Shown here: positions 1 through 64,000 of the stretch, piece by piece
How the letters are laid out: each line of letters begins with the position of its first letter
Numbering within the stretch: the first letter of the stretch is position 1
NCBI GenBank assembly: GCA_039630085.1
Contig: JBCNVM010000004.1
Location: 55,466 to 119,465, forward strand
Reading direction: 5' to 3'
Source of the DNA: Candidatus Caldarchaeales archaeon
GTDB lineage: Archaea > Thermoproteota > Nitrososphaeria_A > Caldarchaeales > Calditenuaceae
Length of the DNA: 64,000 nucleotides
Program-made: the position numbers and the translations under genes
Notes under the pieces: model-generated
The model's input: the letters and a program-made list of their open reading frames with translations, nothing else
Databases searched by the model: none
Told to the model about the DNA's origin: nothing

Positions 1-390
1 GGCTTCGGCGGCAAGCTCAGGGAGATCGACCCGCAGGTCCTCAGAGCAAGGTACCTCACCCCGGAGGGGATTGTGGGCCCGAGGCTCACGGGGCGTGACG
101 CGGAAGAGGTCCTCTCCTTTGCGAGGAGGAACGCGGAGCTGATAGAGCCCCTGCTCCTCGAGTATCTCTCCTCCCCCACGTCGCTCCTCTTCGTCAACGA
201 CGTCACCGTCTACCTTCACGCCGGAGATCCTGAAGTCCTGACGAGGGCAGTCGAGGCCTCCCGGACCTTCGTGGGCACGGCCTACGAGGGCGCGAGGCTC
301 TCCGACGACAAGGGCTCCGGGTTGACCGCGGTGGAACGGGAGAGGCTGAGGGCGCTGAAGGCTAGGGTCGATGAGGTTTTCCGGCTCTAA
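1..390 (+). CDS. Conserved archaeal hypothetical protein, 5' partial
   Basis: Frame 1 is open from base 1 (GFGGKLREIDPQ...) through LLFVNDVTVYLHAG...DDKGSGLT. Confidence 0.6.
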   Translation, partial: GFGGKLREIDPQVLRARYLTPEGIVGPRLTGRDAEEVLSFARRNAELIEPLLLEYLSSPTSLLFVNDVTVYLHAGDPEVLTRAVEASRTFVGTAYEGARLSDDKGSGLTAVERERLRALKARVDEVFRL

Positions 391-436
391 CCCTCCGGTC
401 GAGCACCTTTATCCCTAGGCTCCGCAGGTCATCGCC

Positions 437-862
437 GTGGAGCTCCGCGGCCGCGCCGCCTACGAGATGCTGCTCGAGAGGGTGAGGGTCCAACTCAAGG
501 CCAAGTCCTCGGCCTCCGGCGAGAGGGAGATCGCGCTTCGACCCTCGCTCTACCACGACGAGCGCCGGACCATCGTCCTCAACTTCAGGCAGCTCGCCGA
601 CTCGCTCAACAGGGAGCCGGAGCACGTCGCGAGATTCGTCTTTAAGGAGAGCGGGAAGCCGGGGACACTCGAGGGCGACAGGCTCATCCTGAACGGCAAG
701 ATCGGCGACCCCGAGTTCGCGAAGCTGCTCCAGCTCTACTTCAGGGAGTTCGTGAAGTGTCAGGTCTGCGGCGGCATCGACACCCAGATCCAGAGGGAGA
801 AGAAGTTCAGGTACCTCGTGTGCGAGGCCTGCGGCGCCAAGACCCCCGTCCGGAAGGTCTGA
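437..862 (+). CDS. eif2b: Translation initiation factor 2 subunit beta
   Basis: TIVLNF..LNREPEHV..F..E.G; C-terminal CxxC...CEACGA zinc ribbon. Confidence 0.93.
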   Translation: MELRGRAAYEMLLERVRVQLKAKSSASGEREIALRPSLYHDERRTIVLNFRQLADSLNREPEHVARFVFKESGKPGTLEGDRLILNGKIGDPEFAKLLQLYFREFVKCQVCGGIDTQIQREKKFRYLVCEACGAKTPVRKV

Positions 863-908
863 GGTCCAGTCCGAAGGTTTATCAGCGGTCCCTTCCTCCG
901 CGTCCTCG

Positions 909-2381
909 ATGGCGAAGACGGTCTTCTCGAGGATTTGGGACGACCACGTGCTCGCGGAGCGCGAGGACGGGACATCGCTCGTCTACATCGACAGGCACTT
1001 CACCCACGAGGTCACATCGCCGGTCGCATTCGAGAACCTGAGGGGCGCCGGGAGGAGGGTCAGGAGGCCTGACCTGACCTTCGCGGTCATGGACCACAAC
1101 GTGCCGACGTACGACAGGACGCTCCCCGTCACCGACGAGATGTCTGCGGCCCAAATGGAGGCCCTGAAGAGGAACGCGAGGGATTTCGGGGTCACGCTCT
1201 TCGACTACTTCAGCCCGTTCCAGGGAATCGTCCACGTGGTGATGCCGGAGCTCGGGCTGACGCTGCCAGGCCTCACGATCGCGTGCGGGGACTCCCACAC
1301 CAGCACCCACGGCGCCTTCGGTGCCGTCGCCTTCGGGATCGGGACCAGCGAGGGCGAGCACGTCTTCGCGACTCAGACCCTCTGGATCAGGAGGCCGAAG
1401 GAGATGCTCGTGAAGGTGAGGGGCGAGCTGGAGGAGGGCGTCACCGCGAAGGACGTAATCCTCAAGCTGATTGGCGAGATCGGGACCGGCGGCGGGATAG
1501 GACACGTGATGGAGTTCGCCGGCGAGACGGTCGAGCGGATGAGCATCGACGACCGGATGACCCTCTGCAACATGTCGATCGAGGGTGGCGCGAGGACCGC
1601 GATAATCGCTCCCGACGATAAGGTCTTCAGGTTCGTGGAGGGGAGGCCCTTCGCCCCGAAGGGTGAGGACCTCGAGGAGGCCCTGAGGTTCTGGAGGACC
1701 CTCAAGTCGGACCCCACCGCCCGTTACGACAAGGCGGTCGAGCTGGACGTCGACGGGCTCGAGCCTCAGGTGACCTGGGGCACGAACCCGGCCCAGGTCG
1801 TGGAGGTCACAGGGGAGGTCCCGTCTCCGGAGGAGTTCGAGGACCCCGGCAAGCGGGCTGCTGCCGAGAGGGCGCTGAAGTACATGGGCCTAAAGCCGGG
1901 CCAGAGGATTGAGGAGATCCCTGTCGACGTCGTCTTCATCGGGTCCTGCACCAACGCGAGGCTCTCGGACCTCGTTCAGGTCGCGAGGTTGACCAAGGGG
2001 AGGAGGGTCGCCGGCGGCGTGAAGGCAGTCGTGGTCCCGGGGTCGATGCTGACCAAGCGCTGGGCGGAGAGGTTAGGGATCCACAGGGTCCTCATCGAGG
2101 CTGGATTCGAGTGGAGGAACTCGGGCTGCAGCTACTGCATCGCGATGGCGCCCGGCGATTACGTCGAGCCCGGGAAGAGGTGCGCCTCGACCTCCAACAG
2201 GAACTTCGAGAACCGCCAGGGACCCGGATCGAGGACGCACCTCGTCAGCCCGCTCGCAGCTGCAGCTGCCGCGATCGAGGGCAGGTTCGCGGACCCGAGG
2301 GACTACGATCTGGCTCCGGTCGAGGAGGTCGTCAGCGACTTAGAACTCTACGGATGGCTGAGGGAGAGGTATCAGTTCTGA
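909..2381 (+). CDS. leuC: 3-isopropylmalate dehydratase large subunit
   Basis: HEVTSP, DHNVPT, CGDSHTSTHGAFG, FIGSCTNARL, GCSYC, STSNRNFENRQG. Confidence 0.95.
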   Translation: MAKTVFSRIWDDHVLAEREDGTSLVYIDRHFTHEVTSPVAFENLRGAGRRVRRPDLTFAVMDHNVPTYDRTLPVTDEMSAAQMEALKRNARDFGVTLFDYFSPFQGIVHVVMPELGLTLPGLTIACGDSHTSTHGAFGAVAFGIGTSEGEHVFATQTLWIRRPKEMLVKVRGELEEGVTAKDVILKLIGEIGTGGGIGHVMEFAGETVERMSIDDRMTLCNMSIEGGARTAIIAPDDKVFRFVEGRPFAPKGEDLEEALRFWRTLKSDPTARYDKAVELDVDGLEPQVTWGTNPAQVVEVTGEVPSPEEFEDPGKRAAAERALKYMGLKPGQRIEEIPVDVVFIGSCTNARLSDLVQVARLTKGRRVAGGVKAVVVPGSMLTKRWAERLGIHRVLIEAGFEWRNSGCSYCIAMAPGDYVEPGKRCASTSNRNFENRQGPGSRTHLVSPLAAAAAAIEGRFADPRDYDLAPVEEVVSDLELYGWLRERYQF

Positions 2382-2461
2382 TCGCGGCAGGGGTCCCTCA
2401 GCGGGCCTCAGCGGGCAGCACCTTCAGCGGTTCGTCATCGCCCAGCCGACCTCGGGGGCCG
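2382..2461 (-). ncRNA. Candidate K-turn / box C/D-like small RNA
   Basis: Minus strand GGGCGATGA...CTGA...CTGAGGCCC...CTGA; shares motifs with the element at 20536-20619. Confidence 0.3.
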
Positions 2462-3247
2462 TCAGACCTTCACCCTCCTCACCTCGAAGACGCATGCGAC
2501 GCCACCGGCGTTGACGCACTCGACCTCTTCAACCTCGCACTCCTCACCCTCTGCACCCCTGAAGAGCGCCTCGAGAACCCCCGCGAAGAAGTGGCCGGTC
2601 CTCACACCGGGCCTGAGGTCCGAGACGCTGACGCAGTCGGCCAGCTCCCTCGCGACCACCCTCATCGCGCCGCCCTCCGTGGAGACGACCATGATCTCCC
2701 TCGCGAGCCCGAGGACGCTCGAGACCTCGTTCATCACGCGGACCAAGTCGACCGGTTCCCCGACCAAGGCCCCGAGCGCCCTCGCGAACCCGCCGACCCT
2801 TCTGCCCGCGTGGCGCAGGATCGCGAAGGCCGATCCGCCCAGCGCCTCGTAGAGAGTGTGATAGAGCCCTCTGAAGAGCGCCTGGGGCATGACGAAGAGC
2901 CTCTCTCCGAGGAAGGTCGGGAACCCTCCCTTGACGCAGGTCGCGAGGCCCCTGACCTCGGACTCGTAGACCGTCATCGCGGCCACCTCCCCGACCCTTC
3001 CCATCTCCGCGACGAGTTCGCTCAGGTCACCCTTCACGTCTGTCACGTCAGCGACCAAGTTGAGGCCTATCGACCTCTCGGGGTAGGGGGTGACCCAACT
3101 CATCAACCCGAGCACCTTGACGTTCCTGACCGCGAGGAGCCCCAGGACTCCCGCTAGCCCGCTGGATCCGCCCTCGACGACCGCTGAGATCGTCACGAGC
3201 CTCCTCTCGGGGTGATAGAAGATCAGCGGGACCTCGAAGGACATCAC
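2462..3247 (-). CDS. ACT-like plus V4R domain protein (putative small-molecule sensor)
   Basis: N-terminal ACT-like GLAGVLGLLA.RNV; C-terminal V4R pattern GHFFAGVL...EVEEVEC...G...C.F. Confidence 0.8.
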   Translation of the reverse strand: MMSFEVPLIFYHPERRLVTISAVVEGGSSGLAGVLGLLAVRNVKVLGLMSWVTPYPERSIGLNLVADVTDVKGDLSELVAEMGRVGEVAAMTVYESEVRGLATCVKGGFPTFLGERLFVMPQALFRGLYHTLYEALGGSAFAILRHAGRRVGGFARALGALVGEPVDLVRVMNEVSSVLGLAREIMVVSTEGGAMRVVARELADCVSVSDLRPGVRTGHFFAGVLEALFRGAEGEECEVEEVECVNAGGVACVFEVRRVKV

Positions 3248-3404
3248 CGAACGACGTAGAGGAGAGGGAAAAAGGGTTCGCGCTCCTCGCCCTGTAACTC
3301 GAGAATCCGTGCGTATTACTCGGGTATGACCGGCGGATAGCTGGAGCCTGGGGCGGGTTGTCGCGCATTTTACCGGGTCGCATCGCGGAGCGGGGGGCTG
3401 ACGG

Positions 3405-4241
3405 TTGGAAGCGTTCGTTCCCTACTCGAGGTGTGGGAAGCTACTGCAGGCGGTCGAGGAGGCAGGGCTCGATGTCGAGGAGGCCGCAGAGGTTCTCCTC
3501 GAGTACGGCAGGCTGAAGGCCGAGCTAGGGGGAGAATCACGGTGCTCGCTGAGCGCGCTGGTGGAAGAAAAGGTGGTACGGGCCTTAGGAAGGGAGCGCG
3601 AGGATGCCGAGAGGCTCAGGGAGGTCGGGGAGCAGTTCAACGCGCTCGTCCTCCTCTTCTCCAACTCCGGGAAGGTCAGCCCCGAGTCGCTCAGGAAGTT
3701 GGGATCGCTGCTGGCGAAGCTGGGCTCGTCGATGGAGTCGGGAGCCGTTCTTGTCGACGACCGCACCCTCGAGAGGGTGAGGACGCTGCTCGCGGAGCTG
3801 ATCGCTCAATCCGTGAGGGAGAAGTTCGTTCCGATCTGGATGTTCTCGATGCTCGAGAGGAGCCTCAGGGAGGCGAGGGAGCTGCTCAGGGAGGTTGAGC
3901 TCGAGAACGAGAGGCTCAGGAGGGCGGTGAGGGAGGGCGGGCTGAGCGTCCCGGTCGCAAGGCTCTACTCGGTGAGCGGACTACTGATCGAGGAGACCCC
4001 TGTCAAACCCTCGGGCGTGACGGCGTTGATGAGGTGCGAGCTCTGCAAGGAGGCGGTGCACGTCAACCTGCCCTCGAGGGGGGAGTGCGAGGAGGCCGCG
4101 AAGACCGGCTCGGTCTTCAGGTTCCACTGCCCCTGGTGCGGCGCCCTGAAGGACCTCTCGCCGGAGGCGGTAGCCTTCATGGTCGACGGCGCGCGCCCCT
4201 CCGAATGCAGTGAGGCGATGGACCTCCACCCCTCGAGCTGA
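3405..4241 (+). CDS. Hypothetical coiled-coil protein with C-terminal zinc ribbon
   Basis: Helical E/R/L-rich core; CELC...CPWC. Confidence 0.6.
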   Translation: MEAFVPYSRCGKLLQAVEEAGLDVEEAAEVLLEYGRLKAELGGESRCSLSALVEEKVVRALGREREDAERLREVGEQFNALVLLFSNSGKVSPESLRKLGSLLAKLGSSMESGAVLVDDRTLERVRTLLAELIAQSVREKFVPIWMFSMLERSLREARELLREVELENERLRRAVREGGLSVPVARLYSVSGLLIEETPVKPSGVTALMRCELCKEAVHVNLPSRGECEEAAKTGSVFRFHCPWCGALKDLSPEAVAFMVDGARPSECSEAMDLHPSS

Positions 4242-4318
4242 CGCGGAGTCAGTCAACGGAGTAGGCGAAGTCGTTCGCCGCAAGGGCTCATATAGGGACG
4301 TTGAGGAGTCGCGACGGA

Positions 4319-5614
4319 TTGAGGATACCCCTCGAGCCTCCGAAGGGGATGGACGACTTCGGCCCGGAGGAGTTCGCGCTCCACGAGCGGCTGACAAGCG
4401 TCGCGAGGTCGGTGATGAGGTTGTACGGCTACAGCCCGGTCGAGACGCCTCCCGTCGAGTACTTCGAGGTCTTCGCGGCGAAGAGCGGCGAGGAGATCCT
4501 GAGCCACATGTACTCCTTCGAGGACCCGCACGGTAGGAGGTTGGTGCTCAGGCCCGAGATGACCGCCGCCGTCGCGAGGCTCTTCGCGTCGAGGCTGAGC
4601 AGGAGGCCCCTCCCGCAGAGGCTCGCCTACATCGCGGACTGCTACAGGCTCGACGATCCACAGTGGGGCAGGAGGAGGAGGTTCTACCACGCCGGGTTCG
4701 AGCTGATCGGGGTCAGGGACCCATACGCCGACGTCGAGCAGGTCCTCATCTGCAGGGACTTCATGGAGGCGGTGGGCATCCCGGACTTCTCGGTCAAGCT
4801 CGGTCACGTCGGGGTCCACAGGGCCGTCCTGAGGGCCTGCGGGCTCGAGGCCGAAGGCGCCGACGCGGTCCTCTCGCTGATCGACAGGGGAAGGGCCGAC
4901 GAGGCGATCGCGCTGGTGAGGTCGAGGTCGAACTCGGCGAACGCGGCCGAAGTCTACGAGGAGCTGATCAGGAGCGAGGTCGAGCACCCAAGTGAGCTGA
5001 CCGAGGTCCTCGGCGAAGTCGAGGGCGCGAGGCCCCAGCTCGAGGAGCTGATCGAGGTTTACGGTGCCCTCGGGGAGCTCCTCGGCGAGGGTAGGGTCCG
5101 TTTCGTCCCGGGCTTCGCGAGGGGGCTCAGCTATTACACCGGGACGATCTTCGAGGTCTACGGGCCCTTAGCGAACGTCGCGCTGGCCGGAGGCGGTAGG
5201 TATGACGGTCTCATCGGGCTTTTCGGCGGGAGGGACTTCCCTGCGGTGGGGGTCGCGATCGGGATCACTAGGGTCATGCAGTACCTGACCGACAGGGCGG
5301 GGATCAGGGCCGCGCCTTCAGGACCCGCGGCGGTGGTGAGGCCGGTAACGCCGCAGGAGAGGCTCTACGCGGCCAAGGTGGCGGGCCTGCTGAGGAGAGT
5401 AGGGATCGAGGCCGAGCTGGCGTTCCCCGGCAGGCCGGTCGGAGAGGAGCTGGGGCTCGCTTCGGAGCGGGGCGTGAGGTTCGTCGCGCTGGTCGGCCCC
5501 CGGGAGAGGGAGAGGGGGACGGTCTCCGTGAAGGACCTGAGGACCGGCGAGCAGCTGGAGCTGGAGCTCGAGTCGCTGACGTCGGAGCTGGTGAGCGGTG
5601 TTGGCGCTCGTTGA
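4319..5614 (+). CDS. hisS: Histidyl-tRNA synthetase
   Basis: PKGMDDF, LRPEMTA, ARGLSYYTG, GGGRYDGL, anticodon-binding C-terminus; start approximate. Confidence 0.95.
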   Translation: MRIPLEPPKGMDDFGPEEFALHERLTSVARSVMRLYGYSPVETPPVEYFEVFAAKSGEEILSHMYSFEDPHGRRLVLRPEMTAAVARLFASRLSRRPLPQRLAYIADCYRLDDPQWGRRRRFYHAGFELIGVRDPYADVEQVLICRDFMEAVGIPDFSVKLGHVGVHRAVLRACGLEAEGADAVLSLIDRGRADEAIALVRSRSNSANAAEVYEELIRSEVEHPSELTEVLGEVEGARPQLEELIEVYGALGELLGEGRVRFVPGFARGLSYYTGTIFEVYGPLANVALAGGGRYDGLIGLFGGRDFPAVGVAIGITRVMQYLTDRAGIRAAPSGPAAVVRPVTPQERLYAAKVAGLLRRVGIEAELAFPGRPVGEELGLASERGVRFVALVGPRERERGTVSVKDLRTGEQLELELESLTSELVSGVGAR

Positions 5615-6416
5615 CCCGTACCTCATCCTCGAGGCCGCCGCCGTCCTCGCTTTCCTCGGGGTCCTGATCTGGAGGACGAGGGTCCTCGACCTGAAGGGCA
5701 CCGTTGCAGCGCTGGCGGTGGGCGCCGCCGTCTACCTGACGATGGGCAGGGGAGGGATCGCGGTGCTGCTCACGTTCCTCGCGGTCTCCGCGGTCTTCAC
5801 GAGGGTCGGTTACGATAGGAAGAGGGCGCTGGGCGCGGCGGAGCTGAAGGGCGGCGTGAGGGGCTGGAGGAACGTCCTCGGGAACGGGTCCGTCGCTGCC
5901 GGAGCTGCAATCCTCTACCACGTCGACCCGGCGAGGTTTCACGTCTACTCGGTGGCGATGGTCTGCTCGATAGCCGCGGTCTTCGCCGACACGATGGCCA
6001 CGGAGATCGGCCTCCTCAGCAGGGGCAGGGTCCTCTCGATAATAGGGTTCAGGGAGGTCAAGCCTGGAGAGCCGGGGGGCGTGACGCTCTACGGATACGG
6101 CGGCGCCGCTCTCGCGGGGCTCCTGACTTGGGCCGTATCCGCGGTCGGCTTCCCCAACCCCCTCGATCCGGCTAAGCTGCTCGGTGCCACGATGCTCTCC
6201 GCGATATCGGGGACGACCGTCGACAGCGTCGCGGGCCAGCTCCTGCAGGGCAGGTACAGGTGCGGCGAGTGCAACGCGATAGTTGAGCATCCCGAGCACT
6301 GCGGCCAGTCAACCGTCCACCTCTCCGGGCTGAAGTTCGTCGACAACCACGTCGTGAACGCGATCTGCGCGCTCACGGGCGCGGCGGTTGGCGTCGCCTA
6401 CTTCTCGGTCGCTTGA
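5598..6416 (+). CDS. DUF92 (TMEM19-like) membrane protein
   Basis: RGWRNVLGNG, ADTMATEIG, PGEPGGVT..G, DNHVVN. Confidence 0.9.
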   Translation: MLALVDPYLILEAAAVLAFLGVLIWRTRVLDLKGTVAALAVGAAVYLTMGRGGIAVLLTFLAVSAVFTRVGYDRKRALGAAELKGGVRGWRNVLGNGSVAAGAAILYHVDPARFHVYSVAMVCSIAAVFADTMATEIGLLSRGRVLSIIGFREVKPGEPGGVTLYGYGGAALAGLLTWAVSAVGFPNPLDPAKLLGATMLSAISGTTVDSVAGQLLQGRYRCGECNAIVEHPEHCGQSTVHLSGLKFVDNHVVNAICALTGAAVGVAYFSVA

Positions 6417-6420
6417 GGCC

Positions 6421-7077
6421 TCACCAGTCCGACAGGCCGCTCCGGATCACGCCCTCTCTGTACTCAACCGGGTCGAACTCATGGACGCTGACGCTGTCGA
6501 CCTCGATAATCATCACCGAGTGAAGCCTCGCGTTCCTGAGCTCCTCCATCGAGACCGGCGGCCTCGAGTAGTAGAGGTCGCAGAGGGCCCTCATCTCCTC
6601 CAGCTCGTCCTGCGCCCTCTTCGAGGGCGGCTTGACGATGGCCCTGTGGATCTCGAGGACGTTGTACCGGGGGGTCGCGAGAGCGAACCGGTCCGCGTAG
6701 GCGCTGTACCTCGCCACCTTGCTCACGATCCTCGCCCTCAGGTACGTGAGCGGATCGAGGGCGTGCTCGGGGGGAGTGAAGCCCGTTTCAATCTCGACGA
6801 TGAGGGTCCCGTCGCCCTTCCTGCCGTAGACGTCACAGACGAGCGGCTCCTCGAGCGGGTGCTCAACGTCGACCTCGTAACCCTTTGATGCCAGATAGGC
6901 CGCACAGACCATCTCCATCACCGAGTGGTTGATCTTGACCACGCCCTTCGAGTTGAGGTCGATCAGCTTCTCCACAGCCCCCGACAGCCGCCCCTTCACG
7001 CCGACGCCGTACCTCGACCCTATCGCGTCGAGTAGTGTCCTGACGTCCTCGGCGAACCTGTTCTCCGCCCCCCTCAT
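6421..7077 (-). CDS. Conserved hypothetical protein, PD-(D/E)XK-like
   Basis: CDVYG....IVEIETG resembles a restriction-endonuclease-like core. Confidence 0.6.
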   Translation of the reverse strand: MRGAENRFAEDVRTLLDAIGSRYGVGVKGRLSGAVEKLIDLNSKGVVKINHSVMEMVCAAYLASKGYEVDVEHPLEEPLVCDVYGRKGDGTLIVEIETGFTPPEHALDPLTYLRARIVSKVARYSAYADRFALATPRYNVLEIHRAIVKPPSKRAQDELEEMRALCDLYYSRPPVSMEELRNARLHSVMIIEVDSVSVHEFDPVEYREGVIRSGLSDW

Positions 7078-7194
7078 CGGGTCCTTCCGCGGGCCGCTGT
7101 CAGCCCGTCAATTAGTAGTTGCGAGCGGACGCTTCCCCTCCACGCGACGTCGAGGAGACCCGATTTTTATCTGGGCTCGGAGACGACGGCCGGG

Positions 7195-8763
7195 TTGGCC
7201 GCGCCTAGGGCCCTAACGGACGTAAGGGTCTTCGCGTCGGGGGCAGCCGTGATGATCGTCGAGATCGCGGGAGGGAGGGTAGTGAACGCGGTCTACGGGA
7301 GCTCCGCGGTCATCTGGGGAGGGGTGATAGGGGTGGTGCTCTCGGCGCTCGCGGCTGGCTATTACGTCGGCGGGAGACTCGCGGACCGGTTCGACCCGGG
7401 GAAAGTCATGGCCGCGATGATGGCCTCTGCGGGGGCGTACGTCGCGGCGCTGCCCATCGTGATCGCGGTCGTGGGCTCCTCCCCCGGACTGATCCGACTC
7501 GACGAGCGGCTGGGATCGGTCGTGATGGGGTCGGCTGTGGTGGGCGTGCCCAGCTTCTTCCTAGGCGGGGTCGTCCCCTCCGCCGTGAGGCTTCTCTCCG
7601 AGGGCAGGTCCGGGATCGGGTCGGTCTCGGGGAACGTCTACGCCCTCTCGACCGCGGGCAGCATCGTCGGCTCCTTCGCCACCACCTTCTTCCTCCTCCA
7701 GCACGCGGAGATCAACGCGATCTTCATAGCCACAGGCTTGACGACGGTCGTCTTGGCGCTGATTGGGGGCGGCGGAGGGAGGGCCGTGAACGCGCTGACC
7801 GCAGCCGCGGTCCTTGCTGTCCTCGTGACGTCCCCGACGCTGCTAACATGCACCGCCGCGTACGCCGGAGAGGTGAGGCTCGTCACCGACTCCGAGTACT
7901 CGAGGATAGTCGTGGTCGACAGCGCGGGAATCAGGCACCTCTTCATCAACGGTCTGCTGCACAGCGGAATGGAGCTCGGCGACCCGACTTCCCTGCCCTT
8001 CGAGTACACGAGGCTCTTCGTGCTGGGCCCGCTCCTCAACCCGAGCTCGAGGACCGCGCTCTTCGTCGGGGGAGGAGGCTTCTCGGGCCCCAAGTTCTTC
8101 GCGGAGAGGTACGAAGGGCTCTCCGTCACCGTCGTCGAAATAGACGGGAAGGTCGTGGAGATCGCGAGGAGTTACTTCCACCTCGACGAGTACGAGCGGG
8201 AGATCGAGGTCGTCGTGATGGACGGGAGGAGGTACCTCGCCCTGACCGAGGAGCGGTTCGACGTGGTCGTCCTCGACGCCTACTCAAAGAACTACATCCC
8301 GTTCCACATGGTCACTAGGGAGTTCTTCGAGGTCCTGAGCTCGAAGCTGAACGAGGGAGGCGTCGTGGTCTCGAACGTCATCGCCTCGCTCTCGGGTCCC
8401 GCGTCGGCGATACTCTGGGCCTACGTGAGGACCGCGATGGACGTCTTCAGGGGGGAGGTGCTGGTGGTCCCCGTCTCGTCTGGCAACCCGCTCGACGTCC
8501 AGAACGTGATCGTGGTCTTCGGGAAGAGGCCGCTACCTGAGCCCGGGGAGCTGGTCGAGGCCGTGAGGTCCGACCCGGTGGCGTCGTCGCTGGGCATCGA
8601 GGGCGCCGTCTCGAGGGCCTTCGTCGTGAGGGAACCACCTCCGGACGCGGTCCTGATCACCGACGGCTTCGCGCCTGTCGAGAACCTCATGAACCCCGTC
8701 ACGATGAGCAGGTTCGGCGAGGGATACGTCGCAGGGGTCTGGGGCCCTTCCCTCTGCGGGTGA
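7195..8763 (+). CDS. Fused membrane domain / spermidine synthase-like SAM-dependent transferase
   Basis: About 7 N-terminal TM segments; FVGGGGF, VEID, DGR, VLDAY. Confidence 0.88.
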   Translation: MAAPRALTDVRVFASGAAVMIVEIAGGRVVNAVYGSSAVIWGGVIGVVLSALAAGYYVGGRLADRFDPGKVMAAMMASAGAYVAALPIVIAVVGSSPGLIRLDERLGSVVMGSAVVGVPSFFLGGVVPSAVRLLSEGRSGIGSVSGNVYALSTAGSIVGSFATTFFLLQHAEINAIFIATGLTTVVLALIGGGGGRAVNALTAAAVLAVLVTSPTLLTCTAAYAGEVRLVTDSEYSRIVVVDSAGIRHLFINGLLHSGMELGDPTSLPFEYTRLFVLGPLLNPSSRTALFVGGGGFSGPKFFAERYEGLSVTVVEIDGKVVEIARSYFHLDEYEREIEVVVMDGRRYLALTEERFDVVVLDAYSKNYIPFHMVTREFFEVLSSKLNEGGVVVSNVIASLSGPASAILWAYVRTAMDVFRGEVLVVPVSSGNPLDVQNVIVVFGKRPLPEPGELVEAVRSDPVASSLGIEGAVSRAFVVREPPPDAVLITDGFAPVENLMNPVTMSRFGEGYVAGVWGPSLCG

Positions 8764-8802
8764 CCACCTCCACTTTTTAACCGGAGACACAGGAGAGGCC
8801 CG

Positions 8803-9483
8803 ATGCTCGGGCTCCGGGAGCTGATAGGACTGATCCTCAGGTCGGAGGGTGTGACGTACGAGCTGAGGACGGTCGAGGGCGCGGGCGTGATCGAGACCGC
8901 GAACTCCTCGATCAGGGTCGAGGACTCTGGGAGGTTCGAGGTGTTGACGAGGCGGGGCGAGCGCTTCTCGGGACATGCCATCCTCTCATCCGAGGGCTTC
9001 GTGAGCCTCAGACTGAAGGACCCCTCCCTGAACTTCGACTACTCGCACTTCCTGCCGCACATCGAGAAGTGCTCGACGCTGCACGGCCACACCGCGACCG
9101 TCTCGCTGGAGGTCCTGGGGCTGATGGGGAGCGGCGGGTACTTGATCGACTTCGGCGAGCTGAAGAGGGCGCTGAAGTCCGTGTTGAACGAGCTCGACCA
9201 CAAGCTGATAGCCTCCGTCAGATACGTCGTGGACTCTGCAGACGGTCGGGTGACGCTGAGGTTCCTCGGGAAGGGCGGGGAGTACGCACTCACTTTGCCC
9301 TCAGACCGGGTCGTGCTCCTTAAGGGTGAGTCGACTGCCGAGAACATCTCGATGCACATCGCGAGGAGGGTCGCGGAGCTCCTCGGAGCGGCGCCGCTGC
9401 TCGTCAGGGTGGAGCTCAGCGAGGGGCTGGGAAAGTCGGCGGTCTCCGAGGTCCTCGTCTCGGGGAGGGCTTCCGGTCCTTGA
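8803..9483 (+). CDS. queD: 6-carboxytetrahydropterin synthase with N-terminal extension
   Basis: SHFLP..KCSTLHGH, IDFGELK, LDHK, STAEN. Confidence 0.88.
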   Translation: MLGLRELIGLILRSEGVTYELRTVEGAGVIETANSSIRVEDSGRFEVLTRRGERFSGHAILSSEGFVSLRLKDPSLNFDYSHFLPHIEKCSTLHGHTATVSLEVLGLMGSGGYLIDFGELKRALKSVLNELDHKLIASVRYVVDSADGRVTLRFLGKGGEYALTLPSDRVVLLKGESTAENISMHIARRVAELLGAAPLLVRVELSEGLGKSAVSEVLVSGRASGP

Positions 9484-10133
9484 CCGGTTCCCTCGTCCTG
9501 CTCTCGGGGGGCATAGACTCCGCGACTGCCCTCTTCATGGAGACGAGGTCCTCGGACCGGGTCGTCACGCTCTCGGTGAACTACCACAAGAGGAACCAGA
9601 GGGAGGCGGAGGCCGCGAGGAATATCGCGCGGGCCGCGGGCGTCAGCGAGCACCTCGAGGTCGACCTGCGGTTCATGCGGGAGGCGATGGACCTCGACGA
9701 GGAGATCAGGCGGGAGGTTACCGAGCTCGGCGTCCCTCTCACATTCATCCCGTTCAGGAACCTCGTCTTCTACTCCGTTGGTCTTTACTACGCGTACGTC
9801 CTCAGGCTCGAGAGGGCGGTCGTCGGGCACGTCTTCGAGGACGCCTCGCTCTTCCCCGACGTGGGGGAGCTGAACATCGCGGCCCTGAACGGGATCGTCG
9901 AGAGGATGGTGCCGTGGAGGAGGCTGAGGGTCGTCGCGCCCCTGCTCGGGATGACGAAGGAGGAGGTCGTGAGGACCGCGATCGAACTCGGCGTCCCCTT
10001 GGAGCTGACATGGAGCTGCTGGCTCGAGGGCGAGAGGCAGTGCGGGAGGTGTCCCGGGTGCAGGAAGAGGAGGGAGACGTTCGCGAGGACGGGCTTTCCG
10101 GACCCGACCGAGTACGAGACCCCTAACCCCTGA
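9480..10133 (+). CDS. queC: 7-cyano-7-deazaguanine synthase
   Basis: LSGGIDS, IPFRN, TWSC...CGRC.GC. Confidence 0.9.
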   Translation: MTGSLVLLSGGIDSATALFMETRSSDRVVTLSVNYHKRNQREAEAARNIARAAGVSEHLEVDLRFMREAMDLDEEIRREVTELGVPLTFIPFRNLVFYSVGLYYAYVLRLERAVVGHVFEDASLFPDVGELNIAALNGIVERMVPWRRLRVVAPLLGMTKEEVVRTAIELGVPLELTWSCWLEGERQCGRCPGCRKRRETFARTGFPDPTEYETPNP

Positions 10134-11565
10134 GGAGCCTCACGGACCTGAGCCTTATGTGGGGCCCTCCGAACCAGACCGGGATCGCCTGCATCGGGTC
10201 TCCCTTCCCGCAGTAGCCCGCGGTCATCTGGAGGTCCTTCCCGACCGCGTCTACCGACGAGTAGAGCGTCCTCGTGGTGACCTCGAGGATAGGTCTGAAG
10301 ACCGGCTCCGCGAGCTCGCCGTCCCGGATCGCGTAGGCCTCGACTCCGACGTAGCGCTGGTTCCACCGCTTGTCGTCGATGTTCCACTCGGAGTAGGTCT
10401 TGATGTAGACGCCGGCCCTCACGTCCTCGATCAGCTCGTCGAAGCCGAAGTCGCCGGGCTTCATGTAGGTATTAGCCATTCTCACGATCGGCTCCCTGTC
10501 GTAGCTCGAGGCCCTGGAGGAGCCGTTGCTGCTCGTCCCTAGGTCGGCGGCGGTCTGTCTGTTCTGTAGGAGCTCCTTGATCACACCCCTCTCTATCAGC
10601 AGCCTCTCCCTCGCCCTCACGCCCTCGTCGTCGTAGAGGTAGAACCCGTAGGACCCGGGCAGCGTCGGGTCGTCCGCGACCGTGACGTGCTCAGAACCGA
10701 TCCTCGTGCCTATCAGCTCCCGCTTGATGTAGGTCTCGCCGGCCTGCGCCGCCTCCCTGCCCAGCATCCTGTCGGCCTCACCGGGATGGCCAGCGGACTC
10801 GTGGCAGATCAGCCCGACGACCTCCGGCCCGATGACGACATCGACCGCCCCCTCCGGCGGAGCCACTCCACCGACCACCGCCCTCGCGACGCCCTCCGCG
10901 TCCTCAAGGAGCTCCTCGTCGAGCCTCCACCGCTCGACCCCCTCCCAGCCCCTCGTCTCGCCGAAGTCCCTGTGCCGCATTTGGGACCTCCCTTGATGAT
11001 GGACGTGATAGACGAAGCTCAGGGCGACCCTGGGGATGCTGGTGAAGACGTCGGCGCCGTCCGAGTTGATCACGTGCTTGACCGTGTATCCGCACGAAAG
11101 GCTGAAGAATCTGGAGGGCGCTTCGGCTCCGAGCCTCTTCGCGCCCTGAACGACCGCGGCGTCCGCCGATCTGAGGAGCTCGGTCTTGTCGGAGACGTCG
11201 ACGTCCTCGTGCCTGACCCTTGGCTTCACGACGACCCTCTCCCTTCCCATCTCCTCGTGAGACATCTCGATCGGCTTCCTCCTCGTCCTCGCCGATGCCC
11301 TCGCCAGACTGACCGCCTCCTCGACGGCCTGTTTCAGCGCGGTGGGCCTGAGGACGTTCGTCGAGGAGAAGCCGAGGGCTCCCTCGACCAGGACCCTGAC
11401 CCCGACCCCGCGAGAGACGGTCGTGCCGCCTGCCACCGGGAAACCGTTCCTGAGGGCTATCGACTCCCTGACCTCGCTTTGATACCTGACCTCGGCGTAC
11501 TTGGCGCCCCGCTGGAGGGCGTGCTCGAGGGCCCTCCTCAGTAGGTCCTCTTGAGTCCCTTCCAA
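10123..11565 (-). CDS. tldD: TldD/PmbA family metalloprotease (TldD-type)
   Basis: HESAGHPGEADR (HExxGH), YDDEGV, RMANT, CGKGDP; start approximate. Confidence 0.9.
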   Translation of the reverse strand: MEGTQEDLLRRALEHALQRGAKYAEVRYQSEVRESIALRNGFPVAGGTTVSRGVGVRVLVEGALGFSSTNVLRPTALKQAVEEAVSLARASARTRRKPIEMSHEEMGRERVVVKPRVRHEDVDVSDKTELLRSADAAVVQGAKRLGAEAPSRFFSLSCGYTVKHVINSDGADVFTSIPRVALSFVYHVHHQGRSQMRHRDFGETRGWEGVERWRLDEELLEDAEGVARAVVGGVAPPEGAVDVVIGPEVVGLICHESAGHPGEADRMLGREAAQAGETYIKRELIGTRIGSEHVTVADDPTLPGSYGFYLYDDEGVRARERLLIERGVIKELLQNRQTAADLGTSSNGSSRASSYDREPIVRMANTYMKPGDFGFDELIEDVRAGVYIKTYSEWNIDDKRWNQRYVGVEAYAIRDGELAEPVFRPILEVTTRTLYSSVDAVGKDLQMTAGYCGKGDPMQAIPVWFGGPHIRLRSVRLLRG

Positions 11566-11852
11566 GCCGCGCTCCTCCCCGCGTCGCCCCATTCCTCGCC
11601 GCTCTCCTCAATCCTCCTCTTTACCCTCTCGAGGAGCGCCCTGATCTTCCCCAAGAGGTCCTGGAGCTCGACCCTGAGGTCCTGCGGCAGCGAGGGGTCG
11701 TTCAGCGCTGACCAGAGCGTCGCCTCGGCCTCCGTGAGCTGGGAGAAGACGTAGTCCAGCCGCGAGCCGGACTCGCTCAGCGCGGACCACAGCTTCATCC
11801 CTTCCCTGACCTCAGCGATCAGTTCCCTAACGGTCTTCTGGTCGACGACCAT
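11538..11852 (-). CDS. Hypothetical helical protein
   Basis: ATG start, genome-typical codon usage, overlaps tldD. Confidence 0.6.
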   Translation of the reverse strand: MVVDQKTVRELIAEVREGMKLWSALSESGSRLDYVFSQLTEAEATLWSALNDPSLPQDLRVELQDLLGKIRALLERVKRRIEESGEEWGDAGRSAAWKGLKRTY

Positions 11853-11912
11853 CTAGCGCCGGCTCTACTTCGTCACCGAGGGATATATTGGTGTTTCCGA
11901 AGAACTGCCGAA

Positions 11913-11959
11913 AACGTGCATACGGCCTGAGATAAGACGTATAACCCGCTATACACGTT
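11913..11959. promoter_or_regulatory. Candidate operator inverted repeat in a divergent promoter
   Basis: AACGTGCATA (11913-11922) and TATACACGTT (11950-11959), one mismatch. Confidence 0.35.
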
Positions 11960-11968
11960 CATAATGAC

Positions 11969-12574
11969 GTGGAGAGCGCCCCCAACCGGCGGACGACGAT
12001 CGCCGTGCGGAGGGACATCCTGAAACAGCTCTCCTCGCTCGCGAAGGAGCGCAAGATGAGCGTCTACGCCCTCAGCAACAGCATCCTCGAGCAGGCGATC
12101 GAGGTGATCAAGGAGAGCGGGAGCGACAGGGTGATCGCCAACCTCTGGAGGGTCCAGAGGATCCTGAGGGACTTCGACGCGGTTGTCGTTCCCTCCTACT
12201 TCATGGACATGCTGATCTCGGAGTTCTACAGGCTCGACAGGGAGAGGCTCCTCTCGCTCTTCGCACAGCTGGGGAAGGACGTCGGGACGCTCGCCCGGGA
12301 CTACGCGAGGACCTTTGACGAGCTGATCTCGCTCACCACACTTTTCGTCTACTTCTTCCCCCTCAAGAGAATTGAGCTGAAGGACTCCGGAGATAACGCG
12401 AAGGAGATCACGATCGTGGGCGCTGGAGGGACCATCGAGTCGACGGAGGCGGTCTTCGAGGCGGTGAAGGAGATCCTCAACAGCTACGGAGTCAAGGTGG
12501 TGAACCACACGCTCTCCCGAGGCCTGATCAAGATGGCGGTATCGCCGGCACCAAGCGAGGCTCAGGGGCCGTAG
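11969..12574 (+). CDS. Putative ribbon-helix-helix transcription regulator with C-terminal domain
   Basis: N-terminal RRTTIAVRRDILKQLSSLAKERKMSVYAL. Confidence 0.65.
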   Translation: MESAPNRRTTIAVRRDILKQLSSLAKERKMSVYALSNSILEQAIEVIKESGSDRVIANLWRVQRILRDFDAVVVPSYFMDMLISEFYRLDRERLLSLFAQLGKDVGTLARDYARTFDELISLTTLFVYFFPLKRIELKDSGDNAKEITIVGAGGTIESTEAVFEAVKEILNSYGVKVVNHTLSRGLIKMAVSPAPSEAQGP

Positions 12575-13962
12575 AAGGCGGAGTGGACGGCCCTCACCGC
12601 CTCCTCAGCGTCCGACTCCTTGACCACGAACGAGATGTTCAGCTCCGAAGACCCCTGCGCTATCATCCTGACGTTTATCCCCCTCGACGCGACCGAGCTG
12701 AAGACCTTGCCGGCCACGCCCGGGGTCCCCTTCATCCCCTCGCCGATCACCGCGATGGCCGCTACGTCGTCCTCCACCTCGACTTCGCCGCCGCCGAGCT
12801 GGGAGATCACGACCCTTCTGATCTCCTCCGCGACCCTCCTCGAGAGGTTCCTCGGGACCACGACGGATATCGAGGAGCTGGAGACGCTCTGGGAGATCAT
12901 CAGCGCCTCTATCCTCATCGAGTCTATGACCGAGAGCACCTTCGCCGCTAGGCCCCCGCCCGAGAGGACCTCGCCCTTCACCGTCACCGAGGAGACCCTC
13001 GTCGTCATCAGGACGGCCTTCGTCACCGACCCGCTGGGGTCCGAGGAGCCGGAGATCAGGGTTCCCTCCGACTCGGGCCTGAAGGTGTTCTTCACCCTGA
13101 TCGGTATTCCCTTCTCCCTCGCAGGCAGGATCGTCTTGATCTGGAGCCCCTTCGCGCCGAAGTACGCCATCTCGACGGCCTCGTCGTAGGAGATCCTGCG
13201 GAGGACCCTCGCGGTGGGAACGACCCTCGGGTCCGCGGACATCATGCCGTCGACGTCCGTCCAGAGCCAGACCTCCTTCGCGTCCAAGCAGTAGGCCAGG
13301 ACGGTCGCGGTGAGGTCGGATCCTCCCCTCCCGAGGGTGGTGACGATCCCGTCCGGCGTGGATGCGATGTAGCCGGTCACGACCGGGACCTCTCCGGCCC
13401 GGATGAGCCCGCCGAGCCGCTCCCTCACCCGCTCGTAGGTGACGTCCATCAGGGGGGAGGCGTTGCCGAAGTTCGAGTCCGTGACTATTCCGGCCTCTTG
13501 GCCCTCGAGGTAGACCGACCTTATCCCGGCGCTCCTCAGTGAGCCCCACACGATCTTAGTAGAGAGCCTCTCTCCGTAAGAGGCTATCAGGTCCCTCGTC
13601 CTAGGCGTGCTCTCCCTCAGCAGCGCGACGCTCCCGACCAGCTTCCCGAGCTCGGCCACCCTCTCCCTGACGAAGGCCTCGACCTCGGACCTGATCGCGG
13701 GCTCCTCGACCGCCCTCCGTGCCGCCGCGAGGTGCGACCTCTCGAGCCCCCCGAGCAGCTCCTCGGCCCCCTCGACATCGCCTGCCTCCGCCCTCTCGAG
13801 GGAGCTGAGAAGTACGTCGGTCGTGTCGCCCATCGCGGAGCAGACCACCAGGAGCCTGTTCCGCCGAAGCCCGTCGGCGATCAGCGACCTGACCCGGAGG
13901 ACCCTGTCGCCGTCGCCCAGCGAAGTACCCCCGAACTTCCAGACCAGCAGGTCGCCCGACAT
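12562..13962 (-). CDS. lysC: Aspartate kinase
   Basis: KFGGTS, SAMGDTTD, GERLS, TLGRGGSD, WTDVDG..ADP, two ACT domains; start at MSGDLL. Confidence 0.95.
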   Translation of the reverse strand: MSGDLLVWKFGGTSLGDGDRVLRVRSLIADGLRRNRLLVVCSAMGDTTDVLLSSLERAEAGDVEGAEELLGGLERSHLAAARRAVEEPAIRSEVEAFVRERVAELGKLVGSVALLRESTPRTRDLIASYGERLSTKIVWGSLRSAGIRSVYLEGQEAGIVTDSNFGNASPLMDVTYERVRERLGGLIRAGEVPVVTGYIASTPDGIVTTLGRGGSDLTATVLAYCLDAKEVWLWTDVDGMMSADPRVVPTARVLRRISYDEAVEMAYFGAKGLQIKTILPAREKGIPIRVKNTFRPESEGTLISGSSDPSGSVTKAVLMTTRVSSVTVKGEVLSGGGLAAKVLSVIDSMRIEALMISQSVSSSSISVVVPRNLSRRVAEEIRRVVISQLGGGEVEVEDDVAAIAVIGEGMKGTPGVAGKVFSSVASRGINVRMIAQGSSELNISFVVKESDAEEAVRAVHSAFYGP

Positions 13963-14053
13963 CCACGTCGGCGCAGATCCGTGTCCTTTTAACCTGAGCG
14001 CGATCCGATGGGGTGTCAAAGCTTTAATGGTCCGGACGGAGCCGGGATCTGGG

Positions 14054-14401
14054 ATGGCTTCACCGGAGGACGCCGAGCTCGAGGAGATCAGGAGGAGGAA
14101 GATGGCGGAGCTCCAGCAGAGGATGGCCGCGGAGGAGGCGAAGAGGAGGGAGGAGGCCGAGAGGGCCGCGATCATGAGGGCGATACTCACACCCGAGGCG
14201 AGGCAGAGGCTCGCGAACGTGAAGGTGGCGAGGCCGGACCTCGCGGAGGCGGTCGAGAGGTACCTGATTCAGCTCGCCCAGAGCGGGAGGCTGAAGGGCC
14301 AGGTGACCGATGACGTCCTGAGGGAGCTCCTCGAGAGGCTGACGCCGAAGAAGAGGGAGACGAGGATCGTGAGGCTCAGCAAGGACGACCTCCTCGAGTG
14401 A
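14054..14401 (+). CDS. PDCD5-family DNA-binding protein
   Basis: ELEEIRRRKMAEL, ILTPEARQRL.NVK.ARP. Confidence 0.92.
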   Translation: MASPEDAELEEIRRRKMAELQQRMAAEEAKRREEAERAAIMRAILTPEARQRLANVKVARPDLAEAVERYLIQLAQSGRLKGQVTDDVLRELLERLTPKKRETRIVRLSKDDLLE

Positions 14402-14411
14402 GGGTCGGGGC

Positions 14412-14615
14412 ATGGAGGCGAGGGCCCTCGTTCCCGGCGGACGCAGGTTCAGGGGAGGAAAGGGGTTCTCGAGGGGCGAGCTGAAGGCGGCGGGGCTGAC
14501 CGTCTCCGAGGCCCGGGGGGCAAGGATCCCGGTCGACGCGCGGAGGAGGTCGGTCCATCCGAAGAACGTCGAGCTCCTGAAGAGGTTCGTCTCCGAGAGG
14601 AATAGGCCGGCTTGA
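14412..14615 (+). CDS. rpl13e: Ribosomal protein L13e
   Basis: GKGFSRGEL..AGL...AR...IPVD.RRRS. Confidence 0.92.
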   Translation: MEARALVPGGRRFRGGKGFSRGELKAAGLTVSEARGARIPVDARRRSVHPKNVELLKRFVSERNRPA

Positions 14616-14779
14616 CGAGGACCAAGCGGTGCGAGGTCTGCGGCGAGACCTTCGAGTGCGGCTTCGAGGACGGCGACTGCTGGTGCGGGTCCGTCTTCGT
14701 CCCCCCGGAGAGGCTGAAGCTCCTCTCGAGGCTCGCAAGAGACTGCGTCTGCAGGAGGTGCCTTACGGGCGGGGGCTGA
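14612..14779 (+). CDS. Small cysteine-rich CWC family protein (not in ORF track)
   Basis: MTRTKRCEVCGETFECG...CWC...DCVCRRCL; TTG start overlaps the L13e stop. Confidence 0.75.
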   Translation: MTRTKRCEVCGETFECGFEDGDCWCGSVFVPPERLKLLSRLARDCVCRRCLTGGG

Positions 14780-14785
14780 CCCCCT

Positions 14786-15484
14786 TCACTTGGCCAGCGC
14801 CGTGGAGATCAGCATCAGCTCCGGACCCCTCGTCCTGTTCCCCACGACGGCGGCCTTCCCGTTCGCGAGCATCCCGCTCCTGATGAACTTGCTCCCGTCG
14901 TTGACCGTCACCCTCGTGAACTCGACCTTGAGCGCCTCCTCGAGGGCCTCCAAGTCCGACTCCGTGGCGTCGACCGTCACGAACCCGACCCGGTTCGTCA
15001 CGACGGTGAGCGACCCGACCGTCTTCATCCCCGCGACGGTCCCCCTCACGACCTCGACGGAGAGGATGTCCTCGATCGCCCCGACCTCTTTCTGGGTGAA
15101 GTCCGGCGAGACTACCGCGCCCCTGTCGTTGGCCGCGATCAGGTTCCCGAGGGCCGTGAGCCTGCTCTTCAGGACCTCGACCCTGACGTCGGGCATCGCC
15201 CGCCTGATCTCCTCGACCTCCTCCTCGAGCGCGGTTGACGGGAGCAGCAGGCCGTTCGAGTTCCCGGCCACCATCACGCCGATCAGGAAGCTCGAGGCGA
15301 CCGACCCCCTGACCGCCTTGACGTCCAAGGCCTCCCCGAGGATGCCCGCGTCCTTCTCGGTCATGATGGAGGGGACGACGACGAACCTCTCGGAGCAGGA
15401 GGCGAAGAGTCCGACGTAAGGCGTCCCGAAGACGTCCAGGACCCTGACCCTAGGGGCCTCGCTGGCCCGCTCCAGGGAGTTCAT
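14786..15484 (-). CDS. eif6: Translation initiation factor 6
   Basis: GVMVAGNSNG, TALGNLIAANDRGA, ANGKAAVVG; follows L31e. Confidence 0.92.
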   Translation of the reverse strand: MNSLERASEAPRVRVLDVFGTPYVGLFASCSERFVVVPSIMTEKDAGILGEALDVKAVRGSVASSFLIGVMVAGNSNGLLLPSTALEEEVEEIRRAMPDVRVEVLKSRLTALGNLIAANDRGAVVSPDFTQKEVGAIEDILSVEVVRGTVAGMKTVGSLTVVTNRVGFVTVDATESDLEALEEALKVEFTRVTVNDGSKFIRSGMLANGKAAVVGNRTRGPELMLISTALAK

Positions 15485-15744
15485 CCCTCCGACTCCGGGA
15501 GCTTGACCTCTGCCGTTTCCTCGTCGACCTTCTCGATCACGACCCTGAGCTTCCTCGGAGGCCTGGAGACGGATCTGCTCCAGAAGACGGCGTTGAGGGA
15601 CTGGTCTATCACGACCCTCTTCGCCTTCGAGATCCTCATGGCCCTCTCCCTTAGGAGGTTGATCGCCCTCTTCGCCCTCCTCAGCCGCTTCGACTCGTAG
15701 GCGTCCCTCAGGTTCAGCGTGACCTCCCACCTCTTCTCGGTCAC
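15481..15744 (-). CDS. rpl31e: Ribosomal protein L31e
   Basis: RRAKRAI, VVIDQSLN..W.RS...PPRKLRV. Confidence 0.93.
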   Translation of the reverse strand: MTEKRWEVTLNLRDAYESKRLRRAKRAINLLRERAMRISKAKRVVIDQSLNAVFWSRSVSRPPRKLRVVIEKVDEETAEVKLPESEG

Positions 15745-15755
15745 CGGCCCTCACC

Positions 15756-15911
15756 TCACGGCTTGAGGCTCGCGGAGCGCCTCCAGTTCCTCTGCCTCCT
15801 GCTGATCGACACCTCGTTTCCGGTCCTGAGCCTCACCCACGCCGGGACAGGCCTCGCCCTCTTCGTCGCCGCGGCGAGCCTCCTCTTCTTGGGCAGGGTC
15901 TTCTTCGACAT
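15756..15911 (-). CDS. rpl39e: Ribosomal protein L39e (not in ORF track)
   Basis: MSKKTLPKKRRLA...PVPAWV...RNWRR. Confidence 0.93.
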   Translation of the reverse strand: MSKKTLPKKRRLAAATKRARPVPAWVRLRTGNEVSISRRQRNWRRSASLKP

Positions 15912-15954
15912 GCCTAAGCCTCCACGGATCAGCTGAATTTAAGCCAAATTCCGG

Positions 15955-16806
15955 TCACGCCGACCTCCTCGTGACGTCGCTGTACCTGAGCCTGAACCAG
16001 GCCGCGATGACAGGCGCGATCGAGTAGGCGAGGATGCTGAGGTGGGCCCTGCCGACATCAACGAGCGAGAGCCCGGAGGCGGCCCCGAATAAGCCCGCCG
16101 CGAAGGCCCGCAGGTTGAGGAGGTCCGCGACCACGGTGACCGTGTAGCCCACCGCGGCCCAGCTCTGGAGGTAGGAGGAGATCTCGAGGAGCGACCTGTC
16201 GTCGTTGAGGACGGCGACGACGTTCGCGTAGCTCTGGAAGAGCACCGACCCGAAGAAGAGTATCCCGCCGAGGAGGATCGCGATCATGCTCCTTCTCGTC
16301 AGCTCCCCGAGCGCGACGCCCAGCGCGAACGAGGGCGCGGCCGAGGCGAGCGAGGCCGCGATTCCTACGGCGAGGACATCGAGCCTCGACTGCGGACCGA
16401 ACGCGTACCAAGACAATGCCAGGGCCAGACAGGAGTAGAGGGCGACGATAGACCCTAGTAGGAGCAGCCCGCCGAGCAGCTTGCCGGCGAAGTACTCGAT
16501 CCTCGAGATCGGCCTAGTGAACCAGAAGTCCGCCGTGCCGGTCTCGTACTCCTCCGAGGAGGTGGAGGCTCCGATCGTGATGGCGAGGACGTGGACGAGG
16601 GCCGTGGAGGGGGCGACGAGCCCGACCGACCACGCGTACTGCCTTATCGGGTTGACGATGAAGGGAGGAAGCCTGGTGAGGACGTAGTAGATCGCGACCT
16701 CGAGGAGCAGGGTTGCCGCGAGGAGGAGGAGAACGCGGCGCCTCGCGAGGCTGCGCAGCAGCTCGTACTCCACGAGCACGGCCAGGGCCCTAAGAGTGGA
16801 CGCCAT
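15955..16806 (-). CDS. ABC-2 type transporter permease
   Basis: About 6 TM; SEEYETGT....TRPISR..Y..GK. Confidence 0.88.
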   Translation of the reverse strand: MASTLRALAVLVEYELLRSLARRRVLLLLAATLLLEVAIYYVLTRLPPFIVNPIRQYAWSVGLVAPSTALVHVLAITIGASTSSEEYETGTADFWFTRPISRIEYFAGKLLGGLLLLGSIVALYSCLALALSWYAFGPQSRLDVLAVGIAASLASAAPSFALGVALGELTRRSMIAILLGGILFFGSVLFQSYANVVAVLNDDRSLLEISSYLQSWAAVGYTVTVVADLLNLRAFAAGLFGAASGLSLVDVGRAHLSILAYSIAPVIAAWFRLRYSDVTRRSA

Positions 16807-17728
16807 CCCTTACCACCCTGACGAAGACGTCCTCGAGGGTCGGAGGGGCAGTCCTCATCTCCAGCAGCCCGCACCCCGACCTGACCAGCAGGTCCGCTAT
16901 CTCCTCCCTCGGGTCCCTCGACCCGTCGAATACGACCCTCAGGGCCTGTCCGTTGACCTCCAGCGACCTCACGCCCCCGGTCCCGAGGATAGCGCTCCTT
17001 ACGTCGTCGGCCGGCGGCCTCCTCACTCTGACCTCGAGGACGACGCCCTCGCTCGACCTCAGGAGGTCCGCGACCGACCCCTCGAGCACGGTCTTCCCCA
17101 TGTAGACCATGCCCACCCTATCGGAGACCCTCTCGACCTCGTAGAGCTCGTGGGAGGAGAAGACGATCGTCTTTCCCTGCCTCCTCTGATCCTGCATGAC
17201 GTCCCTGATGTGGACCCTGCCGACCGGGTCGACGCCGAGCATCGGCTCGTCGAGGATCAGGAGCTCCGGGTCGCCGACGAGAGCCTGACCGATCGAGAGC
17301 CTCTGTATCATGCCCTTCGAGAAGCCCGCGACCCTCCTGTCGGCGTGCCTGACCAGCCCCGTGAGGTCCAGGACCCTCTCGACCTCCCTCTTCGTCTCCT
17401 GGAGGCCCATGCCCTTCAGCCTGCAGGTCACCTCGAGGAGCTTCCTAGCGGTGAAGAAGGCCGGGAAGGTCGGGAGCTCCGGCGAATATCCGACTTGGGC
17501 GTTGACCCGCTTCGGGTCCTCGAAGGGATCTGCGCCGAGGACCTCAACTCGGCCGGAAGTAGGCCTGAGGAGGCCCAGGACCGCCCTCAGCGTGGTCGTC
17601 TTACCGGAGCCGTTAGGGCCCACGAGCCCGTAGACCTCCGAACGGCCCACGCTGAGCGTTATCGGTCCGACCCTCCCCCCGTCCCTGTACTCCTTGACCA
17701 GCGACTCGACCCTAATGACCGCTCCCAA
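16790..17728 (-). CDS. ABC transporter ATP-binding protein
   Basis: GPNGSGKTT, FSKGMIQR, LILDEP. Confidence 0.93.
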   Translation of the reverse strand: MGAVIRVESLVKEYRDGGRVGPITLSVGRSEVYGLVGPNGSGKTTTLRAVLGLLRPTSGRVEVLGADPFEDPKRVNAQVGYSPELPTFPAFFTARKLLEVTCRLKGMGLQETKREVERVLDLTGLVRHADRRVAGFSKGMIQRLSIGQALVGDPELLILDEPMLGVDPVGRVHIRDVMQDQRRQGKTIVFSSHELYEVERVSDRVGMVYMGKTVLEGSVADLLRSSEGVVLEVRVRRPPADDVRSAILGTGGVRSLEVNGQALRVVFDGSRDPREEIADLLVRSGCGLLEMRTAPPTLEDVFVRVVRDGVHS

Positions 17729-17739
17729 GCCTCAGGGCC

Positions 17740-18612
17740 TCAGACGTAGTGGGGTTTCCTCGCGGCCGCCTCGGTCGAACCTGTCCTCCTGGAGGCCCTC
17801 AGCGAGAGGGCAGCGACGGCAGCGACCGCGGCGAGGCCGGCGGCGCCAACAGCTGCTACCTTCAGCCCTTGGTCTTGGGAAGTCTGCTCAGCGGAGGTTC
17901 CGGGGACAGTCGGCTTCACCGCGTCAGACCTAGACGCAGCGAGTCCCGAACCAGCCTCGACGATGCCGAACGAGTAGGGAACGCTCAGCAGCCGCTCCAC
18001 CGCGAACGAAGACGCGACTGGCCTGATCGAGGCGAGGTCGATGTTCGAGTCGGTGAGCCTGAGCTCGAGGGCCTTCAGCCCCCTGCCCTCGGAGGCGAGC
18101 GATGCCGAAAGCGCGTAGATCACCCGCGAAGGCTCGATCGTTTCGACCGTGGCTGTGAACTCGGTCCGCGGGTCGCCGCCAACGGCCGAGATTGCCCTGA
18201 TCGAGTAGGTCACCGTCTGGTAGGTCTTCCCTCCGACCTGCCTCTGGGCCCTGCCGACCTCCTCGACGGTCACGGAGAAAGAGTAGTTCCCCCTAGAGTA
18301 ACTGAAGGAGCCTGGCGAGAATTCGGCGGGGAGCGTCGGGACCATGAAGGCCGAAGCGGGGAGGTTCTTCTCGAGCGTCGAGACGCCGTCATTGAAGGTG
18401 AGCTCGACCCTCAGCCTGACCGATCCCTCTTTGAGTTCGGTCGCGGTGACCTTAAGGGTCCCGGAGACGGAGGCGCCGTCTGCGCGCTCCAGCCGGTACG
18501 CGTAGGCGAAGTAGGACTGCTCCCCCAGACCCACCGCCAGGACAGAGGACAGGGCGAGCGCCGCTGCGAGGACCGCCGCCCAAGTCCATCCGGACTTCAG
18601 GGACGAACTCAT
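17740..18612 (-). CDS. Putative exported, C-terminally anchored surface protein
   Basis: N-terminal signal peptide, beta-rich body, C-terminal hydrophobic segment plus basic tail ending RKPHYV. Confidence 0.7.
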   Translation of the reverse strand: MSSSLKSGWTWAAVLAAALALSSVLAVGLGEQSYFAYAYRLERADGASVSGTLKVTATELKEGSVRLRVELTFNDGVSTLEKNLPASAFMVPTLPAEFSPGSFSYSRGNYSFSVTVEEVGRAQRQVGGKTYQTVTYSIRAISAVGGDPRTEFTATVETIEPSRVIYALSASLASEGRGLKALELRLTDSNIDLASIRPVASSFAVERLLSVPYSFGIVEAGSGLAASRSDAVKPTVPGTSAEQTSQDQGLKVAAVGAAGLAAVAAVAALSLRASRRTGSTEAAARKPHYV

Positions 18613-18683
18613 GTCTGAGCCTCGATAGCGCTCGGGAGATTTAACGGTATGCGAACGTAAACATGTCGCGAGGTGGCGAACCC

Positions 18684-20090
18684 TCAGAGCATCACGCCGG
18701 GGTTGAGGATCAGGTTCGGGTCAAAGAGCTCCTTGATCCGCCTCATCAGCTCGAGGGCCTCGCCGTGCTGCTCCCTCATGAACTCCTTCTTCTCGATGCC
18801 TATGCCGTGCTCCGCGGAGGCCGCGCCCCCCGCCGAGATCGCGTAGCTCACCAGCTCCGCGTTCGCCCTCCACGCCCTCCTCCAGGACTCGGTGTCGCGG
18901 CCGTCGGTGAGCCAGTTCGCATGGATGTTCCCGTCTCCGAGGTGCCCCGCAACCCCCACCCTAACGCCGTGACTCTCGCCGAGCTCGTACGCCTTCCTCA
19001 CCGCGTCCATCACCCTCGAGAGCGGGACGATGATGTCCCCGGTTATCGGCGCCCTGCAGGCCCTCGTGACGGATGGGTAGAGGGCCTTCCTCGCCTCCCA
19101 GATCCTCTGCTCCTCCTCCTGGTCCCTCGGGAGGTCGATCCGGACCGCGCCGCTCTCTTCGAATATGCTCGCGGCCGCCCTCACCTCCTCCCCCACGCCG
19201 CTGGCGGAGTACCCGTGGAACTCCAAGATCAGCATGCACTCGTGTGCAGGGAGGAGGACGCTTGAGTGCGCCGAGATCAGCTCGAGGTGGACTCTGTCGA
19301 GGAACTCGATCGCCGCGGGCTCGAGGCCCTCCTGCCTGATCGAGTTGATCGCCGAGATGCCCCCCTCTATCGAGTCGAAGTATGCCGCGACGGTCGACCT
19401 GTGCCTCGGGAGCTTCCTCAGCCTCAGGGTGGCGCCGGTTATCACGCCGAGCGTCCCCTCCGAGCCGACGACCAGCCTGACCAAGTCGTACCCGATCGAG
19501 GACTTGAAGACGTTGGCGCCGACCCGCATCGGCTTGCCCGTGGGCAGCACCAAGTCCACCGAGAGGACGTAGTCCCTCGTGACGCCGTACTTCACAGCCC
19601 TCAGCCCAGAAGCGTTGTTCGCGATCATCCCGCCGATCGTGCAGGACCTGCTGCTCCCCGGGTCCGGAGGGAAGAAGAGTCCGTAGGGCGCGAGGTGGGC
19701 GTTGAGCTGGTCGTAGATCACGCCGGGCTGGACGTCGACTTGGAAGTCGTGCGGCCTGACATCGAGGACTCTGTTCATCTTCATCGTGTTCATCACGATA
19801 CCCCCGTATACCGGGACGCAGGCGCCTGCGAGTCCCGTGCCGGCTCCCCTGACGTAGACCGGGATGCGCCTCTCGTTCGCGAGCCTCAGCACCTCGGAGA
19901 CCTCATCGGGCGTCTCGGGCCAGACGACCGCGTCCGGGAGGTGGAGCTCTCCGGGGAAGGCGTCCAGCGCGTTCGTGACGAGGTCGTACCTGTCGGTCGA
20001 GACGTCCTCAGGCCCCAGGACCCTCCTCAGCCTCTCGAGGTCTGAGCGCGATGGGGAATTGTAGCCCTCCAAATCGGTCCTCGCAGTCAT
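18684..20090 (-). CDS. FAD-linked oxidase, GlcD / D-lactate dehydrogenase family
   Basis: RGAGTGL, PPDPGS, TIGG, GSEGTLG, GHLGDGNIH, EHGIG, NPG. Confidence 0.92.
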   Translation of the reverse strand: MTARTDLEGYNSPSRSDLERLRRVLGPEDVSTDRYDLVTNALDAFPGELHLPDAVVWPETPDEVSEVLRLANERRIPVYVRGAGTGLAGACVPVYGGIVMNTMKMNRVLDVRPHDFQVDVQPGVIYDQLNAHLAPYGLFFPPDPGSSRSCTIGGMIANNASGLRAVKYGVTRDYVLSVDLVLPTGKPMRVGANVFKSSIGYDLVRLVVGSEGTLGVITGATLRLRKLPRHRSTVAAYFDSIEGGISAINSIRQEGLEPAAIEFLDRVHLELISAHSSVLLPAHECMLILEFHGYSASGVGEEVRAAASIFEESGAVRIDLPRDQEEEQRIWEARKALYPSVTRACRAPITGDIIVPLSRVMDAVRKAYELGESHGVRVGVAGHLGDGNIHANWLTDGRDTESWRRAWRANAELVSYAISAGGAASAEHGIGIEKKEFMREQHGEALELMRRIKELFDPNLILNPGVML

Positions 20091-20123
20091 GAGCGCGATT
20101 AAGCGTTTTCGGGAGGTCGGCAG

Positions 20124-20504
20124 CTAGCGCTCCAAGAGGTACCTGCTGAGGTCCTTGACCTCTCCGTCCTTGAGGACCTTCACCGATGTCGATGGCTTGA
20201 CCGGGACGCCCAGCGACCTGAAGAGCTTCAGGAGGGCGCCGGCATCGATGGGGGACTCGAGCCTCCCGCTCCTCACGGCGTTGAGCAGCGCCTCCGCAAC
20301 CCTCTCGGCGACCGCCGGGTCGAGCTCGCGGGCCTCGTCCAGCACCTCGATCCCCTTCTCGTCCAAGTGAGCCCTCAGCTCCTCCACCGGCGACCGCCTC
20401 TCCTCGACGGCCTTCGCGCCCTGGTCAGACCTCGATGCCAGAAGCCTGCTCAGCCTTCTCAGCCTGATAAGCTTCAGCTCGATGTCCTCGTCCTCCGACA
20501 TCAC
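20124..20504 (-). CDS. Divergent PDCD5-like DNA-binding protein
   Basis: EDIELKLIRLRRL; helical core with GALLKLFRSLG. Confidence 0.6.
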   Translation of the reverse strand: MMSEDEDIELKLIRLRRLSRLLASRSDQGAKAVEERRSPVEELRAHLDEKGIEVLDEARELDPAVAERVAEALLNAVRSGRLESPIDAGALLKLFRSLGVPVKPSTSVKVLKDGEVKDLSRYLLER

Positions 20505-20535
20505 CCTTCGGCCGACCTACGCCCGTATAAATGAT

Positions 20536-20600
20536 GGCAGGCTCGCCCTGTCCCGTAGGACCTCACCGGTCGGACCCGGTCAAACCCGTCATCGCCCGCC
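20536..20600 (-). ncRNA. Candidate box C/D guide sRNA
   Basis: 7-bp terminal stem GGCGGGC/GCCUGCC, box C-like GCGAUGA, D'-like CCGA, C'-like GUGAGG, D-like GCGA; 65 nt, intergenic. Confidence 0.45.
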
Positions 20601-20632
20601 GGCCTGCTCCTGGGGGCCGCCAGCTAGTTAAC

Positions 20633-21028
20633 CTAAACCGAGACGTAGACGTAATCCCCCTTAGAGCCCATCCTCCGGAGCCTGCCTCTCTTGTACAGGT
20701 AGCCGAGGGCCTGGCTCACCTTCCTGCTCTGGAGCTTGTACCCCGTCAACCGCTCGATCTCCTCCCTGACCTCGGAGGTCCTCCTCGGCCTCGCGAAGAA
20801 GCCCGTCGGGACCAGGAGCGACTCGATCGCCTCGAGCGCGAGGGCCGCCTCCGACGAGCCCCTCCTCTTCCTCCGCGACGCCCGTGCCTCCGGCGCGGCG
20901 CTTTGACCCTCGAGCTCCTCGAGGAGGGCCCTAAACTCGACTGCCAGCGACCTCAGCTCCTTGACGCTGTCCGCGTGAACCGTTACATCCGCGCTCCTGC
21001 CCCTAAGCGTGAGGGAGAACCTCGCCAT
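20633..21028 (-). CDS. Hypothetical winged-helix protein
   Basis: FFARPRRTSEV...KVSQALGYL.KRGRL.R.G....Y.Y. Confidence 0.7.
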   Translation of the reverse strand: MARFSLTLRGRSADVTVHADSVKELRSLAVEFRALLEELEGQSAAPEARASRRKRRGSSEAALALEAIESLLVPTGFFARPRRTSEVREEIERLTGYKLQSRKVSQALGYLYKRGRLRRMGSKGDYVYVSV

Positions 21029-21079
21029 CGGCCCCCACCGGGTCCGGCCGCCCATTTGACTTTTAGTCGCGGGCTTCAC

Positions 21080-21478
21080 GTGGAGACCCCCGTGAGGGTG
21101 AGGATCGTCGCGGAGGTCAAGCCGACCGAGGACCAGAGGAAGGTCTTGGCCGCAGTCTCGCGGCTCTTCCCCGAGGTGAGGTTCGAGGTTAGGGAGAGGG
21201 GAGGCTCGGTGGAGGTCTGCGGCGAGTCCGACCAGCTCTCCTCGCTGAAGTACCTCAAGGAGAACCTGAGGAGGAGGAAGGTGAGGGCAGCTGCTGAGCG
21301 GATCATCAGGTCCTACTCCGGCACCGGCTACGTGAGGATGGTCCTGAGCAAGCAGGCCGCCTACGTCGGGACGGTCTCCTTCCTCGAGGAGGACGAGATC
21401 CCCGAGATCGGGTGGATCGACGTCTACGTCGAGACAGAGGACCCTGAGGGGCTGATCGGCTGGCTCACCGAGAGGTGA
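21080..21478 (+). CDS. UPF0201/DUF54 putative RNA-binding protein
   Basis: AEVKPTED..KV..A...LFP; LSKQAAYVG.VSF. Confidence 0.85.
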   Translation: METPVRVRIVAEVKPTEDQRKVLAAVSRLFPEVRFEVRERGGSVEVCGESDQLSSLKYLKENLRRRKVRAAAERIIRSYSGTGYVRMVLSKQAAYVGTVSFLEEDEIPEIGWIDVYVETEDPEGLIGWLTER

Positions 21479-21896
21479 CGTCCGAGGTGCGCGTGAGCGG
21501 TGTCAGGTGTTCATGGACGATCCTCCACCTCTCTCCCTCTCTCACGAGGACCGCGGTCCCGATCGCCTCGACCTCGAGGAATGCTCCCTCGAACCTGTAC
21601 TGGTAGACGAGGATCCCCTTGTAACTCAGCCTGTAGACGACCAGCGCCGCTCCGTCGCCGATCAGCCTCGTTTGGACCTCCTCCAGCGAGAACTCGAGGT
21701 CCGCGATCTGAGCCGGCATGGACCTCCTCGTCACGATCGCCCTCTCAGGCTCGAGGAGCTCTCCGGGGTTGAGCTCGCTGACCAGCGTGTATCCGTCGGC
21801 GTAGGCCTCGAGGAGCGACTCGACGTCGCCCCGCTTGATCGACTCGTAGACCGAGACCACCGCCGCGAACGGGTCCTGAGGCCCTCGATCTGTCAA
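21465..21896 (-). CDS. NTF2/SnoaL-like protein
   Basis: GDVESL...YAD; T.VLVREGERWRIVHEH. Confidence 0.8.
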   Translation of the reverse strand: MTDRGPQDPFAAVVSVYESIKRGDVESLLEAYADGYTLVSELNPGELLEPERAIVTRRSMPAQIADLEFSLEEVQTRLIGDGAALVVYRLSYKGILVYQYRFEGAFLEVEAIGTAVLVREGERWRIVHEHLTPLTRTSDVTSR

Positions 21897-22189
21897 AGTG
21901 GCTGACCCCTGACCCTCTTCTCTCCCTCGAGGACCAGGTCTCCTTCGACTATGCGCCGCGTGAGCTCGCCGAGGAGCTCGTCCACGGCCTCTCCGGAGAT
22001 CCCCCTCGCCGCGAGGCTCGACTTAGAGTCCTCGTCCAGCTCGATGCCGACCGTCGGCCCACCTACCGTGTAGACCGCTATCCCGCTGAAGCCCACCTCG
22101 ACCCCCGAGACCCTCGCCCTTCCCCTGAAGAGGCTGACCTTGCCCTCGGTCTCGACCGATTCGATCCTCACGTCCTCGACGGAGCCCAT
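21893..22189 (-). CDS. Hypothetical protein
   Basis: ATG start; coupled to the downstream gene. Confidence 0.6.
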   Translation of the reverse strand: MGSVEDVRIESVETEGKVSLFRGRARVSGVEVGFSGIAVYTVGGPTVGIELDEDSKSSLAARGISGEAVDELLGELTRRIVEGDLVLEGEKRVRGQPL

Positions 22190-22275
22190 GCCGCGCCCCT
22201 CGAGCCCCGGGTAGATAACCCTGAACCGCGAGGGTCCTCAGCGCTCCCGCTACCCGTTTAAGTTGAGGTCGACCG

Positions 22276-24018
22276 GTGGCTCACCTCAGGGGAATGAGGG
22301 CGCTGCAGCTGCACGTCGACTCGATCGAGTACGAGCCGATCGCGGTAGAGGGGCCGGTCCACGAGGAGGCGGAGAGGCGCGTCAGGAGGCACGAGGACCT
22401 CCTTGTGCTCTTCACGACCGTCGAGCGGGACGACGGCGAAGAGGTCGCGGACGAGATGGTGAGGCAGGTGAAGGAGGCGATGGACAGGCTCGGGGTAAGG
22501 AGGCTCCTGATCTACCCGTACGCTCACCTCAGCCCCGACCTCGCTCCGCCCTCGAGGGCCCTGGAGCTGATCAGGTTCATGGCCGAGCGCGCCGCGGGCC
22601 TCGGTATCGAGGTCCACAGGGCGCCCTTCGGGTGGAACAAGAGGTTCTCGGTCGAGGTGAAGGGCCACCCGCTCGCGGAGCAGTTGAGGGTCGTGACACG
22701 GGAGAGCGCCAGGAGGAGGGCGGAGCAGGCGCAGGTTCAACGGACCGAACAGAGAGTTGGGGCAGCTGCCGCGGTCGAGGTGAGGCAGGCGGAGCCCGTT
22801 CACATATCGCTGGGGAGGGAGCTGGACGTCTTCAGCGTCAACGAGAACGTCGGGCCGGGGCTGATCCTCTTCCATCCGAGGGGCTTCGTCATCAGGGACG
22901 AGCTGATCAGGCTGATCAGGGAGGTGAACAAGAGACTGGGGTTCCAAGAGGTCTGGACGCCTCACCTCTTCAAGTCGACGCTCTGGTACAGGACTGGTCA
23001 CTACGAGACCTTTAGGGACAGGATGTTCCACTTCATGCTCGGCGACGAGGAGTACGTCCTGAAGCCGATGAACTGCCCGGGTCACGCGATGATCTACGCC
23101 AGCAGGCCGAGGAGCTACAGGGACCTCCCGGTGAAGCTCTCGGAGTTCGGGACCGTCTACAGGAACGAGCAGGCCGGCGAGCTTACCGGCCTCCTCAGGG
23201 TCAGGAGCATCACCCAGGACGACGGACACGTCTTCGCGAGGCCCGACCAAGTCGAGCGGGTGGTGACGGAAATACTCGGGGCGGCGTTCGACGTGCTGGA
23301 GATGACCCTCGGCGCGCGGCTCCACGTCAACCTCTCCACGAGACCGGAGAGGTTCATCGGCACGCCGGAGCTCTGGGACGTCGCCGAGTCAGACCTCAAG
23401 GCCGCACTCGACGCGGTCGGGGTGAGCTACCAGATCAAGCACGGCGAGGGGGCCTTCTACGGCCCGAAGATAGACGTCGACGTCGAGGACTCGATAGGGA
23501 GGAGGTGGCAGTGCACGACCGTCCAGTTGGACTTCTTCATGCCCGAGAGGCTGGGGCTCGAGTACGTCGACCAGGACAACGTCAGGCGAAGGCCGGTGAT
23601 GATACACAGGGCGATCCTCGGGAGTCTCGAGAGGTTCATCGGGATCCTCCTCGAGCACTACAACGGAAGGCTTCCGGTCTGGCTGACCCCGGTCCAAGTC
23701 GCGGTGCTCCCCGTCACCGAGGGTGATTCGGATTACGCGCGGAGGGTCGCCGGGCTCCTCGAGGAGCGCGAAGTCAGGGCCGAGGTCTGGACAGAGGGTA
23801 CGCTGGAGAGGAGGATAAGGGAGGCCCACAGGCAGAGGGTCTCCCTCGTCGCGATCGTGGGGAAGGCGGAGGCGAGCGAGGGGACGGTCTCGGTCAGGGA
23901 CCACAGGGGCAAGGTCGCTAAGGGCGTCCGGGCCGAGGAGTTCGCGGAGTGGGTGGGATCGTTGGTCGCGGGGAGGGTCAGGAACGTCGGCGAGCTCGGG
24001 CCTCCGCTGCTGGGTTAA
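22276..24018 (+). CDS. thrS: Threonyl-tRNA synthetase with archaeal N-terminal editing domain
   Basis: YPYAHLS, RAPFGW, KGHPLAE; LKPMNCPGH, GLLRVR..TQDD.H, GAFYGPK, HRAILGS.ERF. Confidence 0.95.
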   Translation: MAHLRGMRALQLHVDSIEYEPIAVEGPVHEEAERRVRRHEDLLVLFTTVERDDGEEVADEMVRQVKEAMDRLGVRRLLIYPYAHLSPDLAPPSRALELIRFMAERAAGLGIEVHRAPFGWNKRFSVEVKGHPLAEQLRVVTRESARRRAEQAQVQRTEQRVGAAAAVEVRQAEPVHISLGRELDVFSVNENVGPGLILFHPRGFVIRDELIRLIREVNKRLGFQEVWTPHLFKSTLWYRTGHYETFRDRMFHFMLGDEEYVLKPMNCPGHAMIYASRPRSYRDLPVKLSEFGTVYRNEQAGELTGLLRVRSITQDDGHVFARPDQVERVVTEILGAAFDVLEMTLGARLHVNLSTRPERFIGTPELWDVAESDLKAALDAVGVSYQIKHGEGAFYGPKIDVDVEDSIGRRWQCTTVQLDFFMPERLGLEYVDQDNVRRRPVMIHRAILGSLERFIGILLEHYNGRLPVWLTPVQVAVLPVTEGDSDYARRVAGLLEEREVRAEVWTEGTLERRIREAHRQRVSLVAIVGKAEASEGTVSVRDHRGKVAKGVRAEEFAEWVGSLVAGRVRNVGELGPPLLG

Positions 24019-24039
24019 CCGTTTTTAGAGGGTCGGGAC

Positions 24040-25080
24040 GTGGTAGGTCGGTTGGAACCCGAGAGTTCCGAGGTCCTCCCTGAGGTCTGGAGGCTCAGGA
24101 TACGGTCGAGCGCCGAGTACGTCGAGCACGTCAACGCCTACCTCCTGAAGACCGGCGGCGGCTGGACGCTGATCGACACGGGCTTCCCGGACAGCTCCGC
24201 GCAGCTGATCAGGGAGGTCAGGAGTGTCACGGGAGGCTCGAGGCCGGACGAGGTCGTCCTGACGCACATCCACTACGACCACTCCGGAGGCTCGAGGGCC
24301 GTCGCGGAGGCCTTCGGGTGCGACGTCAGAATGCATCCGGGCGACATCGGCGTGCTGGAGATGGTGAAGAGCGCGGTCCGCAGCGGTCATGGGTTCTTCG
24401 ACCTGCTCGGAGTCGAGGGGAGGGTGAGGGAGCTGATAAGGTCCTTCTTCGAGCGGAACGTCAGGCTCCTGCCGGAGTCGCTGAGGCCGGTGAACGAGGG
24501 CGAGAGGTTGGGCGGGAAGGGCAGCCCCTGGGTTGTCGTACACACGCCTGGGCACACGCCCGGCCACATTTGCGTCCTGAACTCGGAGACGAAGGCCCTG
24601 ATCTCGGGCGACCACCTGCTCCCCAGGGAGACCTCGAACGTCCCCTTCTACCCCATGCCGGGGTACAGCTCGCTCCGCTCTTATCTCAGGTCCCTCGTGA
24701 AGGCCGAGTCGCTCGGGCCCTCCGTCGTCCTTCCGGCCCACGGCGAGCCGTTCTCGGACGTGACCGCGAGGGTCGACTTCCTCTTCGAGCATCACAGAAG
24801 GAGGCTCGGGGAGGCGCTCGAGGCGATGGACGGCTGGGTGGACGCGATCGGCCTCGCCGGGAGCCTCACGTGGTCCAGAGGCAGATTCGAGGAGCTTGGC
24901 CCGGTCGACACCTGGCTAGCAGTCCTCGAGGCGCTCTCCCACGCCGAGTTCCTGGTCGAGATCGGGGCCGCGCTGCCCTCCGCGAGGGGCAGGCTATCCT
25001 ACAGGGCGGTCTCCAAGGACTTCGGGGCGATTGAGGGGGAGCTGACCAAGCTGAGGCTCTCACGGGCTGCCGGGACCTGA
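24040..25080 (+). CDS. MBL-fold metallo-hydrolase
   Basis: IDTG, THIHYDHSGG, TPGHTPGH, SGDH, PAHG. Confidence 0.9.
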   Translation: MVGRLEPESSEVLPEVWRLRIRSSAEYVEHVNAYLLKTGGGWTLIDTGFPDSSAQLIREVRSVTGGSRPDEVVLTHIHYDHSGGSRAVAEAFGCDVRMHPGDIGVLEMVKSAVRSGHGFFDLLGVEGRVRELIRSFFERNVRLLPESLRPVNEGERLGGKGSPWVVVHTPGHTPGHICVLNSETKALISGDHLLPRETSNVPFYPMPGYSSLRSYLRSLVKAESLGPSVVLPAHGEPFSDVTARVDFLFEHHRRRLGEALEAMDGWVDAIGLAGSLTWSRGRFEELGPVDTWLAVLEALSHAEFLVEIGAALPSARGRLSYRAVSKDFGAIEGELTKLRLSRAAGT

Positions 25081-26271
25081 GAGGGCCCTCGCAAGCCTCG
25101 CGAACTTCCTCACGCCCTCGACGAGCACGTCCAGCGGTTTGGTGATGCTCAGCCTGACGTGTCCCTCCCCTCCGGGACCGAACGTGCTCCCCGGGACCGC
25201 GACGACCTTCTCGCGCTCCAGCAGCCTCAGGCAGAATTCGTTGTCGTCGAGCGGGCCCGGCAGCCTCGGGAAGAGGTAGAGCGCGCCGGACGGCGGTGCG
25301 ACCTCGATCCCGGACTCGGTCAGGGCCCTGACGGCCGCGTCCCTCCTCCTCCGGTACTCCTCCCTGTTCCTCCGCACGAACTCCTTCACCTCATCACTCC
25401 CGAGGACCTCGAGGATCGCGTGCTGCGCGAAGACCGGTGGACAGGTGTGCCCGTAGAGGAGGACCTTGCCGATCCTCTCCGTTAGCTCAGACGGTGCGAT
25501 CAGGTATCCGAGCCTCCATCCGGTGACCGCCAGCGTCTTCGAGAAGCTGTTGGCTATCAGGACCCTCCCGTGGACGTCGAGGAACTCGGCGGCGCTGACG
25601 AACTCGCCGTCGTACACGAACTCCTCGTAGACCTCGTCGGAGAGGACGTAGGCGCCGACCTCCCTCGCGGCCTCGATCACCTCCGCCATCTCCCTCCTCC
25701 CGTATACCGCGCCCGTCGGGTTCGAGGGCGAGTTGACCACGACGACCTTCGTCGACCCGGTGATGGCAGACCTCACGGCCCCAAGCTCAGGGACGTACCT
25801 CCTCGAGGGAGAGGTCCTCACGAACCTGACCCTCGCCCCGAGCATCGTCGCGACCGCGGCGTACGTCGGGAAAGCCGGGGAGAAGACCACGACCTCGTCG
25901 CCGCGCTCGAGGACCGAGGCCATGGCTGCGAAGATCGCGTTCTGCGCGCCCAGCGTGACGAATACGTTATCGGGGGCGACATCTATTCCCCTCTCCCCGT
26001 AGCTCCCGGCGATCCTCTCCCTCAGCTCGCGGATCCCTGCGACCGGGCCGTACTTGTTCCTCCCGGCCCTGATCTGCCTGCACGCGGCCTCGACGAGGGA
26101 CCTCGGGGCGTCGCAGTCGGGCTCGCCCACGCTGAGGTTGATCGCGCCCTCGATCCTCGTCGCCAGCTCGAAGAGGTCCTCTATCCTCGAGGTCCCCACG
26201 GAGTCGAGGCCGTCGGCGAGGGTCACGGGGCGGAGGGCTGTCTTCGGCGTAAAAACGGTATCGCGGGTCAA
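25060..26271 (-). CDS. Class I/II PLP-dependent aminotransferase (aspartate aminotransferase-like)
   Basis: GEPD, NSPSNPTG, SDEVY, SFSKT.AVTGWRLG; start uncertain. Confidence 0.92.
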   Translation of the reverse strand: MTRDTVFTPKTALRPVTLADGLDSVGTSRIEDLFELATRIEGAINLSVGEPDCDAPRSLVEAACRQIRAGRNKYGPVAGIRELRERIAGSYGERGIDVAPDNVFVTLGAQNAIFAAMASVLERGDEVVVFSPAFPTYAAVATMLGARVRFVRTSPSRRYVPELGAVRSAITGSTKVVVVNSPSNPTGAVYGRREMAEVIEAAREVGAYVLSDEVYEEFVYDGEFVSAAEFLDVHGRVLIANSFSKTLAVTGWRLGYLIAPSELTERIGKVLLYGHTCPPVFAQHAILEVLGSDEVKEFVRRNREEYRRRRDAAVRALTESGIEVAPPSGALYLFPRLPGPLDDNEFCLRLLEREKVVAVPGSTFGPGGEGHVRLSITKPLDVLVEGVRKFARLARALSGPGSP

Positions 26272-26303
26272 CCGATATCAGAGGCCGAGGAGTCCGGATC
26301 TCG

Positions 26304-26627
26304 ATGGTCAGGTACAGGGTCCTCCTCTTTGTTCAAGGGAAGGGCTGGGTCTCGGGCAGCGAGCACGCAAGCATGCCCGAGTGCTTCGGGGAAAGGGAGG
26401 CGGCGGTCAACCACGCGGCCTGGCTGATCGTCTCTGCCGTGAAGGCCTCCGAATGGCCCTACGGCTCCAGGGCTGGCGACTTCGTAGCGTTCAGGGTCGT
26501 CGAGGAGGAGGGCGAGTGCGGCGAGGCGGCCGATAGTGCCCCGAGGACCTTCTCGGAGCTGAGGCACCACTTCTTCAGGCGCGGCGATGTCTACTCCCTG
26601 TACAAGTCCTGGAGCTGGCCGGATTAG
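26304..26627 (+). CDS. Hypothetical protein
   Basis: ATG ORF abutting the ROK gene. Confidence 0.65.
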   Translation: MVRYRVLLFVQGKGWVSGSEHASMPECFGEREAAVNHAAWLIVSAVKASEWPYGSRAGDFVAFRVVEEEGECGEAADSAPRTFSELRHHFFRRGDVYSLYKSWSWPD

Positions 26628-27620
26628 GTGGAAGGGTTGGAGGCCGTCCTCTCGGTCGACGTGGGCGCGACGTGGCTGAGGGCCGCGCTCGTTGACCCGG
26701 AGACTCTGAGTGTCCTGAAGCTGGTGAGGAAGCCCACTCCGCAGTCTGGCAGGAGGGAATCGATCTCGGGTGCGCTGAGGGACGCGGTGAGGGAGGCGGT
26801 CGCGGGGAATAGGGTGAGGAGGTCGGCAGGCGTCGCGACGATCGGTCCGCTCGACGCCAAGAGGGGCGTGATACTGAGGGCGCCGAACGTCGCGGGGAGG
26901 CCTGAGATGGTCGACGTGGTCGGGCCGGTGATCGAGGCCGGAGGAGTCGAGGAGGTGTTCGTCCTGAACGACTGCAACGCCGCGGCGATCGCGGAGTGGA
27001 TGGCGAGGAGGCCTAGGGGGATCGAGGACCTGCTCTACGTCACCGTGAGCACCGGCATCGGAGCGGGCTGCGTCCTCTCCTCTAAGCCGCTCTTGGGGAG
27101 GAGGGGGAACGCGATGGAGCTGGGCCACGTCGTCGTCGACCCCTCGGGTTACATGGGCTGCGGCTGCGGCGGGAGGGGGCACTGGGAGGCCTACGCGTCC
27201 GGCGGGAACATGCTCTCCTTCGCGAGGAGGCTCCTCGAGGACGGGCTGATACCTAGGTCGTCGGCCCTCGCCGAGTATCTGGCGTCCGGTGGCCGGGACC
27301 CGTCGGAGGCCTTCAGGCTCCACCGCTCCGGCGACAGGGGGGCCGCCGAGCTCTTCGCGAGGCTCGCGGAATTCCACGCTGCCGGCGTGGCCTCAGCGGT
27401 CAACGCCCTCGACCCAGAGGTCCTCGTCCTGGGCGGCTCGGTCTACCTCTCGAACAAGGATTTCTTCGTGGGCTCGGTGATCCCCAGGCTGGACTCCTAC
27501 CTCATCCTCGAGGCCCCCGCCGTTGAGGACCCTGCCTTCGGGGAGCACTCGCCGGTCGTGGGCGCAGCTGTCGCGGCGCTGCTCGGGATCGAGGAGGCGA
27601 GGGCGGGGCAGAGGCGATAA
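26628..27620 (+). CDS. ROK family sugar kinase (glucokinase-like)
   Basis: DVGAT, NDCNAAA, STGIGAG, ELGH, CGCG..GHWEA. Confidence 0.92.
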   Translation: MEGLEAVLSVDVGATWLRAALVDPETLSVLKLVRKPTPQSGRRESISGALRDAVREAVAGNRVRRSAGVATIGPLDAKRGVILRAPNVAGRPEMVDVVGPVIEAGGVEEVFVLNDCNAAAIAEWMARRPRGIEDLLYVTVSTGIGAGCVLSSKPLLGRRGNAMELGHVVVDPSGYMGCGCGGRGHWEAYASGGNMLSFARRLLEDGLIPRSSALAEYLASGGRDPSEAFRLHRSGDRGAAELFARLAEFHAAGVASAVNALDPEVLVLGGSVYLSNKDFFVGSVIPRLDSYLILEAPAVEDPAFGEHSPVVGAAVAALLGIEEARAGQRR

Positions 27621-27676
27621 CCGCTGGAGGTCTCTCTTATTACCACGCTCGAGGACCGAGGCCTAGGAGGCGGGAG

Positions 27677-29488
27677 ATGGACGGGGAGCCGAGGAGGATC
27701 GTTCCGGACACCAGCGTCCTGATCAACAGGGTCCTCTCGAGGATGATCGAGTCCGGCGAGCTGAGGGACGCGGAGATCATCGTGCCCGTCCCGGCCCTCG
27801 ACGAGCTCCAGGCCCAGGCCTCGAGGGGGAGGGGGGAGGGGTTCGTCGGGCTCGAGGAGATCAAGAGGATCAGGGAGCTGGGGCAGTCGGCATCGGTCAC
27901 CGTGAGGTTCGCGGGCGAGAGGCCGACGCTCGAGGAGATCAGGCTCGCGAGGGGAGGCAGGATCGACGCGCTGATCAGGGACGTAGCGAAGCGTGAGGGC
28001 GCGGTCCTCTATACCTCGGACTACGTCCAGGCGCTGGTCGCGGAGGCAGAGGGCGTGAAGGCGGTCCACGTCCCTTGGAGGCCTGAGGTCGGCGAGCTCT
28101 CGGTGACGAGGCTTGTGACGCCCGACACGATCAGCCTTCACCTCAAGGTCGGGGCGCCACCGATGGCGAAGAGGGGCAGACCGGGCTCAGTCCAGCTGGT
28201 CAGGCTGAGGGAGGAGCCGCTCTCGCTGGAGGAGGTCCAGGCCTACGTCGACGAGCTGATGTGGGCCCTGAAGAACTCGAAGGAGGGTTACGTGGAGATC
28301 GTGCGGCAGGGCGCGATGGTAGCGCAGCTCGGGGACCTCAGGATAGCGGTCGCCAAGCCGCCCTTCAGCGACGAGCTGGAGCTGACGGTCGTAAGGCCTC
28401 TGGTGAGGATGAAGCTCGAGGACTACAACCTGAGCGAGAGGCTGATCGCGAGGCTCTCGAAGAGGGCTGAGGGCATCCTGATCGCGGGCCCGCCGGGGTC
28501 CGGCAAGACCACCTTCGCCTCCTCCCTCGCCGAGTTCTACTCCGGACTGGGGAAGGTCGTCAAGACCCTCGAGTCCCCGAGGGACCTCCTCGTCGGACCG
28601 GAGATAACACAGTACGGGCCACTGGAGGGCGACTTCGAGAAGACCGCGGAGGTCCTGCTGCTGGTCAGGCCGGACTACACGATCTTCGACGAGATGCGGA
28701 GGCCGAGGGACTTCCAGGTCTTCATCGACATGAGGCTCGCGGGTGTCGGGATGGTCGGGGTGATCCACGCGAGCGACCCCATCGACGCGATCCAGCGCTT
28801 CCTCGAGCGGACCGAGCTCGGGACTCTGCCCCACATCGTCGACACGGTGATCTTCCTAAAGGACGGCAGGGTCGAGAAGGTCCTTGAGCTGTCCCTGACC
28901 GTCAGGCTCCCGAAAGGGATGAGGAACGAGGACCTCGTCAGGCCGCTGGTGGAGGTTAGGGACTTCGAGTCCGGCGAGCTCGAGTACGAGATCTACACGT
29001 TCGGGGAGGAGCGGGTCGTAGTCTCGCTCAAGCCGCGGGGCGTGGAGGAGGCCGTCTCCAAGGTCGAGGAGCTGCTGAGGGGCGCGGGCTTGGAGGGCTT
29101 CAGGCTCGAGACCTCTCCGGAGGGGACGATCACGGTCATGGTCGACAGGGCCCACCTCAAGGCGGCGGGCAGGTCCCTCGGTAGGTCGCTGAAGGAGGTC
29201 GAGAGGGGTCACGGCGTCAGGGTCAAGGTCGTCCCGTTCCCCGACGCGGTCGGCGAGGAGGTCGAGTGCTTGGTCAGCGACGCCGGTCCCTCGATCGTCC
29301 TGACCGTGAAGGGCGTCGAGGCGGGCAAGCCCGTGAGCGTATACGTCGAGGGAGAGTACCTCCTCACCGCGACCGTCGGGAAGAGGGGGAAGGTCAAGGT
29401 CTCGAAGGGGACCGAGGCGGGGAAGGCGCTCCTCTCGGCCGTAGCCGAGGGCAAGAGGATCAGGACTTTCCTGCCCAAGCTAAGCTAA
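27677..29488 (+). CDS. PIN-domain ATPase (PINA)
   Basis: N-terminal PIN (DTSVL, TSD), GPPGSGKTT, ESPRDL, DEMR, KH-like C-terminus. Confidence 0.9.
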   Translation: MDGEPRRIVPDTSVLINRVLSRMIESGELRDAEIIVPVPALDELQAQASRGRGEGFVGLEEIKRIRELGQSASVTVRFAGERPTLEEIRLARGGRIDALIRDVAKREGAVLYTSDYVQALVAEAEGVKAVHVPWRPEVGELSVTRLVTPDTISLHLKVGAPPMAKRGRPGSVQLVRLREEPLSLEEVQAYVDELMWALKNSKEGYVEIVRQGAMVAQLGDLRIAVAKPPFSDELELTVVRPLVRMKLEDYNLSERLIARLSKRAEGILIAGPPGSGKTTFASSLAEFYSGLGKVVKTLESPRDLLVGPEITQYGPLEGDFEKTAEVLLLVRPDYTIFDEMRRPRDFQVFIDMRLAGVGMVGVIHASDPIDAIQRFLERTELGTLPHIVDTVIFLKDGRVEKVLELSLTVRLPKGMRNEDLVRPLVEVRDFESGELEYEIYTFGEERVVVSLKPRGVEEAVSKVEELLRGAGLEGFRLETSPEGTITVMVDRAHLKAAGRSLGRSLKEVERGHGVRVKVVPFPDAVGEEVECLVSDAGPSIVLTVKGVEAGKPVSVYVEGEYLLTATVGKRGKVKVSKGTEAGKALLSAVAEGKRIRTFLPKLS

Positions 29489-29928
29489 CGGCTCCTCAGC
29501 TCCAACAGCCGCTTCCTGGCGCCCGAGACCGCGACCTCGTCATACACCGAAAGCGCCGATGAGGCGATGCCAGCGGCGAGGACGGCCAAGTTCGCGGAGA
29601 TCAGGACCCCGAATAGGATTCCCAGGGTCAGGCCGACCGCGGCCCCGATCAGGTGGCCTCCCAGCGACCTCGTGAGCACCGCGACCGACGCGATGACCGC
29701 CGACGCCACGGCAAGGCTCCAGTAGGGGACCGAGGAGGCTGCGGCCGCGAGGCCCGACGCGAGGAGGAGCGCTGCGGAGGCGTATGCGAAAGCCGGCGAA
29801 GGCTTCGGGAGCCTCTCCTCCACCGGGACCAAGGTGAACTGCCTGCCGCACCTCGGGCAGACGGCCTTCCAGGCCTGGAGCCTCACCTCGAGGTCGCAGT
29901 CCGTGCACCGGTAGAGCTTCGTCCTCAA
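29485..29928 (-). CDS. Zinc-ribbon membrane protein
   Basis: CTDC...CPRC followed by about 4 hydrophobic segments; start approximate. Confidence 0.65.
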   Translation of the reverse strand: MRTKLYRCTDCDLEVRLQAWKAVCPRCGRQFTLVPVEERLPKPSPAFAYASAALLLASGLAAAASSVPYWSLAVASAVIASVAVLTRSLGGHLIGAAVGLTLGILFGVLISANLAVLAAGIASSALSVYDEVAVSGARKRLLELRSR

Positions 29929-30038
29929 CGCCCCGCGATCTTCTACCGGGCTCTTAAACGTGGTCCCGCGCCTGATGCGCAAGGGAGAAACCCCGAGCCA
30001 GCTATCAGGTTATATCCACGAGGAGAGAAGGGTCCGCG

Positions 30039-30650
30039 ATGTCGGCGCCGGTGACGCTCGAGGGCCTGATCGAGGAGATCGTCTCGGAGGCCCTGATCGT
30101 CTACGAGTCCAAGATCGACGAGGCGGGGAAGAGGGTCCTGGAGAGGCTCGAGAGGGAGGGCGCGAGGCTCCTCGAGGAGCTCAGGTCGGAGCTCGAGCGG
30201 ATCGGCAGGGAGGTTGAGTCCGAGAGGATGAGGAGGATCGGACAGCTGGAGCTCGAGGCGAGGAGAGCATACCTCGAGGAGATGGAGAGGATGGTCGACG
30301 CGGCCTTCAGGGACGCGGTTGAGCGGGTGAGGTCGATGAGGGGCTCGAAGGAGTACAGGGAGTTCCTCAAGAGGAGCCTCTCCGATGCCGTCGAGTCGCT
30401 CGGGACGGGGGAGGTCGTCGTCGAGACCTGCGCGGAGGACATGGACGCTGTCAGGTCGATCTCAAAGGAGCTCTCGAAGGAGAAGGGCGTGAAAGTGAAA
30501 ATCTCGGATAAACCGATACCCGCGATCGGGGGCATAAGGGCCTCGAGGTCCGACGGCAGTATGGTGATAGACTCGACCCTGGATTACAGGCTGAAGAGGG
30601 CCGAGGAGCAGCTCAGGTCGATCGTCGTCAGGGCGCTGAGCGGACAGTAG
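30039..30650 (+). CDS. atpE: A/V-type ATP synthase subunit E
   Basis: Coiled-coil N-terminus; IGGI...DG...IDSTLD.RL. Confidence 0.85.
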   Translation: MSAPVTLEGLIEEIVSEALIVYESKIDEAGKRVLERLEREGARLLEELRSELERIGREVESERMRRIGQLELEARRAYLEEMERMVDAAFRDAVERVRSMRGSKEYREFLKRSLSDAVESLGTGEVVVETCAEDMDAVRSISKELSKEKGVKVKISDKPIPAIGGIRASRSDGSMVIDSTLDYRLKRAEEQLRSIVVRALSGQ

Positions 30651-30654
30651 CCGG

Positions 30655-31122
30655 TCAGATCTCCGGGCGCGAGTTGAACTTCACCCATTCCGAGACCCTG
30701 AACTCGTTCGCCCTGTAGTCGGACCTGTACGGCTTGATGTCGAGCACCGGCGTCCCGTCGAAGAGGTCGAGGCCCTCGACGTGGAGAAGCCTTCCCTCCC
30801 TCCTCACAAGCCTGACCAGGGTCAGCGCGATCGGGTTCGGCCTGACAGGCGAGTCGGTTGCGAAGACACCTAGCTCCGGTAGCTCCTCCTCCCTGAAGCC
30901 CTTCCTGAGGAGCCTCCTCGGCTTGACCCTGAGGAGCCTCTGCCGGACCCTGTCCAGATAGGCGATCAGGAAGAGATGCGTGTACCCCTCGATCCCGTCG
31001 AGTGCCTCCTCGAACTCCGGGAAGACCTCGACGACCCCCCGCAGCTCCCCTGACCTCTCCCTGACCTCCTCCTCGGAAGCATCGACCCTCACAACGCCGA
31101 CGGCCCTGAGGGTGAACTCCAC
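30655..31122 (-). CDS. trmO: tRNA m6t6A37 methyltransferase TrmO/TsaA family
   Basis: GVFATDSP.RPNPI, GLD.FDGTPVLDIKPY. Confidence 0.88.
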   Translation of the reverse strand: MEFTLRAVGVVRVDASEEEVRERSGELRGVVEVFPEFEEALDGIEGYTHLFLIAYLDRVRQRLLRVKPRRLLRKGFREEELPELGVFATDSPVRPNPIALTLVRLVRREGRLLHVEGLDLFDGTPVLDIKPYRSDYRANEFRVSEWVKFNSRPEI

Positions 31123-31166
31123 GCCTGACCTCCTGGGACCCCTCTTATCACCGTGAGCTCAACGGG

Positions 31167-31943
31167 TCACATCGGCCTCCTCAGCCTGCGGTGGAGCATC
31201 AGGAAGACGACGGAGCCGTGGACCAAGGGCGTCAGCCAGAGGAGGAGGGCCTCGGTCCAGGTGAGGCTGACGAGGCCCGCGGCCGCCTGCATCAGCCTCG
31301 CGGGAGAAGTGGTAGGGGAGACGAACGCCAAGTACCTCAGCTCGGGCCACGGAATCCTCTCGAGCGGGTAGAAGACCGGAGGCAGGTAGGAGAAGACGCC
31401 GGTGAAGATCGGCGAGTACACCCAGAGGTCCCTGATGTCCCGGGCGAACGTGCTGATGTAGTAGCCTATCATCGAGACGATCGCCCACGTCGCCGCCAAC
31501 GCCCCGAAGAAAACAGCCCAGCTCCAGAGCTGGTTAACCCCCGCGAGGGCCCAGAGCAGGACTCCGAAGACCAGCATCCCCGGGAGCGCGTTGATCAGGT
31601 TCCCGAGCGCCAGCCCCACCGCGTAGGGTATCAGGCCTCCCTTGGTCAGGACGAACATCGACTCGATCTTCAGGATCAGCCTGTTGAAGGCCGCGTCCGA
31701 CTCCATCGTGATCGAGTTGGCAACGACGATCGAGGTCATCCCGCCTATCAGGGCGTAGGGCACGATCTCCCGTATCCCGTAGACCGAGAGGAAGAGGAGG
31801 AAGGCCATCGGCGCCAGCATCGGCGAGAGCGACCAGAGGGGGTTCTGCTTGAACGGGATCACCCCGAATAGCATCGTCGATGCGTAGACGGACTTCAGGA
31901 AGGAGACCAGGCCCTCAGCGAGCCTCCTCCTCAACGTGACCAC
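31167..31943 (-). CDS. ABC-2 type transporter permease
   Basis: Multi-TM; PPVFYP. Confidence 0.8.
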   Translation of the reverse strand: MVTLRRRLAEGLVSFLKSVYASTMLFGVIPFKQNPLWSLSPMLAPMAFLLFLSVYGIREIVPYALIGGMTSIVVANSITMESDAAFNRLILKIESMFVLTKGGLIPYAVGLALGNLINALPGMLVFGVLLWALAGVNQLWSWAVFFGALAATWAIVSMIGYYISTFARDIRDLWVYSPIFTGVFSYLPPVFYPLERIPWPELRYLAFVSPTTSPARLMQAAAGLVSLTWTEALLLWLTPLVHGSVVFLMLHRRLRRPM

Positions 31944-32829
31944 CCGCCAGCAGGATGAAGGCGTCCTCGAGCGAGGTCCGGGAGACGTTCACCCTCCACC
32001 CCCTCCAGATCGCGACGTCAGCGAGGTCCCTCGCGCCAGACCCGGTCGTCAGGACCCTGAACCGGTCTCCGATCCTCCTGACCAGACCGTAGGCGTTGAG
32101 CTCATCGGGGTCCGCGTCGCCCTCGACGTCGACCCTGTACTCGTACTCGACGGCCCTCATCACCTCCTCGACGCTCCCAGTGACGATGATCCTTCCGTAG
32201 TTTATGATCGAGATCCTGTCGGAGATCGTCTCGGCCTCCTCCATGTTGTGCGTGGTGACTATGACCGTCCTCCCCTCCTCGGAGGCCCTCCTGATCTGGG
32301 ACCACATCGTCGTCCTAGAGATGGGGTCGAGTCCGATAGTAGGCTCGTCGAGGAAGAGGACATCGGCCTCGGTCGCCATCGCCATAGCGACGTAGACCCT
32401 CTGCCTCATCCCTCCCGAGAGGTTGCCGCAGATCACGTCCTTGACCTCCCAGAGCTCCATCGCCTCGAGGTACTCCCTCGCCCTCCTCGCGGCCTCGTGA
32501 CCCGGCATGCCCCTCGCGATCAGGTAGTAGTAGACGTGGGCCCACGGCGTCGAGAGGTTCGACGGCCTCCCCTCCTGCGGCACCACCGCGATCCTCCTCC
32601 TGATCCATCCGGCGTCCGCGACCACGTCGCGTCCAAGGACCCTGACCGTGCCCTTGCTGGGCTTGAGGAGCGTGCAGGCTATCCTGATGAAGGTCGTCTT
32701 CCCGGCTCCGTTCCTCCCGAGGAGCGCGAAGACCTCGCCCTCGTTGACCGCGAGCGTCGCGCCCTTCAGGACCCAGTTCTGGCCGTCGTAGGTCTTCCAG
32801 AGGTCCTCCGACTCGACCGCCGCGCCCAT
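31915..32829 (-). CDS. ABC transporter ATP-binding protein
   Basis: GRNGAGKTT, LSGGMRQR, FLDEPT. Confidence 0.93.
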   Translation of the reverse strand: MGAAVESEDLWKTYDGQNWVLKGATLAVNEGEVFALLGRNGAGKTTFIRIACTLLKPSKGTVRVLGRDVVADAGWIRRRIAVVPQEGRPSNLSTPWAHVYYYLIARGMPGHEAARRAREYLEAMELWEVKDVICGNLSGGMRQRVYVAMAMATEADVLFLDEPTIGLDPISRTTMWSQIRRASEEGRTVIVTTHNMEEAETISDRISIINYGRIIVTGSVEEVMRAVEYEYRVDVEGDADPDELNAYGLVRRIGDRFRVLTTGSGARDLADVAIWRGWRVNVSRTSLEDAFILLAGGHVEEEAR

Positions 32830-32867
32830 CCGAGAATTCGAAGTCCTCGGTCCCTAATGAAAGGGAC

Positions 32868-33557
32868 TCACCCACGCCTCCTGATCAGCGCGTGCGCGAG
32901 CCTGCCCTCCAGCACGAACTCGAGGAGCTCGTTGCCGGTGATCCTCGACCAAGCCCTGACCTCCCGCTCGGCGTTCTCGTCGGCCTCCGCTACCAAGTGG
33001 ATGACCTGTCCGGGAGGGACCTGCCTGATCGCGTCGGCCAGAACCAGCAGCGCTTGGCTGCACTCGACTCCCAAGGCCGCCATCACGACGTCCGGGACCT
33101 CCTTGAAGCACACGATCCCCCTGCTTCTTATCTCCTCGCTGAGGGCCTCGGCCACCTCACCGAACGTCCTGAGCCTCTCCCTGTATCCGGCCTCGAGCGG
33201 CCTCAACTTCGCGATCCAGCCCCGGTTGTATGGGTCCGACTGGCAGAGGTGCGGGACCTCAAGTAGCTCCCGGTTCGCGTCGACGACCTCGGCCCTGAAC
33301 CTCGCGTTAACGTGCCCCACGAACTTCTTGGCCTCGACGAACGCGATCGACCTGCCCTCCTCGACGACGGTCCCGGGAGGCTTCGGCCTAACGGATGTCA
33401 CCTTGCCCCACTTCGTCTGAGTAGTCGGGAGCACTCCCACGGTCATGATGTCGCCCTCCTCCATGTACCAGCTCTCGTTCTCGAGGTCGTAGAGGGCCCT
33501 CCTCGGTAACGCGCAGCCGTTCACGACCAGCACCTCCTGTCCCTCCGAGACGCCCAT
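32868..33557 (-). CDS. GcvH/LbpA-like lipoyl-carrier domain fused to a TusA-like sulfur carrier
   Basis: NGC.LP...LY, VEAKKFVG, DPY.RGW, GIVC; then ALGVECSQAL...PGQVIHLV......EVRAW....GNEL...IRR. Confidence 0.8.
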   Translation of the reverse strand: MGVSEGQEVLVVNGCALPRRALYDLENESWYMEEGDIMTVGVLPTTQTKWGKVTSVRPKPPGTVVEEGRSIAFVEAKKFVGHVNARFRAEVVDANRELLEVPHLCQSDPYNRGWIAKLRPLEAGYRERLRTFGEVAEALSEEIRSRGIVCFKEVPDVVMAALGVECSQALLVLADAIRQVPPGQVIHLVAEADENAEREVRAWSRITGNELLEFVLEGRLAHALIRRRG

Positions 33558-33672
33558 TCGCTCCGCGCCCCACATTCGGTGGCCGGCTTTAAGCCGTGCA
33601 GGTCCACTCCGACCGAGGGACACCGTCGACCGCTGAAGGCTGAAATTCGGGCCGGCGGACTCGGGTTCGGGA

Positions 33673-34962
33673 GTGAGGGTCTACATCGGTATCGACGACA
33701 CCGACTCCAAGAGGTCGATGTGCACGACCTACGTCGGAGCGGTAGCGCTGAGGAGGGCCGAGTCGGTCGGAGCCAGAAGGCTGGACTACCCGTGGCTGGT
33801 GAGGCTCAACCCGAACTGCCCCTACAAGACGAGGGGGAACGCGGCCGTCTGCCTGCCCGTCGAGGTCGACCCCTCGGCCTTCGAGGACGTCTGGGAGGTC
33901 GTGGTGGAGACCGTCGAGGAGCTCGCGGACCTGGAGAACGGGGCCGATCCTGGGGTCGTGGCGCTCGGGGAGGAGTCGAGGCCGGCGCTTCGCGGGCTCT
34001 ACTTCGGGGCGGTCAGGGAAATCGTCGAGCTCGATGAGGTCGTGGAGCTCGTCCGGTCGTCCGCGATCAGGCACTGGGGCTACGGCGAGATGAGGGGGCT
34101 GATCGGCGCTACGGCGGCCGCGGCAGCAGCTGAGGAGACCCTCTCGACGTTCGAGCTGCTGGCGTACAGGTCCGAGGAGATGTGGGGGAAGGAGAGGCTT
34201 GTCGACCCGGAGTCCGTGAGGGAGATGGACAACATCTACCGAGGCGTCACCTTCGACAACTACGACTACGAGAAGGACGAGGTCAGGGTCACGCCTCACA
34301 CGCCCTGTCCGGTCCTCCTCGGGATCAGGTCGGTCCGCGCGGACGTCCTCCCGGGAGCGCTGTCTGTCTTAAGGGTCGGCGAGCCGATCGAGTTCTTCGA
34401 GGTCTTCAGGACGAACCAGGCCACCGACATCCACTACGTCGAGCGGCAAGTAAGATCGGTCAGGCCCCTAGAGTCCGTCGTCGTGAGGGGCCTCGTCGCG
34501 GGCAAGCCAAGGGTCATACCCGGAGGCCACGTCCTACTGGAGGTCTCGGACGGAACGGGTGAGATCACGGTCGCCGCCTACGAGCCGACTGGCGAGCTGA
34601 GGAGGGTCGTGGAGAAGCTCGAGGTCGGTGACGAGGTCGCGGTCTACGGCGCCGTCAAGCCGAAGCCGGAGGGCCTCACGCTGAACCTCGAGAAGCTCGA
34701 GGTAGTCAGGCTGAGGACGGTCTACGCGGAGCGCGCCCCTAGGTGCCCGGACTGCGAGAGGACTATGAAGTCCGCGGGCTTCGGGAAGGGATACAGGTGC
34801 AAGGGATGCGGCAGGGTCGAACCGAACGCGATGAAGGTCAGGGTGAGGGTCGAGAGGGGCATTAGTGAAGGGGTTTACGAGGTCGCGGTCTCGGCGAGGC
34901 GGCACCTGGTCAAGCCGCTCTCGTTGCTGAACCTTAGCCGATCCGACGCCTGTGCAGCCTAA
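33673..34962 (+). CDS. tiaS: tRNA(Ile2) 2-agmatinylcytidine synthetase
   Basis: GIDDTDS..MCTT, RLNPN.PYKTRGN, TNQ.TD.H, AYEPT, zinc ribbon, RRHL.KP. Confidence 0.95.
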   Translation: MRVYIGIDDTDSKRSMCTTYVGAVALRRAESVGARRLDYPWLVRLNPNCPYKTRGNAAVCLPVEVDPSAFEDVWEVVVETVEELADLENGADPGVVALGEESRPALRGLYFGAVREIVELDEVVELVRSSAIRHWGYGEMRGLIGATAAAAAAEETLSTFELLAYRSEEMWGKERLVDPESVREMDNIYRGVTFDNYDYEKDEVRVTPHTPCPVLLGIRSVRADVLPGALSVLRVGEPIEFFEVFRTNQATDIHYVERQVRSVRPLESVVVRGLVAGKPRVIPGGHVLLEVSDGTGEITVAAYEPTGELRRVVEKLEVGDEVAVYGAVKPKPEGLTLNLEKLEVVRLRTVYAERAPRCPDCERTMKSAGFGKGYRCKGCGRVEPNAMKVRVRVERGISEGVYEVAVSARRHLVKPLSLLNLSRSDACAA

Positions 34963-35147
34963 TCCTCATCCCTCGGCCTCGAGAGGAGCGCGACCAGCAG
35001 CATCAGTGCTGCGGCGATCAACATTAGGGGCAGGAGGAACCTAAGGGCCACCCTCAGCCCAGCGACCACGCCGTAGAGGAACGTTCCGAGCAGCGAGAGA
35101 ACCGTGACGATCGCCGCCGCCAGCAGCACCAAGGCCCTTGGGCTCAA
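34959..35147 (-). CDS. Small membrane protein
   Basis: Two hydrophobic helices. Confidence 0.55.
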   Translation of the reverse strand: MSPRALVLLAAAIVTVLSLLGTFLYGVVAGLRVALRFLLPLMLIAAALMLLVALLSRPRDED

Positions 35148-35216
35148 CGAGCTCCATCGCCCCGACCCACTGATAAAGGGGATCCCCTAATAGCAGCGAG
35201 GACGTCGTCGGTCGGG

Positions 35217-36419
35217 TTGGAGCTGGCCGGCATCGTGGGGAAGGCCAACGTCGGCAAGAGCACGCTCTTCACCGCCCTCACGATGGTCGAGGTGCCGGCC
35301 GCGAACTTCCCCTTCACCACCACAAAGCCGAACAGGGGCATCACGCACCTGAGGGTGAGCTGCGTCTGCAGGGAGCTGGGCGTGAAGGACGACCCGAACA
35401 ACTCGCTCTGCGTCGACGGGACGAGGTTCGTTCCGATCGCAGTTATCGACTGCCCGGGGATCGTCAGGGGCGCCCACGCGGGGAGGGGCATGGGCCTCCA
35501 GTTCCTCGACGAGATCAGGCAGGCCGACGCGCTGGTAGTGGTCGCAGACGCGTCAGGTGGGACCGACGACGACGGCAACCCGGTCCAGCCGGGGACGCAC
35601 GACCCGGTCGAGGACGTGAAGATGGTGGAGGATGAGATGGACCTGTGGATGGCAGAGCTCCTCACGAGGGAATGGAACAGGGTCGTCAGGGTCGTAGAGG
35701 CAAAGCAGTCGACGATGGCGGAGGAGGTCGCGAGGAAGATGTCGGGGCTGAGGGTGAACGAGCAGGCCGCCGAGCAGGCTCTCGAGTCCGCGGGCCTCGA
35801 CGGCTCCAGGCCCTCGAGGTGGACCAAGGACGACGTCCTTCGCTACGTGAGGGCCCTCAGGAGGTCGACCAAACCGATGATAGTCGCGGCCAACAAGGCT
35901 GACGTCCACACCGCGAGGGAGGGGATCAGGAGGCTGGTCGAGGCGGGGTACGATGTCGTCCCCTGCAGCGCCGAGGCCGAGAAGCTCCTGAGGCTCGCGG
36001 CCAAGAGGGGAATCGTGAAGTACCTGCCCGGAGACGCGAGCTTCGAGGTCACCGAGTCCTCGAGGCTCACGCCGGAGCAGCGGAGGGCGCTCGAGAGGGT
36101 TGCGGAGTTCATGGAGAGGAACGGAGGGACGGGCGTCCAGAGGCTGATCGACAAGGTCTACCTCGATGTCCTCAGGTACATCCCGGTCTTCCCGGTAGAG
36201 GACCCGAGCACGTTCGCGGACTCAAAGGGGCGCGTCCTCCCCGACGTCTACTTGGTGAAGGAGGGCTCGACGCCGAGGGACCTGGCCTACAAGGTCCACA
36301 CGGAGCTTGGCGAGAACTTCCTCTACGCGATCGACGCGAGGACCAAGATGAGGCTCCCCTCGGACTACAGGCTGAGGCCGAGGGACGTGGTCTCTATCGT
36401 CAGCGTCGCCCGGAGGTGA
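35217..36419 (+). CDS. ychF: Obg-family YchF/OLA1-like NTPase (archaeal type)
   Basis: GKANVGKST, NFPFTT, D.PG, ANKAD, TGS domain. Confidence 0.92.
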   Translation: MELAGIVGKANVGKSTLFTALTMVEVPAANFPFTTTKPNRGITHLRVSCVCRELGVKDDPNNSLCVDGTRFVPIAVIDCPGIVRGAHAGRGMGLQFLDEIRQADALVVVADASGGTDDDGNPVQPGTHDPVEDVKMVEDEMDLWMAELLTREWNRVVRVVEAKQSTMAEEVARKMSGLRVNEQAAEQALESAGLDGSRPSRWTKDDVLRYVRALRRSTKPMIVAANKADVHTAREGIRRLVEAGYDVVPCSAEAEKLLRLAAKRGIVKYLPGDASFEVTESSRLTPEQRRALERVAEFMERNGGTGVQRLIDKVYLDVLRYIPVFPVEDPSTFADSKGRVLPDVYLVKEGSTPRDLAYKVHTELGENFLYAIDARTKMRLPSDYRLRPRDVVSIVSVARR

Positions 36420-36426
36420 GCGGGTC

Positions 36427-37494
36427 GTGGAGCCCCTGATCATAGACGGCTCGGTCGGGGAGGGCGGCGGTCAGATCCTGAGGATGGCGGTCTCGGCAGC
36501 GGCGCTGCTCTCCAAACCGATCAGGGTCGTGAACGTCAGGGCGAAGAGGAACCCTCCGGGACTCAGGCCCCAGCACCTCGTGGCGGTGAGAGGCGTCGCG
36601 GAGCTGAGCGGAGGCAGGGTCGAGGGCCTCAGGGTCGGGTCGATGGAGGTCGCGTTCTACCCTTCGGCGCCGAGATCGGGGAGGTTCGTCGTCGACGCGG
36701 GCACCGCGGGAAGCACCACGCTGATGCTCCAGTCGCTCCTCCCAGTCGCCGCGTTCGCGTCTGGGCCCGTCGAGCTCGAGCTCCGGGGAGGCACGAACAA
36801 CCCGATGGCGCCGCCCGTCGAGTACCTGAACTGGGTCCTGATGCCGGCGCTGAGGAGGTTGGGCGTAAAGGCCGAGATCGAGCTGGTCAGGAGGGGCTTC
36901 TACCCGAGGGGAGGCGGGATCGTGAGGGCGAAGGTCGAGCCCGTGAGGAGGCTCAGGCCGATTGACGCAGAGACGGGGAGGGTCGTCGGGGCGAGGGTCT
37001 TCGCCTACAGCTGCAACCTGCCCGAGCACATCGTCGAGAGGATGGCGAGGAGGGCGTCAGAGGGCCTGAGGAGGCTGAACGTCACCGAGGTCGCCGTCGA
37101 GACCGAGGTGCTTCAGAGCCCTGACCCGAAGTGCTCCCCAGACCCCGGCGCGGGCGTAATCATCGTCCTCGAGCTCGACAACGGTCTCGCGATGGGGTTC
37201 GACTCGCTGGGGGAGAGGGGAGTTCCGGCGGAGAAGGTCACCGACAGGGCGGTCGAGGAGTGCGCCAGGCAGCTGAGGACCGGTGCGCCGATCGACAGCC
37301 ACCTCGGAGACCAGCTCGTGATCTGGGTCGCGCTCGCGGACGGCCGGTCGACCTATAGGGTGACTGAGTTGACGAGCCACACGGAGACCGCGGTCTTCAT
37401 CGCTGAAAGGGTCATAGGCGCGAGGTTCGACGTCGAGTCCTTAGGCGATCGGGGAGCGAGGATAACCTGCGACGGCATAGGATTCGGGAGATAG
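36427..37494 (+). CDS. rtcA: RNA 3'-terminal phosphate cyclase
   Basis: GEGGGQILR, GLRPQH, GFYPRGGG, HLGDQL, SHT.T. Confidence 0.95.
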   Translation: MEPLIIDGSVGEGGGQILRMAVSAAALLSKPIRVVNVRAKRNPPGLRPQHLVAVRGVAELSGGRVEGLRVGSMEVAFYPSAPRSGRFVVDAGTAGSTTLMLQSLLPVAAFASGPVELELRGGTNNPMAPPVEYLNWVLMPALRRLGVKAEIELVRRGFYPRGGGIVRAKVEPVRRLRPIDAETGRVVGARVFAYSCNLPEHIVERMARRASEGLRRLNVTEVAVETEVLQSPDPKCSPDPGAGVIIVLELDNGLAMGFDSLGERGVPAEKVTDRAVEECARQLRTGAPIDSHLGDQLVIWVALADGRSTYRVTELTSHTETAVFIAERVIGARFDVESLGDRGARITCDGIGFGR

Positions 37495-37528
37495 TCTTAA
37501 AAAACGGAGATTAAGAAAAAGGCCGATC

Positions 37529-38911
37529 TTACAGGTTCAGCGGTATCAGGAGAACTCCAATAGACACGAGAACTATGTAGAACAGGAACATCACGAACGC
37601 GTAGCCGGCTATCTCCCTGAACTCCACAGCTGCGATCGTCATCAACGGAATCGCCCAGAAGGGCTGAATGATGTCGGTCATCATGTCACCCCATGCGTAA
37701 GCTATGGTGATAGTGGCATAACTGACGCCAAGACGGTTGGCTGCCTCGAGAAGGTAAGGAGCAACGATTATCCACTCCGAACCTCCAGAGGGCACGAAGT
37801 AATTGATTACCCCTGCGTACCAATACGCGAAAAGCGGATAAGTCTGTGGCGTCGAGACGGCCACGAACCAGTCGGCGAAGACCTTCGAGAGGGCCGAGAA
37901 CTGGAATATCCCCAGTATTCCACCGTAAAACGGGAACTGTAATATGATTCCCCACGTAGCCTTGATCGCGTCTCTAGTGGCCTCGAGGAACCTCCTGGGA
38001 TACCAGTGTAGCAGAGCGCCGGTGGCCATGAACGCGAAGTTCACCACCTCGAGGGTTAGGGTCCGCTGGGTGACCAACCACCAGCCGACCCATGTGTAAG
38101 CGAAGGCAGCCGCCATAACTGTCCAGATCGGAGTCCAGTCCATCTTGATGGCGAAGGGTTGCGGCTGACTGGGTTTTGGAGGTGGAATCCACCTCTTGAG
38201 AGCCTCCAATCTCTCCGGCGACACGGCCTTCACCTTATCGGGACGCGGGTGGAGCGCTACGGCTATGAGCGACATAACGACGATCGTCACGATCAGCATG
38301 GTGATGTTCCAAGAGGAGAACAACGTCCTGTCGGTGGTGATGACCCCCATCGGCTTCGCTGCGGGGACCTTCTCGAAGAGGTGACCGGGGGTAGCGACAA
38401 GCAGCGGTGCCGACGCTGAGAACCCGCCGTGCCACACGAAGCCGAGGCCCGAGTAGGCCGTGATCACCATCAACGGATAGTGCACCTTGGGCTGATTCCT
38501 CGCGAGATAAACGACGAGCATCGCGCTCCCGATCAGGCTGAACCCCCAATGTAGCCAACCTGTGATCATCGAGAAGAGCGCGATCAACAGGATGGTCTGC
38601 CAAGGCTTATCGACGTTAGGCAGTCGTCCCAATCTCTCGAGGAGCCTCGTGACTGGCGGCGAGACTGCGATCACGTACCCCGTCCACATGATCCAGACCA
38701 TGTGCATCGCGAAGCTCAGAATGCCCGCGGAGAAGAAGCCCCTCCCGAAGTTGAGGGCCGAAGTGAACGGATCGACGTTCCCCCAGATCAGGCTCATGAC
38801 ATAGGAGATCAGTACCAAGATGAGTGCGATGATCCACGCATCGGGTATGTTCCTTTCGGTCCATGAGCTGATGCGATAACCTGTTTCCTTGAGTGGATCC
38901 AGCGCGCCCAC
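37529..38911 (-). CDS. atoE: Short-chain fatty acid transporter (AtoE family)
   Basis: WHGGFSASAPL, QFPFY.GI, NYFVPSGG.EW, AWGD, QPFWA. Confidence 0.9.
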   Translation of the reverse strand: MGALDPLKETGYRISSWTERNIPDAWIIALILVLISYVMSLIWGNVDPFTSALNFGRGFFSAGILSFAMHMVWIMWTGYVIAVSPPVTRLLERLGRLPNVDKPWQTILLIALFSMITGWLHWGFSLIGSAMLVVYLARNQPKVHYPLMVITAYSGLGFVWHGGFSASAPLLVATPGHLFEKVPAAKPMGVITTDRTLFSSWNITMLIVTIVVMSLIAVALHPRPDKVKAVSPERLEALKRWIPPPKPSQPQPFAIKMDWTPIWTVMAAAFAYTWVGWWLVTQRTLTLEVVNFAFMATGALLHWYPRRFLEATRDAIKATWGIILQFPFYGGILGIFQFSALSKVFADWFVAVSTPQTYPLFAYWYAGVINYFVPSGGSEWIIVAPYLLEAANRLGVSYATITIAYAWGDMMTDIIQPFWAIPLMTIAAVEFREIAGYAFVMFLFYIVLVSIGVLLIPLNL

Positions 38912-39057
38912 GTATACCGTATTACGCGGTTCGTTTATAAACGTTGTAGTACATTCGCCTTCAACTATCGGCTTACGAAATCAGGATGTCGGGCAGAGAG
39001 GGCAGGCCTCGCGTCTTTCGTTCTCAATTTAATAATTACTTCATCCACTGTTACACC

Positions 39058-39396
39058 GTGAGCGCCCCGCTCGACTCCCTTCGCGAACTCGTGTCGAGGG
39101 TCTCCGCCAACCCGAGCCTACTGGCTAGCCTCGCGAAGGCTGAGAAGGTCTTCCAGTTCAAGCCGACGGACGGTGGCCCGTTCTACCTCCACATCAAGCC
39201 GGGATCGCTCGAGGCCGCAGCGGGAGAGGGCCCGAACCCCGTCGCGACCATCATAGCCTCTTCGCAGGACCTCGCCGATGTCTTCGCCGGGAAGGCGGAC
39301 CCGTTCAAGCTCTTCTTCGCGGGCAAGCTCAGAGTCCAGGGGAACGTCCTCGAGGCTCAGGAGCTCGCGAGGCTGCTGGGCAGCGCCCGCGGATAG
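39058..39396 (+). CDS. SCP2 sterol/lipid-binding domain protein
   Basis: GKADPFKLFFAGKLRVQGN. Confidence 0.88.
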   Translation: MSAPLDSLRELVSRVSANPSLLASLAKAEKVFQFKPTDGGPFYLHIKPGSLEAAAGEGPNPVATIIASSQDLADVFAGKADPFKLFFAGKLRVQGNVLEAQELARLLGSARG

Positions 39397-39461
39397 CGGT
39401 TCACGGCGTTAACCGGTAATCGTCGCTCGAATTTTTCCTAAACAGTTATTAGATAAAGAAA

Positions 39462-40061
39462 TTGAAGCGTGTCGTGCCAGCTCTATCCGAGGCCAAGACG
39501 CTCGGTGGCGTCGGCGCGATACTTGTTCTCTTGGGCCTCGTTCCCTCGGTCGGGTTCGTGCTGGCGATCGCTGGGTGGGTCTTGATACTGGTCGCGGTCG
39601 ACAAGATCTCCAAGGCAGTGAATGACAGGACCATTTTCAACAACGTCTTGACAGCTGTGTTGCTGGCAATCGTCGGGTCGATCGTGGCGGGCGTGGCGCT
39701 CGGCCTCGGGGCGTTCTTCGCGATCTTCGGGGCCGGACCCGGGCCAGGCGCGCCCACGGATCCTTTCGCGTTCTTCTCACAGCTGCTCTGGCTGTTCGTC
39801 GTGGGACTCGTCGTGTTCTGGATCGTCATGATCTTCTCGGCGAGGTACCTGAGGCGCGGCTACGATGCGATCAACTCCAAGCTCAACGTCCCGATGTTCA
39901 GCACCGTGGGAAAGCTGTACTTCTATGGCGCGCTCCTCAGCATAATTCTAGTGGGATTCATTCTGATACTAATTGCTGAGATCCTGCAGATAATCGCTTA
40001 TTTCTCGATACCCGAGTCGCCTCCGCAGCCCCCTCAGCCGACAGCGACGACGCCCCTCTGA
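39462..40061 (+). CDS. DUF996 membrane protein
   Basis: AKTLGGVGAIL; F...G.LY..GA.L.IILVG...AYFSIP. Confidence 0.85.
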   Translation: MKRVVPALSEAKTLGGVGAILVLLGLVPSVGFVLAIAGWVLILVAVDKISKAVNDRTIFNNVLTAVLLAIVGSIVAGVALGLGAFFAIFGAGPGPGAPTDPFAFFSQLLWLFVVGLVVFWIVMIFSARYLRRGYDAINSKLNVPMFSTVGKLYFYGALLSIILVGFILILIAEILQIIAYFSIPESPPQPPQPTATTPL

Positions 40062-40106
40062 AGCGCGAGATACCCCTTATTTCTGAGGCTGCGTCTCTCG
40101 TGACCG

Positions 40107-42647
40107 ATGATGAAGCGCGCCCTCAGAGACTTACTGGTCGCAGGTGTCTCCGCGACGGTCGCCGCCCTCCTAATCCTAGCCTCGGGACCCCTCGCGATCT
40201 TACACCCGATCAAGGGGGTCTGGACCGAGGCCGAGAGGGTGAGGGTCGCGGACGCGAGCATGAGGCTCCCCGGCCTGAAGACGAGGGTGACGGTCGTTTA
40301 CGACGGAAGGCTCGTCCCGCACATCTACGCCGCCGACGAGCTCGACGCCTTCAGGGCCCTCGGGTACGTCCACGCTAGGGACAGGCTCTGGCAGATGGAC
40401 GTGCAGAGGCGGTTGGCCTCGGGTAGGCTCTCCGAGGTGGTCGGGGAGGCTGCATTGAGGACCGACACGCTGATGAGGCTCATCGGTCTCCACAGGTCCG
40501 CGAGGGCGACCGCGGAGTGGCTGAGGACGAACCATCCTGAGGTCCACTCGGCCCTAGTCGCCTACTCGGAGGGCGTGAACGCCGCGATCGATGAGATGAA
40601 GGCTTCGGGGCGGCTGCCCCTGATGTTCAAGCTCCTCAACTACGAGCCCGAGCCTTGGAGGCCGGAGGACTCCCTCGTCTGGGCGAGGTTCATGGCGTGG
40701 ACCCTCACGGGATTCTGGTATCCCCTCCTCCTCACGGCCCTCGCGGTCAAGCTGGGGCCCTCCGATGTGATGAAGCTCTATCCCGTCAGGCACTACTATG
40801 CCGAGAACGCCACCGTCGTCCCCGGAGACGGCTCGATCGCGGGGCTTAGGCTCGGTGCGGACCCGGACGTCCTTGAGAGGCTCAACTGGTTCGACGAGTG
40901 GGCGACCGGCATAGACTTCACGGACAGGGAGCTCGCGCGCAGGCTCATTGAGTTCGTCAACGCGGTCTCGGGCATCACGGGCTTCGGGAGTCTCGACATC
41001 GGGAGCAACAACTGGGTCGTCTCGCCGAGGCTCTCCGCGACGGGCGGGCCGATGCTCGCCGATGACCCCCACCTCTCCCTGAACCTCCCCTCGGTCTGGT
41101 ACGAGGTTCACTTGGTGGCCGGAGAGCTGAACGCGAGGGGCGTCACGCTGCCGGGAATTCCCTTCGTGATCATCGGGTTCAACGAACACGTCGCATGGGG
41201 CCTCACCAACTCGCAGATCGGGGTCACCGACTTCTACCTCGAGAAGGTCAGGGGCAGCCAGTACTTCTTCAGGGGCGAGTGGAGGGAGATGAAGAGACTC
41301 GAGGAGCCGATCAGGGTCAGGGGTGGAGGAGTGAGGGTCGTCACGGTCAACCTCACGGTCCACGGTCCGGTCTTCCACCACGACGGAGTCTACGTCTCGA
41401 TGAAGTGGACTGCGATATCCGGGTTCAACGACGACGGGTCAGGCGTTACGCGGGAGTCGGTCGCGGCCTACAGGGTGATGAGGGCTAGGTCCCTTGCCGA
41501 GGTCGTCGAAGCCCTGAGGTACTGGGACGTGCCGTCGCAGAACTGGGCGGTGATCGACAGGCACGGGAACTACGGCATCGTCGTCCCCGGGCTCTTCCCG
41601 TACAGGACCGTGAGGCTTCCGGGCGGCGAGCTGGTCAAGGTGATAGGGTCCAGGTCGGTCCTCAACGGGACCGGTGCGCACGAGTGGGAGGGCTTCGTGC
41701 CCTACGAGCAGGTCCCCGTGACAGTAAACCCCGCGAGGGGTTACGCGGCCGCGCCGAACCAGCAGACCGCGGGGAGGCTCTATCCGTACTACGTCCTTGC
41801 AGGGTGGTACGACCCGGGCGCGAGGGCCCAGAGGATACACGCCCTTCTAGCCTCGAAAGGTTCCCACACGATCGAGGACTTCATGGCCTACCAGAACGAC
41901 TTCTACCTCTGGTTCGCGGCCTCGACGGTCCCGAAGTTGCTCGAGCTCGCGGCAGGCTTCGAGGGGCTCACGGACCTCGAGAGGCGCGCGCTGGAGGAGC
42001 TCCGACGCTGGGACTACAGGATGAGGAGGGACTCGGTCGCACCGGCGGTCTGGTGGGCCTGGTTCTCGGCGCTCTACGAGGAGTCCTTCGCCGCGAGGTT
42101 CAGGGAGCTGGGGCTCTCGAGGAGCTACCTGCCCCTGGAGTCGACGATGGTCTGGCTGATCCACAACGAGCCCCGCAGCGAGTGGTTCGGGGGAGACATT
42201 CGGAGGGCCGCGAGGTCCGCGCTCTCGAAGGCGGTCGAGTGGTTGAGGACGAACCTCGGGCCGGACCCAGGGGGATGGACGTGGGGGAGGATTCACAGGC
42301 TCCGAATAGGGCACCTGAGCACGTTGGACGCGCTTTCGATCGGGCCCCTACCCCACGACGGTGCGTCTGGGACGCTGATGAACGCCGGGTTCCCGTACGA
42401 CCTCCGCGCCCTCGAGAGGAGGGTTTACGTCACCACGGGGCCGAGCTGGAAGATGATCGTGACCTTCGTGGACGGCAGGCCGGTCGCCTACGGAGTCTAC
42501 CCGGGAGGCCAGAGCGAGAGCCCGGTCTCGGACTTCTACTCCGACTCGTTCGACGAGTGGTACGGATACAGGTATCACGCGCTGGAGGTCCCGAGGAGGC
42601 CTGAGGAGGTCAGAGAAAGGTTGATGGTCCTCACGCTCAACGGGTGA
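40107..42647 (+). CDS. Penicillin acylase family Ntn-hydrolase, membrane-anchored
   Basis: HARDRLWQMD, GSNNW nucleophile motif, DPHL, PGGQSE. Confidence 0.93.
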   Translation: MMKRALRDLLVAGVSATVAALLILASGPLAILHPIKGVWTEAERVRVADASMRLPGLKTRVTVVYDGRLVPHIYAADELDAFRALGYVHARDRLWQMDVQRRLASGRLSEVVGEAALRTDTLMRLIGLHRSARATAEWLRTNHPEVHSALVAYSEGVNAAIDEMKASGRLPLMFKLLNYEPEPWRPEDSLVWARFMAWTLTGFWYPLLLTALAVKLGPSDVMKLYPVRHYYAENATVVPGDGSIAGLRLGADPDVLERLNWFDEWATGIDFTDRELARRLIEFVNAVSGITGFGSLDIGSNNWVVSPRLSATGGPMLADDPHLSLNLPSVWYEVHLVAGELNARGVTLPGIPFVIIGFNEHVAWGLTNSQIGVTDFYLEKVRGSQYFFRGEWREMKRLEEPIRVRGGGVRVVTVNLTVHGPVFHHDGVYVSMKWTAISGFNDDGSGVTRESVAAYRVMRARSLAEVVEALRYWDVPSQNWAVIDRHGNYGIVVPGLFPYRTVRLPGGELVKVIGSRSVLNGTGAHEWEGFVPYEQVPVTVNPARGYAAAPNQQTAGRLYPYYVLAGWYDPGARAQRIHALLASKGSHTIEDFMAYQNDFYLWFAASTVPKLLELAAGFEGLTDLERRALEELRRWDYRMRRDSVAPAVWWAWFSALYEESFAARFRELGLSRSYLPLESTMVWLIHNEPRSEWFGGDIRRAARSALSKAVEWLRTNLGPDPGGWTWGRIHRLRIGHLSTLDALSIGPLPHDGASGTLMNAGFPYDLRALERRVYVTTGPSWKMIVTFVDGRPVAYGVYPGGQSESPVSDFYSDSFDEWYGYRYHALEVPRRPEEVRERLMVLTLNG

Positions 42648-43024
42648 CCGTGATGAGGGCGAGGAGCCTCCTCCCACTGGTCGGTGTGCCGGTCGGCGCC
42701 GCGGCCCTTGTCGTCCTGCCGTCCGGCCACTGGTCGATCGCGGCCCTGATGACCGGAATGATCGGCGGGTTGCTGCTCGAGAGGAGGGCCCACGCGGTCC
42801 CCTTCGCGGCCGTCGGGGCTTTGCCGTACGTGGTCGCGCTCCTCTTCGCCCTCTCGCACCCGAAGTCCTTCAGGCTCGCCGAGCTGCTCTCCGCGATCGT
42901 GGGGTTGCCGGCGGTCGTCCTCGTGCTGCTCCCCGCGGTCATCTACTTCGCTGTGACGGCCGCGGCCGCGATCTCGGTTAGCACCGCGTTGAAGCTGATC
43001 ATCCGGAGGTCGAGGAGCGCGTGA
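42644..43024 (+). CDS. Membrane protein
   Basis: Hydrophobic; coupled between the acylase and the AKR. Confidence 0.7.
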   Translation: MTVMRARSLLPLVGVPVGAAALVVLPSGHWSIAALMTGMIGGLLLERRAHAVPFAAVGALPYVVALLFALSHPKSFRLAELLSAIVGLPAVVLVLLPAVIYFAVTAAAAISVSTALKLIIRRSRSA

Positions 43025-44001
43025 GGTACACGACGCTCGGGAGGACCTCGGAGAGGGTCTCGGTGATCGCGGTGGGGACCTGGCAGATCGGGAGCAGGGA
43101 GTGGGGCTGGGGGAGGGGTTACGGAGAGGAGGAGGTCGTCCGGGCCATACAGAGGTCCGTGGAGCTCGGGGTCAACCTGATCGACACCGCTGAGATCTAC
43201 GGAGGCGGAAGGTCGGAGGAGGTCGTTGGCAGGGCGATCAGAGGGATGAGGGACTCGGTCCTGATCGCGACGAAGGTCTGGCCGACCCACGCCACCTATG
43301 ACGGGACGATCAGGGCCTGCGAGCGGAGCCTGAGGAGGCTCGGAGTGGACGTCATCGACCTCTATCAGGTCCACTGGCCGAACCCGCTCATTCCGATATC
43401 GTCGACGATGAGGGCGATGGACAAACTACTGAAGGAGGGGAAGATCAGGTACGTCGGCGTCAGCAACTTCCCGCCCCGCCTGCTCGCGAAGGCCCAGGAG
43501 CACCTGAAGTCCGCGGAGATCGTTTCGAACCAAGTGAAGTACAACCTGTTGGAGAGGGACGCGGCGGAGAGCAACTTCAGGGCCTTCGGCGTCAGGGTGA
43601 CGGTCCTAGCCTACAGCCCCTTGGCACAGGGCCTCTTGACGGGGAAGTACTCGGTAGGCAAAAGGCCGAACGACTTCGCGAGGAGCATCAACAGACTCTT
43701 CGACACGACAAACCTCCGCAGGGTTGAGCCGTTGCTTGAGAGGATGCGGGAGCTGGCGAGGAAGCACGGGTGCGAGGTCTCTCAGGTCGCGCTGAGGGCG
43801 CTCGTGGAGAGGGAGAAGGTCGTCGCGATCGCAGGCGTGAAGACTCCGGCGCAGGCCGAGCTCAACGCGCTCTCCGCCGACGTCCCCCTCACTCCGGAAG
43901 AGGTGGAGGAGCTCTTCGCGGTCGCGAGGGGAATCAGGCTCGAGGGGTTCGTCTCGATCGTAAGGACACCGCTGAGGATGATCTCCGCACTGACCTCCTG
44001 A
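43021..44001 (+). CDS. Aldo/keto reductase
   Basis: IDTAEIYG.G.SE, ATK, DLYQVHWP, GVSNF, YSPLAQG. Confidence 0.93.
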   Translation: MRYTTLGRTSERVSVIAVGTWQIGSREWGWGRGYGEEEVVRAIQRSVELGVNLIDTAEIYGGGRSEEVVGRAIRGMRDSVLIATKVWPTHATYDGTIRACERSLRRLGVDVIDLYQVHWPNPLIPISSTMRAMDKLLKEGKIRYVGVSNFPPRLLAKAQEHLKSAEIVSNQVKYNLLERDAAESNFRAFGVRVTVLAYSPLAQGLLTGKYSVGKRPNDFARSINRLFDTTNLRRVEPLLERMRELARKHGCEVSQVALRALVEREKVVAIAGVKTPAQAELNALSADVPLTPEEVEELFAVARGIRLEGFVSIVRTPLRMISALTS

Positions 44002-44016
44002 GGGAGAAGAAGGCGA

Positions 44017-44436
44017 TCACTCGGTCTCGCTGGCCTCCAGCTCCAGCTCCTCGATGTACCTGGTGTACTCGTCGGGCTGCATCAGGTCCTCCAGCTCCGT
44101 CGCGTCGGAGACTTCTATCCTGCAGATCCACCCGTCCTCGTAGGGGTATTCGTTGATCAGCTCAGGGCTGTCGATGAGCCTCGCGTTCACCTCGACGATC
44201 TTCCCGCTGACCGGCGCCCTCACCTCGTGGCTCCCGCCGACCGACTCGATGGTCGCGAGGTGCTGGCCCCTGGTGAGCTTGGTGTTGATGTTCGGGAGCT
44301 CGACGTAGAGTATCTCCCGCAGCTTCCTCTGGACGTAGTCAGTTACCCCGATCACCGCGTGTCTGCCCTTGTGCCTGACCCACTCGTGGTTCCTCGAGTA
44401 GCTCAGGCCCTCTGGAACCTCGTAGGCGGTCGACAT
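44017..44436 (-). CDS. GcvH-like protein lacking the lipoyl lysine
   Basis: HEWV, IGVTDY, YVELP, IESVGG (canonical ESVK), APVSG, PELIN..PY..GW. Confidence 0.85.
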   Translation of the reverse strand: MSTAYEVPEGLSYSRNHEWVRHKGRHAVIGVTDYVQRKLREILYVELPNINTKLTRGQHLATIESVGGSHEVRAPVSGKIVEVNARLIDSPELINEYPYEDGWICRIEVSDATELEDLMQPDEYTRYIEELELEASETE

Positions 44437-44546
44437 GTGCCTCTATCGTGCGGTTCGGGGGGCGTTAATAGTTTTGTGGTCTCCGGAGCGGCTGATGGTG
44501 GTGCGGTGTTCCCTTAATTAGAGAGCGGCCGAACCGACGGCACGGG

Positions 44547-45101
44547 TTGGCGATCCCGAAGAGGGGGCTGCTGGTCGGGAGGTTCCAGCCGTTTCACATC
44601 GGCCACCTCAAGGCCGCGGAGCAGGTCCTCTCCGAGAACGACGAGCTCGTCGTCGCCATAGGGAGCTCCCAGTACAGCCACACTCCCGACAACCCCTTCA
44701 CCGCGGGCGAGAGGATCGAGATGATCCGCATAGGCCTGGGGAGCGCGGGACACGACCTCTCGAGGGTGATCGCGGTCCCCGTGCCGGACATCGGCGAGCA
44801 CCACCTCTGGATCAGCAGGGTCGTAGCGACAGTCCCGAAGTTCGAGGCGCTCTACACCAACAACCCCTTCGTCAAGCTGCTGGCGGAGGCCGCGGGGATC
44901 AAGGTGAGGGAGCCTCGGCTCTTCGAGAGGGAGAGGTTCAACGGGACCGAGATCAGGAAGCTGATGGTCGAGGGAGGGCCCTGGGAGGACTACGTCCAGC
45001 CGGAAGTCGCGGATTACATCAGGAGCATCGGCGGCGTCGAGAGGCTCAGGGTGATCTTCTCTCAGGTCAGGACTTCAGTTCCGCGGGGGACCGGGACTTG
45101 A
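44547..45101 (+). CDS. nadM: Nicotinamide-nucleotide adenylyltransferase
   Basis: GRFQPFHIGH, SHT.DNPFTAGER, GTEIR. Confidence 0.93.
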   Translation: MAIPKRGLLVGRFQPFHIGHLKAAEQVLSENDELVVAIGSSQYSHTPDNPFTAGERIEMIRIGLGSAGHDLSRVIAVPVPDIGEHHLWISRVVATVPKFEALYTNNPFVKLLAEAAGIKVREPRLFERERFNGTEIRKLMVEGGPWEDYVQPEVADYIRSIGGVERLRVIFSQVRTSVPRGTGT

Positions 45102-45502
45102 GGGACGTCGTCCACGTCGTCGTCGAGGGCTTCAGGGGGTTAGAGGTCCCCCTCGCGGCGAGGCTCACCGAGCGCTTGGTCGAGTGGGGCGCGATCGCGG
45201 TCCCCAAGGAGGGCTCGATCGCGATAGACCTCTCGGTCAGCTGGTCGAGGCCGAGCGGGGCCGCCCTCCTCGGCGTTCTGCGGGAGGCCCTCACGGAGCT
45301 CGGCGTCTCGGAGCACTGCAGGGCGGAGGCCGACGGCGAGAGGCTCAGGGTGGTCGTGCTCGACCCGGAGGAGGTCAGGATCGCATTGGGTGCGGGAGGA
45401 TCGGCTCATTCCGGGCTACACGTCTGCCCTCACTGCGGCTACGCCACGCCATACGAGGAGCTGATGAGGGAGCACGTGAAGCTGCACTACGTCGGGCTCT
45501 GA
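45098..45502 (+). CDS. Hypothetical protein with C-terminal C2H2 zinc finger
   Basis: CPHCGY.......EH.KLHY. Confidence 0.75.
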   Translation: MRDVVHVVVEGFRGLEVPLAARLTERLVEWGAIAVPKEGSIAIDLSVSWSRPSGAALLGVLREALTELGVSEHCRAEADGERLRVVVLDPEEVRIALGAGGSAHSGLHVCPHCGYATPYEELMREHVKLHYVGL

Positions 45503-45503
45503 A

Positions 45504-45887
45504 TCACTTCCTCGACCTGAGCGAGAGTATCGCCTTAGCCAGATCCCCTCCTGACTCGATCAGGGCCCTCCTCGCCTCGTCCTCGGAGACTCCCGCCTGA
45601 GCGGCGACAAGGGCCACGTCCTCCTCGCTCACCTCCGGGGCGCTCGCGACCGGGGCCTGAACCTCCTCCGGCGTTGCGGACTCCTCGACAGCCCTCCCGC
45701 CTACCAACTGGTAGACCTTCCCCATGGGGCCCTCTAGCTCGACGACGGTGGCGCCCTCGAGCCTTATCCGCCTGTCCGCCAGCTCGATCAGGACCCTCGC
45801 CTCTCCTAGCTCGTTCATCGATATCCCCGACGAGGATAGCAGCCTCTCCTGCATCCTCCTCAGCGTCCTCGGCGAGACCCTCTTCAT
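45504..45887 (-). CDS. nac: Nascent polypeptide-associated complex protein
   Basis: YQLVG; UBA-like EEDVALVAAQAGVS...A..AL....GDLA.AI. Confidence 0.9.
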   Translation of the reverse strand: MKRVSPRTLRRMQERLLSSSGISMNELGEARVLIELADRRIRLEGATVVELEGPMGKVYQLVGGRAVEESATPEEVQAPVASAPEVSEEDVALVAAQAGVSEDEARRALIESGGDLAKAILSLRSRK

Positions 45888-45976
45888 CCCGTGAGTTCCG
45901 GCTGCGGACCGGTAAAAAGGTCTGCCGCGCTTAGTCCCGAGGAGGTCGGTCGAGCACCGGAAGGATCGAGCACGCG

Positions 45977-47758
45977 ATGGCAAATAAGGCGGGGTCTGCC
46001 GTTCTCGGACGGATGGAGCGCGATTTCGTCGAGCACCCGATGGTGAGGGAGAGGGCCCTTCTGAGGCGAGAGTATCAGGTCAGGATCGCGGAGGCCGCGC
46101 TGAGGGGCAACACGCTTGTCGTCCTTCCGACCGCGCTCGGGAAGACCGTGATCGCGGAGCTCGTGGTGGCGGAGGTCCTCCACAGGTATCCCGGGAGCAG
46201 GGCCCTCCTCATGGCCCCGACCAAGCCCCTCGTCCTCCAGCACGCCTCCAGCCTTCTCGCTCACCTGAGGCTCGACTGGAGGGAGGTCGCCGCGCTGACA
46301 GGTGACGTCCCCGACAGGGAGCGCTACTGGCTCGACCCGAGGGTGAGGGTGATCCTCGCGACTCCCCAGACGGTGTGGAACGACCTCTCAAGGGGACTCG
46401 TGAACCTCGAGGAGTTCGCGGTCGTCGTGATGGACGAGTGCCACAGGTCGAGGGAGCGGTACGCGTACACCCGGATCGCGAACGAGTACGTCAAGGTATG
46501 TCCCTGGCCCCTGATACTCGCGCTGACTGCCTCCCCGGGCTCGGACCCCGAGAGGGTGAAGGAGCTGGTCAGGAACCTCTGGATAGAGAGGTTCGAATGG
46601 AGGACCGAGGAGGACGAGGACGTGAGGCCTTACATTCCCGGCGTCGACGTCAGCTGGGTTTCCGTCTCTCTCCCCGAGCAGTACGAGAGGGTCAGGTCGA
46701 AGATCAGGGAGATGATCGAGTCCAGGCTCGAAAGGCTCCGGTCGACCGGCATCGTCGCCTTGGAGGGCGTCGAGTTCAACCGGAGATCGCTGCTCGCGGT
46801 GATGGAGCGGCTGAAGGCGGAGCTCAGATCAGGTGCGAGGGGTCTAATCGCCCACGCGCTCGTCGTCCTCTCCGAGGTCCTCAGCCTCTTCTACGCCTTG
46901 GAGCTCGTGGAGAGCCAGCACGCCTCCCTTCTCCTCGGGCACTTGGAAGAGGCGAGGAGGTCGAAGCGCAGGAGCCACAGGACTCTATCCTCGAGCCCCG
47001 ACTTCCGCGAGCTGGTCGAACTCGCGAGGAGCTGCGACGCCGAGCACCCGAAGGTGGAGGCCCTGCTCGATGTCCTTGGCGAGCACCTCTCCTCCAACCC
47101 AAGCGACAGGGTCCTCGTCTTCGCGAACCTCAGGTCGACGGCCGAGCTCCTCGTCGAGAGGGTCAGGTCCAAGGGGTTCAGCGTACACCTCTTTGTGGGG
47201 AAGGCCGAGGGCAAGTCGGGTCCGAGGATGAGACAGGAGGAGCAGGTAAGGATCCTGAGGGAGTTCAGGGCCGGGAGGTTCAACGTCCTCGTCGCGACCT
47301 CGATCGGCGAGGAGGGCCTCGACGTGCCCGAGTGCGGCCTCGTCGTCTTCTACGAGCCGACCGTATCTGGAATTAGGTACATCCAGAGGAGGGGGAGGAC
47401 CGGCAGGAGGTTCCCCGGCAAGGTTGTTATTTTGGTGACGAAGGGGACGATAGACGAGTATTACTTCAGGGAGGGATACAGGAGGGCCCGGCGGGTCGAG
47501 AGGGTCCTGAGGCTCGTCTCGAGGGACATGCCCGGCGTTTTGGTACCGCGGAGGGGGCCCGAGCCCGCTTCAGGACAGCCTTGGCCGTGGACCGATGTCA
47601 GCAGGTTACGTGGCGGTGAAGCAGCTTCAACGGATGAGCGTAAACTGAGACTTCGTACTTTTACAGTCGATCCTAGAGATATAATAAAACACTCCTTAAC
47701 GTCTTTTAGAGATGCATTCGTTAAACCCGATCGAAGTAGTCCTAATTTGACGATCTGA
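45977..47758 (+). CDS. Hef/FANCM-like DEAH helicase without recognisable ERCC4 nuclease domain
   Basis: REYQ, PTALGKT, DECH, TASP, HPK, TSIGEEGLD, QRRGRTGR; start may be 46013. Confidence 0.88.
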   Translation: MANKAGSAVLGRMERDFVEHPMVRERALLRREYQVRIAEAALRGNTLVVLPTALGKTVIAELVVAEVLHRYPGSRALLMAPTKPLVLQHASSLLAHLRLDWREVAALTGDVPDRERYWLDPRVRVILATPQTVWNDLSRGLVNLEEFAVVVMDECHRSRERYAYTRIANEYVKVCPWPLILALTASPGSDPERVKELVRNLWIERFEWRTEEDEDVRPYIPGVDVSWVSVSLPEQYERVRSKIREMIESRLERLRSTGIVALEGVEFNRRSLLAVMERLKAELRSGARGLIAHALVVLSEVLSLFYALELVESQHASLLLGHLEEARRSKRRSHRTLSSSPDFRELVELARSCDAEHPKVEALLDVLGEHLSSNPSDRVLVFANLRSTAELLVERVRSKGFSVHLFVGKAEGKSGPRMRQEEQVRILREFRAGRFNVLVATSIGEEGLDVPECGLVVFYEPTVSGIRYIQRRGRTGRRFPGKVVILVTKGTIDEYYFREGYRRARRVERVLRLVSRDMPGVLVPRRGPEPASGQPWPWTDVSRLRGGEAASTDERKLRLRTFTVDPRDIIKHSLTSFRDAFVKPDRSSPNLTI

Positions 47759-47772
47759 CCACTGATTGAGGG

Positions 47773-48192
47773 ATGACCTCACTCTCAAAGCAGGTATACA
47801 TGCTGCTCCTCTTAGCGGGCAGGGCCGGGATGACGCTGGATGACGTCGCGCGGGAGCTCGACCTCGAGCCCTGGAGGGTCCGATCGGTCCTCAGAGGCTT
47901 GATGAGGTCGAGGAAGGTCGTGAAGATGAAGGGCAAGTACTTTGCGTCCTCCTCGGTCAGGTCGAGGTTCGCCGGAGGGGAGCTCTGCAGGATCGAGGTC
48001 GAGCGCGTCTACAAGGGCTTCGCGGTGGTCAAGGTCAACGACCGCTTCAGGGCGAGGCTCAGCTCGACGGACTACAACGGGCCGTCCGGGCTGATCAAGC
48101 GCGGGAGCGTCTTTATGGCTAGGGCTACGGTGACCCGTATAGACGGGAGGACCGGCATCGTCGTCCACGACGTCGTCCAAACCCTCGAGTGA
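47773..48192 (+). CDS. Winged-helix plus OB-like protein, possibly the detached Hef C-terminus
   Basis: GMTLDDVARELDL...VRSVLRGL....KV; beta-rich VERVYKGFAVVKVND. Confidence 0.6.
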   Translation: MTSLSKQVYMLLLLAGRAGMTLDDVARELDLEPWRVRSVLRGLMRSRKVVKMKGKYFASSSVRSRFAGGELCRIEVERVYKGFAVVKVNDRFRARLSSTDYNGPSGLIKRGSVFMARATVTRIDGRTGIVVHDVVQTLE

Positions 48193-48476
48193 GGACGCGC
48201 CATGTGGCCTCTCGGTATGGCCCACCGCGTTATCCCCCGGACGAGCCGACCTAGGGGGCTTCACTAGGATCACAGACGCACGGCCGAGGGATGGAGAGCT
48301 CTTCACAGTAGGCGACTAGAGAACTGCGAGGCTTAGGAGTGTAAGAAACTCGCGCCTCGAGCATCTCTCCGGGATTACACGTCAACCAAGCGGGCGTTCA
48401 GGACGGACATAGCCTCGGCGGAGCGAAATGGGGCGGCGATTGCCGAAATTCGGAGTTCGAGTTCAACCTCAGACGA

Positions 48477-49943
48477 TCAACTCGCTCGCTCTTTCTCGCT
48501 TAGCCCCGCCACCTTCCTAGCGAGCCTCTCGGCCTCGGCGAAGTCGTAGTCCCTGTAGAGCGCGATCTTGCTTGCGGCGACGGACCCCTCCGCGTGGATC
48601 ATGGCTCCCAACAGGTACCCGGTGAGAGGCCCTCCCGCCAGCTCCCTGACGAACCTCATGACCTTGAACCTCTCCAGCCCGCTGAACCTCGGACTGCCCT
48701 GCATGAACTTCTCGACGTAGGGCCTCGTGGCCGGGTTCTTGAGCTCCGCGGTAGAGGGCAGGGTCGAGACGAGTCCTCCCGCGATGTCGATGAGGTTCTC
48801 GATCACGACGGGGAAGAAAGCGTTCGAGTAAAGCTTCCCAATGTTCGTGTAGATGGGGTTCGGGACGAGGATCCCAGTTTCGGGGTCGCGGACCGCCGTC
48901 ATCGCGGCCATCCTCGTGGCCATACGCATGATCTCCTTGTAGAGGACTATGTCCAAGATGTCGTCCCTGACGTGCGGCGCGTTCTCGATGCCGTTGCACG
49001 CGGCCGCCAGCCTCGCCGCGCCGAGGTAGAGGTCGACCAAGACTGACCGGTAACTGACAGCCGTGTACCTGTGGTAGGTGGCGAAAAGGTTCGCTAGCTC
49101 GCCGGCGATCCTCCACTCCTTGAAGAGGAAGACCCTGTCCCACGGGACGAAGACGTGGTCGAGGACCGTGAGGGTCTCGGCCTCGAGGTTGGACGAGCTG
49201 AGCGGGGCGTCCTCCTTCTCCGCGTAACCGTCCACCTCCAGCAGCGGCCTGACGATGAACTTTAGGCCCTTCGCGTTGGCAGGTATCGCGAAAGCGACGC
49301 AGTAGTCCTGGTCTTTCTCCGTCATAGCCCTGCTGGGGATGAAGAACAACTCGTCGGCGACTACGCTCTGAGTCGTGTGGGCCTTCGCCCCGCACACCAC
49401 GATTCCGCCTTCGTTCACCTCCACGACGCGCAGGTAGAGGTCGGGGTCGGGCTGCTCGTGGGGCCTCTTGGATCGGTCACCCTTGACGTCCATCTGGGCC
49501 GTCGCGAGCGCCAAGTCCCGAGTCACGACGCGCTCGTAATAGTTCATCAGTCTCTCGTGGTACTCCCCCTTGCCGTGCTCTTTCTCCAGCCTCTTCGTGA
49601 TTATCATCAGCGCGAACAAGGCGTCGCTGCCTATCGCCTGAGTGATGTTGAATATCCCGTTGCAGGCCCTCGTGAGGGCACCGATCGTCTCAGCGCGCTC
49701 CACTAGGTCCTGCTCTCTCTTGGGGACCTTGAAGAAGGAGCTGATGAGGCCGAACCTCTCGTCCTCGTAGACGAGCATGTCCCTGTAAGCGGGGTCGCTC
49801 CTGAGCTCGTACATCCTCTTGGCGTGATGGAGCGGGATCCTGAGGGACGGGTGGCTAGCGATATCACCGACCCTTTTACCCATATAGTAAACTTCCCTAC
49901 CGTCCTGTACGCTTGCTATATAATCTTCTGGGTTTCTGATCAT
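48477..49943 (-). CDS. HpaB / 4-hydroxybutyryl-CoA dehydratase family flavoprotein, divergent
   Basis: AQMDVKGDRS.RP, GAKAHTT, VFVPWDRVF, DIAGG, HAEGS. Confidence 0.85.
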   Translation of the reverse strand: MIRNPEDYIASVQDGREVYYMGKRVGDIASHPSLRIPLHHAKRMYELRSDPAYRDMLVYEDERFGLISSFFKVPKREQDLVERAETIGALTRACNGIFNITQAIGSDALFALMIITKRLEKEHGKGEYHERLMNYYERVVTRDLALATAQMDVKGDRSKRPHEQPDPDLYLRVVEVNEGGIVVCGAKAHTTQSVVADELFFIPSRAMTEKDQDYCVAFAIPANAKGLKFIVRPLLEVDGYAEKEDAPLSSSNLEAETLTVLDHVFVPWDRVFLFKEWRIAGELANLFATYHRYTAVSYRSVLVDLYLGAARLAAACNGIENAPHVRDDILDIVLYKEIMRMATRMAAMTAVRDPETGILVPNPIYTNIGKLYSNAFFPVVIENLIDIAGGLVSTLPSTAELKNPATRPYVEKFMQGSPRFSGLERFKVMRFVRELAGGPLTGYLLGAMIHAEGSVAASKIALYRDYDFAEAERLARKVAGLSEKERAS

Positions 49944-50036
49944 CCCTTTTGCTTCCCCCTGCCGGCTAATAAATATGAGACCGACCTAATGAGTAATAGA
50001 GGAGAGGCTTAAAATTTAGGTCAACATCAAAGAGAC

Positions 50037-51662
50037 GTGCGCTTTCAATTGAATTTAATCCATGTACTCCGGCGTGCAGCCTCACTGTTCGGGTACCAAG
50101 AGATAGCTTCTTTCGAACCGGACGGTGAAATCTTCAGGTACAGCTATACCGAGTTCTACGGAAGGGTAAAGCGGCTCGGTTCGGCTCTCCGAAGTCTGGG
50201 CGTAGGCGAGGCCGACGTCGTGGGAACGCTCGCGTGGAACACCCATCGTCACCTCGAGCTGTACTACGCCGTCCCGTGCATGGGAGCCGTCCTGCACACG
50301 TTGAACCTCAGACTTTCGAAGCGTGAGATCAGTTACATCCTCAACCACGCGGAAGATAAGATCGTCTTCGTCGACGAAGACCAGTACGCCGCTTTCGCGG
50401 AGCTTGGCAGGAACGACCTCAAGTGCGTGATCATGGGAAGAGACCCGACGGAGCACGGGCCAGGGGTCATGTCTTACGAGAAGTTGCTGGAGCACGGTCA
50501 GCAGGGCTTCGAGTTCTCCGACAGCCTCGACGAGGACGCGCCGGCGTTCCTCCTCTACACCAGTGGTACGACTGGGCCTCCCAAGGGAGTGATACACAGC
50601 CACAGGGGCGTGTTCATCGCTGGGCTTGCGCTCTGCCTCCCTCAGTTCTTCAACTTGACGGACCGCGACGTGGTGCTCCTACAAGTCCCTCTCTTCCACG
50701 CGGTCGGATGGTTCCTTCCCTTCTCCTCCATGATAGCTGGAGCGAAGATCGTCCTGCCGGGCCCGCATCCCACCCCTCAGAGGCTCGCTGAGCTAATAGA
50801 GGGCGAGAGGGTGACCGTGACAGCGGGCGCACCGACCGTCTGGATCAACCTCCTCAACCACCTCAACGAGACCCGAAACTACGACATCAGCAGCTTGAGG
50901 AGGGTCATCGTCGGAGGTGCCTCTCTGACGCCTGCGATACTGGACGGGTTCGAGAAATTGGGCGTACAGGCCGTTCACGCGTGGGGGATGTCCGAGGGGC
51001 CCGCAGCGGTGGTCAACTGGCTCAAGAGTGACATCGACGGCAGCGAAGAGGAAATGAGGAAGGTCAAGCTCAAGCAGGGCATACCGGTCCCCGGTATCGA
51101 GGTCAAAACCGTGGATCCGGAGGGGAACGAGCTGCCTTGGGATGGGAAGTCGTTCGGTGAACTGTTGTTCAGGGGAGCGTGGGTCATCGACTCGTACTTC
51201 AAGGACCCGGAGAGGACTGCTCAGTCTTTCTCAGAAGGATGGTTGAGAACTGGTGACGCGGCGATTATAGACGAAAAGGGCTACGTCCTGATAGTCGACA
51301 GATACAAAGACCTCATAAGGAGTGGGGGAGAATGGATCTCATCCGTTGATTTAGAAAATCACATAATGAGCCACCCCGCCGTACTCGAGGCAGCCGTCGT
51401 GGGGGTTCCGCACGAGATATGGCAGGAGAGGCCTCTGGCTTTCGTGGTACTCAAGAGCGATTACGTGAACAAAATCGGTAAAGCAGAGATAATCGATCAT
51501 TTGCGAGAACGGGTTGCAAAGTGGCAATTGCCGGATGAGATAATTTTCGTCGAATCGATACCGAAAACGGGTACCGGGAAGTTCGACAAGAAGGTCCTCC
51601 GCGAGAAGTACAAGAATTATTTCATTGAAAAGTCGACGAAAGTAAGCAACCGTAAAGGTTAG
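50037..51662 (+). CDS. Fatty acid--CoA ligase (AlkK-like)
   Basis: YTSGTTGPPKG, WGMSE, RTGD, DLIRSGGEWISS, GKFDKK. Confidence 0.92.
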   Translation: MRFQLNLIHVLRRAASLFGYQEIASFEPDGEIFRYSYTEFYGRVKRLGSALRSLGVGEADVVGTLAWNTHRHLELYYAVPCMGAVLHTLNLRLSKREISYILNHAEDKIVFVDEDQYAAFAELGRNDLKCVIMGRDPTEHGPGVMSYEKLLEHGQQGFEFSDSLDEDAPAFLLYTSGTTGPPKGVIHSHRGVFIAGLALCLPQFFNLTDRDVVLLQVPLFHAVGWFLPFSSMIAGAKIVLPGPHPTPQRLAELIEGERVTVTAGAPTVWINLLNHLNETRNYDISSLRRVIVGGASLTPAILDGFEKLGVQAVHAWGMSEGPAAVVNWLKSDIDGSEEEMRKVKLKQGIPVPGIEVKTVDPEGNELPWDGKSFGELLFRGAWVIDSYFKDPERTAQSFSEGWLRTGDAAIIDEKGYVLIVDRYKDLIRSGGEWISSVDLENHIMSHPAVLEAAVVGVPHEIWQERPLAFVVLKSDYVNKIGKAEIIDHLRERVAKWQLPDEIIFVESIPKTGTGKFDKKVLREKYKNYFIEKSTKVSNRKG

Positions 51663-51692
51663 AGTTCGATTAACTGTTTCAAGTTCACACGG

Positions 51693-53189
51693 TCATCCGG
51701 CTCTCCGGAAGAGCTGTATGACGACGTAGTTCACGAGGAGCTCGGTGACGCTCGGCGGCAGGCTGTTGAAGAGCTGATATATCGTCGACATTTCCTTGGG
51801 GAGACCCTCCTTCAGGCCGAGGGCCTCGAGGAGCGCGGGGCCGTAGATGTCCATATTCTCCTCCAGCTCCCTCATCAGCGCTCCCAGCGAGGCGATGTCC
51901 ATCTCCTCCGGCGTGATCAGGCGCATGATCAGACCGAGTCCCTCGATCAGCCCCTCGACATCGCTCGGCGGGAGCCTCCTCACGAGACTGGTACACTCCT
52001 CCAAGTCCCTCAACATCTCCTCGCAGGTCCTCCGGTTAAGCGGGGCGATCGTGAGGTGGACGCTCGGGGGTATCTTCATCTCCGGGACGCCCCTCTGAGG
52101 CAGCAGGTACCAGCCCCTCTTCGTCATCTCGTCGGAGAGCCTGAAGAGGTTGAGGTCATCCGATGTGAAGGCGAGTATGACCGTCGGCCTACCCATCACC
52201 TTGTACCCCAGCCTCTCGACGCCCCGGGAGATCAGGTCCCTCGCCTCGATTATCGACTTGGTGAGCCGCACGTAGCCCTCCTCGCCCAAGTAGTGGAGGA
52301 CGGCCCACGCCGCAGCCAAGTGTCCCGCGGACCTGGAAGAGAGCACGGCCGGGTTCACGATGGGGTACCCCGGCCACCTCAGGCAGACGAACTGGGAGTA
52401 CATCTTGTAGAACTCCTTCCTGAAGAGCACCACCGACGCTCCTATCGGCGCGTAGGCGTACTTGTGCGGGTCCAGCGATATCGAGGTGACTCCTTCGACC
52501 CTGAAGTCGAAGTCCGGGACGTCCTCGCCCAACCTCTTCATGAACGGGAGCGCGAAGCCGCCGACGCAGGCGTCGACGTGGAACCAGACGTTCCTGTCTC
52601 GGGCGACCTCGGCCATCTCCCTGACGGGGTCAACCGTTCCGAAGGGCCAGTTCGGAGCCGAAGCTGCGACCATCGCGGTGTTCTCCGTGATCGCCTCCTT
52701 CACGGCCTCGACGTCGGCCCGGAGCGTCTCCAGGTCCACCTTCACCCGCTTGACCCTCAGGCCCAAGTACTCGGCGGCCTTGTCGAAGCACGGGTGAGCG
52801 GTTACGGGCACAACCAGCTCGGGGATGGTTATCGCTCCCCTGTCAAGGATGAACTTGTCGCGCGCAGCCTTCACCGCAAGGAGGACGCTCTCAGTCCCGC
52901 CGAATGTGAAGGTCCCCACGACTTGGTCGTCGCCGTGCATCAGCCTCGCGGCGATCTCAACCACGTCCCTCTCCATCCTGATCGCGCTGGGGAACTCCGT
53001 GAAGTCCAGCATGTTCTTGTCCATGAAGGCCCTGAAGGCCTCGAGGGCGACCTCCTTCAGCTCGTCGAGGCCTGACTCGAATGCGATCGTGAAGAGCTTG
53101 CCGCTGGAGGGTTCAGCATCCCCAGAGGAGTACTCCCTCAGCCTCTCGAAAATCTGCTCCTTAGAAAGAGAGGGCCACCCTGCGATCAC
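51693..53189 (-). CDS. Group II PLP enzyme, sphingosine-1-phosphate lyase-like
   Basis: GGTES, AHP.F.KAA, HVDAC.GGF, SLDPHKY. Confidence 0.85.
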   Translation of the reverse strand: MIAGWPSLSKEQIFERLREYSSGDAEPSSGKLFTIAFESGLDELKEVALEAFRAFMDKNMLDFTEFPSAIRMERDVVEIAARLMHGDDQVVGTFTFGGTESVLLAVKAARDKFILDRGAITIPELVVPVTAHPCFDKAAEYLGLRVKRVKVDLETLRADVEAVKEAITENTAMVAASAPNWPFGTVDPVREMAEVARDRNVWFHVDACVGGFALPFMKRLGEDVPDFDFRVEGVTSISLDPHKYAYAPIGASVVLFRKEFYKMYSQFVCLRWPGYPIVNPAVLSSRSAGHLAAAWAVLHYLGEEGYVRLTKSIIEARDLISRGVERLGYKVMGRPTVILAFTSDDLNLFRLSDEMTKRGWYLLPQRGVPEMKIPPSVHLTIAPLNRRTCEEMLRDLEECTSLVRRLPPSDVEGLIEGLGLIMRLITPEEMDIASLGALMRELEENMDIYGPALLEALGLKEGLPKEMSTIYQLFNSLPPSVTELLVNYVVIQLFRRAG

Positions 53190-53350
53190 GATAATATGTT
53201 ATGCGAAACCGATATAATTGTTTGGGACTCAGCTCCTAGCTACCGGTCAACCTCCGCACGACGGTCGAGTCGCCTTCCTCGCGGCGTGAAGGTGTCTCTG
53301 CTGGTGCCCTATCCGACCGACCTTTAATAGCGGAGTCGCAACGTGACGGC

Positions 53351-54283
53351 GTGCAGAGCTCACCCGCCATCGTCGTCGAGGAGCTCACCAAGAGGTACGG
53401 CGAGGTCCTGGCGGTCGACAGGGTCTCTTTCACGGTCAACGAGGGCGAGGTCTTCGCGCTCCTCGGGCCGAACGGCGCCGGGAAGACGACGACCGTCGAG
53501 ATGCTCGAGTGTCTCCGGACCCCGACTTCAGGGAACGCGTACCTGAAGGGCCTCAGCATCCGGGATCCGGCGGGCGTCAGGAAGATCAAGAGTCTGATCG
53601 GTGTCCTGCCCCAGGAGTTCAACGCCGAGGACGACCTCACGGTCTACGAGAACGTGGAGCTCGCGGCCGCGGCGAAGGGGGCAGACAACGTGAGGGAGGT
53701 CCTCGAGAGGCTGGGCCTCTGGGAGCTGAGGGGGAGGATGTTCTCCAAGCTCTCCGGAGGGCTGAAGAGGAGGGTCGGGATAGCGATGGCCCTCGTGGGG
53801 GATCCGGAGATCGTCTTCCTCGACGAGCCCACGACCGGGCTCGATCCGGAGGCGAGGCGGGAGACCTGGCTCTACATCAGGCAGCTGAAGAGGGAGGGCG
53901 TGACGGTGGTCCTCACGACCCATTACATGGAGGAGGCGGAGAGGCTGAGCGACAGGGTCGCGATCATCGTCAAGGGCAGGATCGCGGCGATGGGCGAGGT
54001 TAAGAGGCTGATCGAGGAGCACGGAGGGAAGACGAGGCTCCTCTTCGATGAACTGGAGGAGAGGGCCGTTAGCTCGCTCCGGAATAGGGGGTACGAGGTC
54101 GAGGTCGCTCCCGACGGTCGAGCCGTCGTCAAGGTCGGTACGCAGTCGGAGGTCGCAGAGGTGATCTCGCTCCTCAGGGAGCTCTCGGTCGAGGCCTATC
54201 CCGAGATCAGGAGGGCCGGGCTCGAGGAGGTCTTCCTCAGGGTCATCGGGTCGAGGCTCACGGAGAGGGGCGAGCTGGAGTGA
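53351..54283 (+). CDS. ABC transporter ATP-binding protein
   Basis: GPNGAGKTT, LSGG, FLDEPTTGLDP. Confidence 0.93.
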   Translation: MQSSPAIVVEELTKRYGEVLAVDRVSFTVNEGEVFALLGPNGAGKTTTVEMLECLRTPTSGNAYLKGLSIRDPAGVRKIKSLIGVLPQEFNAEDDLTVYENVELAAAAKGADNVREVLERLGLWELRGRMFSKLSGGLKRRVGIAMALVGDPEIVFLDEPTTGLDPEARRETWLYIRQLKREGVTVVLTTHYMEEAERLSDRVAIIVKGRIAAMGEVKRLIEEHGGKTRLLFDELEERAVSSLRNRGYEVEVAPDGRAVVKVGTQSEVAEVISLLRELSVEAYPEIRRAGLEEVFLRVIGSRLTERGELE

Positions 54284-55521
54284 GTGCGGCGCCGACCCTG
54301 ATCAAGCTCCTCTTCAAGGTCTGGATGAGAAGCAAGCAGAGCGTCTTCTTCGGGTTCCTCTTCCCGGTGATGCTCCTACTCATCTTCGGGAGCGTTTTCG
54401 GTGGGCCCTCGCCGCCGAACTACACGCTCTACGTCAGGAACCTCGACCTCGACCAGCAAGGGAAGCCGGGAGTCCTCTCGGAGGCGTTCATCGAGGCCCT
54501 CAACGAGAGCGTCTTCGAGGTCCACCTCCTCAAGCCGGACGACCCGGCGCCCCGAGGTACGGGCTTCGCCGCGGTCCGGATCCTCACGATTCCGAGAGGC
54601 TTCACCGAGAACCTCCTGAACATCACCGTCGCGAACAGGCTCGAGATCACGGCGGACACGATCCTGAGGATGGTCGCGATGGCGGGGGAGTCGATTCCGC
54701 CGCAGACGAGGGGGGAGATCGAGTCGTCGATGAGAGCGATCAGAGCCTACAGACAGACTCTGGGGGGCGAGAGGCCTCGACTGACGCTGGAGGGCAGTCC
54801 CGACGACAGGCTCCTCCAGCCGATCGAAGGCATCATCAACGTGATAGCGTCGAAGTTCGAGCTCGCGCTCCTCAACGCCTCCTCGGCGATGGAGGTCAGG
54901 GCCGTCCTAACGCAAGTCAAGCAGCTCCGCCTCGTCGACTATTACCTCCCCGGGTACGTCGCGGCCTTCGTCATGACCAACGGGCTGATCGGAGTCTCCC
55001 TCCTGGTCTTCGATGCTTACAGGCGCGGCTTAGTTAAGCTCCTCGCCTCGACTCCGCTCCCGAAGTCGACGTGGATCGCGTCGATCGTCATCGTTCAGAC
55101 CATCGTCTCCCTGATCCTGTTGGCCGTGATGCTCGCGGTCGGTTGGGCGGTCTTCAGGATCTCCGCGCTCCCGGACGCCTTCAGTATACTGATCATACTG
55201 CTCGGGACGCTGGCTTTCACCGGCTTCGGGGTCACGATAGGAGGTTCGCTGAGGGAGGCGGGAGCTGTGACCGCGCTCGCGAACACCGTCGCTTTCCCCA
55301 CGATGTTCCTCTCCGGAGCCCTCTGGCCCCTCGAGCTGATGCCCGAGTTCCTCCAAGCCGTCGCGAGGTTCACGCCACTTTACTACTTCCACGTGGCACT
55401 CAGGGAGGCCCTTATCGTCGGGTCTCCGGCCGGAGCGCTGTCCCCGACGCTGGTGGTCGCCGGCCTCGCGGCCGTCGGCCTTTCCCTGGCGGTCGCCACG
55501 ACGAAGTGGAGAGACTTCTGA
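54280..55521 (+). CDS. ABC-2 type transporter permease
   Basis: N-terminal TM, large extracellular loop, FLSG..WP.E.MP. Confidence 0.9.
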   Translation: MSAAPTLIKLLFKVWMRSKQSVFFGFLFPVMLLLIFGSVFGGPSPPNYTLYVRNLDLDQQGKPGVLSEAFIEALNESVFEVHLLKPDDPAPRGTGFAAVRILTIPRGFTENLLNITVANRLEITADTILRMVAMAGESIPPQTRGEIESSMRAIRAYRQTLGGERPRLTLEGSPDDRLLQPIEGIINVIASKFELALLNASSAMEVRAVLTQVKQLRLVDYYLPGYVAAFVMTNGLIGVSLLVFDAYRRGLVKLLASTPLPKSTWIASIVIVQTIVSLILLAVMLAVGWAVFRISALPDAFSILIILLGTLAFTGFGVTIGGSLREAGAVTALANTVAFPTMFLSGALWPLELMPEFLQAVARFTPLYYFHVALREALIVGSPAGALSPTLVVAGLAAVGLSLAVATTKWRDF

Positions 55522-55791
55522 GCCGACTGACGCGAGATAATCCCGCCCCTCAAGTTCGGCGGGCTGCTTAGGGGCTATCCCATCGTCTCCGCCTCGGAGC
55601 CCACGGCGAACCGTGGGAGACCTTGGGATTTGCCTGTCTTGAATTTGTTCAGGCGGGACCGATGATACCGGTCATCCGTCGCGCTCTCGCGCCCATTACC
55701 TTCAACACGAGCGTCATTGGGGTCGATTTCTCCCCTCGTTCGTCCAATATTTTTTACGTCGTTCATCATTCATTCTATAGGTGAAGCCTCC

Positions 55792-56313
55792 TTGGCCGAG
55801 GTCGTCTTCCTCGGGAGGGGCGGCCAAGGGGTCGTCACGTCGGCGCGCATTTGTGCGACCGCTCTCTTTCGCACGGGCTTTTATGTCCAGACCTTCCCGG
55901 AGTTCGGGCCGGAGAGGGCAGGCGCGCCGGTCAAGGCCTACCTGAGGTTCTCCCGGGAGCCGATCGAGCTCAGGACGCCCGTCGAGCGGGCGGATATCGC
56001 CGTCGTCCTCGAGGAGAGGCTGCTGAGTTTCGTCACCATCGAGAGGTTAGTGAGGAGAGGGGCGCACGTCGTCGTCAACTCCGCGGCGAGGGGCCCGGAG
56101 CCGGCGGGCGCATCCCACAGGATCATCAAGGTCGACGCGTCGGGGGTCGCGGCTAGGCTCGGGAGGCCGAGGTCCGTCGGGATCGCCCTGCTCGGGGCGA
56201 TGTCCCGTTCGATCGGGGTGCCGGAGATCGGGGCGCTCGAGCAGGCAGTCTCAGAGTTCCTTAGCCCACAGGACGCCGCCGTCGCCAGAGCGGCCTATAG
56301 CGAGGTGATGTGA
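55792..56313 (+). CDS. porC: 2-oxoacid:ferredoxin oxidoreductase gamma subunit
   Basis: GRGGQG, FGPER.GAPV. Confidence 0.88.
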   Translation: MAEVVFLGRGGQGVVTSARICATALFRTGFYVQTFPEFGPERAGAPVKAYLRFSREPIELRTPVERADIAVVLEERLLSFVTIERLVRRGAHVVVNSAARGPEPAGASHRIIKVDASGVAARLGRPRSVGIALLGAMSRSIGVPEIGALEQAVSEFLSPQDAAVARAAYSEVM

Positions 56314-56314
56314 G

Positions 56315-56581
56315 TTGCCCCACCGCCTCAGGACCGCCGCGCTGATCTTCGAACCGGGGTCTGCTTCGCGGAACGTCACCGCGAGCTGGAGGAGCTCCAG
56401 GCCGGTCGTGGACCTCGCGAACTGCGTCGGGTGCCTGATCTGCTGGATCTACTGTCCGGAGCCCGCGATACTGGTGACCGGGGACGGGAAGGTCGCGATA
56501 GACTACGACCACTGCAAGGGATGCGGTATCTGCGCGGTCGAGTGTCCCAGGAGGGCGATAACGATGGTGAGGGAGTCATGA
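56315..56581 (+). CDS. porD: 2-oxoacid:ferredoxin oxidoreductase delta subunit
   Basis: WR...P; CxxCxxCxxxCP twice. Confidence 0.92.
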   Translation: MPHRLRTAALIFEPGSASRNVTASWRSSRPVVDLANCVGCLICWIYCPEPAILVTGDGKVAIDYDHCKGCGICAVECPRRAITMVRES

Positions 56582-57741
56582 TGCTGCTCAACTCACTCCT
56601 CCTGACCGGGAACGAGGCCGCAGCGCACGCCGTCAAGCAGTCCGACGTCGACTTGATCACCGCCTATCCGATCACGCCTCAGACGACGATCGTCGAGAAG
56701 CTCGCCGAGTACGTCGAGAGAGGGGAGGTCAGGGCAGCGATGGTCCTCGTCGAGTCGGAGCACTCGGCGCTGAGCGCGTGCATAGGCGCCTCCGCTGCGG
56801 GGGCCAGGGTCTTCACCGCCACCAGCAGCCAGGGGCTCGCGTACATGCACGAGGTGATGTACATCGCTTCCGGGCTGAGGCTCCCGATCGTCATGGCCGT
56901 TGCAAACAGGGCGCTCTCCGCGCCGATAAACATCCACTGCGACCACTCGGACATCATGGGCTCGAGGGACTCGGGATGGGTTCAGGTCTTCTGCGAGGAC
57001 CCGCAGGACGTCTACGACAACGTCATCAAGGCCTTCAGGCTCGCGGAGGACCCGAGGGTGCTGCTCCCGGTGGCGGTGAACTTCAACGGCTTCACCACAT
57101 CGCACTCGTGCGAGCCGGTCACCGTGCTCCCCGACGGGGAGGTCAGGAGGTTCCTTCCGAGGAGGGAGAGGCACAGGCTGAGCTACGACGAGCCGATGAC
57201 GATAGGGGGCTTCGCGCTCCCGGACGCCTACTTCGAGTCCAAGGTCGAACAGGAGAGGGCCCTGAGGGCCGCGGGCCGGGTCTTCGCTGAGGTCGAGGAT
57301 CTCTATCCGAATGCAGGCGCGAGGAAGGGCTCGATCTACGCCGAGTGGACCGGAGGTCGGGTGAAGCTGATTTGCATGGGCGACGTCGCGGGGTCGCTGA
57401 GGCACTTCGTCAAGACCCGGAGGCTGCAGGACCTCTTCGACGTCCTCTCGGTCAGGCTCTTCAGGCCCTTCCCGAGGCGGACGTTGATCAGGCTGTTGAG
57501 CGACGCGGAGCTCGTGGTCGTGATGGACAGGGCCCTCTCGCCGGGTGCCACGTCGCCCCCGTTGGCCTCGGAGGTCAAGTCAGCGCTCTACGACGCCGGT
57601 ATCCGGGTGCCGGTGTGGAGCGTCGTCTACGGGCTCGGCGGAAAGCCGGTCACGCTGGGGAGGATCAGAAAGCTCCTCGGGTCGGCGGAAAGGGAGGTGA
57701 GGGGGCGTGACGTCAGGTCGAGGCGGATCCTCCTCGGGTGA
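56578..57741 (+). CDS. porA: 2-oxoacid:ferredoxin oxidoreductase alpha subunit
   Basis: AYPITPQT, ESEH, TATSSQG, NRAL.AP. Confidence 0.92.
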   Translation: MMLLNSLLLTGNEAAAHAVKQSDVDLITAYPITPQTTIVEKLAEYVERGEVRAAMVLVESEHSALSACIGASAAGARVFTATSSQGLAYMHEVMYIASGLRLPIVMAVANRALSAPINIHCDHSDIMGSRDSGWVQVFCEDPQDVYDNVIKAFRLAEDPRVLLPVAVNFNGFTTSHSCEPVTVLPDGEVRRFLPRRERHRLSYDEPMTIGGFALPDAYFESKVEQERALRAAGRVFAEVEDLYPNAGARKGSIYAEWTGGRVKLICMGDVAGSLRHFVKTRRLQDLFDVLSVRLFRPFPRRTLIRLLSDAELVVVMDRALSPGATSPPLASEVKSALYDAGIRVPVWSVVYGLGGKPVTLGRIRKLLGSAEREVRGRDVRSRRILLG

Positions 57742-57748
57742 GGTCGGG

Positions 57749-58651
57749 ATGGTGGCGAGGCTCGACGAGCTGGTCGGGTTCGAGCCCCTTAGCCCAGGCC
57801 ACTCGGCCTGCGCGGGTTGCGGCGCGATGGTTGCGGTGAGGCAGGTCCTGTTGGCTGTGCCTCAGCCCTACATCGTCGTGAACGCCACCGGGTGCGTCGA
57901 GGTCGTGACTACTCAGCACCCGAACACGGCTTGGAGGGTGCCGTACATCCACGTCGCCTTCGAGAACGCGGCGGCGGTCGCGTCGGGGATCGAGGCGGCC
58001 CTGAGGGTCCTGAAGGAGAAGGGGCTTGCAAGGGATCACAGGATCGTCGTGATAGCCGGGGACGGAGGGACCGCGGACATTGGCCTCCAGGCGCTCTCGG
58101 GCGCCCTCGAGAGGAGGCACTCCTTCCTCTACGTGTGTTACGACAACGAGGCCTACATGAACACCGGGATCCAGCGCTCCTCCCTCACGCCTCAAGGCGC
58201 GTGGACCTCGACGACGCCATTCGGCAAGGTCGGACCGAAGAAGGACCTGATCGCGTTCGCGGTCTCCCACGGCGTCCCCTACGCGGCTACCGCCTCGCCG
58301 TACTTCTGGAAGGACCTCGTCAACAAAGTGAGAAAAGCCCTGACCTTCGACGGACCCACCTTCATCCACGTACTGGCGCCCTGTAACAGGGGCTGGAGGT
58401 TCGACCCGTCACTGACGATGCGGATCGCGAAGCTCGCGGTCGAGACGCGGTACTTCCCGCTCTACGAGGTCGAGGAAGGGAGGTACAGGATCAGTTACTT
58501 CGTCTCGAGGCCCAAGCCGCTCGAGGAGTTCCTCCGCCTTCAGGACAGGTTCGGCTACCTCCTCAGGCCGGAGAACGCCCACCTCCTCGAGGAGCTGAAG
58601 AGGGAGGTCGAGGCCCGCTGGGAGAGGCTCATAAGGCTGGCGGGCTCGTGA
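57749..58651 (+). CDS. porB: 2-oxoacid:ferredoxin oxidoreductase beta subunit
   Basis: CAGC, ATGC, GDG, YDNEAYMNTG.Q. Confidence 0.92.
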   Translation: MVARLDELVGFEPLSPGHSACAGCGAMVAVRQVLLAVPQPYIVVNATGCVEVVTTQHPNTAWRVPYIHVAFENAAAVASGIEAALRVLKEKGLARDHRIVVIAGDGGTADIGLQALSGALERRHSFLYVCYDNEAYMNTGIQRSSLTPQGAWTSTTPFGKVGPKKDLIAFAVSHGVPYAATASPYFWKDLVNKVRKALTFDGPTFIHVLAPCNRGWRFDPSLTMRIAKLAVETRYFPLYEVEEGRYRISYFVSRPKPLEEFLRLQDRFGYLLRPENAHLLEELKREVEARWERLIRLAGS

Positions 58652-58691
58652 GCTGCTATAGGTCCGGCCCAGTCTGCGGTCGGTCGAGGCC

Positions 58692-59348
58692 TTAACGGTC
58701 CGAGTCGCGCATGATGCTTTTCAGTGCTCTGCCCTTATCGGTCAGCCTCACCGCAAGCGACCTGCCCGCCTTTTCTACCTCGATGAGCCCAAGCCTCTCG
58801 AGCTTCCTGATCCGCCTCCAAGCAGAAGTCTTGGGGAGATCTAACAACTCCGACAACACAGAAATCGAATACACGTTAGTTAGATGTTTCAGCACCAGTC
58901 TGTCTAAATGGTCGGTTTCGTTGAAAATGACCGGATCGAAGTAATCGTTCCTGAAGCTTATGTAGGCTGAACTGTCTTCGCTTTCAAGCTCAATGGTCAT
59001 ACGTGTCTTACTCATCAGCGCGCCGATCAGGCACTCGATCACGAGAAGCCTCATTCCTCCGCTCAAGTTGAGGACGGCGGTGTTTCCAGCCCACGAGTCG
59101 AACATCTCGACGAGCTCGCCGACGGTGCCGAAGAAGTCGTCCACGTTCACCTCAACCCTCTCAACGCCCTCGATCAGGAGGTATCTCCTTAGGATCTCCC
59201 TCAGGGACCCAATCGCCGATTCCGAACGTTCATCCACCCTGTGCGCAGGCGTTATCACTACAACGCGGTCTAGTTGAGAGTTAGAGTGCCGAATAACCGC
59301 CCTGACCGCGAACTTCTCGTCGAAGCCAAGTGTGACCGTCAGGATCAT
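58692..59348 (-). CDS. csa3: CRISPR-associated CARF-wHTH regulator Csa3
   Basis: TLGFDEKF, NLSGGMR, C-terminal HTH ending LT.KG; divergent from the cascade genes. Confidence 0.9.
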   Translation of the reverse strand: MILTVTLGFDEKFAVRAVIRHSNSQLDRVVVITPAHRVDERSESAIGSLREILRRYLLIEGVERVEVNVDDFFGTVGELVEMFDSWAGNTAVLNLSGGMRLLVIECLIGALMSKTRMTIELESEDSSAYISFRNDYFDPVIFNETDHLDRLVLKHLTNVYSISVLSELLDLPKTSAWRRIRKLERLGLIEVEKAGRSLAVRLTDKGRALKSIMRDSDR

Positions 59349-59353
59349 CGACT

Positions 59354-59389
59354 CAATAGTTTCTTTAAGCCGAAATAAAGTTTCTATTG
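59354..59389. promoter_or_regulatory. Interrupted palindrome in the csa3/cascade divergent promoter
   Basis: CAATAG-N3-CTTTA-N8-TAAAG-N3-CTATTG. Confidence 0.45.
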
Positions 59390-59462
59390 TTTCAAATTGA
59401 TGGAATGTATTCCGCTCCTATAGAATAAGTCTTATATACTATCTATTAACCTTCTCTGTCGC

Positions 59463-59909
59463 ATGATGAGGAGCGAGTCTGTCCAACAGGATCTTGCGCG
59501 ATTCAGGCCGATAGCCGTCTTGCTGGCTGCAGCCTCAGCCCTGAGCGGTTCCCCTTCAATGATAGATAGGATGGCTAACGCGTTGAGCCCTGAGCCTGCC
59601 ATTCGAACGCTACGGGACTCGCTGAGGCTAGTCGACAGCGAGCTATCGCGATCCGAGAGCGAGCGGAGGCTCAAGTTCGGCATCGGAACAGCAGCCACGG
59701 GGCGAGAGTATCGGGTCATCGAGGTGAAGGACGAAACCGGCGTATTCCAGATTATAGGACACCTGCCCAGCAGCGAGATGGTGAGGGAATTCATTGACAG
59801 AGTCCAAAACGATACTGCGCTCGCGAGGAAGATTGGCGCGTATGCTTCGGCAATATTGGTTGAATCGAGATCGAGAGCTCCTCTAGCTCAAGAGAACGAG
59901 GTGAGATGA
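59463..59909 (+). CDS. csa5: Type I-A small subunit Csa5 (Cas11)
   Basis: DRMANALS.E, LPS; first gene before cas7. Confidence 0.8.
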   Translation: MMRSESVQQDLARFRPIAVLLAAASALSGSPSMIDRMANALSPEPAIRTLRDSLRLVDSELSRSESERRLKFGIGTAATGREYRVIEVKDETGVFQIIGHLPSSEMVREFIDRVQNDTALARKIGAYASAILVESRSRAPLAQENEVR

Positions 59910-59910
59910 G

Positions 59911-60933
59911 GTGTTCCTAAGCATTTCCGTTAGGTGCCTGATGAACGTCGAGGCCCTCAACTCGGTTGAGACCGTCGGCAACCTGTCGAGGCATCGGACC
60001 GTCCCGATGGTGATCCCACAGCGCGACGGCTACACGCTGAAGTACGTGCCTGCAGTGTCTGGAGAGTCAATCGCCCACGGATATCAGGCCTTGTTAGTCG
60101 ACGTCGCGAAATCCTTGAGTCTGCCAGTTGGAGAGTTCTCATCTAGATATGAGTTCATCAAGTTCTCCGAGGATAGTTACCTAAAGGTGGAAGGCGTCGA
60201 GCCGCCAAAGAGCTACGATGACATCAGGAGGTTTGAAGTGGACGTGTTGCTAAAAGACGTAGTTGCTGACGTCGGCGGGTTCCTCTATACAGGCGACATC
60301 CCGGTCAAACGTACGTCCCGCTTCCAAGTTGGGTACATGATTCCAGCGATTCAAGACGTGCTCGACGCGACCGCGATGGAGGCGGAGTTCCACGTTCGGT
60401 ATCTGTTCTCGCAGGCTGAGGAGGGGGCTGCGCTCGGTCAGATCCCTTACAACGTGGAAATAGCTTCGTCCGTGTACACGTTAAACCTGAACATCGACTT
60501 GGCTGGGATCGGCGTCCCATCCAGTTCATTCGGGGGAGCCCCTAAGGGAGCGCGCGACGAACTCAAGAAGAAAGAGCAGGAGCTGCGTGAATCGATCCCC
60601 CGCAGGAGAAGGGCTGCCCTGATCGCGCTCCTCAAGCTGCTCGCTAACAACTCCTTCGGCGGGAAGAGGTCGAGATTCCTCCCTAACTCTGAACTTAGAT
60701 CGTGTGCGTTCGCGCTGGCCGACGATGCCTTCACGGTCTCTCCGGGGAACTACACCGATTACGTTCAAAGGACGTGGGCGCGGGCACAGAAATACTCGGC
60801 GCTGACTGGTCATGCCGTTAAGGTGTGGTGCGTGAACAAGGAGGGGTTGAACGTGCCCGACGGAGTATCGAAGCGTGAGACTATCGAGGACATCTTCGAG
60901 GACATCATGAAACTAACCTTAGAGGGCAGATAG
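59911..60933 (+). CDS. cas7: Type I-A Cas7 (Csa2/DevR)
   Basis: ALN.VE..GN..RHR, VSGES.AH.YQ, DVGGFL, GGKRSRFLP. Confidence 0.93.
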   Translation: MFLSISVRCLMNVEALNSVETVGNLSRHRTVPMVIPQRDGYTLKYVPAVSGESIAHGYQALLVDVAKSLSLPVGEFSSRYEFIKFSEDSYLKVEGVEPPKSYDDIRRFEVDVLLKDVVADVGGFLYTGDIPVKRTSRFQVGYMIPAIQDVLDATAMEAEFHVRYLFSQAEEGAALGQIPYNVEIASSVYTLNLNIDLAGIGVPSSSFGGAPKGARDELKKKEQELRESIPRRRRAALIALLKLLANNSFGGKRSRFLPNSELRSCAFALADDAFTVSPGNYTDYVQRTWARAQKYSALTGHAVKVWCVNKEGLNVPDGVSKRETIEDIFEDIMKLTLEGR

Positions 60934-60943
60934 ACGACAGAAC

Positions 60944-61777
60944 ATGATGAGCCTGACAATAGACGTCAGACTTTGCTGGGGTTTCAGCGTCAAGACTCCC
61001 TTAGTCTCTAAGGCTCAGCATGCGTATTCCTCGCCCCCTCCGCCAACGACGATCATCGGAGCGGTCTCAAAGCCCCTGTGCGTGATGGGCAGGAAGGGAG
61101 AGATCATCGCCGTCCCTCGCAAGGGGGAGTCGACCCTCGGTTCGAGCGCGGAGCTTTACAAGGATATCTTCGCCTCTGCCTCCGCGTTCTTTACGGTTGA
61201 GGAGGACGGAGAAAGGCACATCGGAAAATACTGGGAGGACATAGTGAGGTATCAGACCTTGCAGTTCCAGAAGCCTGTGAGGCGAAGTCTGCCGCGATAC
61301 AGGTTCAACGTCGTACCTGCGGGCAAGGTCTACATGCCTTCTGGACTGATGAGGTTAGGCCTGCTCGTGAGGGAGGAGTCAGCGGAGGAGATGCTCGGGA
61401 AGGACTGGGAGCACTCACTACTCGTGGCGGCTAACTCGATCACGGCCATCGGCTCCAAGGAGAGCATCGTCTCGGTCGAAGGGGCGGACCTCAGGAAGGC
61501 CGCGGTCGCCGGGCGGGAGTTCAAAACCCACTACTATCATCCCAAGAGGTTGGTAGAGGAGGTCCTCGAATACGGGGGCGGGCCTTACGACCTGTCAGGC
61601 GTTTACACGGAGTCCTTCTGGGCGGTCGATTACCTCTGGGCAGGCGAGCCCGAATCGGAAATGTACGTCGTTCCCGGCAGTAGGGACCCGGTCTCAAGCT
61701 GCTGGATGAGGATCAGGTTGACCAATGGCAGCGAGGCCTACAAGGTGGGAGAGGATGGGCTCGCGGTCTTTAAATGA
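60944..61777 (+). CDS. cas5: Type I-A Cas5
   Basis: WGFSV, PPPTT.IGA, GSKES.VSV. Confidence 0.9.
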   Translation: MMSLTIDVRLCWGFSVKTPLVSKAQHAYSSPPPPTTIIGAVSKPLCVMGRKGEIIAVPRKGESTLGSSAELYKDIFASASAFFTVEEDGERHIGKYWEDIVRYQTLQFQKPVRRSLPRYRFNVVPAGKVYMPSGLMRLGLLVREESAEEMLGKDWEHSLLVAANSITAIGSKESIVSVEGADLRKAAVAGREFKTHYYHPKRLVEEVLEYGGGPYDLSGVYTESFWAVDYLWAGEPESEMYVVPGSRDPVSSCWMRIRLTNGSEAYKVGEDGLAVFK

Positions 61778-63415
61778 GGTTTATCGAGACGTCAGTAGCA
61801 AGCTGTTCAACGGAGACTCGAGGTCACTGCTAGAGAAGGCCCTCTCAGCCCTTGACGAGGGGGCGAGAGAGGGGTCGAAGACTCTGGTCTTCCTAGAGGC
61901 TCCGACGGGATACGGTAAGAGCACTCTCTCTCTCGCCGTTTACGTCGCGATCAAACTGGGGAGACCAGACCTGGGACAGAGGGTGATTCACGTTCTGCCG
62001 ATGCGTTCGATAGGGACGCACATGGTGAAAAAGATGCGGGAGTACGTGAAGAGGTTGAGCGAGACCGGGCTCCCGCTGTCGGAGAACGAGATAGGATTAC
62101 AACAAATGAGCTCTCCGGGAAGTCCCATGCTGTGCAAGAAATTCGTCATCACGACCCTCGACACGTTCGTCTCGTCGTTGTACAAGATCCCGCCGGTAGA
62201 GCTGAAGAAGCTTCTGACTAGGGGCTACGCTCACTATGAGGTGCCGCGTGGTTGCATCTATTCCGCGACCGTGATATTTGACGAATTTCACCTCTTTGTA
62301 GGCTCCAAATCTATCGTCGATGGACGGAGCAAGATGTTGACGGCTGCGATTACCAGTGTAATAGGTCTATTAGACAATTGGCGTTCCCGTTGCGACATCA
62401 ACGGCCACGATGCCTTCGCTCATGAGCAACAGCTACAATAAGAGAGAGGTTGAAACCGCGATAGGAGAAGACCTGCACGTGTCAGAAGATAAGTCCCTCC
62501 CGATCCGATTTCGAGTTCGTCAACAGGAAGATCAAGGTGGAGATCATTCGAGAGGAGGATAGATTGGATTATATCGTTGGAGCTGCGAACGAGCTGGGCC
62601 GTGTTCTGGTGATAGCCAACACGGTGAAGAACGCGATAGAGATCTACAGGTCCTTGCGAGGGATCGGAATCGAGCCGGTGATACTTCACGCGAAGATGAT
62701 CGAGGCCGAAAGAAAACGAAGGATGTCTGAGGTCGAGAGGGGGCCGTGCGTCGTCGTCAGCACGCAGATATTCGAGGCGGGCGTGGACATGAGCTTCGAC
62801 GCGCTGGTGACTGAGGCTGCCCCGCCGGATTCGCTCATTCAGAGGGCCGGGAGAGTTGCTAGGAACGGCGGATACGGTGAAGTGTTCGTCTATCCGCTGA
62901 GCGAGGACGGAAGAAGTGTGTACGCAGAGGAACTCGTGACGAGGACCCTTCAGAAGCTTTCCGAAACGAAAGAGTTGTCGTACGAACTCCTCGAGGCTTA
63001 CGACAGATACGCCAGCGCGCAACTAATGGAGAACGACCTATACACTCGGCTGAGGCGCATAGACGTCTATCCGTCGCTGTCTGCGGATGTCGCTACGAAA
63101 GTGTGGGAGGCCTATTGCGGTTTCGTTCGCGAGGGAGAGATGATTCCTGTCGTTCCTAGAGCCTATGTAGACGATTTCGTGAAAGGCCGTCGGGAGAGAG
63201 GCGATCTCGTCTTCACGGTGGGAGATGAAGAGTTCTGGAGGCTGTACGACCGCGGTCTGATCAGAGAGTTCGTCACCGAGTCGATGAACGTCACGCGACT
63301 CGGGAGCTTCAGACCGACTGCGGGGGCTGAATGCCTATCAAAGGAGTTCATTAAGAGAGACATCGTAGCCGCCGTTCTCGAAGATTACGACGAGGAGGTC
63401 GGAATGCAATGTTGA
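61755..63415 (+). pseudogene. cas3: Cas3' helicase with at least two frameshifts near 62375-62500
   Basis: APTGYGKS and DEFH in frame 3; TAT motif in frame 1; ANTV, STQ.FEAGVD, QRAGR.AR in frame 2. Confidence 0.85.
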
Positions 63416-64000
63416 CTGATTGCAAGCCGTGCGCCTATGAGGGTCAGCCTCTGATGCGGCACATCGAAGGGGTACTCAGCTACATCGACAAGATGATCAG
63501 CGGCGGTTACCACGAGACCGCTTCAAGACGTCTCAAAGTCGCGGGAATAGAGACGACTCCCGAGGAAGTCGAGCTGCACCTTAGGATCGCTGGAGTTTTC
63601 CACGATCTGGGAAAGGCCATCGAGGCGTATCAAGTGAACTACGGAGACGACTGCAGCTTAATCGAGAGAAGAACTCGCGGCTTTTACTTGCACGAAGTCT
63701 TCTCGGCGGTGTTCCTGAAAAGAGTTTTTGACGGTTCTGAGGTGAAGAGTAACCTCCCTTATCTGACCGTGCTCGCGGTTTTAGATCACTCTCACGCCAT
63801 GGGAAGGAACTTTAACGTCTTTAAAGAGGCCTTCTCGTCCGACCTGACCTTCCTCAGCCGCGAGCACAGAGATATTCATAACACCATCAAAAAACTTATA
63901 GAGAGTGGAGGATACGTCGATGACAAGTATATCACTAACTTGACCAGCTACGTATCCGAGAAGACAGGACTCGAGGCAGCACTTGTTTCAAAATCTCTCT
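63409..64000 (+). CDS. cas3'': Cas3'' HD nuclease, 3' partial (not in ORF track)
   Basis: CAYEGQPL..H, FHDLGKA, HEVFSA, HSHAM. Confidence 0.9.
   Translation, partial: MLTDCKPCAYEGQPLMRHIEGVLSYIDKMISGGYHETASRRLKVAGIETTPEEVELHLRIAGVFHDLGKAIEAYQVNYGDDCSLIERRTRGFYLHEVFSAVFLKRVFDGSEVKSNLPYLTVLAVLDHSHAMGRNFNVFKEAFSSDLTFLSREHRDIHNTIKKLIESGGYVDDKYITNLTSYVSEKTGLEAALVSKSL

Follow-up and report, generated by a model that had tools for sequence, protein, structure and literature searches.

Analysis of the window (the whole 64-kb stretch of DNA) identified a minus-strand gene, listed in Table 1 with its neighbours, whose product joins an LbpA-like H-fold domain and a TusA-fold domain in one polypeptide chain. 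Comparison of this protein with its relatives suggests, with a probability of roughly 55%, that the fusion is a lipoate-independent, cysteine-based relay for sulfane sulfur that would be fed by a rhodanese. The gene matches Pfam GCV_H and is not a glycine-cleavage H-protein; its product is unlikely to be a lipoyl carrier, and it provides no evidence for sHdr-type sulfur oxidation.

Table 1. The fusion gene, its domains and key codons, its neighbours and the rhodanese gene of the same genome. Positions are those of the window, except for the rhodanese gene, which lies on another contig of the assembly (C2).
Feature	Position	Strand	Basis or remark
LbpA-like/TusA-like fusion gene	32868..33557 (stop codon included)	-	229 aa; open reading frame and translation, Pfam, AlphaFold2, homologs
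LbpA-type H-protein-fold domain, residues ~10-152	33102..33530	-	GCV_H 80 bits; 1onl_A TM 0.89; unfused LbpA-like relatives; tree
TusA-fold domain, residues 157-229	32871..33089	-	Pfam TusA 26.6/28.6 bits; 3lvj_C/3lvk_B TM 0.82-0.86
C15 codon, N-terminal LbpA-signature cysteine	33513..33515	-	gca on the plus strand, read as TGC; follows G14
K78 codon, aligned with the H-protein lipoyl lysine	33324..33326	-	second lysine of VEAKKFVG
C150 codon, C-terminal LbpA-signature cysteine	33108..33110	-	in GIVCFKEVPD, just ahead of the TusA domain; follows V149
C166 codon, TusA active-site cysteine position	33060..33062	-	start of helix 166-179 (model); ECSQA replaces CPxP
DrrA-like ABC ATPase	31915-32829	-	Pfam ABC_tran; NCBIfam drrA subfamily 232.8 bits, below the cut-off of 312
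ABC-2-type permease	31167-31943	-	downstream of the fusion gene
Second GCV_H gene	44017-44436	-	glycine at its lipoyl site
Tandem rhodanese gene	C2:28390-29226		ortholog of the rhodanese adjacent to the fusion in relatives

The open frame that contains the gene runs from 32868 to 33623 and encodes 251 residues from a GTG; the ATG at 33557 gives 229 residues, a length and a start position shared by the closest homologs. Residues 23-141 match Pfam GCV_H (E 1.6e-22, 80.1 bits against a cut-off of 22.2) and residues 162-226 match Pfam TusA (E 5.4e-6) with 26.6 bits, slightly below the cut-off of 28.6. The TusA part scored 28.6 bits in a six-frame search of the genome, and a precomputed Pfam TusA label is attached to six of ten close homologs, the query among them. 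The AlphaFold2 model of the fusion, for which 38 homologs were used as input, has a mean pLDDT of 95.7 and a pTM of 0.88. In Foldseek, residues ~18-142 of this model matched H-proteins, among them 1onl_A (TM 0.89 by target, rmsd 1.8). The C-terminal ~75 residues matched E. coli TusA (3lvj_C and 3lvk_B, TM 0.82-0.86 by target), and none of the Foldseek structure matches carried both domains on one solved chain. A sequence search of the PDB gave H-proteins for the N-terminal part, with 1onl_A at E 5e-17, and E. coli TusA for the C-terminal part, with 3lvj_C at E 1.8e-3. The first-pass annotation of this DNA had proposed a GcvH fold followed by a TusA-like C-terminus, and both folds are borne out by these matches. 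Its residue assignments also hold: the proposed lipoyl-site lysine is K78, which aligns without gaps with the lipoyl lysine of the T. thermophilus H-protein (1onl), and the cysteines of its GC, VC and CSQA motifs are found at G14-C15, V149-C150 and C166-S-Q-A.

The TusA-fold domain begins six residues past C150 of the H-fold domain. It has the same two-layer alpha/beta fold as E. coli TusA/YhhP (1dcj, 3lvj) and the sHdr- and Dsr-associated TusA proteins, with a cysteine that opens helix 1, and it also shares with them a D/E-rich loop and a conserved tryptophan in the second half. The domain differs from these proteins in three respects: CPxP, the active-site motif of TusA, is replaced by ECSQA, the Pfam score lies at or below threshold, and the domain is placed behind an LbpA-like domain.

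As judged from sequence, the N-terminal domain is of the LbpA type rather than a canonical GcvH, and C15 and C150 are the LbpA signature pair. This assignment follows from the cysteine pair, from the unfused relatives with their ESGKWVGP-type site, from the phylogenetic tree, from the isoelectric point and from a direct match to LbpA. An exhaustive HMMER search over 1.84 billion cluster representatives gave 912 matches at E<=1e-3, the best of which are about 40 full-length fusions of 215-250 residues with 26-39% identity. The next-best matches are stand-alone proteins of 145-160 residues in which an ESGKWVGP lipoyl site lies between an N-terminal GC and a C-terminal cysteine; this last cysteine often lies in xCFRC, and the context xCF(R/K) is common to these proteins and to C150 of the fusion. 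According to Cao et al. 2018 (PMC6067878), LbpA has an H-fold with one conserved cysteine near the N-terminus and one near the C-terminus, both absent from GcvH. The N-domain of the fusion resembles this description in its fold, its two cysteines and an acidity lower than that of GcvH, whereas LbpA stands alone at ~145-160 residues and the fusion adds a TusA domain at the C-terminus. Two of the unfused LbpA-like proteins (L068 and L070) are encoded in clusters of the order DsrE-TusA-HdrC1-HdrB1-HdrA-...-LbpA-LplA, to which that of L068 adds two radical-SAM genes.

In a tree of 75 H-fold domains, among them 38 fusion domains, LbpA-like proteins and canonical GcvH, canonical GcvH is recovered as a clan with strong support (SH-aLRT 99) and the fusion domains fall outside it. 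All 38 fusion domains group together at a moderate support of 80, and the LbpA-like proteins lie between the fusion group and GcvH without a resolved position. The LbpA-like identity that had been claimed for this domain is thus upheld by its place outside the GcvH clan, by the cysteine pair and by the LbpA-like character of its best unfused relatives. The median pI is 6.3 for the N-domains of the fusions, 5.3 for LbpA-like proteins and 4.15 for GcvH, and the N-domain described here has a pI of 6.2. That the fusion N-domains are less acidic than GcvH fits the charge difference between LbpA and GcvH described in a preprint, which also states that canonical ligases favour the acidic surfaces of GcvH (bioRxiv 10.64898/2026.10.01.755906). 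When LbpA from a verified sHdr cluster was used as a tblastn query against the source genome, the best match was the fusion gene itself (E 5e-14). The fusion shares with GcvH the fold and the Pfam GCV_H match but differs from it in the extra cysteines and in its scores against the NCBIfam GcvH models (TIGR00527 / NF002270), which at 43.9 (cut-off 115.85) and 75.5 (cut-off 117) both fall far short. Genes for GcvT and GcvP (PF01571, PF02347) were not found in the source genome, an assembly of 1.41 Mb in 66 contigs that is 89.9% complete.

Residue conservation was assessed in 38 cluster representatives and in 30 species genomes, the source genome included. C166 is present in all 38 representatives and C15 and C150 in 37 each, with a single representative (P0025) lacking both members of the pair; all three cysteines are present in 30 of the 30 species genomes. 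C105, the fourth cysteine of this protein, is not conserved, and position 167, directly after C166, is serine in 22, alanine in five and proline in five of the 38 representatives. The lipoyl-attachment lysine is strictly conserved in LbpA proteins (PMC6067878), whereas position 78 of the fusions is arginine in 23 of the representatives, lysine in 12 and valine, threonine or serine in one each, so that a basic side chain is kept in 35 of 38. In the species genomes the counts are 18 arginine, nine lysine, two asparagine and one valine. The variation extends into the source genus, in which two species have lysine (G000, G180) and two have arginine (G145, G315), and at least ten switches between lysine and other residues are required on a weakly resolved tree. 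Given that the cysteines are near-invariant and the lipoyl lysine is not conserved, the fusion family cannot depend on lipoylation, and on these alignments the modification would not be required across the family as a whole. Loss of the cysteines or of the lysine in homologs had been set beforehand as a refuting condition for the lipoyl-sulfur proposal, with a split result: the cysteines are kept (37, 37 and 38 of 38) but the lysine is not (12 of 38 and 9 of 30). Sulfur exchange between the TusA cysteine and lipoamide, as first proposed, is therefore not supported as the mechanism of the family, the lipoyl position being mostly arginine across the family and arginine in two species of the source genus.

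Three near-invariant cysteines, two of which are lost jointly in P0025, could also be read as the ligands of a metal or iron-sulfur site. This is highly improbable, hardly to be credited, for three reasons: first, no fourth conserved metal-ligand candidate is evident among the conserved columns of the alignment. Second, both of the domain families act via persulfides. Third, a metal site would leave the conserved rhodanese neighbour, described below, unexplained.

Turning to lipoate itself, the source genome encodes LipA (378 bits) with an adjacent LplA-B_cat gene (123 bits), both at C23:14400-15876, and one E2 acyltransferase with a lipoyl domain. The fusion is the only H-fold protein of this genome with a lysine at the lipoyl site, the second GCV_H homolog having a glycine there. 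This raises the possibility that in the lysine-bearing species, and in these only, K78 is lipoylated and sulfur passes between the TusA cysteine and the dithiol of lipoamide, with the cysteine pair in an auxiliary role. Such a reading is in keeping with the alignment of K78 with the lipoyl lysine, with the retention of E75 and of the hairpin context of the lipoyl site in this protein, and with the lipoylation of LbpA proteins (PMC6067878). However, it is unlikely on four grounds. The site is arginine in two congeneric species and has switched repeatedly within the family, as described above; neither the LbpA-specific ligase sLpl(AB) nor LipS1/S2 was found in the source genome; the N-domain, with its pI of 6.2, does not offer the acidic surface that canonical ligases favour according to the preprint; and the E2 lipoyl domain suffices to explain the presence of LipA and LplA.

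The N- and C-terminal halves of the fusion belong to families known as partners in dissimilatory sulfur oxidation (PMC11094781), and the first-pass annotation had named the sHdr pathway as the setting of LbpA and TusA. In tblastn searches of the 89.9%-complete source genome with queries from verified clusters, no match was obtained for sHdrA, sHdrB1, sHdrB2, sLplA, LipS1 or LipS2, and the matches to sHdrC1/sHdrC2 were short and ferredoxin-like. This sets the fusion gene apart from LbpA genes, which are described as adjoining shdr, sLpl(AB) and LipS1/S2 (PMC6067878), none of which was found in the source genome. Across the order, sHdrB1 was found in 4 of 61 genomes, two of which are among the 29 for which the profile search described below had shown the fusion, and the sHdr-bearing genomes encode a separate, lysine-bearing LbpA with its own ligase adjoining. 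It is conceivable that the fused LbpA and TusA modules feed the sHdr complex as an accessory, since both halves are known sHdr partners and two relatives (G058 and G303) carry an sHdr-LbpA cluster as well as the fusion. This is very improbable, however, and the fusion is not regarded as an sHdr component, given that sHdr was not found in the 89.9%-complete genome, is rare in the order and, where present, is accompanied by a separate LbpA. A link to sHdr is accordingly unsupported. In the genome check that had been suggested, for sHdr, LipS1/S2, lplA and dsrE, sHdr and LipS1/S2 were not found, and an LplA-type domain and DsrE are present. Besides the fusion, the source genome encodes two ordinary TusA proteins that stand alone; the gene of one belongs to a DsrE - TusA - SQR-like cluster, and that of the other adjoins a YeeE-type transporter gene. 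Within the 64-kb window itself no sHdr, gcvP/T or lipoylation genes were seen, as had been stated, and the window does hold the second GCV_H gene.

A role in sulfur relay gains support from a conserved rhodanese neighbour. When 401 genomes of the phylum were searched with a profile, 34 gave the full-length fusion, the other matches covering the H-fold part only, and neighbourhoods of up to 20 kb were compared around 20 fusions in relatives. One neighbour is broadly conserved, a protein of ~281 residues in which two rhodanese domains are combined and the active-site loop reads CRIGERS. This loop matches CRXGXR, the classical loop of thiosulfate sulfurtransferases (PMC11094781), which identifies the partner as a tandem rhodanese of the thiosulfate type. 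The rhodanese lies within 350 nt of the fusion in 29 of the 34 genomes, 26 times upstream and co-directional and three times convergent, in at least five GTDB families, counts that come from related, non-independent genomes and overstate the support. The distance is 4.4 kb in one genome, and the two genes are on different contigs in all four searched genomes of the source genus; in two further Nitrososphaerales-type MAGs the rhodanese is convergent with the fusion. When the ortholog of the source genome was searched in the same 401 genomes, matches were found in 109, including 34 of the 34 with the fusion, numbers that carry the same overstatement. The 75 genomes with the rhodanese and no fusion indicate a more general enzyme and not a dedicated partner. 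For the window described here, the partnership with the rhodanese would carry over from the relatives.

The other neighbours of the fusion are lineage-specific or housekeeping genes, such as a tRNA intron endonuclease and a GlmS-like gene. EtfAB/FixC-like genes upstream of the rhodanese-fusion pair were considered as partners and rejected, being confined to one family. SQR was also dismissed as a co-occurring partner: it is present in 39 of the 61 genomes of the order, including fusion-free lineages, and was not found in some of the fusion-bearing ones. In-frame TGA codons in the SQR matches of relatives, considered as selenocysteine, proved to be ordinary stop codons in the three genomes checked. 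In the source genome the rhodanese gene is followed by a gene for a metallo-beta-lactamase-fold protein, with AhpC and Rdx genes within 2 kb upstream of the rhodanese. The metallo-beta-lactamase-fold gene reached the cut-off of no NCBIfam family, and it was neither named a persulfide dioxygenase nor taken as a partner.

In the window, the ABC ATPase and permease genes form a same-strand pair (31167..32829) that begins 38 nt downstream of the fusion and may be co-transcribed with it; a TrmO gene lies on the downstream side and TiaS is divergent upstream, in agreement with the neighbours named in the first-pass annotation. Such an ABC pair is found after the fusion in just 4 of 21 loci, each of them in the GTDB family of the source genome, and it was not counted as part of the system. 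Particular to this window are the retained lysine, the rhodanese that has moved away and the ABC exporter after the fusion gene.

These surroundings bear on a further reading, in which the fusion is a thiol-disulfide redox protein or a sensor of sulfane sulfur: C15 and C150 would cycle between thiol and disulfide, and the TusA domain would dock or sense, for example in control of the ABC exporter. The short distance between the paired cysteines in LbpA models (bioRxiv 10.64898/2026.10.01.755906), the ABC genes that follow the fusion in those four loci and the AhpC and Rdx genes near the rhodanese of the source genome would suit such a role. It is nevertheless improbable, more so than lipoylation of K78 in the lysine-bearing species. 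The invariant cysteine at the TusA site and the adjacency of the rhodanese in 29 of 34 genomes indicate sulfur transfer, the Pfam scan of the fusion found no DNA-binding or signalling domain, and the link to the ABC genes is restricted to one GTDB family.

The reading preferred here, a cysteine-based relay fed by the rhodanese, can be set out as a sequence of steps. The fusion would be a two-domain sulfur carrier in the cytoplasm, with the LbpA-type domain first and the TusA-fold domain second. The tandem CRIGERS rhodanese would load sulfane sulfur, from thiosulfate or from a persulfide, onto its own cysteine and would transfer it to C166, which would carry it as a persulfide. The tethered C150/C15 pair would then accept the sulfur from C166 and might either hand it over to a downstream acceptor or release it as sulfide, with formation of a C15-C150 disulfide; in the sulfide-release branch the cysteine pair, as part of the protein itself, would correspond to dihydrolipoamide. 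At position 78 the basic residue, lysine or arginine, would be retained for its charge and not for modification, lipoate being unnecessary for the function of the family, and the relay would operate without sHdr. In the source genus the rhodanese gene would have been relocated to another contig, leaving the carrier gene ahead of an ABC exporter.

The step between the two domains draws on what is described for LbpA and TusA. In the AlphaFold model of LbpA2 the sulfurs of the two conserved cysteines lie within disulfide distance (bioRxiv 10.64898/2026.10.01.755906), and by homology to the LbpA models C15 and C150 are expected to be close to one another in the fusion. TusA of Aquifex co-purifies with LbpA2/LbpA3 (PMC11094781), and dihydrolipoate is able to take over the sulfane sulfur of rhodanese, according to work cited in PMC6067878; taken together, these two observations suggest a protein dithiol that replaces the lipoyl arm. 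It is tentatively proposed that the C15-C150 dithiol does the job of dihydrolipoamide, taking rhodanese sulfur via the tethered TusA cysteine and passing it on or releasing it as sulfide, so that the fusion would stand in, self-contained and free of lipoate, for the LbpA/TusA pair, although this more specific chemistry is itself rather doubtful. The arrangement resembles the rhodanese-TusA-DsrE cascades of Tanabe et al. 2024 (PMC11094781) in that a rhodanese and a TusA-type carrier are combined and sulfur is carried as protein persulfides. It differs from them in that the TusA and LbpA-like modules are one polypeptide, the rhodanese is of the tandem-domain CRIGERS type and most of the genomes that carry the rhodanese-fusion pair gave no sHdr match.

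A full-text literature search returned no description of a fusion of LbpA or GcvH with TusA, and the architecture has already been named by automatic annotation in IMG. The ESM Atlas holds eight clusters with the GCV_H and TusA domain pair, and the three displayed have 76 to 135 members, mostly from Nitrososphaerota. The fusion is a variant, so far uncharacterised, within known sulfur-carrier families; for the window the practical outcome is a corrected annotation of the fusion gene. The cysteine pair of LbpA is described as dispensable for recognition by the ligase (bioRxiv 10.64898/2026.10.01.755906). The fusion keeps this pair together with the TusA cysteine and freely loses the lipoyl lysine, which makes it a natural system in which to ask whether the LbpA scaffold can work with cysteines alone. 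If the dithiol chemistry proposed above for C15-C150 is true, the cysteine pair would be an ancient core chemistry of the LbpA family and the lipoyl arm an add-on, and numerous archaea, thermophilic and ammonia-oxidising, would possess a two-gene route to the sulfur of thiosulfate that has so far gone undescribed. The relay would also assign a function to a gene pair that is widespread in Nitrososphaeria-type archaea.

The window carries a second gene for an H-protein of GcvH type, whose product scores 126 and 142 bits, exceeding the NCBIfam GcvH cut-offs. In a gapless alignment with the pea H-protein, the position of the lipoyl-lysine is occupied by glycine (IESVGGSHE versus VESVKATSD), and neither GcvT nor GcvP was found in the 90%-complete genome of the window. 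On these results, the product looks like a lysine-less GcvH. Another unusual H-fold fusion is P0038 (1391 aa), a cluster representative from the search with the fusion, in which three GcvH-like repeats at the front are followed by a FAD-linked-oxidase-like part and a Cys-rich, Fe-S-type C-terminus, the latter two parts being assigned by eye. Close to the window end, at 58692-61777, lie CRISPR-associated genes.

Features and their coordinates (G000, genome of the window; G403, incomplete genome of the same genus; C, contigs; L, fetched loci)
Feature	Location	Strand	Basis
Second H-protein (GcvH-type) gene	window 44017-44436	-	NCBIfam match
Csa3	window 58692-59348	-	
Cas7/DevR-Csa2	window 59911-60933	+	
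Rhodanese, then metallo-beta-lactamase-fold gene	G000 C2:28390-30180 (L057:7986-9774)		
DsrE(DrsE_2) - TusA - type III SQR-like cluster	G000 C45:93822-95823 (L058:7483-9484)		
sHdrB1 ortholog	G403 C13:7056-8309		

In a lineage of the same order as the window's genome, placed in a different GTDB family (L045-L050), genes for EtfB, EtfA and a FixC-like FAD oxidoreductase lie immediately 5' of the rhodanese-fusion pair and are co-directional with it, approximately 2.5-6.3 kb upstream of the fusion; this arrangement is present at all six loci of the lineage, and at L047 too.

The sHdrB1 ortholog of G403 is 82% identical to that of G058, a relative having both an sHdr-LbpA cluster and the fusion. 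No ortholog was found in G000 or in the other five searched members of the genus; the distribution of sHdr is patchy even inside the window's genus.

G000 has a metallo-beta-lactamase-fold gene (296 aa) after its rhodanese gene, the fusion's partner in other genomes, and AhpC and Rdx genes less than 2 kb upstream of that rhodanese gene. The 296-aa protein had no NCBIfam family match above that family's own cut-off; it could be a persulfide-dioxygenase-like enzyme. The SQR-like gene of the C45 cluster scores 277 bits to the SQR family, under the cut-off of the selenoprotein subtype. Given this DsrE-TusA-SQR-like cluster and, on C12, a YeeE-type transporter/TusA pair, the organism therefore has several separate sulfur-trafficking modules.
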